In this document: piece by piece, positions 1 to 64,000 of the stretch | Numbering within the stretch: the first letter of the stretch is position 1 | How the letters are laid out: each line of letters begins with the position of its first letter | Assembly: GCA_964424305.1 (NCBI GenBank) | Contig: CAYRHW010000001.1 | Coordinates: forward strand, 7,947-71,946 | Origin: an uncultured Candidatus Saccharibacteria bacterium | GTDB taxonomy: Bacteria > Patescibacteriota > Minisyncoccia > Minisyncoccales > Staskawiczbacteraceae | Length of the DNA: 64,000 nucleotides | Direction: 5' to 3' | Made by a program: the position numbers and the translations under genes | Notes under the pieces: generated by a model | What the model saw: the letters and a program-made list of their open reading frames with translations, nothing else | The model's database searches: none | What the model was told of the DNA's origin: nothing

Positions 1-510
1 GATACTATTTATCTCTACAACTAAATTTTTGAGCTGAGCTTCTTTTAATACATCGTAAGACATTTGGATTACTTGGCTATCTATTGCTGGATTTTTATCC
101 CCCAGAATTTCAAAACCAAATTGGTTAAATTGCCTATATCTCCCTGCTTGAGGCCTTTCATATCTAAAACATGGTCCATAGTACCAAAGCTTTACTGGCT
201 GTGGCATTGTGTGCATCCCATTTTCAATATAGCTTCTTACGATGGAGGGGGTCCACTCCGGCCTTAAAGCAACTGCGTCTCCTCCTTTTGTTCGGAATGA
301 ATACATTTGTTTTTCAACAACCTCTGTGTCTGAACCTGTACCTTTGTAAAAAAGATCAACATTTTCTAAAATTGGTGTTTCTATCCTGGAACACGTATAA
401 AAACCGGCGATACTTTCTATCGCTTTAAAAATCCTTTGATAATATTTCTGCTCATTTGGCAGAATATCATGCATCCCTGTTAATAATTGAATTCTATCTT
501 TTCCTGACAT
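1..510 (-). CDS. hisS: histidyl-tRNA synthetase, N-terminal part (continues beyond left edge)
   Basis: Own translation of the minus strand from ATG (510-508): MSGKDRIQLLTGMHDILPNEQKYY...CFRYERPQAGRYRQFNQFGFE, matching HisRS class II motifs. The frame is open to base 1, so it is absent from the ORF track. Confidence 0.85.
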   Translation of the reverse strand, partial: MSGKDRIQLLTGMHDILPNEQKYYQRIFKAIESIAGFYTCSRIETPILENVDLFYKGTGSDTEVVEKQMYSFRTKGGDAVALRPEWTPSIVRSYIENGMHTMPQPVKLWYYGPCFRYERPQAGRYRQFNQFGFEILGDKNPAIDSQVIQMSYDVLKEAQLKNLVVEINSI

Positions 511-515
511 TTAAT

Positions 516-1064
516 TTAGTAAGCTGGGGCTGTTATTTTGCCCAAAGCAGCTAATGGAAAAATTCTTACAAATACCTTACCAATTATATTCTCTTTTGGC
601 ACTGGTCCCCATATCCTTGAATCTGAAGAATATGGCCTATTGTCACCCAGAACAAAATATTCTTTTTCTCCCAAGATAACCCTTACATCTCCATAGGTCG
701 GCTTTGAAGCTGGGATATAGCTTATTTCTTGCAAGGTTTGCTCTTGGCCTTCTTTGTTATATACCTTCACCTGGTCATCTTTTATCTCAACCGTCTCTCC
801 GGGCAAACCGATGATTCTTTTGATAAACTTATGGGCTGGATTCTTTGGATATTTAAAAACAATTATATCCCCCCTCTGTGGTTGAGAAAATCGGTAAGAA
901 ATCTCATCGATTATTAAATAATCACCTGAATGGAAATTTGGGACCATTGAATCCCCGCTCACTACAAATGGTTGAAAGATAAAGTAACGGATAGGAAGCA
1001 CTATCACCAAGGCGATGATAACAACTTTAACAATCTCCCATAGATAAGTGAACGATGGTTTCAT
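516..1064 (-). CDS. lepB: signal peptidase I
   Basis: N-terminal TM helix, plus SGDSMVPNF and GDNRPYSSDSR catalytic-box motifs. Confidence 0.9.
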   Translation of the reverse strand: MKPSFTYLWEIVKVVIIALVIVLPIRYFIFQPFVVSGDSMVPNFHSGDYLIIDEISYRFSQPQRGDIIVFKYPKNPAHKFIKRIIGLPGETVEIKDDQVKVYNKEGQEQTLQEISYIPASKPTYGDVRVILGEKEYFVLGDNRPYSSDSRIWGPVPKENIIGKVFVRIFPLAALGKITAPAY

Positions 1065-1192
1065 AAGTAAAAATTAGATTTTTATTTCACTCACTATATC
1101 AGTTTTTAAAACTTCCGACAAGGGGTAAGCACTGAAAAGAAAAAGGGACCGTCATTGACAGCCCCCAGTTGGACTACTTGCGAAATATTGGG

Positions 1193-1513
1193 TTAATTGG
1201 GGCGACGAGAAGATGCCAGTCGCACATGGCGATCGACGAAAGGTACCGGGGCATTCACCCCAGACTTCTTGCGTCGACGCTGCTGCATCTCAATCCTGAC
1301 GAGGATCCTCCCCATCGCTTTGGGGCTGATCTTCACGCCGAACCTCGTGGCGAAATCCCGCGCGAACTGCTCCACCGCCTTCGGGTTTCCCAAGTTGGGC
1401 CGCTTTGCCCCCAGAATTGAGCCCTTTTGCTCCTGGCTCATGTGGCCCCAGGAGTAAATGGCCGGGATAGCGGGTTGGGAAGACGTGGTTGAAAGGCTCA
1501 CATCTGTCGTCAT
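1193..1513 (-). CDS. hypothetical protein (GC-rich orphan)
   Basis: ORF in a locally GC-rich patch with AAAGGA 6 nt upstream of ATG 1513. No domain recognised. Overlapping alternative-frame ORFs make the frame choice uncertain. Confidence 0.35.
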   Translation of the reverse strand: MTTDVSLSTTSSQPAIPAIYSWGHMSQEQKGSILGAKRPNLGNPKAVEQFARDFATRFGVKISPKAMGRILVRIEMQQRRRKKSGVNAPVPFVDRHVRLASSRRPN

Positions 1514-1715
1514 CACAAATCCTTTCGCTAATGAACCACAGGTCGATTTATGCTACACGGGCACAACCGAACAGCTTTTTGTTCGATTTATTACTCCCTT
1601 CTACCCAGATGGGTTGTAAAGGTTCCACCCTTAAACCATTTAATATATTATAGCATATGATACGGATAGTCAATTCAAGTGTGATTTATTCACAATGATA
1701 TGATATATTAAAATC

Positions 1716-2279
1716 ATGTTTTTAATTATTGGCCTGGGGAACCCAGGTGAAAAATTTAACAATACCCCCCATAATGTTGGGTTTGCTGTAATCGATAAAT
1801 TCGCAGAAAAAAAGACTTTCCCAGGTTTTGAGTTAAACAAGAAATCCGAAAGCTTAACTTCCGAAGGGACCATGGGTAGCGAGAAGATAATTTTGACCAA
1901 ACCTCAAACATTTATGAACGAATCCGGAAAAACTGCAAAAAAACTGCAAGAACAAAAAAAGGGACAGAAAATTATTGTAGTGCACGACGATGTTGATCTC
2001 CAGTTGGGAAAAATAAAGATAGTGGTGAATAGAGGGTCTGCCGGCCACAAAGGAGTGGAATCTATCATAAAGGCAATCGGGAATGAGGATATTATTAGGA
2101 TAAGGATCGGAGTAATGCCAACCACGGGGAAGCCCAAAGAAGCAGAAAAATTTGTTTTGAAGAAGTTTAGCAAAAACGAAAGCAATACTTTAAACAAAAT
2201 CGTTGATCGAGCAACCATGGCAATCGAAATATTGGTTATAGGTGGTTTAGAAAAAGCGATGAATGAGTGCAATCGGTAG
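1716..2279 (+). CDS. pth: peptidyl-tRNA hydrolase
   Basis: MFLIIGLGNPGEKFNNTPHNVGF N-terminus is typical of Pth. Confidence 0.9.
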   Translation: MFLIIGLGNPGEKFNNTPHNVGFAVIDKFAEKKTFPGFELNKKSESLTSEGTMGSEKIILTKPQTFMNESGKTAKKLQEQKKGQKIIVVHDDVDLQLGKIKIVVNRGSAGHKGVESIIKAIGNEDIIRIRIGVMPTTGKPKEAEKFVLKKFSKNESNTLNKIVDRATMAIEILVIGGLEKAMNECNR

Positions 2280-2384
2280 CCTCTTCCTACAATATTTTCA
2301 CTTTATCTAACAATTTTCTCGGGACGAAAAGCCCAACAAAAAACTAGCCCGTAAGCTAGTCGCAACTAGTTTTAGCTAGCGCCT

Positions 2385-2906
2385 TTACTCTGATTGATTG
2401 ATTAGACTTGGATCAAATACTGCGATGGAAACAGAGGCAACCATGCCCTTCTTTTTGCCATCGAGCTTGGCGACCATTCTGCTACTTTCAATCTTTGCTG
2501 TCCCCGCCATTTCATCAACATCGACCTCGGTTCCGGTCTCCAAAACCAACTTGTCGCCAGGCCGGATAAACCCGCTAAACTTGGCATTGGTGATTTCTCT
2601 GGCAGCAGCAGCCTTACCCTTCAACATCGCGGCTAATTCGGGATTTTTGGCAACAATAATACCGAGAAGCTGAAAAGCCATCTCGACAATTTCAACCCCG
2701 CGCATGACGGGCATATTGGGAATCGGTTCATGGCCCACGCAATTTTCAGCGGGAACCGTAAACTCTCCGATAACCTTACCATCGGTAATAGTAACTTGGT
2801 CCAGAAGAAGCATCCTTCCTCTGTGAAAAAGAATCTGCATTATTTCTTCCTTCTCAACAACAATCGTTTTCCCGCCACCAAAAATCCACTTAATTATCCT
2901 TTTCAT
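2385..2906 (-). CDS. FabZ/FabA-like hotdog-fold dehydratase family protein
   Basis: GHEPIPNMPVMRGVEIVEMAFQLLG resembles the FabZ HxxxxPVMPGVLxxEAxAQ region. GGAGGTG SD precedes ATG 2906. GC is higher than in neighbouring genes. Confidence 0.55.
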   Translation of the reverse strand: MKRIIKWIFGGGKTIVVEKEEIMQILFHRGRMLLLDQVTITDGKVIGEFTVPAENCVGHEPIPNMPVMRGVEIVEMAFQLLGIIVAKNPELAAMLKGKAAAAREITNAKFSGFIRPGDKLVLETGTEVDVDEMAGTAKIESSRMVAKLDGKKKGMVASVSIAVFDPSLINQSE

Positions 2907-2987
2907 TGGGCACCTCCACATGTTAAGTTTCTGATTTTGATTCTACATTAAAGCCCCCGAATTTCAAGGGTTTAGATATTTCGTGTT

Positions 2988-3869
2988 ATGATTACTGAGA
3001 TGGAAGATATAAGAGAAGTAAAAATTGAAGATGATAACTATCCAGATATTCTAAGAAGGACCGTGAACCCGCCAAAAATTCTTTACTACATCGGCGAATT
3101 TAAAAAAGAAGAATTATGTTTGGGAGTTGTCGGGACCAGGAGATGCTCACCCTATGGCAAGCAAGCAACAGCGGATATTGTTAGACAGTTGATTAAAAAC
3201 CAAATCACCATCATAAGTGGCTTGGCCGAGGGGATAGACACAATCGCCCACCAAACCTGTGTTGAAGCGGGGAAAAGGACAATAGCTATACTGGGCACAG
3301 GGTTAGACGAAAGAAGTATATACCCACGAGCCAACATCAATCTTTCCAAAAAAATTGTGGAAACCGGTGGTTGCCTAATATCGGAGCTCCCGCCCGGAAC
3401 AGCTGGCTCTAAGTATAGTTTTCCAAACAGAAACAGGATTATTTCTGGTTTATCTCGCGGGGTCCTAGTGATAGAGGCGAAAACAAAATCAGGGGCCCTA
3501 ATTACTGCTAGCTATGCGAGAAAACAAGGAAAAAAACTTTTTGCCATACCTGGCTCCATCTATTCTGCCAACTCAACTGGCACCAATAGATTAATCAAAG
3601 CTGGGGCCAAATTAGTTGACAACGCAGATGATATCCTGCAAGAATTGAATTTACCTACTCCTCAAAAACAGCTAGACCTTAATTACGACAGTCGAAATGA
3701 AGAAGAATCTTTAATAATAAAAGCGGTTAGCAAAGAGCCCCTGCATATAGATAAAATAATAGAAAAAACAAAATTACATGCTACTATTGTAGCTAGCACC
3801 CTAGCAATTCTGGAAACAAATAATAAAGTTAAAAATCTAGGAGGCAATGTCTACACCATAATCCGTTAA
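2988..3869 (+). CDS. dprA: DNA processing protein DprA/Smf
   Basis: GVVGTRRCSPYGKQ and SGLAEGIDTIAHQ motifs. Confidence 0.9.
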   Translation: MITEMEDIREVKIEDDNYPDILRRTVNPPKILYYIGEFKKEELCLGVVGTRRCSPYGKQATADIVRQLIKNQITIISGLAEGIDTIAHQTCVEAGKRTIAILGTGLDERSIYPRANINLSKKIVETGGCLISELPPGTAGSKYSFPNRNRIISGLSRGVLVIEAKTKSGALITASYARKQGKKLFAIPGSIYSANSTGTNRLIKAGAKLVDNADDILQELNLPTPQKQLDLNYDSRNEEESLIIKAVSKEPLHIDKIIEKTKLHATIVASTLAILETNNKVKNLGGNVYTIIR

Positions 3870-3873
3870 ATAT

Positions 3874-5895
3874 ATGAACACATTAATTATTGTTGAAAGC
3901 CCGACGAAAGCTAAAACTATTCAAAAATTTTTAGGGAGCGGATACAAGGTGCTCTCTTCTTTTGGCCACGTAAGAGACCTGCCAAAAAGAAAATTGGGGG
4001 TTGATGTGGAAAATGATTTTGCGCCAGACTATATAATCCCCACAAAAGCGAAAAAGACAGTGGCGGCACTAAAAAAAGCCATAAAGAAAGATACTAAGAT
4101 TATTCTTGCGACTGATGAGGACCGCGAGGGCGAAGCCATTGCCTGGCATTTGTCAGAGGTTTTAAGCATCGAGAACCCCGAAAGGATGGTTTTCCACGAG
4201 ATCACAGAGTCAGCGATAAAAGAAGCTCTAAAAAACCCGAGGACCATTGATCTTAATTTAGTTAATGCTCAGCAGGCGAGAAGAATCCTGGACAGAATTG
4301 TGGGTTACAAGCTTTCCCCCTTTTTGTGGAAAAAAATATCAAAGGGCTTATCGGCCGGTAGGGTTCAGTCTGTTGCCGTAAGATTGGTTGTTGAACGAGA
4401 AAGAGAAATAGAAAAATTTATCGCCCAGGAGTATTGGACAGTGGAAGCCACCCTAAAGAGTAAACGAGACGAATTTATTGCCTTCCTATTTAAGAAGGAC
4501 GATAAGCTAATAGATAAACTAGAAATTAAATCCGAGACAGAAGCAGAGGAAATCCTGAAGAGTTTAAACAACGCGGAATACAAAATAATTAATATTGAAA
4601 AAAAAGAAGCGAAGAAAAATCCTTTACCTCCATTTACAACAAGCACCCTACAACAAGAAGCCTGGAAAAAACTGCACTTCCCCGCCAGATTCACGATGGG
4701 AATTGCTCAAAATCTTTACGAGAATGGACTTATTACATACCACAGAACAGATTCAGTAAATCTTTCTCAATTGGCGCTGGATGCTTCGAAAAAATTTATT
4801 ACGGAAAGTTTCGGAAAAAACTATTGGGCAGGATATTTTAGACAATATGCATCAAAGGGGAGGACCCAAGAGGCCCATGAGGCGATAAGACCAACCTATG
4901 CCCACAATATACCCGCTAACCTCAAACTAGACGACAGAGGCTTTAAACTCTATAACCTCATATGGCAGAGATTTATAGCTAGCCAAATGGCTCCAGCCGT
5001 GTTTGATGCAACGAGCCTAGATATCTCGGCCAACGACTGTGTATTCCGTGCGAATGGACAAACCTTAAAATTTGATGGTTTTTTGAAAGTATATCCGATG
5101 AAATTTAACGAGCTTTCTTTGCCAACTCTAACAAATGGGCAATCATTGGAATTAGTAAAAATCGACAAGGGCCAACATTTTACCGAACCACCGGCCAGAT
5201 ACAATGAAGCTAGCTTGATCAAGGCCCTAGAAAAAGCGGGTATCGGTCGACCATCGACCTACGCCCCAACGTTAACAACGATCCAAACGAGAAATTATAT
5301 AGAAAAGAATGACCAAAAGAGATTCAAGCCAACAGAGATTGGAACTGTCGTCAACGACATCTTGGTTGAAAACTTCCCTGAAATTGTTGATATGGAGTTT
5401 ACGGCAAAGCTTGAAAAAGAATTAGACGAAATTGCCGAGGGCAAAGATACATATATAAAGACCTGCAAAGATTTCTACATCCCCTTTGCCAAAAATCTGA
5501 AAAACAAATATGAGGAAGTTCTGAAAAAAGACATAACCGACAAACCAACGAATAAAATATGTCCGAAGTGCGGTGCGCCATTGGTTGAGCGGTTGGGAAG
5601 ATTTGGTAGATTTTATGCTTGCCCAAAGTTTCCAATATGCAAACACGCGGAATCAATTGAGGGAGATTCCAATACTATAAAAATAAAATGCCCGAAATGC
5701 CAGACAGGAGAGATCACTGGGAAAAGAACAAAAAAAGGAAAAATATTTTACGCGTGTAACAAATTCCCGGACTGTGACTTCGCTTTATGGGATAAACCCA
5801 TAAACGAGAAGTGCCCAAAATGTGATTCCCTACTCATTGAAAAGGGAAAAACGATTAAATGCTCCAATAAAGAGTGTGGCTATAAAAAAGAATAA
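3874..5895 (+). CDS. topA: DNA topoisomerase I
   Basis: Toprim N-terminus (LIIVESPTKAKTI), active-site region ITYHRTDS, and C-terminal CxxC zinc ribbons. Confidence 0.95.
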   Translation: MNTLIIVESPTKAKTIQKFLGSGYKVLSSFGHVRDLPKRKLGVDVENDFAPDYIIPTKAKKTVAALKKAIKKDTKIILATDEDREGEAIAWHLSEVLSIENPERMVFHEITESAIKEALKNPRTIDLNLVNAQQARRILDRIVGYKLSPFLWKKISKGLSAGRVQSVAVRLVVEREREIEKFIAQEYWTVEATLKSKRDEFIAFLFKKDDKLIDKLEIKSETEAEEILKSLNNAEYKIINIEKKEAKKNPLPPFTTSTLQQEAWKKLHFPARFTMGIAQNLYENGLITYHRTDSVNLSQLALDASKKFITESFGKNYWAGYFRQYASKGRTQEAHEAIRPTYAHNIPANLKLDDRGFKLYNLIWQRFIASQMAPAVFDATSLDISANDCVFRANGQTLKFDGFLKVYPMKFNELSLPTLTNGQSLELVKIDKGQHFTEPPARYNEASLIKALEKAGIGRPSTYAPTLTTIQTRNYIEKNDQKRFKPTEIGTVVNDILVENFPEIVDMEFTAKLEKELDEIAEGKDTYIKTCKDFYIPFAKNLKNKYEEVLKKDITDKPTNKICPKCGAPLVERLGRFGRFYACPKFPICKHAESIEGDSNTIKIKCPKCQTGEITGKRTKKGKIFYACNKFPDCDFALWDKPINEKCPKCDSLLIEKGKTIKCSNKECGYKKE

Positions 5896-7646
5896 TGTCT
5901 GACAAATTAAAAAATTTATTAAAAAACACCGAAAGGCCTGAAATAATTCAGAAAGCTTTTGATTTCGCTAAAACTACCTATGGGGAAAGAAAGAGAATAT
6001 CTCAAGAAAATTACATCGACCACGCCCTTAGGGTCGCGCTTATGCTTAAAAAGATGGGGATGGGAGCAGAAACAATTGCCGCAGGGATTCTACACGATAT
6101 AGTTGATGATCTGCCTCCCCTGGCAAAAAAGCTCCAACTAGACCAAATAGAAAGAAAGATTGGGAAAGAAATTAGGTTCCTAGTGGAAAGAATATCCGAA
6201 TTGGGAAAAATCCATTACCCTTTGGTTGTCAGGCTTAAAGAAAAAGCGAAGTTCACCGAGGAAAAATTTGAAAACTTAAGACAAATGTTTCTTGCCCTCG
6301 CCCAAGATTTCAGGGTAATTTTGATAGAGCTCATGTCTCGTCTCGACAATCTTAAATACTTAAAATATTTATCCCAGGAGCAACAAACCCTATACTCCCT
6401 AGAAACATTGAAGATATTTGCTCCCATTGCCGATCGGCTCGGTATCGGAGAAATTAAATCACAATTAGAAGATCATGCATTCTCCTATCTCTTCCCCGAG
6501 AAATCTAACTGGCTAAAAAACTACATAAAAAAAGAATATGAAGAGAGGGTTAAATATTTAAAATCCTTCTCGAAACGCCTAGAAAAAATACTAAAAGGAG
6601 AAAGGATAAAAGTTGTCGCCATTAATTGGCGACCAAAAACCTATTGGAGCACATACAAGAAACTTCTAAGGAAAAACATGGATATTGAAAAGATCCACGA
6701 CCTTTTGGCCTTAAGGGTTATTGTTAATGGGGTAGATACCTGCTATAAAACCCTTGGTATTATCCATAAATATTACGAACCACTTGGGCAAGAAATCGAC
6801 GATTACATCGCCAAGCCAAAACCAAACGGCTATAGATCGTTACACACCACTGTATTTTCCGAAGATGGACAAATAACCGAAGTTCAAATTAAAACACCGG
6901 AGATGCACAGGGAGGCAGAATTTGGTATCTGCGCCCATTGGGCATACAAAGAAAAGATAAGTCTAGCCGGTGATAGAGAAAAATTAAAATTCACCCAAGA
7001 TATCCCAGAATTTTGGAAAAGCTTCAAAATTGATTTCTACGAGGATAAAGCTTTCACCTTCACCCCTAAGGGAGACGTTATTATCCTATCAAAGGATTCT
7101 ACCCCAATCGATTTTGCCTATGGAGTACATAGCGAGATTGGAAACTACTGCGAGATCGCAAAGGTAAATGGAAAGGTTGTCCCATTGTCACAACCGCTGA
7201 AAAACGGGGACATTATTGAGATAACTGTAAATAAGAAAAGAAAACCATCTGCAGATTGGCTGAAATTTGTTAAAACAAACCTTGCCACGTCTCAAATTAA
7301 AAAAGCACTGGCAAAAAGAGGACTACTTGATAGGATATCTTCTATTGGTAGGATCCCGTCTTTTCTAAAAAAGAAAGTCATCGAAATTTCAGAAAAAATA
7401 GGCGGGAAGCCCTCAATGGCTAAACAAACAAGGCCCACAAAAGAAAGAGTTAGAGAGCTATATATAGATGGTCAAAAAGGGATATCCTATACCCCTGCAA
7501 AGTGCTGCAAACCCATGATAGGAGACGAGGTTAAGGCTTATCTTTCAAAACACAGATCTGCTGTTTTGCACAAAACTTCTTGTAAAGATTTTAAAAAATT
7601 AGCTGCTAAATCCCCGGAGAAAATAGTTGATGCTTATTGGAAGTAA
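5895..7646 (+). CDS. rel: RelA/SpoT homolog, (p)ppGpp synthetase/hydrolase
   Basis: HD domain (HDIVDD), synthetase motif YIAKPKPNGYRSLHTTV, and a TGS-like segment FTPKGDVIILSKDSTPIDFAY. Confidence 0.85.
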   Translation: MSDKLKNLLKNTERPEIIQKAFDFAKTTYGERKRISQENYIDHALRVALMLKKMGMGAETIAAGILHDIVDDLPPLAKKLQLDQIERKIGKEIRFLVERISELGKIHYPLVVRLKEKAKFTEEKFENLRQMFLALAQDFRVILIELMSRLDNLKYLKYLSQEQQTLYSLETLKIFAPIADRLGIGEIKSQLEDHAFSYLFPEKSNWLKNYIKKEYEERVKYLKSFSKRLEKILKGERIKVVAINWRPKTYWSTYKKLLRKNMDIEKIHDLLALRVIVNGVDTCYKTLGIIHKYYEPLGQEIDDYIAKPKPNGYRSLHTTVFSEDGQITEVQIKTPEMHREAEFGICAHWAYKEKISLAGDREKLKFTQDIPEFWKSFKIDFYEDKAFTFTPKGDVIILSKDSTPIDFAYGVHSEIGNYCEIAKVNGKVVPLSQPLKNGDIIEITVNKKRKPSADWLKFVKTNLATSQIKKALAKRGLLDRISSIGRIPSFLKKKVIEISEKIGGKPSMAKQTRPTKERVRELYIDGQKGISYTPAKCCKPMIGDEVKAYLSKHRSAVLHKTSCKDFKKLAAKSPEKIVDAYWK

Positions 7647-7690
7647 TGCTTGATAATTAAAAAAAATAGTGGCAAGATAATGTTAAATTT

Positions 7691-7774
7691 GCCTGGGTGA
7701 TGAAACTGGCAAACATACAGGTTTCAAAAACCTGCGAGCGCAAGCTCTTGAGGGTTCAACTCCCTCCCCAGGCA
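7691..7774 (+). tRNA. tRNA-Leu (anticodon CAA), long variable arm, CCA not encoded
   Basis: Hand-folded cloverleaf. Acceptor GCCTGGG/CCCAGGC. Anticodon stem CAGGT/ACCTG with loop TTCAAAA. T arm GAGGG-TTCAACT-CCCTC. Confidence 0.85.
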
Positions 7775-7776
7775 CT

Positions 7777-7801
7777 AAAAAACCCCGCTTAGCGGGGTTT
7801 T
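7777..7801. terminator. bidirectional intrinsic terminator shared by tRNA-Leu and the MazG-like gene
   Basis: Stem CCCCGC-tta-GCGGGG flanked by an A-run on the left and a T-run on the right. Confidence 0.7.
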
Positions 7802-7809
7802 ATCTTGTC

Positions 7810-8154
7810 TTATTTCTCGTTCCAATCCACCCGGGTGTTATTGCGAGATGCATCTTTCTCAGTAAACCCTTGAGGGTACCTTTTAGCTAATTTACCAATG
7901 TTCTCCTGTAGAATTTCCTCTAAATTCCAACCGTAAAAATTAGAGATCATCGCCATATACCACAATGTATCGCCAAGATTCTCTCTAATGCCAGCCTTCT
8001 GATCGTTCCCGTGGAACAATGTTTTCTTAATACACCCGGCCAAATCCCCAGCCTCGCCAGCAATACCCAGCCCCCAACTAGAAATCTCGTTCTCTGGCCG
8101 GTCGAAGGTCTTCGCTGTTTTTTTACATAATTCTTGGTATTCTTTTAAATTCAT
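7810..8154 (-). CDS. MazG-like nucleotide pyrophosphohydrolase
   Basis: GIAGEAGDLAG and LGDTLWYMAMI motifs are typical of the MazG all-alpha NTP-PPase family. Confidence 0.7.
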   Translation of the reverse strand: MNLKEYQELCKKTAKTFDRPENEISSWGLGIAGEAGDLAGCIKKTLFHGNDQKAGIRENLGDTLWYMAMISNFYGWNLEEILQENIGKLAKRYPQGFTEKDASRNNTRVDWNEK

Positions 8155-8687
8155 ACTTTAATATATTTCTTAAATATTTTATTAACCAACCACCCAGTGA
8201 ATATACCAACTGCTGCTCCGGCCAAAATGTCTGCCGGCCAGTGGACACCTGCAAACACCCTCGCAATCGAGATTAGAAGGGCCGAGACGAAAAATACAAT
8301 GCCCCATTTCTTATTATACAAATAGACAATGGTTGCCAACCCAAATGCAAAAGAAGCATGACCAGAAGGAAACGATTGTTCATTAACCCGGTCTATTAAT
8401 AGACTGACTTCGTTAATGGTGAATGGTCTCCCTCTTGGTTTAAGTAATCTAATAAGTCCTGTTACTAAAAATCTAGCAGCAACGCCAGAAGTCAGGGCTA
8501 TCAAAACCATCTTCCAATTCTTCTTGAACCTCAGTAAGAATAAAAGTAAAACTATCCCCATCAAGTAGATGAGATGTTCAGCTAAAAATATACCCAACAT
8601 ATCTAACCAAACCCACCTAAAGGCCAAACCATTAATTGACTGGAAAATATAGTGATCTAGGCCTATGAGATTGCTATATAAGAACAT
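8151..8687 (-). CDS. PAP2-family phosphatase (undecaprenyl-diphosphatase-like), membrane
   Basis: PAP2 motifs KPRGRP, PSGH and RVFAGVHWPADILAG, with several TM helices. Confidence 0.8.
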   Translation of the reverse strand: MFLYSNLIGLDHYIFQSINGLAFRWVWLDMLGIFLAEHLIYLMGIVLLLFLLRFKKNWKMVLIALTSGVAARFLVTGLIRLLKPRGRPFTINEVSLLIDRVNEQSFPSGHASFAFGLATIVYLYNKKWGIVFFVSALLISIARVFAGVHWPADILAGAAVGIFTGWLVNKIFKKYIKV

Positions 8688-8688
8688 G

Positions 8689-9933
8689 TTATTTTGGTAA
8701 CGGAAATTTATTACAAAACTTTTTAATTTCTTTCCTAACTCTTACCACAGATTTGGGATTGGATATAACCTCATTTATCCAAGAAGCTATTTTTTTCATT
8801 TCCGGCTCCTGCATCCCCCTTGTGGTGATGGCTGGAGTCCCCATCCTAATGCCGGATGGATTAAACGGTGGGTTCGGGTCAAAAGGAATACTATTTTTAT
8901 TAATCGTAATTCCAGCCTCCTCTAACAAATTCTGGGCTTCCGGCCCTGTAATATTTTTGTTTCTTAAATCAATTAAAATTAAATGGTTATCTGTCCCTCC
9001 ACTAGCTAAATTAAAACCATATCTCTTAAGCTCTTCTGCCAACGCCTTTGCATTTCTCACAATTTGCTTAGCATATTTCTTAAAAGCTGGCGTTGATGCT
9101 TCCTTCAAACAAACTGCGATTGCGGCAATCTGATGCATGTGGGGGCCCCCCTGAAGCCCGGGGAAGATAGCTTTATCAATTTTCTTAGCTAAGTCTGGAT
9201 CCTTCTCAATCCCTTTTTTCGTTACCATTATTATTCCGCCCCTCGGCCCACGCAAAGTTTTATGTGTTGTTGTCGATACGATGTGCACGTAGGGAACGGG
9301 TGAAGGATGGGCCCCGCCGGCGATTAATCCTGCTATATGAGCGACATCGGCTACCATATATGCACCGACAGAATCGGCTATGTCTCCTAGCCTTTTCCAA
9401 TCAAAGATTCTTGGATAGGCGGTCGCTCCCACAAATATTAATTTTGGCTTCACCTCTTTCGCTAATTTCTCCATAGCATCGTAATCCACTAGCCCTGTTT
9501 TTTCGTTAACTCCGTATTGAATTGATTTGTAGAATTTAGCAGAAAAATTTGACTTCCATCCGTGCGTCAAATGACCGCCCATAGGAAGGGCCATCCCCAT
9601 TATAGTATCTCCGGGTTCACAAACCGCCAGATAAACTGCTGCATTCGCAGGAGAGCCAGAATAAGGTTGAACGTTTGCATGAGGCACGCCGAATAGCTTT
9701 CTGACCCTTTCTCTACATAAATCCTCTAGCACATCGTAATACTTAAGCCCAGCATAATATCTTTTCCCAGGATAACCCTCGGCATATTTATCTGTTAGGA
9801 TAGATCCCAAAGCTTCTCTAACCGCAGGAGTCGTATGGTTCTCCGATGGAATCATCTCTAAAGAAGTCTGTTGCCTTATGGTTTCTAACTCTATTAATTT
9901 TGCTATTTGTGGATCTGATTTTTTGAGTTTCAT
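8689..9933 (-). CDS. glyA: serine hydroxymethyltransferase
   Basis: Full-length SHMT, with the PLP-site region VSTTTHKTLRGPRGG. Confidence 0.95.
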   Translation of the reverse strand: MKLKKSDPQIAKLIELETIRQQTSLEMIPSENHTTPAVREALGSILTDKYAEGYPGKRYYAGLKYYDVLEDLCRERVRKLFGVPHANVQPYSGSPANAAVYLAVCEPGDTIMGMALPMGGHLTHGWKSNFSAKFYKSIQYGVNEKTGLVDYDAMEKLAKEVKPKLIFVGATAYPRIFDWKRLGDIADSVGAYMVADVAHIAGLIAGGAHPSPVPYVHIVSTTTHKTLRGPRGGIIMVTKKGIEKDPDLAKKIDKAIFPGLQGGPHMHQIAAIAVCLKEASTPAFKKYAKQIVRNAKALAEELKRYGFNLASGGTDNHLILIDLRNKNITGPEAQNLLEEAGITINKNSIPFDPNPPFNPSGIRMGTPAITTRGMQEPEMKKIASWINEVISNPKSVVRVRKEIKKFCNKFPLPK

Positions 9934-10024
9934 ATTATTTTCCCTAATAATAGCATTTCTTTTTTTAATTTATAAGTATTTCCATATTTTGCAAGCTTGA
10001 GGTGGTTAAAATCTTTAAAATAAA

Positions 10025-10042
10025 CCCGCCGAGTTGGGCGGG
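10025..10042 (-). terminator. hairpin plus T-run immediately 3' of TR1 (minus-strand sense)
   Basis: Minus-strand CCCGCC-caactc-GGCGGG followed by TTTATTTT. A homologous hairpin follows TR2 at 33249-33266. Confidence 0.5.
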
Positions 10043-10056
10043 AAAAATAAAAAGAG

Positions 10057-18896: not shown

Positions 18897-19283
18897 CTAT
18901 GCGGACATGGAAACTGGTCTCAAATAATCGGATTTTTCTCCGTCTAAAACTATTCCCAAATTGTAGACCAAACAACCTTCACTGCTCGGATCAATAAGCC
19001 GAAGCTTTTCTTTTCCCGCTGAAAAGAGAACAACTTGCGGCAAATGATCAATTTGAAATTCTCTACAAACTTCCGAACCCATCTCAGTTGGCAACCAGAA
19101 AAATTTAACCTTACCGGAAAATTGGGAAGACAATCTTTCCATCTCTTCAAAAAGTTTGCTAATTCCTTCTCCAATGTGATGTCGTGGCACAAATAGTACT
19201 ACTGTAGGTTGATGACTCTCAACCGATTGGCCCAGACAACTTGGGTCGTTAAATTCGTAGAAATCCGGTGCAGATCCAACCAT
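18897..19283 (-). CDS. thioredoxin-fold-like protein lacking CxxC (paralog-like of 18357-18782)
   Basis: TVVLFVPRHHIGEGISKLFEEMERL...KVKFFWLPTE...LPQVVLFSAGKE follows the Trx pattern without CxxC. AAAGGA SD. Confidence 0.4.
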   Translation of the reverse strand: MVGSAPDFYEFNDPSCLGQSVESHQPTVVLFVPRHHIGEGISKLFEEMERLSSQFSGKVKFFWLPTEMGSEVCREFQIDHLPQVVLFSAGKEKLRLIDPSSEGCLVYNLGIVLDGEKSDYLRPVSMSA

Positions 19284-19394
19284 GGTCCACCGTCCTTTCT
19301 AGAAATATATTTTAAATGTTCATATTCAATCAATTTTAGAACTTATAAAAACAGGGGTCAATAATAGTTCTGCACATGTAAGAAAACAGCGCGA

Positions 19395-19571
19395 CTAACT
19401 GCGTCGCGCTCTGTTGAGCAGATCCTTGTGGAGTCTACGAATGGCGAAGTCGATAACGCCGGGTTGTTCGTAGAACCTCGCTTGGATCCTTTGTCTGACT
19501 CTGGCCACTTTTGAGTTCCTTGCGGTACCCTCGGGTGGCTTTTTGCCAAACGGTATGTGGAGCTTTGCCAT
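19395..19571 (-). CDS. small basic protein, 58 aa (below ORF-track cutoff)
   Basis: Own translation: MAKLHIPFGKKPPEGTARNSKVARVRQRIQARFYEQPGVIDFAIRRLHKDLLNRARRS. GAGGAG SD about 7 nt upstream. The stop is embedded in hairpin AGCGCGAC-gcagtta-GTCGCGCT plus T-run. Confidence 0.4.
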   Translation of the reverse strand: MAKLHIPFGKKPPEGTARNSKVARVRQRIQARFYEQPGVIDFAIRRLHKDLLNRARRS

Positions 19572-19711
19572 GTATTTCTCCTCTTCCTATATCTTCCTGC
19601 TTCCGCAGGTTGGTCTCTAGAGACCGGGAACCGCGATTGGGCACCCACTCGTTGGGATATCCGTATCTCAGCGAGTTCACCGGTCGGCAGGGTCCCTCCA
19701 GGACCCTTCGG

Positions 19712-19786
19712 TCAGCACATCGCGCAAAAGGACAGAATGATGAGAATCACCATGTCCCATATGCGCTTCCACTTCTTTATGTTCAT
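19712..19786 (-). CDS. 24-aa hydrophobic peptide MNIKKWKRIWDMVILIILSFCAMC
   Basis: AAAGGAG SD 6 nt upstream of the ATG. About 30 nt downstream of a near-consensus promoter. Basic N-terminus followed by one TM-length hydrophobic stretch. Confidence 0.4.
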   Translation of the reverse strand: MNIKKWKRIWDMVILIILSFCAMC

Positions 19787-19818
19787 GAGCAGCTCCTTTA
19801 TATCTGAAGACAATATAC

Positions 19819-19848
19819 ATATTATCACACAATATACTACTCTGTCAA
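19819..19848 (-). promoter_or_regulatory. sigma70-like promoter (TTGACA-N18-TAATAT)
   Basis: On the minus strand, -35 is at 19848-19843 and -10 at 19824-19819. It follows a weak terminator after the coiled-coil gene. Confidence 0.55.
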
Positions 19849-19881
19849 TAGTTGGAAGAAAAAAAGCGCTTTTTGGGCGCC

Positions 19882-20334
19882 CTAACGATTTCTTCTCCTT
19901 TTTCTCTTTCTTTTCTTTCTACTATTAATATCCCCCTCCAGTCCCTCTACCCTTAACTCCAAGCCCTTGATGGCTCTTTCTTTCCGAGTGATATTAAATC
20001 TCAGGTCTTTCTCTCGTTGACCTGCAGTCTTCAAAGATCTTTCCAGTCTTAACATCTCCCGAACCTTACATTCCTTATCGTGCAGCAAGGATTTGATTAA
20101 CGTAGTCAAAATCTGGACAAGGTCCTCTGCATCGGCACCAACCTCCGGGATATCTATAATAGAATCCGCCCTCATCCCCATCCCGATAAGAAAACTACGC
20201 ACCCTCTCTGTAAGCGCAAACAACTTTTGGGAATATTCTCTGCTGCCATCTTGTGCTTCGGCAAGAGCGATACTAAGCTGTTCAATCTGTTTACGGAAAA
20301 GAGTTCTCTCCTCAGATCCAGCGCTACCGTCCAT
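19882..20334 (-). CDS. coiled-coil protein with poly-basic C-terminal tail (RKKRKRKRRRNR)
   Basis: Heptad-like Leu/Glu/Arg-rich sequence with GGAAGGAAGG SD. No domain recognised. Confidence 0.5.
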   Translation of the reverse strand: MDGSAGSEERTLFRKQIEQLSIALAEAQDGSREYSQKLFALTERVRSFLIGMGMRADSIIDIPEVGADAEDLVQILTTLIKSLLHDKECKVREMLRLERSLKTAGQREKDLRFNITRKERAIKGLELRVEGLEGDINSRKKRKRKRRRNR

Positions 20335-20376
20335 CTTCGGCCTTCCTTCCGCCCCCGTTGTGATGTAAAAGTACGA

Positions 20377-21849
20377 CTAAAGGGTTTGAATCTTTTTGAA
20401 CAAAGACTCTCCTTTTTTTATCTTAAACTTAATAAACTTTTTGTCCAGGTGGTCAACGCCCAACTGTCCGAACATCTTCTCTGAAGTTTCTGGCAAGAAG
20501 GGTTCTAACAGTTGAGAGATGTGGGATATGCAGACCAGAAGGTTATAAATTACAGCTGGGTCTTTACTTTCCCATGGTTTTTCCTGATCAACATATTTAT
20601 CACAGAACCCCGCCAGATCCCAGATCACTCTTAGGGCTTCGTTAAATTTAAATTCATCTAATAATCTTTTGCATTCTTCTCTGGTTTTTAAAATTTCTTT
20701 TTTGAAATCAGGACTTATCTCCCTTATTCCACTAAAATCTATCTTTTCGGCTAGGGTAATAACTCTAGCAAGTAAATTTCCTATTCCCCCGGCTAAATCA
20801 GCGTTGTATCTCTCTTCAAACTTAGTATATGTAAAATCACCATCATCTGTTGGCGAAATTTCTCTCAATAAATAATATCTTACAGCATCTACCCCGTACT
20901 TATTAACCAACTCAAAAGGATCAATGACATTTCCCAAACTCTTGGACATTTTTTTATTATCAACCGTGATAAACCCGTGTACAAAGATCTCCCTAGGTAG
21001 CTCTAGGCCCAACGATAAAAGCATGGCCGGCCAAAAGATGGTATGGAACCTCATTATATCTTTCCCCAGACAATGGACATCTGCTGGCCAATATTTTTTA
21101 AATTCTTTTGAATTATCGGCGTACCCTATGCCGGAGATATAGTTTGGAAGAGCATCGCACCAAACGTAAATGACCTGTTCTGGGTCCCCGGGAACTTCAA
21201 AGCCCCAATATTTATCTTTTGTCCTAGAGAAACTAACATCTTCTAGCCCCTGATCTATGATCGAGAGGGTCTCATTCTTTCTTGATTCCGGAGATATTTT
21301 CAACTCACCAGATTCAATAGCTTCTTTTATCTGAGTCCCATATTTTGAAAGCTTAAAAAAGTAATTTTCTTCTTCTACCACTTCGAGTTCTTTTTGGTGA
21401 ATTGGACATTTACCATCGATAAGATCTTTTTCCGTTATAAAGGCTTCGCAACCCGCACAATAAAATCCTCTATACTTCTTCTTATATATATCTCCCTTAG
21501 AAACAAAAATTTCCCAAATCTTTTCTATTGTTGGCCTATGTTTTTGTTCATCGGTGGTTCTGATGAAGCCATCATTAGAAATATTTAAAGCCTTGGCTAG
21601 TAGCCTAAATCTTTCCGATATCTCATCGGCAAAATCTTTTGGCTCTTTCCCGACAGCCCTAGCGGCTCTAGCTGTTTTAATGCCGTGTTCGTCTGTACCG
21701 GTTAGAAAAAACACATCTTTCCCCTGAATGCGGTTATGGCGAGCGATAACATCGGCCTGAACCGCCTCCAATGCAAAACCAATGTGCGGGGCCGCATTTG
21801 TGTAGGGGATGCTGGTGGTGATATAGAAATTTTTAGTTTTTCCTGGCAT
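20377..21849 (-). CDS. metG: methionyl-tRNA synthetase
   Basis: YITTSIPYTNAAPHIGF (HIGH-type) and KMSKS motifs. The likely start is the MPGKTKNFY Met at 21849. Confidence 0.95.
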   Translation of the reverse strand: MPGKTKNFYITTSIPYTNAAPHIGFALEAVQADVIARHNRIQGKDVFFLTGTDEHGIKTARAARAVGKEPKDFADEISERFRLLAKALNISNDGFIRTTDEQKHRPTIEKIWEIFVSKGDIYKKKYRGFYCAGCEAFITEKDLIDGKCPIHQKELEVVEEENYFFKLSKYGTQIKEAIESGELKISPESRKNETLSIIDQGLEDVSFSRTKDKYWGFEVPGDPEQVIYVWCDALPNYISGIGYADNSKEFKKYWPADVHCLGKDIMRFHTIFWPAMLLSLGLELPREIFVHGFITVDNKKMSKSLGNVIDPFELVNKYGVDAVRYYLLREISPTDDGDFTYTKFEERYNADLAGGIGNLLARVITLAEKIDFSGIREISPDFKKEILKTREECKRLLDEFKFNEALRVIWDLAGFCDKYVDQEKPWESKDPAVIYNLLVCISHISQLLEPFLPETSEKMFGQLGVDHLDKKFIKFKIKKGESLFKKIQTL

Positions 21850-21890
21850 AGTGTAATTATTACAGCATAGCATACAACTATTAAATTTCC

Positions 21891-22349
21891 ATGATTTTAA
21901 TCCCGCATTTGGTTATAGGGGCAGCAATTGCAGCAAAGTTCAACTCATTCCCCCTAATAATTATTCTGGCTATTTTAAGCCACTATCTTTTAGATACACT
22001 GCCACACGTAGATTACTCAATAGTAAATATAAAAAAGGGCGAATGGGGAAAATCCCGGGAAGACATTTTAAAAATACTCATTGATATAGCGATAGGAGTA
22101 ATATTTATTTCTATAATCCAATCCCTTACCCACGCGAGTCCCATAAAATTAGCGGTGGGCGCTTTTTTTGGTGCCCTACCGGATTTACTAACTCTTTTAT
22201 CCTTTAAATTCAGAAGAAGCAAGATACTAATAGCTCATTCTTCTTTTCACTCAAAAATTCACTTTCTCGAAGAAAAAAAATATCCTCTTTACCTGAGGAT
22301 ATCCACCCAAGCCTTTGTCGTCTTACTGGGATTTCTCGCCATAATCTAG
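21891..22349 (+). CDS. small polytopic membrane protein (YdjM/DUF457-like?)
   Basis: 4-5 hydrophobic helices. LSHYLLDTLPHVDY is reminiscent of membrane-bound metal-hydrolase-like proteins. Confidence 0.4.
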   Translation: MILIPHLVIGAAIAAKFNSFPLIIILAILSHYLLDTLPHVDYSIVNIKKGEWGKSREDILKILIDIAIGVIFISIIQSLTHASPIKLAVGAFFGALPDLLTLLSFKFRRSKILIAHSSFHSKIHFLEEKKYPLYLRISTQAFVVLLGFLAII

Positions 22350-22352
22350 TAG

Positions 22353-23393
22353 CTAGGCTAACTGGCCGAGTTCTTCGTCTTCCTTCCTTTTTTCTAAAAA
22401 TTCCTTTATAAACTCGTACAATATTCCAAATACTGGGATAGCAAATATCGCACCCAAAAATCCGAAGATTATTCCTCCGATTACTACAGATAATAGAACT
22501 AAAACTGGTGGTAAACCGACAAACTTTTTAGTTAATATCGGAGAGATAATATTATTCTCAATCATATTGATAACAATAAATGTTACCACCGCCATTAGGG
22601 CCATAACCCACGAGCTGGCTACGCCAACAAAAACCGCCAATAGGACTCCGGCTATTAGGGGCCCGATGTAGGGGATAAAATTTAACAGACCGCAAAGCAA
22701 AGCTAAGATAACTGCGTATTTTATACCAAGGAAATAAAATACAAGGAAGCATGCTATGGAGATGAAAAGGCAGGCTAGAATCCTAGCCCCGAACCATCCG
22801 CTAACCTTTGTCTGACATCTTTCGAAGAGTGCCAAAATGTATTCTTCATTTTTTTTCGGAGACAGTAGTCTCAAAACTTTTTCGATACCTTTTTCTTCTA
22901 TGGATATGAAGAAAGAAATAGCGATAATAAAGAAGGCCGAGACAACCCCGCCGAAGAAGGCGGCCAATGTGTTGAAGACACTAGTTGAAACTTTTTCTAG
23001 GTTAGACGTAATATCTTGAGTAAAAGATTCTAGATTCTGTAGGGCCTCAATTTTTAAATCTTTAAAAATGGGGCTCACTTTCTCAAAGTATCCGGGAACC
23101 GATTGAGAGAACTGCTTGATTTCATCAATAAATAATGGGGCAGTAAGATAGAGAAATAATCCCAGGATCCCAAAGAATACTAGATAAATAAAAGTTACTG
23201 CTAAGATCTTTGGCACCCGGAGCCACCTTAAGAAATTAATCGCTGGCTCAAAAAGCACAGAAATTATGAGAGCGAAAAAAAACCAAATAACAATATCCCT
23301 AACAAGAAACAACAAATAAAAAAACAACGCAGAAAGCGCGATTTTTATTATCGTTTCCCATGAGATATCTAGTGTGTGTACTTGGCTATCCAT
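22353..23393 (-). CDS. AI-2E family transporter (PerM/UPF0118)
   Basis: 8-TM pattern, LNFIPYIGPLIAG motif. Confidence 0.8.
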   Translation of the reverse strand: MDSQVHTLDISWETIIKIALSALFFYLLFLVRDIVIWFFFALIISVLFEPAINFLRWLRVPKILAVTFIYLVFFGILGLFLYLTAPLFIDEIKQFSQSVPGYFEKVSPIFKDLKIEALQNLESFTQDITSNLEKVSTSVFNTLAAFFGGVVSAFFIIAISFFISIEEKGIEKVLRLLSPKKNEEYILALFERCQTKVSGWFGARILACLFISIACFLVFYFLGIKYAVILALLCGLLNFIPYIGPLIAGVLLAVFVGVASSWVMALMAVVTFIVINMIENNIISPILTKKFVGLPPVLVLLSVVIGGIIFGFLGAIFAIPVFGILYEFIKEFLEKRKEDEELGQLA

Positions 23394-23426
23394 AATTTGT
23401 TATCCCCCGCACCTCAGGGGATACGA

Positions 23427-24689
23427 TTAAATTTTCAATAAATTTTTAAATTTGTCTTTTTCTTTGAGTGGCCCAATAATTGCGAGGTTCAGCTTTTCGG
23501 GCCTAAAGATATCTTCTGCTACTTTCTTTATATCATTTACAGTAACCCGGTCAATCCTTTTAAAAATCTCTTCAGGCTTTAAAATATTTTTCCTAAACAA
23601 CTCCTGCTCTGCATAAAAGAAAACTTGGGCATCTGATGGCTCTAAAGATAGCGCCATAGAGCCTTTAGTATAATCCTTAGCTTTCTTAAGCTCATCTTTA
23701 GTGATCTTTTTATCTTTAAGGGATTTATATTCTTCCAAAACTAATTTTATGACCTCTTCTACGTTTTTATGATCGATCCCAGCTTGAGTAACAAGAAATC
23801 CGGTGTCAGTGTTTTCCTCAGCCGATGTGCGAATGTAATAAGCCAAGCCCCTTCTTTCTCTAACTGAGATAAACAATCTTGAACTCATATTGCCACCCAA
23901 AATAGTGGCCAACAAACCTAGGGCGTATCTTCGTGGATCAAATAAGTTATACGCCCTTACACCCAAACACAAATGTGTCTGATCAGTTTCTTTAAAGTGG
24001 ACTAAAACTTCGGGACCGCTCTGCTCATCTTTTGCCACCAGTTTTTCTTTTGGCTTTGAATCGTTAATATTTTTAAAATACCCCATAATCTTATCCTCTA
24101 TGGTTTTTGTACTAATATTCCCAGCAACACAAACTATAGTATTTTCTGCCCCATAGTGGCTTTTAAAATAGTCGACAATTTTTTCCCTGTTCATATTCAG
24201 AATATTCTCCTTCTCTCCAATTACCCTCCAGCCAGCTGGCTGGTCTTTGTAAAGCAAACTTTCCCAAAGATCCCCTATATATGCGGTAGGAGTATCTAGA
24301 TACATATTCATTTCTTCAATTATTACTCCCTTTTCTCTATCGATCTCTGTCTGCTCTAGTTTTGAATTCAAGAACATATCTGAAATCCAATCTAAGGCAA
24401 CGTCCTGATTCTTATCAGCCACCTTCGCCCAATATCCAGTGACCTCTTTTGAGGTGAAGGCGTTATATTCTCCGCCGACTCTGTCTAGTGTCTCGGCGAT
24501 ATCTAAGGTTGTTGGCCTCTTCTTCGTTCCTTTAAAAAACATGTGCTCTAAAAAATGAGAAATGCCATTAATCTCTTTCGTCTCATATTTAGAACCAGTT
24601 TTAACTAAAACTAAAAAAGTGACAGTTTTTGTGTTTTTGACCGGAATGGTGATTATCCTCAAACCATTCTTGAGCGTTGTTTTTTTCAT
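23427..24689 (-). CDS. M16-family (pitrilysin/insulinase-like) zinc peptidase
   Basis: Inverted zinc motif HFLEHMFFKGT. Confidence 0.85.
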   Translation of the reverse strand: MKKTTLKNGLRIITIPVKNTKTVTFLVLVKTGSKYETKEINGISHFLEHMFFKGTKKRPTTLDIAETLDRVGGEYNAFTSKEVTGYWAKVADKNQDVALDWISDMFLNSKLEQTEIDREKGVIIEEMNMYLDTPTAYIGDLWESLLYKDQPAGWRVIGEKENILNMNREKIVDYFKSHYGAENTIVCVAGNISTKTIEDKIMGYFKNINDSKPKEKLVAKDEQSGPEVLVHFKETDQTHLCLGVRAYNLFDPRRYALGLLATILGGNMSSRLFISVRERRGLAYYIRTSAEENTDTGFLVTQAGIDHKNVEEVIKLVLEEYKSLKDKKITKDELKKAKDYTKGSMALSLEPSDAQVFFYAEQELFRKNILKPEEIFKRIDRVTVNDIKKVAEDIFRPEKLNLAIIGPLKEKDKFKNLLKI

Positions 24690-26080
24690 TAACTATTTAA
24701 ACCTTCCGTTATTTTTTCTTTCAAATCAGATATTTTTACTCTTTCCTGTTTCATCGTGTCGCGGTCACGAATAGTTACCGTATCATTTTCTAGAGTTTCG
24801 AAATCAACGGTAACGCAATAGGGGGTACCGATCTCATCTTGCCTTCGGTAACGTTTCCCAATATTTCCATTATCATCAAACTCGCAAGAAAACATCAATT
24901 TAAATTCATCGTAAATTCCTTTTGCTTTTTTAACTAATTCTGGTTTGTTTCTTAAAAGTGGGAAGAAAGCTACCTTAATTGGGGCTATATGTTTTGGAAA
25001 CTTCAAAACCGTTCTTTCTTCTTCTCCCAAAGTTTCCTCATTATATGCAAGATCAATCATCATCAGAACCAACCTATTCAATCCTGCCGATGTTTCCATT
25101 ATATGTGGGATGAACCTTTTATTAGCCTCTGCATCAAAATACCTTAAATCAACTCCGGAGAACTTCTGTTGCTGCGAAAGGTCCCAATCTCCCCTAGCAT
25201 GGATACCCTCTACCTCTTTGAAGCCCCCCAATGATTTGAAATCATATTCAATGTCATAGGCCTCTGACGCATAATGAGCTAATTTTTCATGTTTGTACCA
25301 TCGTATTTTATCTTCAGGAACCCCCAACGCCAGATACCACGCCCAACGAGCCTCTCTCCACTTGCTATAATTTTCCTTCATTGTTTCCGGACTCAAAAAG
25401 TATTGCATCTCCATTTGTTCAAACTCTCTGGTCCTGAAAATGAACTGACGAGCGACAATCTCATTTCTAAAAGCTTTTCCCACTTGAGCTACCCCGAATG
25501 GCAATTTCGGATGAAGTGTATCAACGATATTTTTATACTCCAGATATATTCCTCCGCAGGTTTCTGGCCTTAAGTAGACAACGTTGTCCTCTGATAAACT
25601 ATCTGTCGGTGACCCGATATTAGATTTCACCATCAAAGAAAAAACCTTTGCTTCAGTAAATTCTGTCGAGCCACAATTGGGACATTTAATCCTTTTTTTC
25701 TTTTTTAACTTACCAAGTTCTTTATTAATAACCTCTATTGTTTCTTTATCAGCACTAATGCCGAACTCTTCAAGAATATGATCAGCCCTCATCCTGTTCT
25801 GACACTTAACACAATCAATCTGCGGATCGTTAAAAGAACCAACGTGGCCAGAAGCTACCCAAGCTTTTGGATGAATAAAAATTGCGCTATCAAGCCCATA
25901 GATATTATCTTGATACTGCACCATTTGTTTCCACCAAAAATCCCTAATGTTATTCTTCAATAAAGTTCCGTAATGGCCGTAGTCGTATACCGCAGCAAAT
26001 CCTCCATAGATTTCACTTGAGGGGTATATGAAGCCACGTCTTTTAGCCAATGAAACCATTTTCTCCATTAAATTTTCCAT
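24689..26080 (-). CDS. glyQS: glycyl-tRNA synthetase (alpha2 dimeric type)
   Basis: MENLMEKMVSLAKRRGFIYPSSEIYGG start and class II motifs. The ORF-track N-terminal 33 aa read through an upstream terminator and are probably not translated. Confidence 0.9.
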   Translation of the reverse strand: MENLMEKMVSLAKRRGFIYPSSEIYGGFAAVYDYGHYGTLLKNNIRDFWWKQMVQYQDNIYGLDSAIFIHPKAWVASGHVGSFNDPQIDCVKCQNRMRADHILEEFGISADKETIEVINKELGKLKKKKRIKCPNCGSTEFTEAKVFSLMVKSNIGSPTDSLSEDNVVYLRPETCGGIYLEYKNIVDTLHPKLPFGVAQVGKAFRNEIVARQFIFRTREFEQMEMQYFLSPETMKENYSKWREARWAWYLALGVPEDKIRWYKHEKLAHYASEAYDIEYDFKSLGGFKEVEGIHARGDWDLSQQQKFSGVDLRYFDAEANKRFIPHIMETSAGLNRLVLMMIDLAYNEETLGEEERTVLKFPKHIAPIKVAFFPLLRNKPELVKKAKGIYDEFKLMFSCEFDDNGNIGKRYRRQDEIGTPYCVTVDFETLENDTVTIRDRDTMKQERVKISDLKEKITEGLNS

Positions 26081-26127
26081 AGATTCTGTATATTTAATAT
26101 ATTTTTCTATTCTATCTGATTTTGGAT

Positions 26128-26408
26128 AAAAAAAAAGCCCCCACTCCTGGAAGGCACTCGCGTGGGGAGACGAGGCCAATGCCGAGGAGTGGGGTCTGAT
26201 TGATCGGACCCGATCTTCATCTGTTATTAGAGAATGGGGTTTACGGCGCTAGGCACCGTATTTGGCGTGAGATATGAGGGACGATGTAGGAATCTCCCAA
26301 CCACTCTTGCCACGAGACATGACGAATGCGCTGATGCGCTCAAGTCTTTTTACCCTTTTTTCTCTCTTTCCCGAAGAGGGGTCCGATTGATTTCTTGTGT
26401 GCTACTAT
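26128..26408 (-). promoter_or_regulatory. about 280-nt structured, relatively GC-rich 5' leader of glyQS ending in an intrinsic terminator (attenuator/riboswitch-like, class unassigned)
   Basis: TTGACA-N17-TATAAG promoter (26443-26415). Multiple local hairpins. Long stem 26138-26150 / 26182-26194 followed by T9 on the minus strand, about 50 nt before the glyQS ATG. Confidence 0.55.
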
Positions 26409-26464
26409 ATTACTCTTATACCAAAACCACTGAACTGTGTCAATATTTCGGTTGTATTATGAGG

Positions 26465-28132
26465 TTATTGTACTGTTCCTGAATGATTGGTTATAGAAGA
26501 ATCATCGGGTAGAGTTGTGTCTAGTCCAGGGGTTTCAGTGCTGATACTTTGTCCAGTCCATGAATCTTCTCCGGCAATCGTGGCCTTATTCATTATTAGA
26601 GCTACTCTCCCCACCTGAGAAGGGGTGGGAGTTAAGGAAACTTGGAAAGACACGCTGGGGGGATTATTTGTCACTCCAGTCCCCGGAGCCATATCATTGG
26701 CGACATTCCATAAAATTTCTCTGCTGTTACTATCAAAAGAGAATCTTGAAATTTCGCTGTCTGGAGATATCCTACCCGTTAAAACCACTCCCGGTGGTAA
26801 AGTCGCCCTTACTTTCACATTTTTAACATCATTATAATAATTCTGAGCTTGCCAAGTAATAGTATAGGTAGTTTGCTGACCGACGACTGGCCGAGAGGGA
26901 CCAGTATTTCCAAAAACACTGTCTTGATAATACCCTTTTTGCAAAACCACCAACCTTGAGTTTACTTTGGTTTGGAAATCTTGAGTTATCTGAGAAATAT
27001 TCACTTTGTTTTTTATAAAAGTATTGTTAAAATCTGCATCGGAGATGACCCAGGATTTTTTTAAAGTAACATCAAACTCAACTTTCCCCTCCTCCTGTAT
27101 CCCCAAAACATTCAACTCCGGAACTTGTTTCCAGTCCCAAATAACCATATTGTCGTCAGCTCTTATCTGTCCCGCATCTACCTTTAGGGTTGTTAAGTCG
27201 AAAATGGAGCTATCAAAGGTATTTGTCAGAAATAGATTTTCGAATGGAGTCCGGCCAATATTCCGGAAATAGATTTCATAATGTAAGGTTTCCCCTGGCG
27301 ATGGGATATAGGTGGATGATCCGTTTATCTGCTGTGATATATAGAGCAGCGGTTCTATTATTTCAACCTCTTTTGTGGCCTCTTTTAGAAGAGTGAATTC
27401 ACCATCTTTCCAAAGTCCAATTCTTGCTTTAAATTGTATTTTATTCCCAACCTCTTCTGTTAGGTTGCCGATTATACTTATTCTCCCGCCTTGAGCCTTG
27501 TCCAAATCTGCTATCTCCCATTCGTTATTATCCAACGACTGTGGGTTTGAACTGATAAAGCTGAATTTCTCTGGGTAATCAACCTCCAGCCTTAACCCTG
27601 ACAATTTAAAATCAGCGTTCGAGAAGTAGTTAATGGGGAACTCAATCTCTTTCCCTCTTTCCATTTTAGATGGTAAGTCAAAATCTAGGGTGATTGGCAC
27701 CATGTCTATCTTCGTGGTAAAGGTTGTGCTCGATTCATACCTAGCCTTTAAATTCTGTGGCTTATACGACAAATACGCCTTTGCGACCTTAAGATCGTCC
27801 TCTTTACCAATAAGCCTTGCCTTAAATTGTATAAATTGCTCATCGCCAGGATATATATCCTTTAGAACTTGGGAAACCCTTGTTTTCCCCTCTTCGTTTA
27901 TGGTGAATTCCGGATATTCAAAATCCAACCTTGGCTCTTCTAAGGTAAAATTACTATTATTCTTATATTTAATGGTGTACTCAAATTCCTGCCCCATTTG
28001 AACATTTTCCGGCCCCAAAATTTCGAGTTTTAGTATGCTCTTCGAAAAAATCGTTTCTCTATAATACCAATAGCCGCCTGCTGCTAATAGAACTACAACT
28101 AAAGATATGACGATGATTAGTTTCTTGCTCAT
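26465..28132 (-). CDS. N-terminally anchored extracytoplasmic protein with repeated beta-rich modules
   Basis: Signal-anchor KKLIIVISLVVVLLAAGGYWYY. Repetitive approximately 100-aa segments. No catalytic motif seen. Confidence 0.6.
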   Translation of the reverse strand: MSKKLIIVISLVVVLLAAGGYWYYRETIFSKSILKLEILGPENVQMGQEFEYTIKYKNNSNFTLEEPRLDFEYPEFTINEEGKTRVSQVLKDIYPGDEQFIQFKARLIGKEDDLKVAKAYLSYKPQNLKARYESSTTFTTKIDMVPITLDFDLPSKMERGKEIEFPINYFSNADFKLSGLRLEVDYPEKFSFISSNPQSLDNNEWEIADLDKAQGGRISIIGNLTEEVGNKIQFKARIGLWKDGEFTLLKEATKEVEIIEPLLYISQQINGSSTYIPSPGETLHYEIYFRNIGRTPFENLFLTNTFDSSIFDLTTLKVDAGQIRADDNMVIWDWKQVPELNVLGIQEEGKVEFDVTLKKSWVISDADFNNTFIKNKVNISQITQDFQTKVNSRLVVLQKGYYQDSVFGNTGPSRPVVGQQTTYTITWQAQNYYNDVKNVKVRATLPPGVVLTGRISPDSEISRFSFDSNSREILWNVANDMAPGTGVTNNPPSVSFQVSLTPTPSQVGRVALIMNKATIAGEDSWTGQSISTETPGLDTTLPDDSSITNHSGTVQ

Positions 28133-28141
28133 ATATTTTTA

Positions 28142-28906
28142 TTATATCAAAATTTTCTCTCTTCTTAAATCTTCGGTTGATAAATGAATTGATAAAAGAT
28201 GGAAATAGTAATCATCCGATATCTCTCGTAGCAGCTTCCCCGATGATATTGGGATTTTTAATTTAGACAATGTTTTAAAATCCTTCTTTAAAATTAATCT
28301 TAATACCTTAACAATATCCGTGTTTATCCTCTTACAAAACCCCGCACCCTTAACACACTGGCCACAGACTAATCCAGCTCCATCTGGAGAAAAATATATA
28401 ATATTGGGCACTAAACTATTTTGGCAAACAACACATTTATGAACCTCTGGCTTATACCCCAGAATATTAAACAGGTTCCAAATGAAATAGAAATATATCA
28501 TTTGTACCTGTAGCGGGGTAAGGCTAACTTCGTCTAATCTATCGTAAGAATCTTTTAATAGATTGTAAATTTCGTCGTCCTTCTCTTCTTTTGAAACCAA
28601 CCCATTGGCCACATCTGCTATTCTATGCGCCACCTTTAATCTAGGGAGGTCGGCTTTCAAATTACTGTAACAGTTCAATGGTTCCGCATCGGTTAAAGTT
28701 TTCTGGGCCCTACCCTGGATAAATTCAATTTCGGAAAGACCAATTAGATTAATACCACTCCTAAGTTTTGAGGTAATTTTTCTTATCGCCCTGCCCAAAA
28801 TTCTAATCTTTCCAAAATCTTCTGATAATACGGTAAAGACTCTGTCCGTTTCACCGGCATCTGTTTTCTTAATAACAAGCCCACGTGTCTTATAATGGAG
28901 AGCCAT
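28142..28906 (-). CDS. recO: DNA repair protein RecO
   Basis: OB-fold N-terminus (TRGLVIKKTDAGETDRVFTVLSEDFGKI) and a CxxC...CxxC zinc motif. Confidence 0.85.
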   Translation of the reverse strand: MALHYKTRGLVIKKTDAGETDRVFTVLSEDFGKIRILGRAIRKITSKLRSGINLIGLSEIEFIQGRAQKTLTDAEPLNCYSNLKADLPRLKVAHRIADVANGLVSKEEKDDEIYNLLKDSYDRLDEVSLTPLQVQMIYFYFIWNLFNILGYKPEVHKCVVCQNSLVPNIIYFSPDGAGLVCGQCVKGAGFCKRINTDIVKVLRLILKKDFKTLSKLKIPISSGKLLREISDDYYFHLLSIHLSTEDLRREKILI

Positions 28907-31788
28907 TATTTCTTAATACCTACGTGGTATTCTTTACCGTCAAACTTATATGCCTTCTTAACATCACCCACTATCTCTGCCTCACTGGCAACCTGTTCAA
29001 AATATTTAGAGCCGATATCTTTAATTAGCTCTTCTTCATTAAACACTACATTTGCGGTAGACGTTATCCCCTGGACGATAGATCCAGAAACTAATCCCAA
29101 CTCTTTCCTTAGGCTTCTAACGGTTCGTATAAATTCTCTTCTCTCTCCCTCTTTCTTCAGTTCATCTGTTAGCTCTACATTCAACTCGATGTCTTTTGCC
29201 AACTTATCGTCAAAAACTATTTCTCTAACATTGGCCTCTTCTTTTAATATCTCCAATAATTCCTTTTCCTTGCTTAACTCATTACTTTTTACCTTTAACT
29301 GGGATAGGGGTTGCCTTACCTTAATGCCCAGAAGAGTCCTTTCTGCTAATACTAAATTTACTAGGTTCCTCAATTTACCCATACTACCCTCTAGGTCATT
29401 ATCTATTTTCTTTTTATCTACTTCTGGCCAATCTGTTAGATGGACGGATTCTGGCATATCTGGAGTTTTCAAAACTTGGTAAATTTCTTCTGCAAAAAAC
29501 GGCATCACCGGACCCATGATCTTAACTAGATTTAGAAGTATGTAATAGAATGTTTTAATTGCCTGATCCCTGTCCTCGCCCATTTCATGGAATCTCGCCC
29601 TTGATCGCCTGACATACCACAGAGATAAATCTGTTATGAAGAATTCTTCAATTGCATTTACCCCAGTAGCTGGGTTAAAGTTTTCAAAGCTTTCCTCAAC
29701 TTTCTTAACCAAATTGTTAAATTTTGAAATAATCCATTTGTCTAGGGTATTTGCAGGAGATAATTTTAAATCATTGGGGAATTCTTCTTTCTTTACATAG
29801 GTAGTAAAGAATACAAAAGTATTATACAGCGTTAAAAGTCTTCTTTTAACTTCTTCTGCATTAATATATCCAAACTTTAAATTATCCGCTGGATTCTGTT
29901 TGGCATACATCCACCTCATTGGGTCAGCCCCAATTTTTTCTACAGCTTCGTCGAACCAGACAGCATTCCCCTTAGACTTATGCATTTCTTCCCCCTTTTC
30001 ATCACGAACCGAAGCATAGCCGAAGATATTCTTAACTGGTGGTTTTTTCTCCAGAACCACACTCATTACGATAATGGAATAAAACCAGTTTTTAAATTGC
30101 CCAGGGAAGGATTCACAAACCAGTTCAACTGGGAACCACTTTGCCCAGTACTTCTTATCGCTGTCATATTTCATCGTCGAAAAGGGAACAATCCCGGCGT
30201 CTAACCATGGGTTACCGACATCGGGAATTCTAGATACAACTTCGCCACATTTAGAACATTTAATCTTTACTTTATCTGCCCAAGGTTTATGGGGGGATTT
30301 GCCTTCAAATTCATCCCAACCAGAAACTGCACGTTCCTTTAATTCCTCCTTCGAGCCTATAACCTCGAAGTTTCCACACTTACATTCAAATATTGGCAGA
30401 ACTAAACCCCAGTATCTTTTCTTAGAGATTAACCAGTCGTGCATATTCTTAAGCCAATCTAGTTCTCTCTCTTTACCAAAGTCTGGTATCCAGTTAATTT
30501 CTTTAGTAGCCTCCATTAAGGGTTTTCTCAACTTATCCATTGATATGTACCATTCATCAACAACTCGCCAAACTAATTCAGTCTTGCATCTCCAGCAGGT
30601 AGGATAACGATGGGTATAGTCTTCTATTTTAAACAGAAACTGTCCGGCCTTGTAGCTAGAAAGATAATCGAAGATTAATTCTGGGTTCTTCTTTGCGCTC
30701 TTCCCAGACAGATCATCCATTCCATCAAGATAAACTGCTGCTTCATCGATCACATCAATTACTGCCAGATTCTCTTCCTTCCCCACCTTAAAGTCTTCCT
30801 CCCCAGCACCGGGAGCGATATGGATAATGCCAGTACCCTCTAGGGCTGTTACTAAGTCCTTGTCCAAAACAACTGTATGAAAAGTTTTTTCATTTTCTTC
30901 TTCCGCTTTTACGGTTCGTGGTAGATTATCAAATGGGCCTTCATACTTTAGTCCTTTTAATTCTTTACCTAGAAGCTTCTTTTCTAAGACAAACTCCTTA
31001 CCAACAACCTTCTCGGCCAAATCTTTTAATAGGACAAATTTATCTTTTCCATTACTAAAAATTCCGTACTCCAATTCGGGATTAACCGCCAGGGCAACAT
31101 TGGCCGGGATTGTCCATGGGGTAGTAGTCCAAACTAGGAAGTTAACGCCCTGAAATTCTTTATCTGAAATTGGCAGCTTAAAGTAGATTGCCTTATGGAT
31201 TATCTCTTTATACTCTTCGGTTAAAATCTCGTGTTGAGAAATGGCCGTGCCACATCTTGGGCACCAAGGCACGCTGTCTCTTCCTTTATATAAATACCCT
31301 TTTTCATAGCATTTCTTTAAAAACCCCCAAATGGCGTAGTTATTCTCATCTGACATTGTGTAGTAAGAATTATCCCAATCCATCCACTGGCCCAACCTGA
31401 TTGATTGCTGGGTTTGAATGGCCGAATACTTATTTACCCTTTCCTTGCATTTCTCGACGAACCTATCTACTCCGTACACTTCAATATCTTTCTTACTTTT
31501 AAAACCTAACTCCTTTTCAACCTCCACCTCGACCCAAAGACCTTGGCAATCAAATCCATTCTGGTACCTTTGATCTCTCCCCTTCATTGCAAAGAATCTC
31601 TGGAATAGGTCTTTGTATGTTCTTCCCCAGGCGTGATGCACTCCCATGGGATTATTGGCAGTGATCGGTCCATCTAAAAACGACCAAGGCTTGCCATCCT
31701 TGTTTTTTTCTCGAAGTTTATTGAAAACACCGTTCTCCTGCCAGAACCTCAGTATTTTATTCTCTATCTCTGGAAAATTTAACTCCAT
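28906..31788 (-). CDS. ileS: isoleucyl-tRNA synthetase
   Basis: 960 aa. HIGH-type (MGVHHAWG) and KMSKS-like (HKSKGN) motifs with an editing-domain insertion. Confidence 0.95.
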   Translation of the reverse strand: MELNFPEIENKILRFWQENGVFNKLREKNKDGKPWSFLDGPITANNPMGVHHAWGRTYKDLFQRFFAMKGRDQRYQNGFDCQGLWVEVEVEKELGFKSKKDIEVYGVDRFVEKCKERVNKYSAIQTQQSIRLGQWMDWDNSYYTMSDENNYAIWGFLKKCYEKGYLYKGRDSVPWCPRCGTAISQHEILTEEYKEIIHKAIYFKLPISDKEFQGVNFLVWTTTPWTIPANVALAVNPELEYGIFSNGKDKFVLLKDLAEKVVGKEFVLEKKLLGKELKGLKYEGPFDNLPRTVKAEEENEKTFHTVVLDKDLVTALEGTGIIHIAPGAGEEDFKVGKEENLAVIDVIDEAAVYLDGMDDLSGKSAKKNPELIFDYLSSYKAGQFLFKIEDYTHRYPTCWRCKTELVWRVVDEWYISMDKLRKPLMEATKEINWIPDFGKERELDWLKNMHDWLISKKRYWGLVLPIFECKCGNFEVIGSKEELKERAVSGWDEFEGKSPHKPWADKVKIKCSKCGEVVSRIPDVGNPWLDAGIVPFSTMKYDSDKKYWAKWFPVELVCESFPGQFKNWFYSIIVMSVVLEKKPPVKNIFGYASVRDEKGEEMHKSKGNAVWFDEAVEKIGADPMRWMYAKQNPADNLKFGYINAEEVKRRLLTLYNTFVFFTTYVKKEEFPNDLKLSPANTLDKWIISKFNNLVKKVEESFENFNPATGVNAIEEFFITDLSLWYVRRSRARFHEMGEDRDQAIKTFYYILLNLVKIMGPVMPFFAEEIYQVLKTPDMPESVHLTDWPEVDKKKIDNDLEGSMGKLRNLVNLVLAERTLLGIKVRQPLSQLKVKSNELSKEKELLEILKEEANVREIVFDDKLAKDIELNVELTDELKKEGERREFIRTVRSLRKELGLVSGSIVQGITSTANVVFNEEELIKDIGSKYFEQVASEAEIVGDVKKAYKFDGKEYHVGIKK

Positions 31789-31856
31789 AATTGTATTTTC
31801 TCATCTTATCTGAAAATTACCTTAATTTCAATAAAAATCTGCCGGGTAGTAGGACA

Positions 31857-32873
31857 TCACCCTACAATATTGCCTTCATTCCCGGTGTATGATTTAAAAA
31901 CCTTATCTTTAATTTTTTCCGTATTCCCGTGGCTTAACATGCCGATATATGAATTCAAGGTTTCCAGATCGTTATTTCCCACTCTTTTAAACATTCTACT
32001 TTTAGTCTTGCCCCTTATAACCCTATGGTCTGGGAAGTTAACCCAACCCAAAAAGTCCACTCCGGAACACAAGGTCTTAATAAAAACCTTACCTGGGTGT
32101 AGCGCGAGATTTAATTCATCTTTTAGAAAGTCTGCGATAAGCAAAACTTTTCCTTTTAGATAATTCTCGTGCCCTGATAAAATTACAAAATCATCTGCAT
32201 ATCTAATGTAGTGCCTTACTTTTAATTTATGTTTCACGAACTGATCAAATTCGTTCATATATATGTTCGCAAACAATTGAGACGTCAGGTTGCCCAAAGG
32301 CAAACCAAACCCTGGTTTTATATACTGAAAACTTGTTATTATCTCTTTTAAAAGACCCGCAATGTCCTTATCTGGTATGTATTTTTGTAAAATTTCTAAT
32401 AATATATGCTGGTCGATTGAATAAAAAAACTTTTTGATATCGCCCTTTAAAACCCAGCAAGTCTTAGTATTATTTTTTGAAACGCTATGAGCAAGGCCCC
32501 TGAACCTATCAATCGCCCTATGGGTTCCCTTCTCATCACGGCAAGAGAAGGAATCCGATATAAAGGTTCTGTCAAAAAATGGATACAATATTCTATACAC
32601 TGCGCGATGCAAAAGCCTATCTCTAACACTTGCCTTATGGATAATTCTTGATTTCGGGTCACAAATATTAAATTCTTGGTACCCTCCGTGTTTGTATGTA
32701 TAATTAGACAATTCACAATTAAGTAATAAAATGTTATCCATTAGGTGAGAATTAAATTCCTGGACATCTTTTTTATTTCGTTTACCTAAAATAAACTCTT
32801 GCCATGCTTCAAGTAAATTATCAACACTAATTATATCTTCAAATTTATGACTCAGCTTAATTCTCATAATCAA
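31857..32873 (-). CDS. DGR reverse transcriptase
   Basis: RT motifs including YADDFVIL and the DGR-type motif-4 signature LPLGNLTSQLFANIYM (I/LGxxxSQ). Adjacent to Avd and a TR/VR pair. Confidence 0.9.
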   Translation of the reverse strand: MIMRIKLSHKFEDIISVDNLLEAWQEFILGKRNKKDVQEFNSHLMDNILLLNCELSNYTYKHGGYQEFNICDPKSRIIHKASVRDRLLHRAVYRILYPFFDRTFISDSFSCRDEKGTHRAIDRFRGLAHSVSKNNTKTCWVLKGDIKKFFYSIDQHILLEILQKYIPDKDIAGLLKEIITSFQYIKPGFGLPLGNLTSQLFANIYMNEFDQFVKHKLKVRHYIRYADDFVILSGHENYLKGKVLLIADFLKDELNLALHPGKVFIKTLCSGVDFLGWVNFPDHRVIRGKTKSRMFKRVGNNDLETLNSYIGMLSHGNTEKIKDKVFKSYTGNEGNIVG

Positions 32874-32890
32874 AATAATTATTCCTCTAA

Positions 32891-32900
32891 CCCCCCCCCC
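32891..32900. repeat. C10 (G10 on minus strand) homopolymer in the 43-bp RT/avd divergent intergenic region
   Basis: Ten consecutive C, read directly from the sequence. It lies about 18 nt upstream of the RT start region. Confidence 0.9.
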
Positions 32901-32916
32901 ATCCAGTCAGTTTAAC

Positions 32917-33246
32917 TTGAGCATAATTCAAAAGCTGACCCAGGTTTATAAACTATGGCAGGAGTATTTACTTGATTTCCCAAAAACCTCTCGTTATACG
33001 TTGGGCCAAAAGATTGATTCTTCGTTTTTAGAAACCATGGAGAATATAATGAAAGCAGGATATTCAGGTAAAGTTGAAAAGCAAATTTTCCTTAAAAGAT
33101 CCTCCGTTAAGCTCGACCTCCTCAAATTTTTTCTGCAAATTTCCTGGGAGATAGGGTCTTTGAATAATAAAAAATACACAAACCTCTCTGAAAAGCTGGA
33201 CGAAGTTGGAAAAATGCTGGGAGGATGGATTAAATCTTTAAAATAA
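32917..33246 (+). CDS. avd: DGR accessory variability determinant (Avd), four-helix-bundle family
   Basis: YKLWQEYLLDFPKTSRYTLGQKI...LDEVGKMLGGWIKSLK matches remembered Avd / 23S-rRNA-IVS-protein family patterns. TTG start. Opposite strand to the RT, TRs and targets. Confidence 0.8.
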   Translation: MSIIQKLTQVYKLWQEYLLDFPKTSRYTLGQKIDSSFLETMENIMKAGYSGKVEKQIFLKRSSVKLDLLKFFLQISWEIGSLNNKKYTNLSEKLDEVGKMLGGWIKSLK

Positions 33247-33248
33247 AA

Positions 33249-33266
33249 CCCATCCTAAAAGACGGG
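33249..33266 (-). terminator. hairpin plus T-run immediately 3' of TR2 (minus-strand sense), abutting the avd stop codon
   Basis: Minus-strand CCCGTC-ttttag-GATGGG, with a G-U pair on the minus-strand RNA and an A-C mismatch on the plus strand, followed by TTTTATTTT. Confidence 0.45.
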
Positions 33267-33280
33267 AAAAACGAAGAGAG

Positions 33281-33417
33281 TTGCGAGGGAGAACAAACAC
33301 GAAGTGATTGTAGCCATTCCAGACATTGTCGGGATTGTCGTAGTTGCTGTTGAGCCACAGACCGTCATCGTTGTGCTTCACGTTGAACAGCTTGAGGTTG
33401 CCATCCGAATCGGTAAT
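33281..33417 (-). repeat. DGR template repeat TR2 (137 nt)
   Basis: Gap-free alignment to 33777-33913. There are 22 mismatches, all at plus-strand T (coding-strand A) of this copy. It encodes ITDSDGNLKLFNVKHNDDGLWLNSNYDNPDNVWNGYNHFVFVLPRK. Confidence 0.9.
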
Positions 33418-33433
33418 GCGTAAAGCGTCATCT

Positions 33434-33776
33434 ATACCACCACCCTTCGAATACTCTCCGGGCTGAATCTTATTCGGTATCTAAACATACCCTAACGCCT
33501 TACACCAAGTATCTTCATTTTTTAATAATCAGGGATGACTCTCTTGAAAGGCATGCCCGCCAAGAATCTGCATACACCTGAGATATAGAATTCGGCCACC
33601 TGAAGCCTTAACCGCAGATTTATTAGCCTACTATCCGACTTAATGTTATCACATATATTTTAAAACCCCTCTCTGCGCGCTGCGTAGAGAGGGGTTTTAC
33701 TGTTCAGGGTTCCAAGAAACCAAGGGTTCAAGAAAGAACCAGAGTTCCAAGGGACCAAGGACAGTTTGAAGATTAC
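33434..33776 (-). repeat. 343-bp VR-to-TR spacer, copy 2 (identical to 10207-10549)
   Basis: Identical by eye to copy 1. The terminator hairpin is at 33666-33694. Confidence 0.85.
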
Positions 33777-34363
33777 TTGCGAGGGAGAACAAACACGAAG
33801 TGAGGGCAGCCACCCCAGACATAGTCGGGATGGGCGTAGTGGCCGTCGAGCCACAGACCGTCACCGCGGCGCTCCACGCGGAACAGCCCGAGGGTGCCAT
33901 CCGAAGCGGTAATCGGCTCCATGCCAATCACCAACCACTCTCCCTTGGGCTGGGCCCTGTAGGCCAGGCGGAGCTGGGGGCCGACCTCGGCGGGACAGAG
34001 CTGGAGGCCACGTGATTTGGCACTGGCGTAGATGTCCTCTCTCTTGGCTCCATCCTTGAAGCCGAGGTCGGCGGGGGTGAGAACGACGAGGTCCAACATG
34101 GTGGCCTCGGGGGCCACCGTGAAGGCGGGTTGCCCGAGGATGTTGTCGGCCCACTCGCTGATCTTCATTCCGCCATCCATGAGGGCCAGGCGGAAATCTT
34201 CGGCGGTCTTGGGGCCGGTGCCCAACTTCACGGTCTTGAAGACCTTGAAGTCGGGCTCCCGGACCACGAGCTCACCTGCCAAGAAACGACGGATACCTTC
34301 CGGCCCTCCAAGCTTGTTACCGATTGCTTCAATCTGTCCCAGAGTTAAGTCGCCATACTTCAT
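33773..34363 (-). CDS. DGR variable protein 2
   Basis: Very GC-rich ORF (hand-counted lines at 68-73%). The likely start is MKYGDLTLGQ at 34363 with an AAAGGA SD; the ORF track extends to 34402. VR2 sits at the C-terminus. No signal peptide is visible. Confidence 0.85.
   Translation of the reverse strand: MKYGDLTLGQIEAIGNKLGGPEGIRRFLAGELVVREPDFKVFKTVKLGTGPKTAEDFRLALMDGGMKISEWADNILGQPAFTVAPEATMLDLVVLTPADLGFKDGAKREDIYASAKSRGLQLCPAEVGPQLRLAYRAQPKGEWLVIGMEPITASDGTLGLFRVERRGDGLWLDGHYAHPDYVWGGCPHFVFVLPRK
33777..33913 (-). repeat. DGR variable repeat VR2 (last 45 codons of target 2)
   Basis: Diversified copy of TR2, encoding ITASDGTLGLFRVERRGDGLWLDGHYAHPDYVWGGCPHFVFVLPRK. Confidence 0.9.
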
Positions 34364-34430
34364 AGCACACATCCTTTCTTTGGCTGTTCGCCAAGGAACC
34401 ACCTCTGCCCGAGGTTAAGGGGCTGACCTT

Positions 34431-34487
34431 AGCAGTCATAGCCAGAAAGCACCAAACTCTTATTAGTACCTTTTGGCTATGACTGCT
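34431..34487 (-). promoter_or_regulatory. perfect 14-bp inverted repeat (AGCAGTCATAGCCA / TGGCTATGACTGCT, 29-nt loop) in the target-2 5' UTR
   Basis: Arms at 34431-34444 and 34474-34487. It lies between the promoter and the start codon. Confidence 0.6.
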
Positions 34488-34532
34488 GGATCGCAAGTAT
34501 TACTTATAAAAAGAGCTAATTTATACATTTAA

Positions 34533-34562
34533 ATTATACCATACATGTCCAGGCTCTGTCAA
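34533..34562 (-). promoter_or_regulatory. consensus sigma70 promoter for target 2 (TTGACA-N18-TATAAT, with TGg extended -10)
   Basis: On the minus strand, -35 is at 34562-34557 and -10 at 34538-34533. Confidence 0.6.
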
Positions 34563-34652
34563 GATGACGGGAAGTAAATCCAACGAATGGTTGCAACGCT
34601 CAAAACACTAAAAAAGACCCCCGAGAAACCAGGAAGGCCTTCCTACTATTCT

Positions 34653-36239
34653 CTACATCTTTTCCGGGCTGGAGACACCCATTAAGTCTAAGGTATTTTC
34701 TAAAACAATTTTCGTCGCTAAGATTAAAGATAATCTAGCAGAGCTTAATTTTTTATCTTTCGTAATGACTTTGCATTTCTCATAAAAGTTATGAAAAGCA
34801 TCGGCCAACTCTACCGCATATTGAGTTAATCTTTGTACTTGGTAATCTTCTGCTGTTTCCTGCACAACTTCGGGCAATCTAATAATTTGATTAATTAAGT
34901 TTAATTCTGCTTGATCTGTCAGCAACCCGAAGTTAGGTATTTTCCATCTCAACAGAATTCCTGTTTTTTTAAGAATGCTACATATTCTAGCGTGGGCATA
35001 TTGGACATAATATACGGGATTCTTCTGAGATTGTTCTTTGGCTAGGTTTAAATCAAAATTTAGATGTGTGTTAGCAGCTCTTTGTAAAAAGAAGAACCTA
35101 GCCGCATCTAAACTTACTTCATCTAAAAGCTCATCTAAAGTAACGTAGGTTCCCGCTCTCTTTGACATCTTAACTTCTTTCCCCTTATTAAATAGGCTGA
35201 CAAGTTGCATCACGACGACATCTATGTTTTCTTTATTAAAGCTCAGGGTGTGCCCAGCTGCTTTTAGACGATTAATGTAGCCATGGTGGTCGGCTCCGAC
35301 GAAGAGTATAATCTTTTCGAATCCTCTTTTAATTTTATCCTTTAAATAGGCGATGTCTGAAGCAAAGTATGTTTTAGCCCCATCTTTTCTAATCAATACT
35401 CTATCCTTATCATCTCCCAAACTTTGCGACTTAAACCAAACGGCCCCTTCACTTTTATAGGTAAACCCTCTTTTTGTTAAATCAGCGATGGATTTATCTA
35501 CCCAGCCGTTGTCATATAGTTTCTTTTCAGAGAACCAAACATCAAACTTAATCCCCATCCTGGCAACCGCAGGCTTTATCATTTTAGCAAGAATGTATCT
35601 TACAGCATTATCACCCACCTCCTCTGCATTCTTCCCTTCTATATTCTTATTCAGCTCCTCTACATACTCTCCCTTATATACCGCCTGCTCATCTTTTAGA
35701 ACCGAGTGCCCAAGCTTAATGATTTGCTCCCCGCGATCATTAATGTAATATTCCCTAGTTACCTCGTAACCAGCCTTGCTCAAAACTCTTGATAGTGCAT
35801 CACCGCAAAACCCTCCTCTGCCATTCCCTAAAGTTAAGGGGCCAGTTGGATTGGCTGATATGAACTCGACATTTACCTTTCTTTCCTTCCCTATATCGAT
35901 AGATCCAAACTTCTTTTTTTGTTTTAAAACTTCTTTTACCTTATTGTGTAGATATTTCGGGGAAACGAAAAAGTTGATGAACCCTGGAGCAGCGACCTCT
36001 ACTTTAGAAAAAATCTCTGATTTAGCCAATCTGTCTCTTAGAGTTTTAGCTATTTCTGCTGGCTCCTTAGAAAAGAATTTTCCCAATTTCAAACAAACAC
36101 TGGAGGAATAGTCCCCGTTATTTTTATCTACCGGGCAATCAATGGTAATTTCTGGGATTTCAAACTCTGGAAAAATCCTATTCTTCTGAAGACTGACGAT
36201 AACGCCCCTTACCAATATTTTTATTTCCTCTTTAATCAT
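34653..36239 (-). CDS. argS: arginyl-tRNA synthetase
   Basis: ANPTGPLTLGNGRGG (HIGH-region equivalent). Length and C-terminal anticodon-binding domain are typical of ArgRS. Confidence 0.95.
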   Translation of the reverse strand: MIKEEIKILVRGVIVSLQKNRIFPEFEIPEITIDCPVDKNNGDYSSSVCLKLGKFFSKEPAEIAKTLRDRLAKSEIFSKVEVAAPGFINFFVSPKYLHNKVKEVLKQKKKFGSIDIGKERKVNVEFISANPTGPLTLGNGRGGFCGDALSRVLSKAGYEVTREYYINDRGEQIIKLGHSVLKDEQAVYKGEYVEELNKNIEGKNAEEVGDNAVRYILAKMIKPAVARMGIKFDVWFSEKKLYDNGWVDKSIADLTKRGFTYKSEGAVWFKSQSLGDDKDRVLIRKDGAKTYFASDIAYLKDKIKRGFEKIILFVGADHHGYINRLKAAGHTLSFNKENIDVVVMQLVSLFNKGKEVKMSKRAGTYVTLDELLDEVSLDAARFFFLQRAANTHLNFDLNLAKEQSQKNPVYYVQYAHARICSILKKTGILLRWKIPNFGLLTDQAELNLINQIIRLPEVVQETAEDYQVQRLTQYAVELADAFHNFYEKCKVITKDKKLSSARLSLILATKIVLENTLDLMGVSSPEKM

Positions 36240-36247
36240 ATTAAAAC

Positions 36248-36997
36248 TTAGTTAATTGTTGTTCCGACAAATGGTTTATTATTTAAAAAGCTATCTAACC
36301 TTTCTAAATGTTTACCATTAATAATAGCCACTCTTAATTTTTGCTTTTCTGCAATCTGGGAAGCTATGGGATCAAAGGGAGAAGATAACCCTGGGGACCA
36401 CTTTGGACCAACAATCTTCCTATAATCACTCCAACCCATCTTTTCTATTTTCTTTGCATCTGGAAACTTACTTGGGTCTTTATCATAGACATAATCAATA
36501 TTAGTTAAATTAATGACCGTCTTAGCACCAACGGTCTTTGCTAGAATAACGGTTCCGTAATCAGTTGATCTGCCTGGTTTCCAGCCCCCACTAATAAATA
36601 TATCATATTCAGACCCTAATTTTTTTGTCGGATCGGTCCCTATCTTTGGACAAGCCAAATCACCGAAGATCTGCCTTACAATCTGAGCGTTTATACGAGT
36701 AACTCCTATCCCAGCCCAGTCTCTTTCAGTGTCACTGGCTCCGTATTCTTCCAATACTTGCTGATAAACCCTGCAAATTTTACCTCCGCCCACAGAGATA
36801 TAAAAACGGCGGCCATTTAGATTATTTAAAATTACATTCTTAAAATTGTTAAGAAATGTTAAATCAATCTTGTCTGGAGCCACCAATGAACCTCCCAGAG
36901 AAATAACGATGATTTCCTTTGCCATTTTATTAATATATTTTACCATATTTCCCAAATAGGGGTGTAATTTTACACATTCCTTAGCTATTGACAACAC
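36248..36997 (-). CDS. pyrH: amino-acid-kinase-fold protein, archaeal-type UMP kinase-like
   Basis: IVISLGGSLVAPDKID and VGGGKICRVYQ motifs. The true start is probably MAKEIIV at 36925. Confidence 0.65.
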   Translation of the reverse strand: MLSIAKECVKLHPYLGNMVKYINKMAKEIIVISLGGSLVAPDKIDLTFLNNFKNVILNNLNGRRFYISVGGGKICRVYQQVLEEYGASDTERDWAGIGVTRINAQIVRQIFGDLACPKIGTDPTKKLGSEYDIFISGGWKPGRSTDYGTVILAKTVGAKTVINLTNIDYVYDKDPSKFPDAKKIEKMGWSDYRKIVGPKWSPGLSSPFDPIASQIAEKQKLRVAIINGKHLERLDSFLNNKPFVGTTIN

Positions 36998-37097
36998 CTA
37001 TCTAATATGGTATAGTTAAAGTGTCTTAGGTAAGGTACTTGAGACGACAAAGTTCTTTCTTTTAACCCTTTTTTTGAAAAAGGGAAGGAGCCCTATT

Positions 37098-37310
37098 ATG
37101 ATGACTTACCGACCCGTCGTTACCCCCACCCAGAGGGCGGCCCATTTCCAGGACCTCGCCGAACACCGCTTCGAGGAAGCCGTGATCGCCGAACAGCGAG
37201 GAAACCAGGCAATGGCCCACGAGTTTCTGCACATGGCGGAGGAGTTCGAAGCCAAGGCCACGGTGGCCATGGGCAAGAGGTACTCCTCCGCAAGCGCCAT
37301 GAGCGCATGA
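37098..37310 (+). CDS. small helical hypothetical protein (GC-rich orphan, about 70 aa)
   Basis: GGAAGGAG SD 7 nt before ATG 37098. Terminator AAGAGCCC-13 nt-GGGCTCTT plus T-run at about 37333-37367. Confidence 0.45.
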   Translation: MMTYRPVVTPTQRAAHFQDLAEHRFEEAVIAEQRGNQAMAHEFLHMAEEFEAKATVAMGKRYSSASAMSA

Positions 37311-37530
37311 GGGGAAGCGTCCCCGACAAACAAGAGCCCGACGCGCAAGCTAGGGCTCTTCACTTTTATATCAAACTCCTATGAAAAACCAAATTCAATA
37401 CATACTAGCAATATTGCCAACACTCCAAGATTCGTTTAAGATAGCAACGATTGGTTTTGTTTTAGCCAAAAGACTAACTCCAACAATATTGAGTTTAATT
37501 CTTTTCGTTAAAATCTGATAGAATAAACAT

Positions 37531-37977
37531 ATGAAAGTCTTTTCTGAAAATAAAAAGGCAACATTTAACTACCAAATCCTAGAGAAATTCGAGTCTGGGC
37601 TGATTTTGAATGGCCAAGAAGTGAAGTCCATAAGGCTAGGGAGAATGAGCCTTGATGGCTCCTATGTTGTTTTAAATGGATTAGAACCGAACTTGATAGG
37701 CTCAAAAGTTCCAGCCTACCAACCCAAGAATGCACCAGCTGGCTACGACCCAGAGAGATCAAGAAAATTATTGTTAAAAAGGGCTGAAATCGAATATTTA
37801 ATCGGAAAAACCCACCAAAAAGGCTTGACTTTAGTGCCATTGAGAGTTTATAGTAATTATGCTAAGATTAAACTCGAATTCGGATTAGCCAAAGGAAAAA
37901 AGAAATATGACAAGAGAGAAGATTTAAAAAAGAGAGAAACCCACAGAGAAATGGCTAGAGAGTTCGGGAAAGTCTAA
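37531..37977 (+). CDS. smpB: SsrA-binding protein
   Basis: KKATFNYQILEKFESGLILNGQEVKSIR is typical of SmpB, and tmRNA lies immediately downstream. Confidence 0.9.
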   Translation: MKVFSENKKATFNYQILEKFESGLILNGQEVKSIRLGRMSLDGSYVVLNGLEPNLIGSKVPAYQPKNAPAGYDPERSRKLLLKRAEIEYLIGKTHQKGLTLVPLRVYSNYAKIKLEFGLAKGKKKYDKREDLKKRETHREMAREFGKV

Positions 37978-37980
37978 CAT

Positions 37981-38329
37981 GGGGGCGAATTGTTTCGACA
38001 AAAGATCTTTCACAAAATAAGCAAACCGAGTCCTCTTAAACCTCGTAAAACTTTAAGAAAACTAATAAGTGTCAACTTATTTAACAGACAACCAGCATTA
38101 GCATACGCTTAGTGCTCATCCTTCCTATCAATTCCTAATAGATAGATAAGGGTGTCATATTTTTAGGATATCTAGCTTTAGGTTCCGGAAAGCCAGAGAA
38201 ATGAAGGAACTAAGGATATTAAAGTTTTGTCTACTTTCTATTTAATATTCGATAATTAAAGTAGTCTAAGTTTGTAGAATTATTTTGTAAAACCTTTTGG
38301 ACGAGGGTTCGATCCCTCCGCTTCCACTA
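37981..38329 (+). ncRNA. ssrA: tmRNA (ssrA)
   Basis: 5' GGGGGCGAATTGTTTCGACA and 3' GGACGAGGGTTCGATCCCTCCGCTTCCA tRNA-like ends. Internal tag frame ...NRQPALAYA-stop. The terminal CCA is not encoded (CTA). Confidence 0.85.
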
Positions 38330-38352
38330 AAAACCCGCTTATTGCGGAAAAA

Positions 38353-38859
38353 ATGTATAGCAGAATACCAATAAACAACTATATAAGAGCAAAAGAAGTT
38401 CGCGTTGTTGATGAAACAGGAAAACAGCTTGGTGTCATGCCTCTAGAAGAGGCATTACGTATATCTGGAGGAAAAAATTTAGACCTTATCCAGGTGACAG
38501 AAAAGGTTGAACCACCAGTTTGTAAAATAGGGAACTTTGGCAAATACCTGTACCAGATACAAAAGAAAGAAAGAAAGATCAAGCCAACTGGAGGAGATTT
38601 AAAAGAAATACAAATAGGCTTTAAAATCTCACCCCACGACCTAGAAACCAAAGCCAAGGCTGCTGAAAAGTTTTTAAGAAAGGGCGACAAAGTGAAGGTA
38701 TCCATGCCACTGAGAGGCAGAGAGAAGGCTATGGGAAACTTTGCCAAAGATAAAGTATTAAACTTCTGCGAAGTACTTCATAAATTAATACCAATTAAGA
38801 CAGAGAGAGAATTAAAAAGAGAGCCCCGAGGGTTCACGATGATTGTCTCAAAAGAATAA
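38353..38859 (+). CDS. infC: translation initiation factor IF-3
   Basis: INNYIRAKEVRVVDETGKQLGVM N-terminus, in infC-rpmI-rplT order. Confidence 0.9.
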   Translation: MYSRIPINNYIRAKEVRVVDETGKQLGVMPLEEALRISGGKNLDLIQVTEKVEPPVCKIGNFGKYLYQIQKKERKIKPTGGDLKEIQIGFKISPHDLETKAKAAEKFLRKGDKVKVSMPLRGREKAMGNFAKDKVLNFCEVLHKLIPIKTERELKREPRGFTMIVSKE

Positions 38860-38863
38860 TAAT

Positions 38864-39061
38864 ATGACAACAAAAGCTAACCAAGCAATATTAAAAAGGT
38901 TCAAATTCTGTAAAAACGGAAAGATTTTGAGAAGGGCCGTCGGCCAGGACCACAACAGAGCCAAGAAGACTGGAGATAAAATTAGGAAAAGTCGCAAGTG
39001 GGTTTTAGTTTCCAAATGGGAGACAAAGGCACTAAAAAGAATGGTAGGTAAAGTTAAATAG
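38864..39061 (+). CDS. rpmI: 50S ribosomal protein L35
   Basis: Small basic protein (ILKRFKFCKNGKILRR) in the position between infC and rplT. Confidence 0.85.
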   Translation: MTTKANQAILKRFKFCKNGKILRRAVGQDHNRAKKTGDKIRKSRKWVLVSKWETKALKRMVGKVK

Positions 39062-39082
39062 ATTTAAAGAAATAATAAAACT

Positions 39083-39430
39083 ATGGTAAGAGTAAAGAGA
39101 GGTACAAACGCAAATAAACGCAGAAAAAACGTACTTAAAACTACGAAAGGTTACAAGTGGGGAAGAAAGTCCAAATACAGGTTGGCCAAGGACGCGATGA
39201 AGCATGCCTCAAAGTGGAGCTACAGAGATAGAAAAACTAAAAAAAGAGAATTCCGAAGACTTTGGACAGTAAATATCAATGGATCTTGTAGGAAATTAGG
39301 AATAACCTATAGCAGATTGATCAACGGGTTAAAGATAAATAAAATAGAGATCGACAGAAAGATTCTCTCCCAGCTCACCAAAGACAGACCAGACGTATTC
39401 GCAAAAATAGTTGAAGCCGTAAAGAAATAA
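39083..39430 (+). CDS. rplT: 50S ribosomal protein L20
   Basis: MVRVKRGTNANKRRKNVLKTTKGY. Confidence 0.95.
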   Translation: MVRVKRGTNANKRRKNVLKTTKGYKWGRKSKYRLAKDAMKHASKWSYRDRKTKKREFRRLWTVNINGSCRKLGITYSRLINGLKINKIEIDRKILSQLTKDRPDVFAKIVEAVKK

Positions 39431-39479
39431 ACAATGAAAAAACCGTCCTTGCTGGGCGGTTTTTGTTTCCATCGTTTTT

Positions 39480-40898
39480 TTATCTGGGGGCTACCGGATA
39501 CTCTCCGGTAAAGCACCCGAGACAGAAATCGTCGGGAGAAAGCCCGAGCTCTGTTATTACCTGCTTCAACTCATCTACGGTTAAATATTCCAAAGAATCA
39601 GAATGGACAACTTCCTCCCTTATCTGATCTATGGTCATGCGAGATGCAACAAGCTCTCCGGTCGTAGAAGTATCTAGCCCGAGATGGCATCTATGGCAAA
39701 CAGGAGGAGAACAAACTCTCAGGTGAACCTGTCTGGCCCTGCCATGTTCTCTGGACATTTTTACTACCACAGGAGCAACTGAACCTCGGAAAATGGAATC
39801 TTCAACTAAGCAAACATCTTTTCCGTCCATAACGTCATGGATGGCCTGAAGTTTGGCTCGCTGGCTTTTTCCACGGTTAACTTCCCTTGGCTCCATGAAA
39901 GTTCTTATGGCGTAGCGACTTTTTATAAGCCCTTCCCGGTTTGGGATGTTGGACTGAGAAGAATATCCATCGCTGTATCCTCTGCCAGATTCAGGGACTG
40001 GAACGACCACATCGGCGTGAGCAGGATGCTCTCTGGCCGAAATCTCGCCAGCCTTAACTCTGAAAGAATAAACACTGTGGCCGGAAAAACAACTGGCCGG
40101 GTTTGCAGAATAGATAAATTCACAAACACAGAAGGCAGATCTTGTTTTATCGGTCCACTTTATGGACCTCTCAATTCCATCTGCTCCCAATACCACTATT
40201 TCGCCGACGTCCACGTGACGAACAAATCTTGTTGCTTCCAACGCCGGGAAAACACTGCTCTCTGAAGCGAAGATGTAGCTATCGCTATCCCCATTTTTCC
40301 CATTCTTCTTAATGATACAAAGGGGTCGAATCCCATTCTGGTCTCTGACTCCATAAAGCTTGTTTCCGAACAAAATGACCAGAGAAAAAGCTCCCTTCCC
40401 CTCGATCTTCTTCAAAGTCTCAATAAGAGCCTTCAAGAAATCTTCTTCGGTGGAGGTGGAAAGCAACGCGCCAATCACTTCCGTATCAGATGTGGCCGAT
40501 TTGAACCTATAACCCGCCCTCCTTGCTTGCTTTCTTAATTCTCCTAACCTGACCATATTGCCATTGTGAGAGATGGCACCCATCTGACCGTGAAAGCTAA
40601 AGATGACTGGCTGTTGAGTTTTCGGCTGCTTTCTTTTTTTCTCGCCAACCTTTCCAACGGTTGAATAAAGGGTATGCATCGTGCATGCTGGCCCTATAAG
40701 TTTTGACCATTTCCTTTGGTCCCGAGGACCAAACACCTCGGAAACCCTTCCTTGCCCGTAATAATACCTCATCTTTTTCCCATCAGAAACAGCGGCCCCG
40801 CAAGCCTGCTCACCTCTGTTGTTCTCAGCATTAAGCAGAACTCTGCCGTCATGTATTACATTTCTCCCTCTACTTATTACGCCGATTATTCCGCACAT
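39480..40898 (-). CDS. purF: amidophosphoribosyltransferase-like (class II glutamine amidotransferase + PRTase)
   Basis: MCGIIGV Ntn-Cys start and a C-terminal PRTase-like region (VCLVEDSIFRGS). AAAGGAG SD. GC is higher than in the flanks. Confidence 0.7.
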   Translation of the reverse strand: MCGIIGVISRGRNVIHDGRVLLNAENNRGEQACGAAVSDGKKMRYYYGQGRVSEVFGPRDQRKWSKLIGPACTMHTLYSTVGKVGEKKRKQPKTQQPVIFSFHGQMGAISHNGNMVRLGELRKQARRAGYRFKSATSDTEVIGALLSTSTEEDFLKALIETLKKIEGKGAFSLVILFGNKLYGVRDQNGIRPLCIIKKNGKNGDSDSYIFASESSVFPALEATRFVRHVDVGEIVVLGADGIERSIKWTDKTRSAFCVCEFIYSANPASCFSGHSVYSFRVKAGEISAREHPAHADVVVPVPESGRGYSDGYSSQSNIPNREGLIKSRYAIRTFMEPREVNRGKSQRAKLQAIHDVMDGKDVCLVEDSIFRGSVAPVVVKMSREHGRARQVHLRVCSPPVCHRCHLGLDTSTTGELVASRMTIDQIREEVVHSDSLEYLTVDELKQVITELGLSPDDFCLGCFTGEYPVAPR

Positions 40899-40953
40899 TC
40901 AGGCTCCTTTCTCTAGAAACCATGGAGTAAATCAAAAATTTAAAAGGGCGTCT

Positions 40954-41448
40954 TCACGCCTTTTTATTACCATGCGGAGCTGGGAGAGTAAATAGTCTTA
41001 AAATATATCTATTAGCACTTTCCAAAATCCCCTGACTTTTCTTATACGCCCTATTTTTCCTAAGCCTCCTGGTGGTACCATCAAAATCATTCCATTCAAA
41101 CCCCTCATGTTCATGGGAGATCTTAACATCTTTATTTCTTGCCTCGATTAAGTAAAAGGTAACCGCCTTGGTAATTATCTTATCTCTCTCCTCAATTTTG
41201 GGATGGTCCTTGTGGCCTCGGTAATAATATTGTTCACCAGTCCTAAACCCGGGAATTATTTTAAAATTATCTAGTCCCGTCTCTTCTCTCACCTCCCTTT
41301 GGGCGGTATCGATTTCCCTCTCCCCAGCCTCAACGCCTCCTTTAGGAAAATTCCAATAACGTGCGCTATGTTTTAAAAGTAAATATTCAATTTTACCGTT
41401 TGGGTTTTTGTAGAACACTACCGCCCCAGCTGCTTTTTTGAGAAACAT
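40954..41448 (-). CDS. NUDIX hydrolase
   Basis: Nudix box GGVEAGEREIDTAQREVREETGL. Confidence 0.85.
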   Translation of the reverse strand: MFLKKAAGAVVFYKNPNGKIEYLLLKHSARYWNFPKGGVEAGEREIDTAQREVREETGLDNFKIIPGFRTGEQYYYRGHKDHPKIEERDKIITKAVTFYLIEARNKDVKISHEHEGFEWNDFDGTTRRLRKNRAYKKSQGILESANRYILRLFTLPAPHGNKKA

Positions 41449-43149
41449 TTATTTAAAATATTTTAATACTTTATCTAATGGTTGCGTATTAATAACATCA
41501 CCTTTTTCTGCCCACCCCCTTCGTGCCTGAGATACTCCATATTCCATTTGGTCCATCTGCTCTTTTTCGTGAGCGTCTGTATTAATTATCATTTTTACGC
41601 CAGCCTCCTTCGCTTTTTTGATATTAGTATCCTTTAAATCTAACCTATAGGGGGAGGAATTAATTTCTAGAATCGTCTCTGTTTCTTTCGCTACCCCAAA
41701 TATCCTATTAATATCTATTTGATATTCATCTCGTTGCTGGATCAGACGACCAGTCGGGTGGGAAATGATATCAACATTTGGGTTTCTCATTGCTTTAATG
41801 ATTCTTTCCGTCATCTGGTCTTTCCCCATTTTTAATTGTGAATGCACCCCAGCAATCACGTAATCTAATTGAGATAAAATCTCATCCTTAATGTCGATGG
41901 AACCATCGGCCATTACGTTCGCTTCACATCCGTGCAATATCTTAAAGTCTTTATACTTTAAATTAAGTTTTTCTATTTCCTTCTTCTGCTTTAATAATTG
42001 GCCCCCTGTTAAACCCCTCTCAATGTGTAAAAATTCTGTGTGGTCAGAAATCCCTATATATTTATATCCCAAGTCCATGGCCTTCTTCGCCATTACTTCA
42101 ATAGAATGCCTCCCCCCATCCCAGCTAGAATGACAATGCAAATCTCCTTTTATATCTTCCCGCTCAATCAACTTCGGAAGTTTATTGGTCAATTCTCCCT
42201 GATTCTCTCTTAACTCTGGAGCGATCCAAGGAAGCCCAAGAGCAGAATATATACCCTCCTCTGTTTTCCCGGCCACCATTTTTGAACCAGAGAAAACGCC
42301 GTATTCATTCAGCTTAAGGCCCTTTGATATGGCTATCATCCTCGTCTCAATATTATGCTCCTTTGAACCAGTAAAATACTGAAGAGCGGAACCATAACTT
42401 TTTTCCGGTACTATCCTTAGATCTGCATCAATTCCCCACTTTAAATGCACAGATGCTTTTGTTGATCCCTTTGCCCAGACTTTTTCAACTCCAGGGAGTT
42501 TAGTAAAAAAATCTACTACTTTGCCGTGATTTTTAGCAACCACAAGAATGTCTACATCTCCAACCGTCTCCTTCATCCTCCGTATTGATCCAGCCAAACT
42601 AATTTTCTTTACTTCTTTCAAATCTCCCAATCTCTTTAAGATATCTTTTACCACTGGCATAATCTCACCAATCAAAACTCTTCCCTTATTCCTGCTTAAA
42701 AAATCAATTCCTTCCAAGATATTTTTTTCTACTTTCTCCCCGAAGCCGAATAACTCCTTTATTTTCCCCTTCTTAGCAGCTTGCCCCAACTGTTTTAGAT
42801 TTTTAATATTCAACTTCTCATACAAGGTTTTAATTCTTTTAGGACCCAATCCTTCAACGCCCATCAATTCATCTAACTTAACGGGAATTTTCTTCTTATA
42901 CTCATCCAGGATCCTAACTGTTCCTGTCTTTAAATATTCTTCTATGGCCTTGGCTAAACCTTCACCAACTCCAGCAATACCTTTCAGCCCCTCAAACCCA
43001 TCTTTTTTATATATCTCCTCTACATCCTGATCTAAAGCCTCTAAAACCTGAGCTACTTTTTCGTAGGCAAAAGGCTTAAATGGAACATTGTCCATATATA
43101 GGTAAGTGGCTATGGCATAGAATGCTTTCGCTATTTCTCTGTTTACCAT
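41449..43149 (-). CDS. polX: family X DNA polymerase with C-terminal PHP domain (PolX)
   Basis: HhH/pol-beta-like N-terminal half (GSIRRMKETVGDVDILV) and a PHP half (DLHCHSSWDGG, NTDAHE). Confidence 0.85.
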   Translation of the reverse strand: MVNREIAKAFYAIATYLYMDNVPFKPFAYEKVAQVLEALDQDVEEIYKKDGFEGLKGIAGVGEGLAKAIEEYLKTGTVRILDEYKKKIPVKLDELMGVEGLGPKRIKTLYEKLNIKNLKQLGQAAKKGKIKELFGFGEKVEKNILEGIDFLSRNKGRVLIGEIMPVVKDILKRLGDLKEVKKISLAGSIRRMKETVGDVDILVVAKNHGKVVDFFTKLPGVEKVWAKGSTKASVHLKWGIDADLRIVPEKSYGSALQYFTGSKEHNIETRMIAISKGLKLNEYGVFSGSKMVAGKTEEGIYSALGLPWIAPELRENQGELTNKLPKLIEREDIKGDLHCHSSWDGGRHSIEVMAKKAMDLGYKYIGISDHTEFLHIERGLTGGQLLKQKKEIEKLNLKYKDFKILHGCEANVMADGSIDIKDEILSQLDYVIAGVHSQLKMGKDQMTERIIKAMRNPNVDIISHPTGRLIQQRDEYQIDINRIFGVAKETETILEINSSPYRLDLKDTNIKKAKEAGVKMIINTDAHEKEQMDQMEYGVSQARRGWAEKGDVINTQPLDKVLKYFK

Positions 43150-43796
43150 GTGCCCTCTTCATTAGGGGTCTTCACCGGCTGGCCGATATGAGTAGCCTGG
43201 ATGGTAGAAAATAGTTGTTTCCGAATGAAAATTAATAGGATGGCAGCAAGGAAAGTAAATAATCCGACAAAAGCTAAGATGAGTTTAAACCCTAGAAAGG
43301 CGGTGGCTACTCCGCCCATAGCAGCGGCTATGCCGGCGCCCACCCCGACGAATGTACTCCACAAACTCCACTCCAACGCCTCCTTTCCTTTATCAATGTG
43401 CCTTGTGAAGATCGCCGTCCAGGCAGGGATAACTAGAGCCATGGCAATGGAATGGACTATTTGGGCAAGGTAAATATGCCAAGGCGCTGTAGACAGCAAA
43501 TACATAATTGGAACAATCCCAGTCATAAAAGTACCAATTAACATAAGGGTAAAATCATCTTTTTCCCCATGATTTTTGTCCAGATACCTAGCAATCGGAA
43601 TTTGTAAAATTGATTTTGGAATCCAATAGAAAAAAGCCGAAAGACCAGCAACCTCAAGGGCCTTCTCCAAGTTGCCATTTGTTATCTCCTGGGCGATAAA
43701 TAAAGAAAAGATAGGGGACAAAAACCCCCACCCGTAATTTAGAATGAAATCACTATAAACTAAAACTTTAATAACTCGGTTTACACCCTTGAACAT
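43143..43796 (-). CDS. polytopic membrane protein (MFS-half-like)
   Basis: About 6 predicted TM helices. No specific motif recognised. Confidence 0.4.
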   Translation of the reverse strand: MFKGVNRVIKVLVYSDFILNYGWGFLSPIFSLFIAQEITNGNLEKALEVAGLSAFFYWIPKSILQIPIARYLDKNHGEKDDFTLMLIGTFMTGIVPIMYLLSTAPWHIYLAQIVHSIAMALVIPAWTAIFTRHIDKGKEALEWSLWSTFVGVGAGIAAAMGGVATAFLGFKLILAFVGLFTFLAAILLIFIRKQLFSTIQATHIGQPVKTPNEEGTW

Positions 43797-43882
43797 ACTT
43801 TGATTTTGTTAATTATAAATTTATCTATTATACATCAACGACACACTAAACAAAAACCCCGCTATTTGGAAGCGGGGTTTTT

Positions 43883-44521
43883 TTAAATTTTTGGTTTTCT
43901 ATCGCTATGAAATTCCTTATCCATCTCCCCAACGAAATCCAGCAAAACGGGCTCATCAATTAATTCCCTTATTTGTGACCACCAAGGTTTTTGAGGGAAA
44001 TTTTTATTAGTTTTCCAATATTCTATCGCCTGCAAAAAATTCTCTAATCTATCTGCCTGTTTAAAAAATCTTCCCTCTGGCGTTAGCCCACTTTCGTAAT
44101 CATTCCAAAGGTTTTTCATTTCAAACCTCGTAGATTTGGGTAAATATTCGAGAAGCTTATCTAGGGCTTCTTTCTCCTTCTTATGTTTATCCTTAGCAAT
44201 CTTCTTCCTCTCCTCTTCCGTGAACCTTGGCCAAGTTTTCATTAGCTCCCTTATCTTCTTTTTGCCTTTGGGAAGAATCGTGTCGTAGGGAGTAGTATCA
44301 CCGGCATAAACCTCACAAAGATCATGGATTAATGCAATTTTTAAAAGCCTTTCCATATTCAGACCCGTTTTCCTGTTTCCCAAAATCCAAGCCATTAAAA
44401 CTGCCCTAAACGTGTGGGAGGCAATTGTCTCGGGATTTTTAACTTCCCTTAACACCCAGCCTTTTTTGGGCATCTTTTTTAACTCCCCGACTTCAATAAA
44501 AAACTTAATCAGATTATTCAT
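43883..44521 (-). CDS. HD-domain phosphohydrolase (YfbR-like 5'-nucleotidase family)
   Basis: ASHTFRAVLMAWIL and IHDLCEVYAGDTTPYD (H...HD...D). Confidence 0.7.
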   Translation of the reverse strand: MNNLIKFFIEVGELKKMPKKGWVLREVKNPETIASHTFRAVLMAWILGNRKTGLNMERLLKIALIHDLCEVYAGDTTPYDTILPKGKKKIRELMKTWPRFTEEERKKIAKDKHKKEKEALDKLLEYLPKSTRFEMKNLWNDYESGLTPEGRFFKQADRLENFLQAIEYWKTNKNFPQKPWWSQIRELIDEPVLLDFVGEMDKEFHSDRKPKI

Positions 44522-44572
44522 ATATTAGTATAATTTAAAACCACTTAAATACGACCGACGACATTAGAAATA

Positions 44573-45046
44573 TTAGGAGGACAGATATTTAATTTTCTTT
44601 ATTGTATAGGTTGTTTCGAGCGGAGGAGACACCTTAACCTTTTCACCGATTTTGTGCCCGATCAACGCCATCCCGACAGGAGATTCGTTGCTAATTTTGC
44701 CAAGAGTAGGATTCGCCTCCAACGTTCCTGTGATTGTGAACTCATCTTTTTCTCCATCTACATCAACCGTAATTGTGGCACCCAGTCCAACGAGTTTCTC
44801 CTTTCCCGAAGAAGGTTTTTTAATTATCTCGTGATTCTTAATTATATTTTCAAGCTCTGCTATGCGAGACCTTAAAAAGCTCAGATCTTCCTGAAAATTA
44901 AGATATTCGGGGTTTAGGTCTTCCGACTCAAAAATCTTTGGGATGTCTCCTTTGGTCTTTTTAAACTCAACAGCCAAGAGCTCCTTATACTCTTTTTTAA
45001 GTTCTTCATACTTATCTTTTGTTATGTAGAATATTCTTTCTGCCAT
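44573..45046 (-). CDS. greA: transcription elongation factor GreA
   Basis: N-terminal coiled coil plus a C-terminal FKBP-like domain (ISNESPVGMALIGHKIGEKV). Confidence 0.85.
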   Translation of the reverse strand: MAERIFYITKDKYEELKKEYKELLAVEFKKTKGDIPKIFESEDLNPEYLNFQEDLSFLRSRIAELENIIKNHEIIKKPSSGKEKLVGLGATITVDVDGEKDEFTITGTLEANPTLGKISNESPVGMALIGHKIGEKVKVSPPLETTYTIKKIKYLSS

Positions 45047-45115
45047 GATTACTTCCCCCTTTGGGGTTTTATCATTCTTACTTTTAAAGACGCGTTTGTC
45101 AACCTTTTCCCTTTA

Positions 45116-46375
45116 TTACAACAGCGGTTTTTGCCTCTTTTTATCGTTTCCAGCCCCCGCCAGAGAGATCTTAATCTTCCCATAAACTCCATCAAATCCA
45201 GGCTCAATGGCGACCTTACCCTCTCTCACCTTCATAATCCCATCGACAATCTCCGGCAGGGCACAGCCGTTAAGTTTCCCCCTGCTTGCATCGAGAAGGA
45301 TGCTAAACTCACTCCCGCAGGTTTTAATCAGATTCTCGTAGTCTTCTCCGACTTTTTTTGAGGCAACCGTTACCCCCCTTGCCTTTGCAATAATTTCTTC
45401 CAGGGGAATCAAGCTATAAAATGGGATGCGATCTTCCCCGTTATATCCATCGGGCCTGTCTGCCAATTCCTCTACTCTATTCAAGACGCCGATTGTTAGT
45501 GGCTTATTACATTTAGGGCAAACATTATTATTTTTCTTAGACTCTTTTGGGCAGAAACTTATACCGCAGGCCCGATGGCCATCGTAGTGATATTTTCCTT
45601 CTTCTGGGAAGAATTCTATTGTATATAGAAATTTTGCCTTATTGTTTGATTTAACAGCATCCGTTATCCCATCGTAACTTAGCTCCGTATTTAAAACATT
45701 CGCCTCTCTACCAATTTTCTGAGGGGAGTGGGCGTCGCTATTTGATATGAGGGCTATCTTATCCAAAAAAGATAGCCTCCAGTTCATTGCCGGGTTGCTA
45801 GATAAGCCCGTCTCCACCGCATATATATATTTTGAATATTCCTCAAAGCATTCCTCTATTGTGTCAAAACCAGACTTCGACCCGAATAAGGAGAACCAGG
45901 GGGTCCAAATATGGCCGGGGATTATTAAACACCTCCAGTCAATATCCAAAACAATTTTCGCTAACTCTTTCGCGTCCAACCCGAGGATAGGCCGCCCATC
46001 TGCCTTCAAGTTTCCAATGGCTGACAACTGTTTATTAATCTTTTCCACAACATCAACGGACGGCGCGACAACTATAATGTGGATTTTCCTTACTCGCCCA
46101 TTTTTGGAATAAATACAACTAATTTCTGAGGTTAGTATGAACCGCGTGGGGGAATTAGTTTTATCTACTCCAAAAGCTAGTTTAAAAAGACCAGCTTCTG
46201 CTGGTTCTAATTTTTCTTTAAGATTGGCTAGCCATCCAGGATGAGTAAAATCCCCAGTTCCCAGAACATTTACACCTTTTTTCCTAGCCCATTGATCCAG
46301 GCTTTCTATGTCCATGCTCGGCGAAGTGGCTCGAGAATATTTAGAATGTATATGGAAATCGGCTATTATTTTCAC
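45116..46375 (-). CDS. endonuclease Q-like PHP-domain nuclease
   Basis: ADFHIHSKYSRATS, LGTGDFTHPGW, SNSDAHSPQKIGREAN, zinc-ribbon CPKC and a terminal GFDGVYGKIKI parallel the remembered Pyrococcus EndoQ sequence. Confidence 0.6.
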   Translation of the reverse strand: MKIIADFHIHSKYSRATSPSMDIESLDQWARKKGVNVLGTGDFTHPGWLANLKEKLEPAEAGLFKLAFGVDKTNSPTRFILTSEISCIYSKNGRVRKIHIIVVAPSVDVVEKINKQLSAIGNLKADGRPILGLDAKELAKIVLDIDWRCLIIPGHIWTPWFSLFGSKSGFDTIEECFEEYSKYIYAVETGLSSNPAMNWRLSFLDKIALISNSDAHSPQKIGREANVLNTELSYDGITDAVKSNNKAKFLYTIEFFPEEGKYHYDGHRACGISFCPKESKKNNNVCPKCNKPLTIGVLNRVEELADRPDGYNGEDRIPFYSLIPLEEIIAKARGVTVASKKVGEDYENLIKTCGSEFSILLDASRGKLNGCALPEIVDGIMKVREGKVAIEPGFDGVYGKIKISLAGAGNDKKRQKPLL

Positions 46376-47361
46376 TTTAGTATTAATCCTCCTTGATAAT
46401 TTAGTTTATAAATAGGCTTCCCACCCATTGTTATCTTCTCCTCCCCAGAAAACTTTTCTAAAGAGCCCTGCCCCTTATCTTCATACCTGAGATCCTTTTT
46501 CTTATTCTCACAACTTCCTCCCAACCGACAGACATCAACTAGGGCAAACAACGTCTGTTTTAAAAACTCTGTTGGGTCTTCTTTTAATTGATCGCCGAAA
46601 TAGCCCATGGCCCAAGCTGGTTTATTGTTCCAATAAACAGTTTCCTGCCCAATAATATTAGCTTTCCCCGAGAAATATATATCCTGATAAAACCAATCTC
46701 CTTTTTGAAACTCAAACTCTTTTGACCCCTTAAGGCGCGGGTTATCTAGCGCCGCAGCACCACCAGCGAAGGTATTGCGCCTAGCTTCTGTTATAAAGCC
46801 CCTAAGTTCTTCAATCTTTATATCTCTGACACCAGATGATCCAGCCTCTGGGAAAACAAACTCTTTCCCTTTTTCTACTATGTCCGTTAATATCTCTCCA
46901 AGATTATGTTTGGTCACTACAAATTTTGAATAAATGTTGATGCCCCTCACGTCTACTGGGGCTTCGAATATAAAAACATTTTGACCATCTACCGTTGCTT
47001 GTTCGGCTACCTCGATAAATTTGGCAGATGGCACCAACCATGCATACTCAAAAATGTCTTGTACCACCATATCAAAATGTACAAACAATATGTAAAGTCC
47101 TTCGTCAGAGATGATCTCCCCCTCCGTAACTACCGAAGTAAAAAATCCTTCCCTCTCACCCCTTCTACATTGTTTAATAGTTAAATAGGCTATTTCTTTG
47201 TCAGAATAGTCTCCTCTCTTTTGAATAATTAAACTAACAACAGAATTAGATTTTTCTGGTTTTGTAACAATAAGTTGGCCACCCGTTGATACAGATATCC
47301 AATCAATCACTGTGGCTATAATTTTCTCTCTAATATTAACTACCGGGATATTTTTATTCAT
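46372..47361 (-). CDS. hypothetical protein, translationally coupled to the EndoQ-like gene (C-terminal DUF5680-like?)
   Basis: 4-nt overlap with the downstream gene. The C-terminal FAGGAAALDNPRLKGSKEFEFQKGDWFYQDIY pattern is only vaguely familiar. Confidence 0.5.
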   Translation of the reverse strand: MNKNIPVVNIREKIIATVIDWISVSTGGQLIVTKPEKSNSVVSLIIQKRGDYSDKEIAYLTIKQCRRGEREGFFTSVVTEGEIISDEGLYILFVHFDMVVQDIFEYAWLVPSAKFIEVAEQATVDGQNVFIFEAPVDVRGINIYSKFVVTKHNLGEILTDIVEKGKEFVFPEAGSSGVRDIKIEELRGFITEARRNTFAGGAAALDNPRLKGSKEFEFQKGDWFYQDIYFSGKANIIGQETVYWNNKPAWAMGYFGDQLKEDPTEFLKQTLFALVDVCRLGGSCENKKKDLRYEDKGQGSLEKFSGEEKITMGGKPIYKLNYQGGLILK

Positions 47362-47424
47362 TTTTTAATACTATAAATTAAACCATGGTCATCCTTGGGG
47401 CGCCAATTTCGATAATAACTAATC

Positions 47425-47766
47425 CTATACTTTAAAAACCCTATAACCCTCTCTAACCTTCTCTTTTACTTTTAAACCAACGTCGTCTCCTTTCTTTGCA
47501 GCTTTCACCTTTTTGTGATCAATCTGCATTGAGGAAACGTCTTGGTTAAAATCTGTGTTCTCCCCACCGATTATCCTGATTTCATCTCCTTCTTTGATGG
47601 GAGCAGCCATTTTCAGAACAGCCACGCTTATCTCAGAGAAATAGTGGGTAATTTGACCAACTAATTTTCCCTCCTTGGCTTTAGACACCTTAACAACGGG
47701 GGCTACTTTTTTCGCTACCTTCTTAACTACTTTCTTCACTTTCTTTTTTATTACTTTTTTAGGCAT
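47425..47766 (-). CDS. Lys-rich small protein with EF-Tu-domain-2-like beta-barrel
   Basis: GKLVGQITHYFSEISVAVLKMAAPIKEGDEIRIIG...KGDDVGLKV resembles translation-factor domain 2. The likely start is MPKKVIKKK. Confidence 0.45.
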   Translation of the reverse strand: MPKKVIKKKVKKVVKKVAKKVAPVVKVSKAKEGKLVGQITHYFSEISVAVLKMAAPIKEGDEIRIIGGENTDFNQDVSSMQIDHKKVKAAKKGDDVGLKVKEKVREGYRVFKV

Positions 47767-47840
47767 ATTTTTATATACTCTATTATTGTCTTCGACCTTT
47801 ATTATATATTCTAGCACAATACCAAACGTTGTGAAGTATC

Positions 47841-48003
47841 AAAAAACCCCGCTAAAACGGGGCACTTTGATGAGGGGGTTTATAACTCTCAATGTCATCG
47901 ATCTATGCTCGAGCCTAGTTCGGACATGAACCAAGTTTATACAAATTCAATCTCCTCCATTAAGAACTATTTTGTCCTTGAGAATAAATCTCACACCCCC
48001 TCA
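47841..48003 (-). ncRNA. candidate structured sRNA (about 160 nt), class unknown
   Basis: TTGACA-N16-TACAAT promoter (48037-48010). The 5' GAGGGGGT pairs with the 3' ACCCCCTC, and a second helix is TCTCAA/TTGAGA. It ends in terminator CCCCG-ttttag-CGGGG plus T6 (47862-47841). No credible ORF. Confidence 0.35.
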
Positions 48004-48111
48004 AATTGTATTGTAGTTTTAATTCGGATTATGTCAATATCATATTTTCTTTGCAACTTCCCAGGCACGATATTCAAATCGAAAACTGCCAGGTAGAATA
48101 CCTTACATTAA

Positions 48112-48567
48112 TTAGTTGCAACTATATGTTGAGGTACAATTGCTAAAGTTCGGACTATCAAACCGACCAGCGAAACCAGTACTGTCTATGCACCAATAAC
48201 TATAGTCCGCTGGTGGGTAAGTAGTTAACAATAATATCACATAACAAAACTTATCATTTCCATTATTATTAAGAGCCCCCGGGATATTCCAGGGACCCCC
48301 TCCCGACCACCCAGTAATTCTTCTGATATCCGCGAATATTTTCTGAGCCTCTGAACTAGCCTCCAGCCCATTGTAATTATTATTATCAAGATTATATTGC
48401 AGGCCGATTGTCATAAATTGTTTCAGCTGAAGCTTTACAGCAGCATCTTTTGCTTTATTCCTAACAACGCTGACATTTACCAACACAATGGTAGACAGGA
48501 TGCCTATAATAGCGATGACTACTAATAATTCTATTAGTGTAAACCCCCGTATTTTTTTCATATCCAT
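48112..48567 (-). CDS. type IV pilin/pseudopilin with prepilin N-methylation motif
   Basis: KKIRGFTLIELLVVIAIIGIL class III signal peptide. Confidence 0.85.
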   Translation of the reverse strand: MDMKKIRGFTLIELLVVIAIIGILSTIVLVNVSVVRNKAKDAAVKLQLKQFMTIGLQYNLDNNNYNGLEASSEAQKIFADIRRITGWSGGGPWNIPGALNNNGNDKFCYVILLLTTYPPADYSYWCIDSTGFAGRFDSPNFSNCTSTYSCN

Positions 48568-48638
48568 ATTACTATTATATACAAAAAATGCAGACATAAG
48601 AAATCTCCGCCCCCATAAATAAGGGCCACGCATCCATA

Positions 48639-48710
48639 TGCTCCCGGAAGGAATCGAACCCTCACCTGAAGTTCCGGAAACTTCCGTTCTGTCCGTTGAA
48701 CTACGGGAGC
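48639..48710 (-). tRNA. tRNA-Arg (anticodon CCG)
   Basis: Hand-folded. Acceptor GCTCCCG/CGGGAGC. Anticodon stem GAAGT/ACTTC with loop TTCCGGA. T arm GAGGG-TTCGATT-CCTTC. Confidence 0.8.
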
Positions 48711-49427
48711 TTATTTTTCTGCCACAATATATATATTGTTGTTATTCCTGTCCGGTCTTTTAGTAATCCCGGCTTTTTTTATTTTAAACCCCGCCTTCTT
48801 AAAAAGCCTCTCTATTTCCCTTTGTGTAAAAAGATGTAGATATCGCTGAGCTAAAATTTTCCTGTCATTATTCCTCCAAGGGAAAAGGACATCTCTAAAA
48901 TCTAACTTTGACAGACCGAGCACCTTGAGACTGGCATTCTTAATTAACTCCCGCCATGCCACCCCCTTGTGCCACAGATTCCAAACGGTTACCACCACGA
49001 TTCCGCCCGGCCTCAAAACTCTCTTAATTTCTCTTAAAACACCCGATCTTACCTCTTTTGATGGTATATGATGCAAGGTGGCAATGCAATAAACTTTATC
49101 GAAATAATTGTCATCGAATGGTAATTTTAAAATATCAACTACTCTAAAATCTGCTTCGGGTGTTTTCACTTGTGCTCCCCTTATTAATCCTTCAGAATTA
49201 TCAACTCCGACATATTCTACATTCTTATCTTTTAACGCTCCGAATAATCTTCCATTACCACAACCCAAATCCAGCACTTTATCGCCCGATACAGTATAAT
49301 CGAGGAATGGTATTAGATCCTGCCAAATAATATTTCTAGTATTTCTTGTTCTTGAAAACTGTTCGGCAATCAGGTTATAATCTGCCTTGGTCTTGTTTAT
49401 AAGATATTCTGCATATTCTCGTTTCAT
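48711..49427 (-). CDS. class I SAM-dependent methyltransferase
   Basis: VLDLGCGNGR motif I and a Methyltransf_11-like layout. Confidence 0.8.
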   Translation of the reverse strand: MKREYAEYLINKTKADYNLIAEQFSRTRNTRNIIWQDLIPFLDYTVSGDKVLDLGCGNGRLFGALKDKNVEYVGVDNSEGLIRGAQVKTPEADFRVVDILKLPFDDNYFDKVYCIATLHHIPSKEVRSGVLREIKRVLRPGGIVVVTVWNLWHKGVAWRELIKNASLKVLGLSKLDFRDVLFPWRNNDRKILAQRYLHLFTQREIERLFKKAGFKIKKAGITKRPDRNNNNIYIVAEK

Positions 49428-50999
49428 ATGAAAAAAATCGATCTAAATTTAATAATTCCCGACCTGATCAAAGCCAAATTAGAAAATGTGGGAGATTTGG
49501 CGATTGTAAAAAGAAAACTAGCCAAGAAATACGGGGTTTCTATTCTCTCTAATGTTAATCTACTCAAAGCGTATCATATTTATTGTCATAAAAAAAGAAA
49601 AAAACCCAATCCGTTTATTGAACAAACGCTAAGGAAAAGGCTGATAAGATCTCTCTCCGGCATAGCCGTTGTCTCTGTGCTCACAAAACCATATCCCTGC
49701 CCAGGGAAATGCCTCTACTGCCCAACTGAAAAAGGCATGCCAAAATCTTACCTCTCAAATGAACCTGCCGCGATGCGAGCTGTTTTAAATAATTTTGATC
49801 CAGAAAGACAGATTAAAAATAGGCTAGAGTCATTAGCTTTACAGGGGCACCCAACAGACAAAATAGAACTAATCGTCATCGGCGGAACTTGGTCATATTT
49901 CCCGACAAGTTATAAAAACTGGTTCATAAAAAGGTGCTTCGAGGCAGCGAATGGTAAAAAATCAAAAGACTTGGCAACCGCCCAAAGGATAAACGAGGGA
50001 GCCAAGCACAGGATTATTGGTATAACCATTGAAACAAGGCCGGACTATATTAACGGAAAAGAGATACAACATTTAAGAGAACTCGGGGTTACCAGGGCAG
50101 AAATGGGAGTACAAAGCATTTTTGAAGATGTTTTAAAATATAATCTAAGAGGACACAAAGTAGAAGATATTGTTAACGCGACAAAACTTCTGAAAGACGC
50201 TGGTTTCAAAATATGCTATCACATAATGCCTAATTTACCCGGATCTAATGTGAGAAAAGACGAAGAAGTTTTCAAAACCATATTTTCTAACTCTGCTTTT
50301 CAACCAGATTTATTAAAGATATATCCTTGCGCCATACTAAAAAATGCCCCTTTATACAAACTATGGCAGCAGGGAAGATATAAACCTTACACCAAGAAGC
50401 AATTAACGGATCTACTACTTAGAATAAAAAAACAAATCCCTTACTACTGCCGTATCCAGAGATTAACTCGTGATATTCCATCTCCAAGCATAGTTACCGG
50501 CCCGACAAAAATATCGAACATGCGCCAAATATTGGAAAAATTGTCGAAAGAACAAAGTTGGAGATGCAAATGTATAAGGTGTAGAGAGGTTAAAGAAAAT
50601 TACGACGCAAAAGAAAATTTGTATTTGTATAAGCAAGAGTATGAAGCTTCTGGTGGGAAAGAAATATTTTTAAGCTACGAGAATAAAGACAGGACTCGGC
50701 TCTATAGCCTACTAAGATTGAGGGCTCCTTCTGTAGACACCTCCATCCCCGCGCTGAAAAGCTCTACGATTGTCAGAGAGCTACATACATACGGGCAGCT
50801 ACATCCGTTTAAATCCACCGCCGTATCTCCACAACACAAGGGCTTGGGGAAAAAATTAATAAAAGAAGCGGAGAAAATAACCGCGAGTGAGTTCCATCTT
50901 AAAAAAATCGGCATAATCTCTGGAGTGGGGGTAAGGGGATATTACAGAGGGCTGGGGTATAAATTAGAGAATACCTATATGACTAAAAAGCTCCGCTAA
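49428..50999 (+). CDS. elp3: Elp3-like radical-SAM/GNAT tRNA-modification enzyme
   Basis: Cys cluster PCPGKCLYCP, radical-SAM core and a C-terminal GNAT-like QHKGLGKKLIKEAE. Confidence 0.8.
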   Translation: MKKIDLNLIIPDLIKAKLENVGDLAIVKRKLAKKYGVSILSNVNLLKAYHIYCHKKRKKPNPFIEQTLRKRLIRSLSGIAVVSVLTKPYPCPGKCLYCPTEKGMPKSYLSNEPAAMRAVLNNFDPERQIKNRLESLALQGHPTDKIELIVIGGTWSYFPTSYKNWFIKRCFEAANGKKSKDLATAQRINEGAKHRIIGITIETRPDYINGKEIQHLRELGVTRAEMGVQSIFEDVLKYNLRGHKVEDIVNATKLLKDAGFKICYHIMPNLPGSNVRKDEEVFKTIFSNSAFQPDLLKIYPCAILKNAPLYKLWQQGRYKPYTKKQLTDLLLRIKKQIPYYCRIQRLTRDIPSPSIVTGPTKISNMRQILEKLSKEQSWRCKCIRCREVKENYDAKENLYLYKQEYEASGGKEIFLSYENKDRTRLYSLLRLRAPSVDTSIPALKSSTIVRELHTYGQLHPFKSTAVSPQHKGLGKKLIKEAEKITASEFHLKKIGIISGVGVRGYYRGLGYKLENTYMTKKLR

Positions 51000-51024
51000 T
51001 TAGCGGAGCTTTTTATTTGTAACT

Positions 51025-51969
51025 TTAAAATCTTTTTATTCTGATTAATCCCGAGCAAGGAATAATTTCTATCCCCCTCTTTTCTAGTTCATCTAGAAAC
51101 AAATTAATGCCCAAAGAATCAGAAGACATGTGCCCGGCGATAACAATATTCACATTGGCTAATTCCGCCTCTTTCTTGTGCTCTTCCGAAACATGCATTC
51201 CAATTACTGTGCCAATGCCGGCCTGAGCCATCTTCTCATAGAGCTTAGGAGATCCCTCTGTGCCACCCGTAATCTCTGTTACTGCAATTTTTCCACAGCG
51301 TCCCTCGGGACTACCAACATAGATCTTGGGTCCTGCCCCAATTTTCATCGCCTCTGCATACTCTGGGATTTCTTTCAACATATCCATTACATCTCCAACA
51401 GTACTAAATTCTTTTTCTTCGACCTTATCCTTTAAAAACTTAGCAGCTAAATTATCGCAAGTAGTATGTAGGCACATTAAGTTGAACCCCAACAATTTCG
51501 CCGTATCCACCGTCCTCTGATGATTGCTAGAATTCACACCCCTAGCAACTTCGCTTATTTTTTCTCTCATTAAACCCTCCGCCACATTAATCGGTACACC
51601 GTAGGTCGCCAAGACATCACATTGTAAGCTCATTACGTCTGCTAGATTCGCCAAACCCTTCCCCCTGGGGTGATGAGCGATAATTAAATCTATATTTCCC
51701 AATTCCTTCGCCAAGAGAATCTCAGCTGACTCGATATCAATCCCGAATAGAATCTTTTTTATTTCCCTATCCTCGGCCACATGCAAAATTCTAGAGTCAG
51801 AATATGGGTTCTCTAGGGTTTCTATATCAAATTCTTCTTTCTGTTTATCTGATAATTTATCGTATTTCTCTTTTCTCCTCTGCAAAAGATTTTTTACAAA
51901 ATCAGCGCCCCTTAAGTCAGTGGCGACACTCATTTGTATGGCTAGATCAAAAATATCCTTAATTTGCAT
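51025..51969 (-). CDS. NIF3-family dinuclear-metal protein (GTP cyclohydrolase 1 type 2 homolog)
   Basis: DLIIAHHP and HMSSD motifs. Confidence 0.75.
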   Translation of the reverse strand: MQIKDIFDLAIQMSVATDLRGADFVKNLLQRRKEKYDKLSDKQKEEFDIETLENPYSDSRILHVAEDREIKKILFGIDIESAEILLAKELGNIDLIIAHHPRGKGLANLADVMSLQCDVLATYGVPINVAEGLMREKISEVARGVNSSNHQRTVDTAKLLGFNLMCLHTTCDNLAAKFLKDKVEEKEFSTVGDVMDMLKEIPEYAEAMKIGAGPKIYVGSPEGRCGKIAVTEITGGTEGSPKLYEKMAQAGIGTVIGMHVSEEHKKEAELANVNIVIAGHMSSDSLGINLFLDELEKRGIEIIPCSGLIRIKRF

Positions 51970-52120
51970 CTTTCGCTAACTTATCTTTAGTAATAAATCT
52001 TAGAACAAGCTCTTTGATTGCCTCTTCTTGTTTTTTGGAGTCTAAAATCTCCCGGCGAATTTTAGCCTTGGCCGTTCTAATAAACTTCCTGATTGATTTT
52101 GGTAAGTTATTTTTTGTCAT
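51959..52120 (-). CDS. possible small basic protein, 53 aa (below ORF-track cutoff)
   Basis: Own translation: MTKNNLPKSIRKFIRTAKAKIRREILDSKKQEEAIKELVLRFITKDKLAKDAN. It overlaps the NIF3 start by 11 nt. No SD, as in other core genes. Confidence 0.3.
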   Translation of the reverse strand: MTKNNLPKSIRKFIRTAKAKIRREILDSKKQEEAIKELVLRFITKDKLAKDAN

Positions 52121-52344
52121 AATGCTACTCTAGCCTAAACAAGGTTAAAAATCAACAAAAAAGTTCCCTACACAGCGACGCGTAGGGAACTCATATCTTT
52201 ATGCGGTCGACATAACCGCTTATTTCTAAACCCGGAGACGAGGGAAAGGAGAAGTAAACCCCGGCTCCGGGCGACCAACGACCATGCGATCAAGCGGGGT
52301 AAGGAGGAGGGATGCCTAACCCCACAATCACCTGGTCTCGCTGA

Positions 52345-52848
52345 TCAAACTGGCCCGGAAGGACCAGCTGCTCTATCGGGAGAAACTTTGGCAGTCTCAA
52401 GCAATGCCTTCTCTGCTCTCATTGCAACTCGCAGAAGACCCACAAACTCACCAAAGTTTTTTGCCAACGCTTCCCGGCTTTTGCCGATAGTATCAACCGC
52501 AGCACCAATTCTGGCGATGGTGGCCTCGCTGGCCTCGCCAATCTTTATGACAGCGGCCTCATTGGCCTGATGCTGTTTCATCAACTCATCGCTAAGCCAT
52601 TTCTTGAGGCTCGTTTCCCATTCTTTCTGCCCCTTAATATGATCTTCAATTCTCTTTTCAACTTCGCCATTCTGTTTTTGAAGATGATCTTTCAATTTCC
52701 AAATTGTAGCAATTACTTTATTAATGTGCTGATGTTCTTTCTTGACGGCGTGCCTGAGATACAATAACGTTGCTATCGATATCCCGAGAGATGCCACAGA
52801 AAACACGAAAAAAAAGATACCCGTAGTTGAACCAATCTCACCTAACAT
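52345..52848 (-). CDS. N-terminally membrane-anchored coiled-coil protein (GC-rich orphan)
   Basis: AGGAGGTG SD before ATG 52848. TM segment GIFFFVFSVASLGISIATLLYL followed by a helical Lys/Glu/Ala-rich region. Confidence 0.55.
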   Translation of the reverse strand: MLGEIGSTTGIFFFVFSVASLGISIATLLYLRHAVKKEHQHINKVIATIWKLKDHLQKQNGEVEKRIEDHIKGQKEWETSLKKWLSDELMKQHQANEAAVIKIGEASEATIARIGAAVDTIGKSREALAKNFGEFVGLLRVAMRAEKALLETAKVSPDRAAGPSGPV

Positions 52849-52895
52849 GATTTCACCTCCTGGAAGTAAAGAACACAAATGTCCTCAATTCCTAA

Positions 52896-54176
52896 TTACA
52901 ATCTTCTTGTGCTAAAGTCAATACTTTTAAACTCTTCTTTCGTAATAGTCCGGTCGTCCCAAGGGACTTTTCCAGTTGATAAAACCATTAGTTGCTCTGT
53001 CCCTTTCCCTAAAATTAGGACCATATCATTTTCTTTCGCCAGTGTTAACCCTTTCCTAATGGCCTCCCTCCTGTCTAATATTTCAAACAAATTTTCTTTT
53101 ACAAACCCCGACTCAATCACCCCTTTTTTTATTTCCTCTACGATCTCTTCCGGCTTCTCATCGTAGGGATCTTCGTTGCACAGAACGATATAGTCGGCTG
53201 ATTGACCGGCAATCTTCCCTAAAACTGGCCTTTTCCATTTATCTCTTCCGCCACCAGCAGATCCGAAAACAACAATAATTTTATTGTGTGGGAAAGCTTT
53301 TACGGCTTTAAAAACCTCCTCATAGGAATCTGGGGTATGAGCTAAATCAACGATAACCTTATATGGCTTCTCTATCACAACCTCCATTCTACCGGGCATT
53401 ATACTAATTTTTTCTAAAGCCCTTTTACAAACCCCTAGAGCGACGCCGGAAGACAAACCGACCCCTACAGCCAAAAGGGAATTAGAAATATTAAACCTAC
53501 CCAGGAGCTTTAAATTAAAATCCATACCACCGATAGAAAACCCTACCCCCTCTCTAGACTCCTGAATATTTGTCGCGTATATATCAGCCCTCGGATTGAT
53601 CATGCTACACCCGATCTTTTTATGCGCAGGAAATTGCATAAAATATTCCAATTCCTTGTCATCCAAGTTTAATACATGAATATTTTTAGTTGCTTTAAAT
53701 AGTTTCCCCTTACAAAGCCTATAATTTTCAAAACTGCCGTGAGCCTCAATATGCTCCGGCTTTAAATTAGTAAAAACTGCAGTATCAAAATTGATAAACC
53801 TATGTCGATGTTGTTTTATCCCCTCTGATGTCACTTCTAAGATGGCGTAATCACATTTTGATATTAGGGCATCTTTCAAAAATCTTTGGATGACAAACCT
53901 TCCGGGCATTGTCATATGATAGGGATTTAATATCTCCCTATCGGCGACCTTAATTGTAGCCGAAGTCATCCAGGCCACCCTAAACCCTGCCTCCTCTAGG
54001 ATTTTTCCTATTAGTATCACTGAGGTGGATTTTCCTTTTGTCCCAGTCACCCCAATAACTTTTATTTTTTTACCAGGAAAACCATAAATCATAGCTGCTA
54101 ATAAAACTAGCTTATAGTGATATAAGCTAAGTAAAAACTTCGGTAATAATTTTTCTATTATTTTCTTAATTCCCAT
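52896..54176 (-). CDS. Mur ligase family protein (MurE-like, no N-terminal domain)
   Basis: P-loop GVTGTKGKSTS, EVTSEG, FTNLKPEHIEAHGSFENY. Confidence 0.75.
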   Translation of the reverse strand: MGIKKIIEKLLPKFLLSLYHYKLVLLAAMIYGFPGKKIKVIGVTGTKGKSTSVILIGKILEEAGFRVAWMTSATIKVADREILNPYHMTMPGRFVIQRFLKDALISKCDYAILEVTSEGIKQHRHRFINFDTAVFTNLKPEHIEAHGSFENYRLCKGKLFKATKNIHVLNLDDKELEYFMQFPAHKKIGCSMINPRADIYATNIQESREGVGFSIGGMDFNLKLLGRFNISNSLLAVGVGLSSGVALGVCKRALEKISIMPGRMEVVIEKPYKVIVDLAHTPDSYEEVFKAVKAFPHNKIIVVFGSAGGGRDKWKRPVLGKIAGQSADYIVLCNEDPYDEKPEEIVEEIKKGVIESGFVKENLFEILDRREAIRKGLTLAKENDMVLILGKGTEQLMVLSTGKVPWDDRTITKEEFKSIDFSTRRL

Positions 54177-54178
54177 GT

Positions 54179-54742
54179 TTATTGCCCTATCATTTGCAGG
54201 GCAATCTTTAATCTTTCTTGAGGGTCTTTTATATCTTTCGAAATCCTTGATAAAACTTCTTTTGCCTTTTGTCTTGGGAATCCAAGGTCCACCAACGTAT
54301 CTTCGGCTTCCTCCCCTCCGGGGGATTTCATTTTAGAAATATTTTTTATCTTCCCGGTAAGTTCTAAAATTATGGACATCGCTCTTTTCTGCCCAATTCC
54401 GGGGATAGATTGGAATATCGTCTCATCGTGATTTAGAATTTTATCTTTTAGTTTATCTAACGGCCCTAGGGAAGCGATTTCGATCGCGGCTTTCGGCCCT
54501 ATCCCCCTAATGTTATTTAATATTTCAAAAAATTCTAATTCTTGATAATCAAAAAACCCATAGAGGTCTTGGGCCGTTTCCTTAACATCCATGAAGATAT
54601 ATACCTTGAGGTTCTGCCCGACTTCGGGCAATTTTGAAAAAGATTTTTTAGACAAAAAAACCTTGTACCCTATATTATTAACTTCTAGGATAATAAACTT
54701 TTCTTTCTTTAAAACAATTTTCCCCTGGAGAGAGGCTATCAT
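54179..54742 (-). CDS. ruvA: Holliday junction DNA helicase RuvA
   Basis: MIASLQGKIVLKKEKFIILEVNNIGYKV plus HhH motifs (IRGIGPKAA, IPGIGQKRA). Confidence 0.9.
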   Translation of the reverse strand: MIASLQGKIVLKKEKFIILEVNNIGYKVFLSKKSFSKLPEVGQNLKVYIFMDVKETAQDLYGFFDYQELEFFEILNNIRGIGPKAAIEIASLGPLDKLKDKILNHDETIFQSIPGIGQKRAMSIILELTGKIKNISKMKSPGGEEAEDTLVDLGFPRQKAKEVLSRISKDIKDPQERLKIALQMIGQ

Positions 54743-55011
54743 TTGGTGATGTCTTTTTTAATTTCGCTCTCAATCTTACCCATTTCTTTATAAAGGACAT
54801 CTTCAAGATTCGGCAAATGAGTAGTAATAAATTCTTCTTGCAACTCCTGATTCTGTGACAGAAAAATATCGTTCATTTTTTTCTTGTCACTTTCGCTTAA
54901 ACTAAGATACAGATTCTTTAGAACCCTCTCTAGCACCAATTCAAAAAGATCTTTGGTTATTTTCCTCTCTTCTCCCGGAATATTTATTTTATTAAATATA
55001 TCTTCGTACAT
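54739..55011 (-). CDS. hypothetical helical protein, 90 aa
   Basis: ORF coupled to ruvA by a 4-nt overlap. No motif recognised. Confidence 0.5.
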   Translation of the reverse strand: MYEDIFNKINIPGEERKITKDLFELVLERVLKNLYLSLSESDKKKMNDIFLSQNQELQEEFITTHLPNLEDVLYKEMGKIESEIKKDITK

Positions 55012-55016
55012 TGTAA

Positions 55017-55352
55017 TTATTTACCCCCCTTTTCCTCTTTCTTCGCTTTCGGTATCTTTACCCCAGCCTTCTTTAACACGGGGGCTAATATATCTTCTTT
55101 AATCGAGTCTTTAACCTCTTTGGCCGCCTCCAATGTAACGACAACCGACAAGGCAACTAAGGTACGCCCAATATTCCAAGCCAAACCGACGATGCTTGCC
55201 AGGGCGCCCGTTCCCTTATCTAAAACCCCGACCACAGCTCTTTTGCCACTGTCCATCCATGTTCTGGTTTCAGGGGCCTCGTTTCCTGTCTCCTCTGTCC
55301 TGCGCTGGATAGAGTCTTCCACTGCCTCATTGGCTTCTTGTGGCGCTTCCAT
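55017..55352 (-). CDS. hypothetical small membrane protein (GC-rich orphan)
   Basis: Purine-rich GAGAGGGGGG sequence before ATG 55352. Hydrophobic ALASIVGLAWNIGRTLVALSVVVTL. The ORF-track N-terminal extension lies in AT-rich intergenic sequence. Confidence 0.45.
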   Translation of the reverse strand: MEAPQEANEAVEDSIQRRTEETGNEAPETRTWMDSGKRAVVGVLDKGTGALASIVGLAWNIGRTLVALSVVVTLEAAKEVKDSIKEDILAPVLKKAGVKIPKAKKEEKGGK

Positions 55353-55536
55353 TATATTGCCCCCCTCTCTTGATCTAAATTGTTCTACCATATTGCAAAT
55401 ATATTGATATGCATTGATTGTAATACTTTTTAGGCTAAATTCAACTTCATTAAGGACGAAAATATGTAATTTAAGACGACCAAATATCCAAAGTAACAAA
55501 AAACTGTCCCAGCAGTTGAGACAGTTTTCCAAAACA

Positions 55537-55662
55537 TTAGATCGCCTCTATTCTTTTAACAAAATCCTTTATCATCTTATTTATTGATGCCTTTGAAACT
55601 TTCTTCTTCCTACTGGTGCTGCGTGCTGATTTTTTTGTTTTTTTAACAATTTTTTTTGCCAT
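55537..55662 (-). CDS. possible 41-aa highly basic peptide
   Basis: Own translation: MAKKIVKKTKKSARSTSRKKKVSKASINKMIKDFVKRIEAI. It starts 5 nt after the stop of the 692-aa ORF. Confidence 0.3.
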   Translation of the reverse strand: MAKKIVKKTKKSARSTSRKKKVSKASINKMIKDFVKRIEAI

Positions 55663-55666
55663 ATTA

Positions 55667-57745
55667 TTATGCTGCTGCTGATTTCTGACCAACAGTAGCT
55701 AATTTCTCCCTCACAGCAGCGATATTTTTCTCCATCTCTTTCTGCCTTATTATTTTATTTCTTGCACCGATGATTTTAGCTCGCATATCGTGCTCCTTTT
55801 TAATTTCCCTATGCTGCTGCATAAATGAATCCCAAAAACGAACCGGAATCTTTCCCAACCTATCTCCCGCCCCCGCTTTCACAGATTTTTTAAAACTCGT
55901 GACCTCCTTTGGGGTTAACCCCAACCCAGATAGTATCGCTACGCAAGCTTCATCATCAACAATTTTTTCCATCTTACTGATCCTTTCCTTATATTCTCTC
56001 TCTACTTCTTCGCCCTTGGTTTTCACCTCAGCATCACTTAACACCTTGACTTCATTTTCAAACTTTTCTACTGCCATGGCTTCTTTAAAGGGCTCTCTCG
56101 TGGCGGCACTGGCCGCGACTTCCGGAGCCACCCCAGAATGAACAATATCCGCCGAAATATCTATCAACTTATTTACCTTCCTATTCATCCAAGCTTGTTT
56201 ACCTATTTCGTGTTCCTTCCCCATTTTTAACCCCGCATCTCTGCGAATATCCATCATTAAATTGTGCTTTTCTCCCTCCGCCCAAGCTTTAAAGGTATTT
56301 AAATCACCCTTAAAAAATGGCGGAGTATTTTTCTCTTCCGGATTATTGTGCGAATACGCCATTACTATTTTCTTACTAAAAATTCCTTTCTTAACTAAAT
56401 TCTGAGGTTCAATCCCCCGAGAAAGAAGATTATAGTAAACATCTACCGGAAGATCTATCCCACCCCCTTTCAATTCTTGTCTTCTGGCCTCTAGGTCCTT
56501 CCCATATTTTTTGCTTGCCTCTTTAATATTCCCCGACTCAAGAATTCGTCGTCTTTTCTCATCCTCTGACAGACTATTCCAACTAACCCTGACCCCGGCT
56601 CCGATTCTTCTTTTTGTCTCATCTTTTTCTGCTTTGGCTACATTCTCCTGGCTAAAAAATTCTTTTCGGCTAATAACTTTCTTCCCATTTCTCCTCGCCT
56701 CTTCAACGGCTTCTAACCTCATCCTTTTATCTAAACTTTCCCCAGTAAGCCCATAGGCAGCTTTCTGCATTTCCGTATAAGAAGCATCGATACTGGCCAT
56801 GCGTTCTGGCGACATTTTCCCAATTCCCAACCATTTTCCCACCATTTCTTGTGATGACCCTGCTAAATTTTCTTTCAGTTTCAAAATTTGCTCATCGTTT
56901 TCGGGAGCAACTGCTGGTCCACTTTCTGGCGCTCCACTGGGCTCCCCAGCCCGCCCCACCTCATCCTCAACAGCCAAGCCCTTTACTATTCTTCGTACAT
57001 TCCCAGGAGAAATATCGAATGGCGCTACCTCATCGGGAATATCGCTACTAGGGCGAAGCGATCCGCCACCAAAACGGTATCGCGCCTTGCTTGGTTTTTC
57101 CGCATCTTTTTCTGGTTGTTTTGGTGTTTCAACTTTTGCATCTACTGAAACTTGTTCAGCGGGGATTGGAGCTTCGCCTTCCTTTGGAGCGGACCCTTCT
57201 TTTGCCACCGTTGGTTTGAATCGGGGTGGTAGAGGTCGAGATCTAGGGGGCACACTTTTAGTTGCTTCTGGCGCACTCGGCTGTTCTGTCCCATTTACTT
57301 CCCCCCTTTTTTTAGCTCTAGCCAAAAGAGCATCATATTCTTCACCAGTCAAGGAACCACCTTCTCCCCCTTGCCCTTCCTCTCCTGCCGGTAAATCCGG
57401 TGCTGGGGATGGTTTATTTACAGACACTTCTGCTTGGGTGGGTGGCATTGGATTCTCTGGGGAAACTTCGGTAGGTAAATCAGGACGTTTTTCCTCTACG
57501 GGCTGATTTTCGCCAACAGCCGCCGCCTCAATAGCTGCTCTAGCGGCCTCAATAGCCTCTCTCATTCCTTTATTTCCTTCCCCCTGGGCTTCCACTACTT
57601 CGACTGGGTTTTCTTCTTTAGCTTCCGCTTCCCGGAACTCTTTAGAAGCAAAAAGCCCCTTTTTAGCTAAACGGTTTTCTTGTGGCGGCCCTGGTTGTTG
57701 AACGGGCTCTTGAGGTGGCATACTTTCTGGAGTCTTTTTTGACAT
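55667..57745 (-). CDS. large hypothetical protein: Pro/Glu/Ala/Gly-rich disordered N-terminal half, Lys/Glu-rich helical C-terminal half
   Basis: 692-aa uninterrupted ORF. The N-terminal-half coding region is GC-rich, which produces a 235-aa antisense shadow ORF. No domain recognised. Confidence 0.6.
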   Translation of the reverse strand: MSKKTPESMPPQEPVQQPGPPQENRLAKKGLFASKEFREAEAKEENPVEVVEAQGEGNKGMREAIEAARAAIEAAAVGENQPVEEKRPDLPTEVSPENPMPPTQAEVSVNKPSPAPDLPAGEEGQGGEGGSLTGEEYDALLARAKKRGEVNGTEQPSAPEATKSVPPRSRPLPPRFKPTVAKEGSAPKEGEAPIPAEQVSVDAKVETPKQPEKDAEKPSKARYRFGGGSLRPSSDIPDEVAPFDISPGNVRRIVKGLAVEDEVGRAGEPSGAPESGPAVAPENDEQILKLKENLAGSSQEMVGKWLGIGKMSPERMASIDASYTEMQKAAYGLTGESLDKRMRLEAVEEARRNGKKVISRKEFFSQENVAKAEKDETKRRIGAGVRVSWNSLSEDEKRRRILESGNIKEASKKYGKDLEARRQELKGGGIDLPVDVYYNLLSRGIEPQNLVKKGIFSKKIVMAYSHNNPEEKNTPPFFKGDLNTFKAWAEGEKHNLMMDIRRDAGLKMGKEHEIGKQAWMNRKVNKLIDISADIVHSGVAPEVAASAATREPFKEAMAVEKFENEVKVLSDAEVKTKGEEVEREYKERISKMEKIVDDEACVAILSGLGLTPKEVTSFKKSVKAGAGDRLGKIPVRFWDSFMQQHREIKKEHDMRAKIIGARNKIIRQKEMEKNIAAVREKLATVGQKSAAA

Positions 57746-57840
57746 ATTAAAAATGTATATTTCTATTATAATACAATCCCGATTAATGACAAACTCTTGA
57801 ATTGTTTATTATTATGTGTTAAATATCATTATATACACAT

Positions 57841-58110
57841 ATGGCAATTATAAAATCTGCGAAGAAGGCTCTTCGCCAAAGCATCCGAAGAAAGGAAAAA
57901 AATCTTGTCTACAAAGACAAAATGAAAGACCTCATCAAAGAGGCCCGCAGTTTGGTTTTAGGAAAAAAGGCGAAAGAAGCGGAGGCCCTCTTACCAAAGA
58001 TCTACCAAATTCTAGATAAGACAGCGAAGGTTGGGATTATAAAAAAGAATGAGGCTAGCCGAAAAAAATCCAGATTGACCAAGTTAATATATAAAAATCT
58101 AGCAAAATAA
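57841..58110 (+). CDS. rpsT: 30S ribosomal protein S20
   Basis: MAIIKSAKKALRQSIRRKEKN. Confidence 0.9.
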   Translation: MAIIKSAKKALRQSIRRKEKNLVYKDKMKDLIKEARSLVLGKKAKEAEALLPKIYQILDKTAKVGIIKKNEASRKKSRLTKLIYKNLAK

Positions 58111-58145
58111 AACTGGCCCTCGGCCAGTTTTTTGATACAAAAATC

Positions 58146-59087
58146 TTATAAAGACGCCACCAACAGATCCAAGGCAAGCTCTGGTTCTATCTTCCCAATC
58201 TTGATGTTAAGGTCTACCTCAAAAATTCTTTGGTAGATTTTTTTTAGGTCCCCGAAAGAAAACAGTTGCGCCTGATCACAGCTTTTCCTAACCACAAACG
58301 GATGTAGCCCACTTTTTTTAACAAGCAGATTATAGGGCACGGCTTTCTCAATCAGCTCTTTCACTATTAGAAGGTTGCGGAATTGATAACTTATCATTGA
58401 CAGAAGATATAGTGGAGAGTCCCCATTCTCTAGGTGTTTATAGATTAAGCCGAGGGCTTGCTTCTTATTCTTTTGACCGATGGCGTCCACTGTTCTAAAA
58501 ATATCTGTTTCTATTTTGGGCTTGATTAACAATTTGATATCCTCTATTTTTATCTCTTTTCCTTTTTTATAATTTGTTACCTTATTTATCTCATTCGACA
58601 CTGCCCACAAATCGTTCCCGGCACAACCTAAAAAATAGTCCAGGGTCATACCATCAATTCTCGCATTTACAGAATCAAACTCTTTTTTTACCCACTCCCT
58701 TTTTTGGCCCAACTTTAACTCACCAAACTCCTGAAATTTTGTATTCTTCTTCAAAAACTTTAGCAGAGCATCGCTCTCTTTCGGCTTGTTGTCTTCATAA
58801 ATTATTATTATATCTTCTCCATCCGATAAATCTTTCGCAATCTTTAAAAACTTTTCTTTATTATTAACATCGGAGAAAAGATTTTTTACCACAGTAAGAT
58901 TTTTATCTCTGAACATTGAAAACTGTTGGGTGGAGTTTTTTAAATCATCGACAGAAACCCCTGGCTCGCCATAATCAAAAAATCTTAAATTAAGGCCACT
59001 TTTGTTGGTCTTTTTATACTCTTGGATAATTTCATCTAACTTCTGACGGGATCTATACGAATCCTCGCCATAAAGAAAAATAATCAT
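58146..59087 (-). CDS. holA: DNA polymerase III delta subunit
   Basis: Length and pattern (IIFLYGEDSYRSRQKLDEI..., FRNLLIVKEL) are typical of HolA. Confidence 0.75.
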   Translation of the reverse strand: MIIFLYGEDSYRSRQKLDEIIQEYKKTNKSGLNLRFFDYGEPGVSVDDLKNSTQQFSMFRDKNLTVVKNLFSDVNNKEKFLKIAKDLSDGEDIIIIYEDNKPKESDALLKFLKKNTKFQEFGELKLGQKREWVKKEFDSVNARIDGMTLDYFLGCAGNDLWAVSNEINKVTNYKKGKEIKIEDIKLLIKPKIETDIFRTVDAIGQKNKKQALGLIYKHLENGDSPLYLLSMISYQFRNLLIVKELIEKAVPYNLLVKKSGLHPFVVRKSCDQAQLFSFGDLKKIYQRIFEVDLNIKIGKIEPELALDLLVASL

Positions 59088-59093
59088 AATTTT

Positions 59094-59969
59094 CTATAGT
59101 TTCTGGCAGTGGGGACAAAAATGAGCACTGCGCCCACCCATTTTTATCCTTTTAATTTTTGTGCCACAACGGCTACATTTTTCTCCTTCTCTTTGATATA
59201 CCATTCTTTCAGTGTCAAAAAAACCTTTTTCGCCTTGTGGGTCTCTAAAATCAGAAAAACTCTCTCCCCTTAGCGCAATTGCTTTTTCCAGAACCCTTCT
59301 GATATTTTGATATATCAACCTTAACTCTGTTTTATTTAATTTAGAAATGTCCTTCTGCGGACTCACTTTCGCTCGCCACAATATCTCATCGGAATAAATA
59401 TTACCAATGCCAGCAATAATCTCCGGCTTCATCAAAACTTGTTTCACTTTTCCTTTTTTATTCTCTAATATTTTTTCAAATACTTCAAAGGTGAATCCTT
59501 TCTCTAGCGGTTCTGGCCCAATTCCTTGAAATTCTTTTGAATTAAATAACTTCCCTTTCTCCCATAATTCTACTTTAGCGAATTTCCTTAAATCGGAAAG
59601 CGCCAACATTTTGTTATTATCCAAAAAGAACACAATGCGGATATACCCGTTAACTTTCTCCTGCATTGGCCCCGCATCTTTTGGCCACCAAACATTGCCC
59701 TTCCTCTCCCAACTTCCATATAGAAGATGCCCTGTCATTTTATTGTGCACCAATAAGACATGGCCACCAGACAGTTCGATCAAAATGTTTTTAGCTCTTC
59801 TCCAAATTTTTTTAATGGTTTTCCCTTTAATTTGTTTTTGGAAAGCTCCGAAGGATTTTGGTTTTTTAACTATTTTCGGTGTATCGGTCCAAACATTAAG
59901 AAAGGTCCTATTAAGGACCTTCTTTTCTAAATCTTCTACCATTGTTTGGACTTCTGGTAATTCTGGCAT
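59094..59969 (-). CDS. mutM: formamidopyrimidine-DNA glycosylase (Fpg/Nei family)
   Basis: MPELPEV N-terminus, H2TH region, and C-terminal zinc finger CSRCGTKIKRIKMGGRSAHFCPHCQ. Confidence 0.9.
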   Translation of the reverse strand: MPELPEVQTMVEDLEKKVLNRTFLNVWTDTPKIVKKPKSFGAFQKQIKGKTIKKIWRRAKNILIELSGGHVLLVHNKMTGHLLYGSWERKGNVWWPKDAGPMQEKVNGYIRIVFFLDNNKMLALSDLRKFAKVELWEKGKLFNSKEFQGIGPEPLEKGFTFEVFEKILENKKGKVKQVLMKPEIIAGIGNIYSDEILWRAKVSPQKDISKLNKTELRLIYQNIRRVLEKAIALRGESFSDFRDPQGEKGFFDTERMVYQREGEKCSRCGTKIKRIKMGGRSAHFCPHCQKL

Positions 59970-59976
59970 ATATTAA

Positions 59977-60555
59977 TTATTCTTCTTCTCCTCTACTCTT
60001 TTTCCCTTTTGCGCCGCCCAACGCTTTTATTGATTTTTTTAACTCAACGACTTCTGTCTCGCGAGTTCTCACTAAATCTTGCAATTGTTGCGATTCCTGA
60101 ATCATTTTTTGCAACTCTTGTGCTCTTCCCCTCACCTTTAGCTCCAAATTTCCCACAGTCTCTTCCAACTCTTTGGTTTTTGCTCTAATTTTTACGTCTG
60201 CCACACTCTCGGCTTGAGCCACCTCCGCACGACTCTTTTGAAGTTTTTCGGCCACTTTATTTAAAGCCTCTGCCAACTCTCCAAATTCATCTTTTGTCTC
60301 TAAAAATACCTTGGAATCTAATTCTCCCTTATTCAACTTATTTGCTTTATCGATTAACTGCCTCATCGGAGAAGCAAATTTTTGTCCTATCGCAAAACCA
60401 AAAAGGAAAACAAACACGGCCACTAAAAGAAATATACCGTACACCTCCAATGTTAGGCTTTCATAATCTACGGCGGCAAAAACTGCTATTATGAATAAGC
60501 CGACCACAACGATTGGGAAGGCTATACTAAATAAGATTGTTCCTCTTGTTAACAT
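59977..60555 (-). CDS. membrane protein with HAMP domain and coiled coil, no output domain
   Basis: Two TM helices, then a HAMP-like PMRQLIDKANKLNKGELDSKVFLETKDEFGELAEALNKVAEKL. Confidence 0.6.
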   Translation of the reverse strand: MLTRGTILFSIAFPIVVVGLFIIAVFAAVDYESLTLEVYGIFLLVAVFVFLFGFAIGQKFASPMRQLIDKANKLNKGELDSKVFLETKDEFGELAEALNKVAEKLQKSRAEVAQAESVADVKIRAKTKELEETVGNLELKVRGRAQELQKMIQESQQLQDLVRTRETEVVELKKSIKALGGAKGKKSRGEEE

Positions 60556-60561
60556 ATTATT

Positions 60562-61482
60562 TTAAAGTAATGATTTTTGAATAGGCCTAGGCTCTTCTTT
60601 TTGTAAAAATGGCAGTCGCGCGATGAGAGTATGAAATTCGAACTTTGATAGAGTCTCCGTTATTTTTTTGCTATCAAATTGTCCAAATAAACAATCCTTA
60701 ATATTAAAATATATATCTACGTCGCTTTTCATCTCCACTAACTCCTTTGCTAAAAATGCTTCTTCTTTGTATTTTAGTAAAACTTCTTTTACTTTTAGTC
60801 TGACGCTAGCATCTTCTTCAATTTTTCCGTAAATGTTCTCTAGGCTACCAAATTTCTGCAATAAATAGGCTGCTGTTTTTTTCCCTATACCCGCCACCCC
60901 TGGAATATTATCCGAAGAATCTCCCACCAAAGCCTTGAAATCTACCATTTGGTCCGGTGTGATCAGGAACCTTTCAAATACTTTCTCTTTGTCGTATATA
61001 ACGGTGTCTTTAATCCCTTTCCCTAAAGTATAAACACGAACACTATCATTAACTAATTGGATGTTGTCGAGGTCGCCACTCAGGATGTAAACATCTATGC
61101 TCTGCGAACCTTCTAGGGCTTTCCGGGTGATTGTCGCGATTAGATCATCTGCCTCAAACCCCTCTTTGGCAAAAACTGGTACGTTAAACTCTTTTAGGAT
61201 TTCTTGTGTTTTGGGTAGTTGCGCAATAATCTCATCGGGCGTTTTGGGACGCTGTGCCTTATAATCCTTAAACTTGATGTGCCTGAAAGTGGGCGCCTTG
61301 GTATCGAAGCAGGCAACGATATATTTGGGGTTCAGGTCTTTAATCGCTTTAAAAAAAGCAAGTAGAAATCCGTAAATAGCTCCTGTCTGCTCCCCAGATT
61401 TTGTCGTTAGGGGCGGTAGTGCATGGAAGGCCCTGTGTAAAAGAGCGTTGGAATCTACAATAAGCAATCTATCTTTCTCCAT
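60562..61482 (-). CDS. 5'-3' exonuclease / flap endonuclease (Pol I N-terminal domain-like)
   Basis: LLIVDSNALLHRAFHALPPL, EADDLIAT, GDSSDNIPGVAGIGKKTA. Confidence 0.9.
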   Translation of the reverse strand: MEKDRLLIVDSNALLHRAFHALPPLTTKSGEQTGAIYGFLLAFFKAIKDLNPKYIVACFDTKAPTFRHIKFKDYKAQRPKTPDEIIAQLPKTQEILKEFNVPVFAKEGFEADDLIATITRKALEGSQSIDVYILSGDLDNIQLVNDSVRVYTLGKGIKDTVIYDKEKVFERFLITPDQMVDFKALVGDSSDNIPGVAGIGKKTAAYLLQKFGSLENIYGKIEEDASVRLKVKEVLLKYKEEAFLAKELVEMKSDVDIYFNIKDCLFGQFDSKKITETLSKFEFHTLIARLPFLQKEEPRPIQKSLL

Positions 61483-61972
61483 TGTTTTTTATTATATCAT
61501 TTAAACTAGTCCCCGACAAAATTATCTCTCTTTTATTTTTATCTAAAAATTTAAACCCGATAGAAATATTCTGGGTTGGAACTGCTTTCCTTATCTTCTC
61601 TACCCACTCAATGGCGACGATACTATGTTTATCCATGCTGATATCTTTAAAATTAAGGTCCTTTAAATCATCAGCGCCGTTCAACCTATAGCAATCGATG
61701 TGATAGAAATTTCTGTAGTTTGAATTTTTCTTTTTGATCTCAAATCTTTTTAATATCACAAAAGTCGGACTTAATATCTTCTCCTTGATTCCCAAACCTA
61801 AAGCAAACCCCTGCAGAAAAGTTGTTTTCCCACTTCCTAGGTCTCCATCTAAACCAATAATAACAGGGCCGATTCTCCTTTTTTTAATAATCATTTTCCC
61901 CAGCTCTCTCCCTATCTTTTGCGTAGCTAGCGCCGTGTTAGTTATATACACTATTTCTCCCTCTTTTTTCAT
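61469..61972 (-). CDS. tsaE: tRNA t6A biosynthesis ATPase TsaE
   Basis: Walker A GDLGSGKTTF and HIDCYRL motif. Confidence 0.85.
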   Translation of the reverse strand: MKKEGEIVYITNTALATQKIGRELGKMIIKKRRIGPVIIGLDGDLGSGKTTFLQGFALGLGIKEKILSPTFVILKRFEIKKKNSNYRNFYHIDCYRLNGADDLKDLNFKDISMDKHSIVAIEWVEKIRKAVPTQNISIGFKFLDKNKREIILSGTSLNDIIKNNGER

Positions 61973-62034
61973 TTAATTTTAAATTGACTTATTAAAAAAA
62001 TTGATGTACTTTGGACTAAACTAACGACCTTCCT

Positions 62035-62763
62035 ATGAATTCGCCAAAAGAAGCTAAAATCCTGATCGACAACTCCCAGAATATATACATTTTACCCTCA
62101 ACTCCAACCCTAGAGAGCCTCGTAAATGCTCTGGCTCTTTTCTATACTCTAAAAGAATCTGGCAAGAATGTAAACCTGGCCATAGAAGAATTACCAGAAA
62201 GATTAAAATTCTTGACCCCGGCTCTCGAACATATCTCTTACCCAAAGGATTTTGTGGTTTCCTTCCCAAATGATAAAGCGAATATCTCTCAGATAAGATA
62301 CGAGAAAGATCAAATTAGTACAAAGGTGTTATTGACGATTGATAGGGGCAGCCTCAAAAAGGACGATATTTCCTTTTGCTTCGCAGAACCAAAGCCTGAT
62401 CTTTTAATAACTTTGGGATTTAAAAATATAGAAGCCGTGAAATGGCCCCCAATATTTAACAAGGACATTTTGTCCAAATCTGCAATTTTAAATATAGACA
62501 ACCAACAAGATAACACAAATTTCGGTAAGATAAATATTGTGGAGCAGAATAAGTCGCTATCTGAAGCAGTTTTTGATATTATAAAGCTGGGTAACATTAA
62601 CAAGAATACGGCCACCTGTCTCTTGGCTGGACTAATTTTAGCCTCAGATAACTTCAAAAACAAAACTACCTCTTCTCCAATGCTAGAAGCCTCTGCCGTA
62701 TTAATAAAAATGGGAGCTCAGCATCAAGAAATAGTTAAAAATCTTTGGAATAATACTATTTAA
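62035..62763 (+). CDS. hypothetical protein, degenerate DHH/NrnA-like?
   Basis: The overall layout is reminiscent of DHH phosphoesterases, but the DHH/GGGH motifs are not visible. Confidence 0.35.
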   Translation: MNSPKEAKILIDNSQNIYILPSTPTLESLVNALALFYTLKESGKNVNLAIEELPERLKFLTPALEHISYPKDFVVSFPNDKANISQIRYEKDQISTKVLLTIDRGSLKKDDISFCFAEPKPDLLITLGFKNIEAVKWPPIFNKDILSKSAILNIDNQQDNTNFGKINIVEQNKSLSEAVFDIIKLGNINKNTATCLLAGLILASDNFKNKTTSSPMLEASAVLIKMGAQHQEIVKNLWNNTI

Positions 62764-62793
62764 AATATAACTAAATAAATAATTTATTAAAAA

Positions 62794-64000
62794 ATGGAAA
62801 CCTCTAGTAATCAAAGACTATTAGGATCAATCACCATATCGCCGGAGATATTAGATATGGTCCAAAAAGAAGTTAAAAACATTGTTGATTTTAAAAAGAA
62901 AGTTGAAGAAAACTTAGAACAAAAAACTTCCGCTGTCATCGATCTTATCTTCTCTGGGTCTATAACCCTAGGAGTCTCTGACATCCACTTCGAACCCCAA
63001 GAAGATCAGGGGCGATTAAGGATAAGACTGGATGGTGTTTTGCAGGATGTTATCTTTTTTGACTTAAAAATATATCAAGGACTAATTTCTCGTATAAAAC
63101 TTCTATCAAAACTGAAACTCAATGTTACAGACAAACCACAAGATGGGAGATTCTCCATATTGCTAGATGAACTACAAATAGAAATCAGAACATCTTCTTT
63201 GCCATCAGAATATGGAGAGTCTATCGTAATGAGAATATTAAACCCAAAGAATCTAAAAAATCTAGAAGACTTGGGTTTAAGAAAAGATCTATTCGCTCTT
63301 TTCCAAAAAGAAATACAAAAACCGAACGGAATGGTTATTGTAACCGGTCCTACTGGATCTGGTAAAACAACCACCCTATACGCATTTTTGAAAAACATTC
63401 AAAACCCAGAGATAAAAATTATAACCATTGAAGACCCAATCGAATATCATTTAACGGGAGTTTCCCAAACACAGGTTGATGCAGAAAAAGGATACACCTT
63501 CAGTGATGGGCTAAGATCCATAGTAAGGCAAGACCCTGACGTAATTCTAGTCGGAGAAATTAGAGATTTGGAAACAGCTAAAATAGCCCTACAGGCTGCA
63601 CTGACTGGCCACTTAGTATTAAGCACCCTCCACACCAATGATGCTGCTGGAACTATCCCGAGGCTGGTAGACCTAGGGGCAGAACCTTCTTCTGTCGCCC
63701 CTGCCTTAAATTTAATAATTGCCCAAAGATTAGTAAGAAAAGTCTGTTCTAAGTGCTCAACGCTGGTTAAGCCATCGGCAGAAGAGTTCGAAGAGATCAC
63801 AAAAGGATTGGCTAATCTACCCAAGGAGGTAGAGATTCCAAAATTAGATAAAACGTTAAAAATCCCCAAGGTAAACCCGAAGGGTTGTGATTTTTGTAAC
63901 TTCACTGGCTATAGGGGCCGAAGAGGCCTATACGAGGCCATGGTAAAAGACAATGAACTCGAAAGGTTTATCTTAACCAACCCCCCAATATCGGCAGTAA
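62794..64000 (+). CDS. pilB: type II/IV secretion ATPase (PilB/GspE family), runs off right edge
   Basis: Own translation from ATG 62794: ...VIVTGPTGSGKTTTLYAFL (Walker A), DPDVILVGEIRD (Walker B), LTGHLVLSTLHTNDA (His box), CxxC...CxxC. No stop in the window, so it is absent from the ORF track. Confidence 0.9.
   Translation, partial: METSSNQRLLGSITISPEILDMVQKEVKNIVDFKKKVEENLEQKTSAVIDLIFSGSITLGVSDIHFEPQEDQGRLRIRLDGVLQDVIFFDLKIYQGLISRIKLLSKLKLNVTDKPQDGRFSILLDELQIEIRTSSLPSEYGESIVMRILNPKNLKNLEDLGLRKDLFALFQKEIQKPNGMVIVTGPTGSGKTTTLYAFLKNIQNPEIKIITIEDPIEYHLTGVSQTQVDAEKGYTFSDGLRSIVRQDPDVILVGEIRDLETAKIALQAALTGHLVLSTLHTNDAAGTIPRLVDLGAEPSSVAPALNLIIAQRLVRKVCSKCSTLVKPSAEEFEEITKGLANLPKEVEIPKLDKTLKIPKVNPKGCDFCNFTGYRGRRGLYEAMVKDNELERFILTNPPISAV

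Follow-up and report, generated by a model that had tools for sequence, protein, structure and literature searches.

GC-rich variable proteins of a CPR-type diversity-generating retroelement, with a predicted C-type-lectin-like core and a structured RNA beside the template

Background

A 64,000-nt stretch of DNA from an uncultured Candidatus Saccharibacteria bacterium (the window) carries two small GC-rich genes that an earlier sequence-only reading had taken for variable proteins of a diversity-generating retroelement (DGR), which raises the question of whether they belong to one such element and, if so, what fold they adopt, where in the cell they act and why they are so GC-rich. Roux et al. 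2021 (PMC8144416) place the DGRs of Patescibacteria (CPR) in "clade 2", and Wu et al. 2018 (PMC5758913) describe a "CPR set", 90% of which has the "B3" arrangement of avd and the template repeat (TR). Which fold these CPR variable regions adopt was left undecided by Wu et al. 2018 (PMC5758913), as was, by Roux et al. 2021 (PMC8144416), the reason why clade-2 targets have neither transmembrane segments nor signal peptides. AvpA, the variable protein of a Nanoarchaeota DGR, was unassignable by sequence and was found by crystallography to have a C-type-lectin fold (PMC5006420).

Results and discussion

One reverse transcriptase and two target cassettes

The window contains the following DGR parts, including two targets (T1 and T2), each with its own variable region (VR) and TR:

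31857-32873, minus strand: DGR reverse transcriptase (RT; RVT_1, 2.9e-23; phrog_1423, 7.9e-99)
32917-33246, plus strand: avd, DGR accessory protein, on the strand opposite to TR, RT and targets
33281-33417, minus strand: TR2, template for VR2, with 35 adenines (direct repeat)
33773-34363, minus strand: T2, DGR variable protein gene, 196 aa (ORF and homologue alignment)
33777-33913, minus strand: VR2, direct repeat 84% identical with TR2, codons 151-195 of 196 in T2
10057-10188, minus strand: TR1, template for VR1, with 28 adenines (direct repeat)
10546-11157, minus strand: T1, second DGR variable protein gene, 203 aa (ORF), ~21 kb from the RT
10550-10681, minus strand: VR1, direct repeat 86% identical with TR1, codons 160-202 of 203 in T1

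T1 and T2 are true DGR targets, as that reading had proposed, and their diversified residues lie within the last ~45 codons. The repeats span 132-137 nt, and every substitution falls on a template adenine: 22 of 22 between VR2 and TR2, where 24 TR2 codons hold an adenine, and 18 of 18 between VR1 and TR1, with 19 such codons in TR1. The call of 33773-34363 as a variable-protein ORF thus stands. The same footprint was seen in 39 related loci, where 646 of 679 TR/VR mismatches are at template adenines; the scarcity of A-to-T changes in the window's two VRs (4/40) was rejected as a family trait, the family spectrum being 60% G, 19% C and 20% T. VR and TR have a GC-rich end in common, GTTCTCCCTCGCAA, with divergence beginning at the next base. 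In the proposed mechanism, cDNA copied from the TR with random bases opposite adenines would replace the VR, of which process the window records the footprint. By arithmetic, roughly 10^20 sequences are possible for T2 and 10^16 for T1.

The RT, a single copy in the window by tblastn, includes LGNLTSQ in its translation, which we take to be the DGR-type [ILV]GxxxSQ motif. Avd matches Pfam bAvd (6.5e-17; 62.4 bits, cutoff 40), the PHROG "Avd protein of DGR" (8.5e-20) and NCBIfam DivGenRetAVD (80.9 bits, cutoff 80), and this single RT and Avd are shared by two separate template repeats, each target having its own TR. Related loci are typically ordered as target, VR, ~360 nt, TR, avd on the opposite strand and RT; in those that bear an RT, the opposite-strand avd lies ~540 nt and the RT ~900 nt past the target end in 25 of 28 T2-type and 9 of 12 T1-type loci, and about half of all loci are, like cassette 1, without an RT within 8 kb. 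Beyond RT and avd, no conserved neighbour gene was found at target loci of related genomes. The ileS gene adjoins the DGR in the window and an ileS-like gene stands near the target in 14 other loci, which suggests vertical descent.

T2 opens with MKYGDLTLGQIEAIGNKLGG and ends with ...YVWGGCPHFVFVLPRK; its start is backed by alignment, since the same MKY opens most of 48 homologues, a few having longer N-termini. In total, 739 homologues of T2 were found, every one of them devoid of a Pfam domain. T1 ends with ...HVWGGHCRFVALRK and contains the internal segments GFRPATIEELLALGASYPELQKQFPILALGS and SVIVAGAGLVASIFTMLV; a word-indexed search gave 147 homologues, and its family profile matches 8170 cluster representatives. 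The sole near-identical database copy of T1 (P0121) carries the same VR as VR1. Two putative signals flank T2:

34533-34562, minus strand: promoter-like match (TTGACA, 18-nt spacer, TG, TATAAT), ~170 nt 5' of the T2 start codon
33662-33698, minus strand: GC hairpin and T-run, AAAACCCCTCTCTACGCAGCGCGCAGAGAGGGGTTTT, 75 nt past the T2 stop codon (exact sequence match)

The former agrees with the sigma-70-type consensus at 12 of 12 positions, as a pattern match alone. The latter, of which an identical copy lies 3' of T1 (10435-10471), probably acts as the target-gene terminator. The Bordetella phage BPP-1 DGR has a GC-rich IMH and a nearby hairpin at the 3' end of its VR, whereas the strong T2 hairpin, 75 nt downstream, is farther away and looks like a terminator.

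With its Patescibacteria host, an opposite-strand avd between TR and RT, C-terminal VRs and short targets lacking any recognised domain, membrane-spanning segment or signal peptide, the element resembles described CPR DGRs, and from host and architecture its RT would probably belong to clade 2. It differs from them in that one RT here serves two cassettes with a TR each. Taken as a whole, the observations are best explained if T1 and T2 are two variable proteins of one chromosomal Patescibacteria (CPR)-type DGR, a reading to which we give a probability of about 70%; the element is an ordinary one of its type, with one compositional puzzle and one RNA element.

A predicted C-type-lectin-like core behind a swappable N-terminal module

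Each protein appears from the models to comprise, within ~200 aa, a swappable N-terminal helical module and an alpha/beta core of ~140 residues. In T2, the module is helix-GG-helix (residues ~1-38), 30 residues of which are nearly invariant in the homologue alignment, while T1 has an N-terminal hydrophobic helix, then a helical module, and in both a predicted C-type-lectin-like core follows. Swapping is seen in two chimeras, one with a T1-type core carrying a T2-type N-terminus (P0185) and the other, an L035 ORF, with a T2-type core carrying a T1-type N-terminus.

The C-termini are alike, as the sequence-only reading had noticed, both ending in W-x4-[HR]-F-V-hydrophobic-hydrophobic-...-R-K; the "N/G" and "D/G" alternatives in the motifs it wrote down are the TR-encoded and VR-encoded residues. 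Upstream of this motif are strands in which AAC, AAT or AAG template codons alternate with invariant L, V, F or W, i.e., R-N*-L-N*-L-N*-W in T1 (180-187) and L-K*-L-F-N*-V-K*-H*-N* in T2 (158-166), asterisks marking variable residues. Across the family, AAY template codons have an entropy of 2.8-3.5 bits vs 0-0.4 at the interleaved L/W/F/V, and variable codons also fill the loop ahead of the final strand, as judged from codons and predicted strands. Because template codons alternate with invariant hydrophobics on the last strands, the variable side chains would sit on one exposed face and form a putative ligand-binding site.

Whether the resemblance extends to a common scaffold, as had been claimed, is where the evidence divides. 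AlphaFold models (pLDDT 89.3 for T2 and 89.7 for T1) have the same order of helices and strands over the C-terminal ~140 residues, and C-type lectin domains lead the Foldseek PDB matches of both, with the same or related entries (3wbr_H, 4kzw_A, 7qaj, DCIR) in each list; such domains make up the top 18 matches of T2 and nearly all of the top 50 of T1. The scores of these matches are marginal, with E 0.009-0.1, TM 0.44-0.51 normalised to target and 0.3 normalised to query, rmsd 5-6 A and probabilities up to 0.82 (T2) and 0.99 (T1). None of the solved DGR variable proteins (Mtd, TvpA, TaqVP, AvpA) was among the top 50 Foldseek matches of T1 or T2, and a Foldseek search against viral structures gave nothing useful for the targets. 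At the sequence level, the two family profiles align at full length with E 3.8e-4 and a probability of 36% over 173 collinear columns, and the cores alone (hhalign) with E 0.0045 and 8%; both alignments run collinearly through the core, starting at its first helix and reaching the final residue. BLASTP found no significant similarity between T1 and T2, and cross-family hmmsearch gave a few bits at most, chimeras excepted. A BLAST chain T1 to L090 to L035 to T2 was discounted as proof of core homology, as it passes through a chimera.

These figures also admit the idea that the core is a separate alpha/beta fold, loosely C-type-lectin-like, and that what T1 and T2 have in common is limited to the N-terminal module and a short convergent C-terminal motif, shaped by the constraint that adenine-free codons restrict invariant positions to F, L, V, W, R, G, A, P, S and C. 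All Foldseek E-values exceed 0.001 with TM 0.3 normalised to query, neither Pfam nor PDB sequences match, the core-only profile probability is 8% and the BLAST chain, running via a chimera, may rest on the N-terminal module, all of which would fit such a fold. However, the run of C-type lectin domains from the same entries for both proteins, the identical order of secondary-structure elements and the collinearity of the profiles through to the last residue speak against it, and we consider it improbable. A C-type-lectin-like core is the prediction that we retain, with weak support.

The proposal that T1 is DUF1566-like found no support in family searches. RLPTxxELxxL and a C-terminal aromatic-R-x-x-R strand are signature motifs of DUF1566/FGE-sulfatase domains; T1's RPATIEELLAL and CRFVALRK resemble RLPTxxEL and YVRCVR by eye only, the T1-family consensus being RPAxIEELLALG and CRFxAVRK, with LCPAEVGPQLRL and HFVFVLPRK in T2. 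Membership is not supported, because Pfam (at E<=1), NCBIfam and PHROG searches with T1 and T2 gave no family match, and among 99 family members (50 + 49) none matched DUF1566 (PF07603), FGE-sulfatase (PF03781) or any Pfam lectin-type family at E<=10. Matches of five family members to SCP2_Rv3818 in Pfam are probably noise from the helical N-terminus. A PDB sequence-profile search returned nothing for T2 and, for T1, only weak N-terminal matches, namely OspC3 and designed helical bundles.

Compared with Mtd (Bordetella phage BPP-1), TvpA (Treponema) and TaqVP (Thermus), T1 and T2 likewise have AAC-type template codons near the C-terminus and a variation-tolerant scaffold. Those proteins, however, are either recognised by Pfam models of the FGE-sulfatase or DUF1566 type or larger in size, and most have known surface locations, whereas T1 and T2 match no such model and find their best structural matches in animal C-type lectin domains instead. 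AvpA is likewise small, comes from an ultra-small symbiont lineage and has its variable residues toward the C-terminal end; unlike AvpA, to which they have no detectable sequence similarity, T1 and T2 have an extra N-terminal helical module.

Cellular location of the two targets

N-termini were scanned for hydropathy with a 19-residue Kyte-Doolittle window over the first 60 residues (threshold >=1.6). As previously read, T2 lacks an N-terminal hydrophobic segment (best window 0.48) and T1 has a single one, its window of 1.92 at residues 7-25 reaching the classical transmembrane threshold. Among T2 and 48 relatives, 0/49 reach the threshold, as do 16/50 members of the T1 family, T1 included; in over half of the T1 family the equivalent helix bears acidic or basic residues, and in many it is amphipathic. 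No lipobox or cleavage motif is visible.

Soluble and signal-free, T2 probably acts in the cytoplasm or on the inner membrane face, a location we hold to be slightly better than an even bet. In T1, the N-terminal helix, the flanking charges of which do not fix its orientation, may serve as a membrane tether. At somewhat less than even odds, in our estimate, both would instead be displayed or released by a route that needs no classical signal peptide, binding the surfaces of host cells or phages. Surface proteins are, after all, the majority of cellular DGR targets (Roux et al. 2021, PMC8144416), and one relative (P0346) has a J domain, a membrane helix and two T1-type domains, which should be outside the cell given that the J domain before the helix is cytoplasmic; another (P0253) also has a membrane helix ahead of two domains, in an orientation that is not fixed. 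The T1-family helices above threshold, T1's among them, point the same way, and the nearly invariant 30-residue module of T2 could suit docking or serve as an export tag. Export through the nearby pilus-like machinery, an idea of the sequence-only reading, would be a purely speculative route. Weighing against display or release are the absence of a hydrophobic N-terminal segment throughout the T2 family, the charged helix in over half of the T1 family, the lack of a visible lipobox or cleavage motif and, RT and avd aside, of a conserved neighbour that could be a dedicated exporter. Furthermore, cytoplasmic DGR targets have already been proposed in multicellular bacteria (PMC10907252), where diversified C-type-lectin-type domains likewise occur in proteins that have no export signals; those are putative antigen sensors belonging to putative conflict systems, whereas T1 and T2 are ~200 aa long with no effector domain or conserved partner gene.

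A structured RNA at the 5' edge of the template

Around the template repeats, the following RNA features were recognised:

33418-33505, minus strand: three-way-junction RNA, directly 5' of TR2 (RNAalifold, 42 sequences from different species)
10191-10289, minus strand: 5' RNA element, cassette 1 copy (5' part identical to cassette 2; pairing by hand)
33240-33266, minus strand: hairpin and U-tract, 15 nt past TR2 (terminator-like site in scan)
10017-10042, minus strand: hairpin and U-tract after TR1, CCCGCCCAACTCGGCGGGTTTATTTT (sequence)

In cassette 2, the junction is built of P1 (33505-33494 with 33429-33418), P2 (33491-33488 with 33479-33476) and P3 (33463-33455 with 33450-33442), and its outer stem finishes at the first TR base. 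In the alignment, 96.4% of cells are paired and 19 of 23 pairs have compensatory changes, while 0/500 shuffles equalled it and slid controls were 29-54% paired; no Rfam family matched at gathering score. Past their stop codons, the two cassettes are 99.4% identical across 349 nt, and the 3' strand of P1 in cassette 1 (10202-10191, GATATTCTGCGT) is of a different type from that in cassette 2, which weakens P1; with this imperfect stem, TR1 may work poorly. The hairpins with U-tracts, of which that after TR2 adjoins the stop codon of the converging avd, are likely the 3' ends of the TR2 and TR1 RNAs.

The RNA of the BPP-1 DGR comprises 20 nt of avd, the TR and a 140-nt Sp, with a "cPRT Stop" duplex (bioRxiv 10.1101/2023.10.23.563531). 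The RT-Avd of that system needs structured RNA flanking the TR, and here too a TR-flanking structure is conserved, with a putative role; likewise, the duplex abuts the TR 5' end, where BPP-1 cDNA synthesis ends. In BPP-1, a segment upstream of the TR pairs with a downstream one and the essential RNA is mostly 3' of the TR, in contrast to the self-contained three-way junction 5' of the TR here, where only ~50 nt bearing a terminator-like hairpin lie 3' of the TR. We infer that the shared 5' RNA allows the lone RT-Avd pair to use both templates, and its outer stem may also mark the stop of cDNA synthesis.

A lasting GC excess confined to the target ORFs

The targets were rightly described as GC-rich, although the 63-73% given for them was too high (T2 62.1%, GC3 77%; T1 56.2%, GC3 67%) and the ~33% given for argS too low (38%). 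The RT has 34%, Avd 35% and the whole window 40%, with a genome GC3 of ~0.39, and the T1 and T2 ORFs are the widest GC islands in the window, the highest peak being in T2. Two other small ORFs of the window (1193-1516 and 37074-37310) are also GC-rich; the GC island at 37051-37400 was rejected as tmRNA, which is at 37981-38329.

In both families, high GC has persisted in the target ORFs. It recurs in 72/75 T2-family and 28/31 T1-family loci, in hosts of 30-60% GC, with a GC3 excess over background ORFs at p = 6e-14 (75 T2-family loci) and 2e-7 (31 T1-family loci; Wilcoxon) and a weak dependence of gene GC on host GC (slopes 0.24 and 0.56 in the two families). In >100 related genomes, GC-richness is restricted to the target genes: the excess coincides with the bounds of the target ORF and is highest at the VR, and GC3 is 0.67 in targets vs 0.40 in RT and Avd in 41/41 loci. 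Between members of 40-70% protein identity, four-fold sites are 0.39-0.43 identical vs 0.31 expected at saturation, so the composition is maintained and not inherited from a recent ancestor. At these sites, A is most depleted (0.10-0.11 vs 0.22-0.23 in background ORFs) and C most enriched (0.37-0.46), C standing far above G. Wherever codons leave an alternative, T is avoided as well (third-position T 0.11-0.18), with TTC, GAC and AAG preferred by eye.

Several simple causes were rejected. High expression or translational selection does not account for the excess, as third positions are A-rich in the window's infC, rpmI and rplT; nor, since T is avoided as well, does adenine avoidance by itself. 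A footprint of leaky cDNA copying finds no third-position A gradient toward the VR in the non-VR part, where instead a step stands at the VR boundary, and dependence on an adjacent TR is not seen in T2-family genes, which have the same excess with and without one.

Recent horizontal transfer from a high-GC donor, bringing in the targets or the entire cassette, would be the classical explanation for GC3 of 0.67-0.77 in a genome of ~0.39, and deviant GC was used as evidence of DGR transfer by Wu et al. 2018 (PMC5758913); the two further GC-rich ORFs in the window could be read in the same way. We nevertheless consider recent transfer very unlikely, because the excess is confined to the target ORF, RT and Avd remaining host-like in GC3, and because synonymous sites are near saturation; its recurrence in nearly all loci of both families, whatever the host GC, and the recurrence of an ileS-like gene near the target tell against transfer too. 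A force tied to DGR activity may instead keep the whole target ORF GC3-rich and adenine-poor, through selection against sense-strand adenines, by which stray mutagenesis would be less harmful, or through GC-biased repair or gene conversion at a recombination hot spot. Restriction of the excess to the target ORF with its peak at the VR, the depletion of A and enrichment of C at four-fold sites, the unaffected RT and Avd and the persistence of composition despite nearly saturated synonymous sites are consistent with such a force. Yet T is avoided too, third-position A falls in a step at the VR boundary and not gradually, C far above G is unexpected from strand-symmetric biased conversion, and the T2-family excess is equal with or without an adjacent TR, which leaves a DGR-tied force doubtful, at rather less than even odds. 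Less probable again is the joint proposition that a retroelement-linked force holds whole Patescibacteria target ORFs GC3-rich and adenine-poor, by shielding against collateral adenine mutagenesis or by biased repair at a retrohoming hot spot, with RT, Avd and host genome left AT-rich, and that T2-type binders work inside the cell. In the CPR DGR papers covered here, we found no mention of ORF-confined GC-richness or of a 5' RNA element.

Conclusions

The basic picture of DGRs stays as before. CPR DGR targets are numerous, judging by the T1-type profile alone, and the models make a case that two large "hypothetical" families have a C-type-lectin-like scaffold with a swappable N-terminal module. 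The three-way-junction RNA at the TR 5' edge suggests that RNA requirements are arranged otherwise than in the Bordetella phage model. Finally, a target GC3 of ~0.67 whatever the host composition, which RT and Avd do not follow, is a reproducible compositional rule, and provides either a practical gene marker or a clue to an unrecognised constraint on retrohoming. If a retroelement-linked force is indeed behind it, DGR targets in AT-rich genomes could be spotted by composition alone, and DGR activity would reach past the TR-homologous segment.

Two target genes served by one RT–Avd pair

The window is AT-rich (40% GC), and its housekeeping genes (glyA, ileS, argS, smpB, infC, and others), together with database matches, point to a genome of the Patescibacteria (CPR). 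The diversity-generating retroelement (DGR) in it, with two variable proteins (T1 and T2), a reverse transcriptase (RT), the accessory protein Avd, and two template repeats (TR1 and TR2), comprises the following parts:

10546-11157, minus strand: ORF of T1, 203 aa
33773-34363, minus strand: ORF of T2, 196 aa
31857-32873: RT, the only one in the window
32917-33246, opposite strand: Avd, the only one in the window
33418-33505, minus strand: predicted three-way-junction RNA, directly 5' of TR2
10191-10289, minus strand: copy of this junction RNA, directly 5' of TR1

A repeat search paired each template with a variable region (VR), at 10057-10188 and 10550-10681 for cassette 1 (TR1 with VR1, in T1) and at 33281-33417 and 33777-33913 for cassette 2 (TR2 with VR2, in T2), and showed that the two cassettes share, at 97% identity, a 300-nt stretch of the VR–TR interval. 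Codon-by-codon reading showed that VR1 differs from TR1 at 18 bases and VR2 from TR2 at 22, all of them template adenines. With one RT and one Avd for two TR/VR pairs, both cassettes, each carrying a template of its own, thus share a single RT–Avd pair; the RT is ~21 kb away from cassette 1. Related genomes repeat this layout with both target types: the target with its VR is followed after ~360 nt by the TR, then by avd on the opposite strand and the RT. No RT was present within 8 kb at about half of the related loci. Overall, this is a DGR of the typical CPR kind, and its two variable proteins belong to large families that lack annotation. Separately, the template-adenine changes at 39 related loci with a TR (n=646) have a biased spectrum, with 60% A-to-G, 19% A-to-C, and 20% A-to-T. 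The ileS gene (28906-31788) adjoins the RT, and 14 other genomes have an ileS-like gene no more than a few kb from the target or the RT, which suggests that the chromosomal position is conserved and the element vertically inherited.

Most of the 48 aligned T2 homologues start at the same MKY. About 170 nt ahead of the T2 start codon, the sequence at 34533-34562 (minus strand) fits the sigma-70 promoter consensus at 12/12 bases and includes an extended -10 TG; transcription from there would imply a long 5' leader.

A probable shared scaffold with exchangeable modules

The sequence-only reading described T1 and T2 accurately overall: the C-termini that it quoted, the RPATIEELLALG stretch, and the T1 hydrophobic segment were all found in the sequence, and the alternatives "N/G" and "D/G" at the C-termini are template-encoded versus current residues. 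Its proposal of a common C-terminal scaffold draws more support from structure prediction than from sequence, where the evidence is weak. BLASTP gave no match between T1 and T2, and their family profiles aligned over 173 collinear columns at E 3.8e-4 with a probability of only 36% (E 0.0045 and 8% without the N-terminal modules). The AlphaFold models are both confident (pLDDT 89.3 for T2 and 89.7 for T1). Past the N-terminal helices, each runs through strand, helix, strand, helix, helix, short strand, two long strands, and final strand, and for each the top-scoring PDB entries are C-type lectin domains (Mincle, BDCA2, DCIR, NK receptors, LOX-1, and snake-venom lectins), with the same or related entries among those of both models, although these matches are modest (E 0.009-0.1, target-normalised TM 0.44-0.51). 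The suggested resemblance to C-type-lectin targets is thus probably correct as to fold but unsupported as to Pfam family, as neither DUF1566, to which T1 had been likened, nor FGE-sulfatase matched any of 99 family members even at E<=10. We consider it likely (about 0.7) that T1 and T2 share a C-type-lectin-like scaffold.

In the last 45 residues of both proteins, two strands carry residues from AAC, AAT, and AAG template codons in alternation with invariant L, V, F, and W, a pattern which implies that the variable side chains would lie on one face; template codons also occupy the loop ahead of the final [HR]-F-V-hydrophobic-hydrophobic...R-K strand. In family alignments, entropy reached 2.8-3.5 bits at template-codon positions and was almost nil at the interleaved ones.

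The N-terminal helical modules are exchangeable between the two families in both directions, with a T2-type N-terminus on a T1-type core in the database protein P0185 and the converse in an ORF of a related locus (L035, 7929-8603). Longer relatives (P0346, P0253, and P0241-P0245) carry the ~140-residue core in tandem, two or three times.

A GC excess confined to the target ORFs

The GC-richness noted earlier for the target genes is real (T2 62%, T1 56%, compared with 38% for argS and 34-35% for RT and Avd), though the hand counts were somewhat high. Third-codon-position GC (GC3) was 0.68 in the T2 family against 0.42 in background ORFs (75 loci, species-representative genomes) and 0.60 against 0.41 in the T1 family (31 metagenome loci), with target-gene GC depending weakly on host GC. 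In profiles aligned on the gene end, the excess spans start codon to stop codon, and the flanks, RT and avd included, are at or below background. Further, target GC3 (0.67) exceeded RT GC3 (0.40) in 41/41 loci holding both, and the Avd mean was 0.40.

Between family members at 40-70% protein identity, four-fold sites agreed in 39-43% of cases, where saturation would give 31%, and this closeness to saturation argues that the GC composition is maintained rather than inherited from a recent ancestor. At these sites A is halved, C nearly doubled, and T avoided too. High expression was rejected as the cause because the window's translation genes are A-rich at third positions. No gradual fall of third-position A toward the VR was seen, and the excess is equally present in T2-type genes that have no TR next to them. 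A search of the accessible literature found no description of an ORF-confined GC excess of targets; we regard this family-wide feature as our most interesting result, and it deserves follow-up.

Two further small GC-rich ORFs are flanked by AT-rich housekeeping genes, at 1193-1516 (minus strand, 106-107 aa, GC3 0.71) and 37074-37310 (plus strand, 70-78 aa, GC3 0.76). Both are singletons in the protein collection, with no Pfam or Rfam match and no relatives among 159 fetched loci. The GC island at 37051-37400 was considered as a tmRNA and rejected, since the tmRNA lies at 37981-38329 (tag peptide VNLFNRQPALAYA), after smpB in an ordinary arrangement (37531-38329).

A candidate RNA junction 5' of the template

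The VR-to-TR distance is conserved (~495 nt), and the ~110 nt ahead of the TR keep 70-84% identity between species and between the two target types. The consensus fold of 42 aligned sequences, drawn from many Patescibacteria, is a three-way junction whose 12-bp outer stem (P1) ends 0-3 nt ahead of the first TR base. With 96.4% of cells paired, compensatory changes in 19/23 pairs, no match to this pairing in 500 shuffles, and 29-54% pairing in shifted registers, covariation support for the putative RNA is strong. It matched no Rfam family. On its 3' side the TR is followed by just ~50 nt, which include a terminator-like hairpin. In the Bordetella phage DGR, by contrast, the essential RNA is mostly 3' of the TR and a stop duplex joins a segment upstream of the TR with one downstream (bioRxiv 10.1101/2023.10.23.563531). 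The predicted arrangement here looks different. The 5' junction also deserves follow-up.

Over the 349 nt that follow the T1 stop codon (10201-10549, minus strand), cassette 1 matches the sequence behind the T2 stop at 99.4% identity, while the P1 3' strand beside TR1 (within 10191-10206, minus strand) is of T1-family type; checked by hand, P1 of cassette 1 has two mismatches and six wobble pairs of 12. The cassette 1 spacer has apparently been overwritten by the cassette 2 version up to just before the outer-stem 3' strand, in what looks like recent gene conversion between cassettes. Repeated CTTGG motifs (CCTTGGTCCCTTGGAACTCTGG...CCCTTGGTTTCTTGGAACCC) directly follow both stop codons, ahead of the terminator hairpin; this stretch is identical at 33700-33772 and 10473-10545 (minus strand) and partly conserved in some other loci.

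Cellular location of the targets

As the sequence-only reading had held, T2 shows no obvious secretion signal, and no T2-family member has an N-terminal hydrophobic segment. In T1 and 15 of 49 relatives the N-terminal helix exceeds the classical threshold, and in many other T1-family members the equivalent helix bears charged residues. The sole near-identical database copy of T1 (10546-11157), P0121, has an identical VR and a two-residue deletion (AG) within this hydrophobic helix. We found no conserved neighbour gene suggestive of an exporter, and for T2 we lean slightly toward the cytoplasm.

A lack of signals is already known, since CPR clade-2 targets without transmembrane segments or signal peptides have been reported, with their true non-membrane status left open (Roux et al. 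2021, PMC8144416). What is new here is a T1-type domain placed after a membrane helix in long relatives. P0253 has a membrane helix and then two core domains, a layout that it shares with P0346. In P0346, a J domain precedes the membrane helix, and the two T1-type core domains that follow should therefore be outside the cell.
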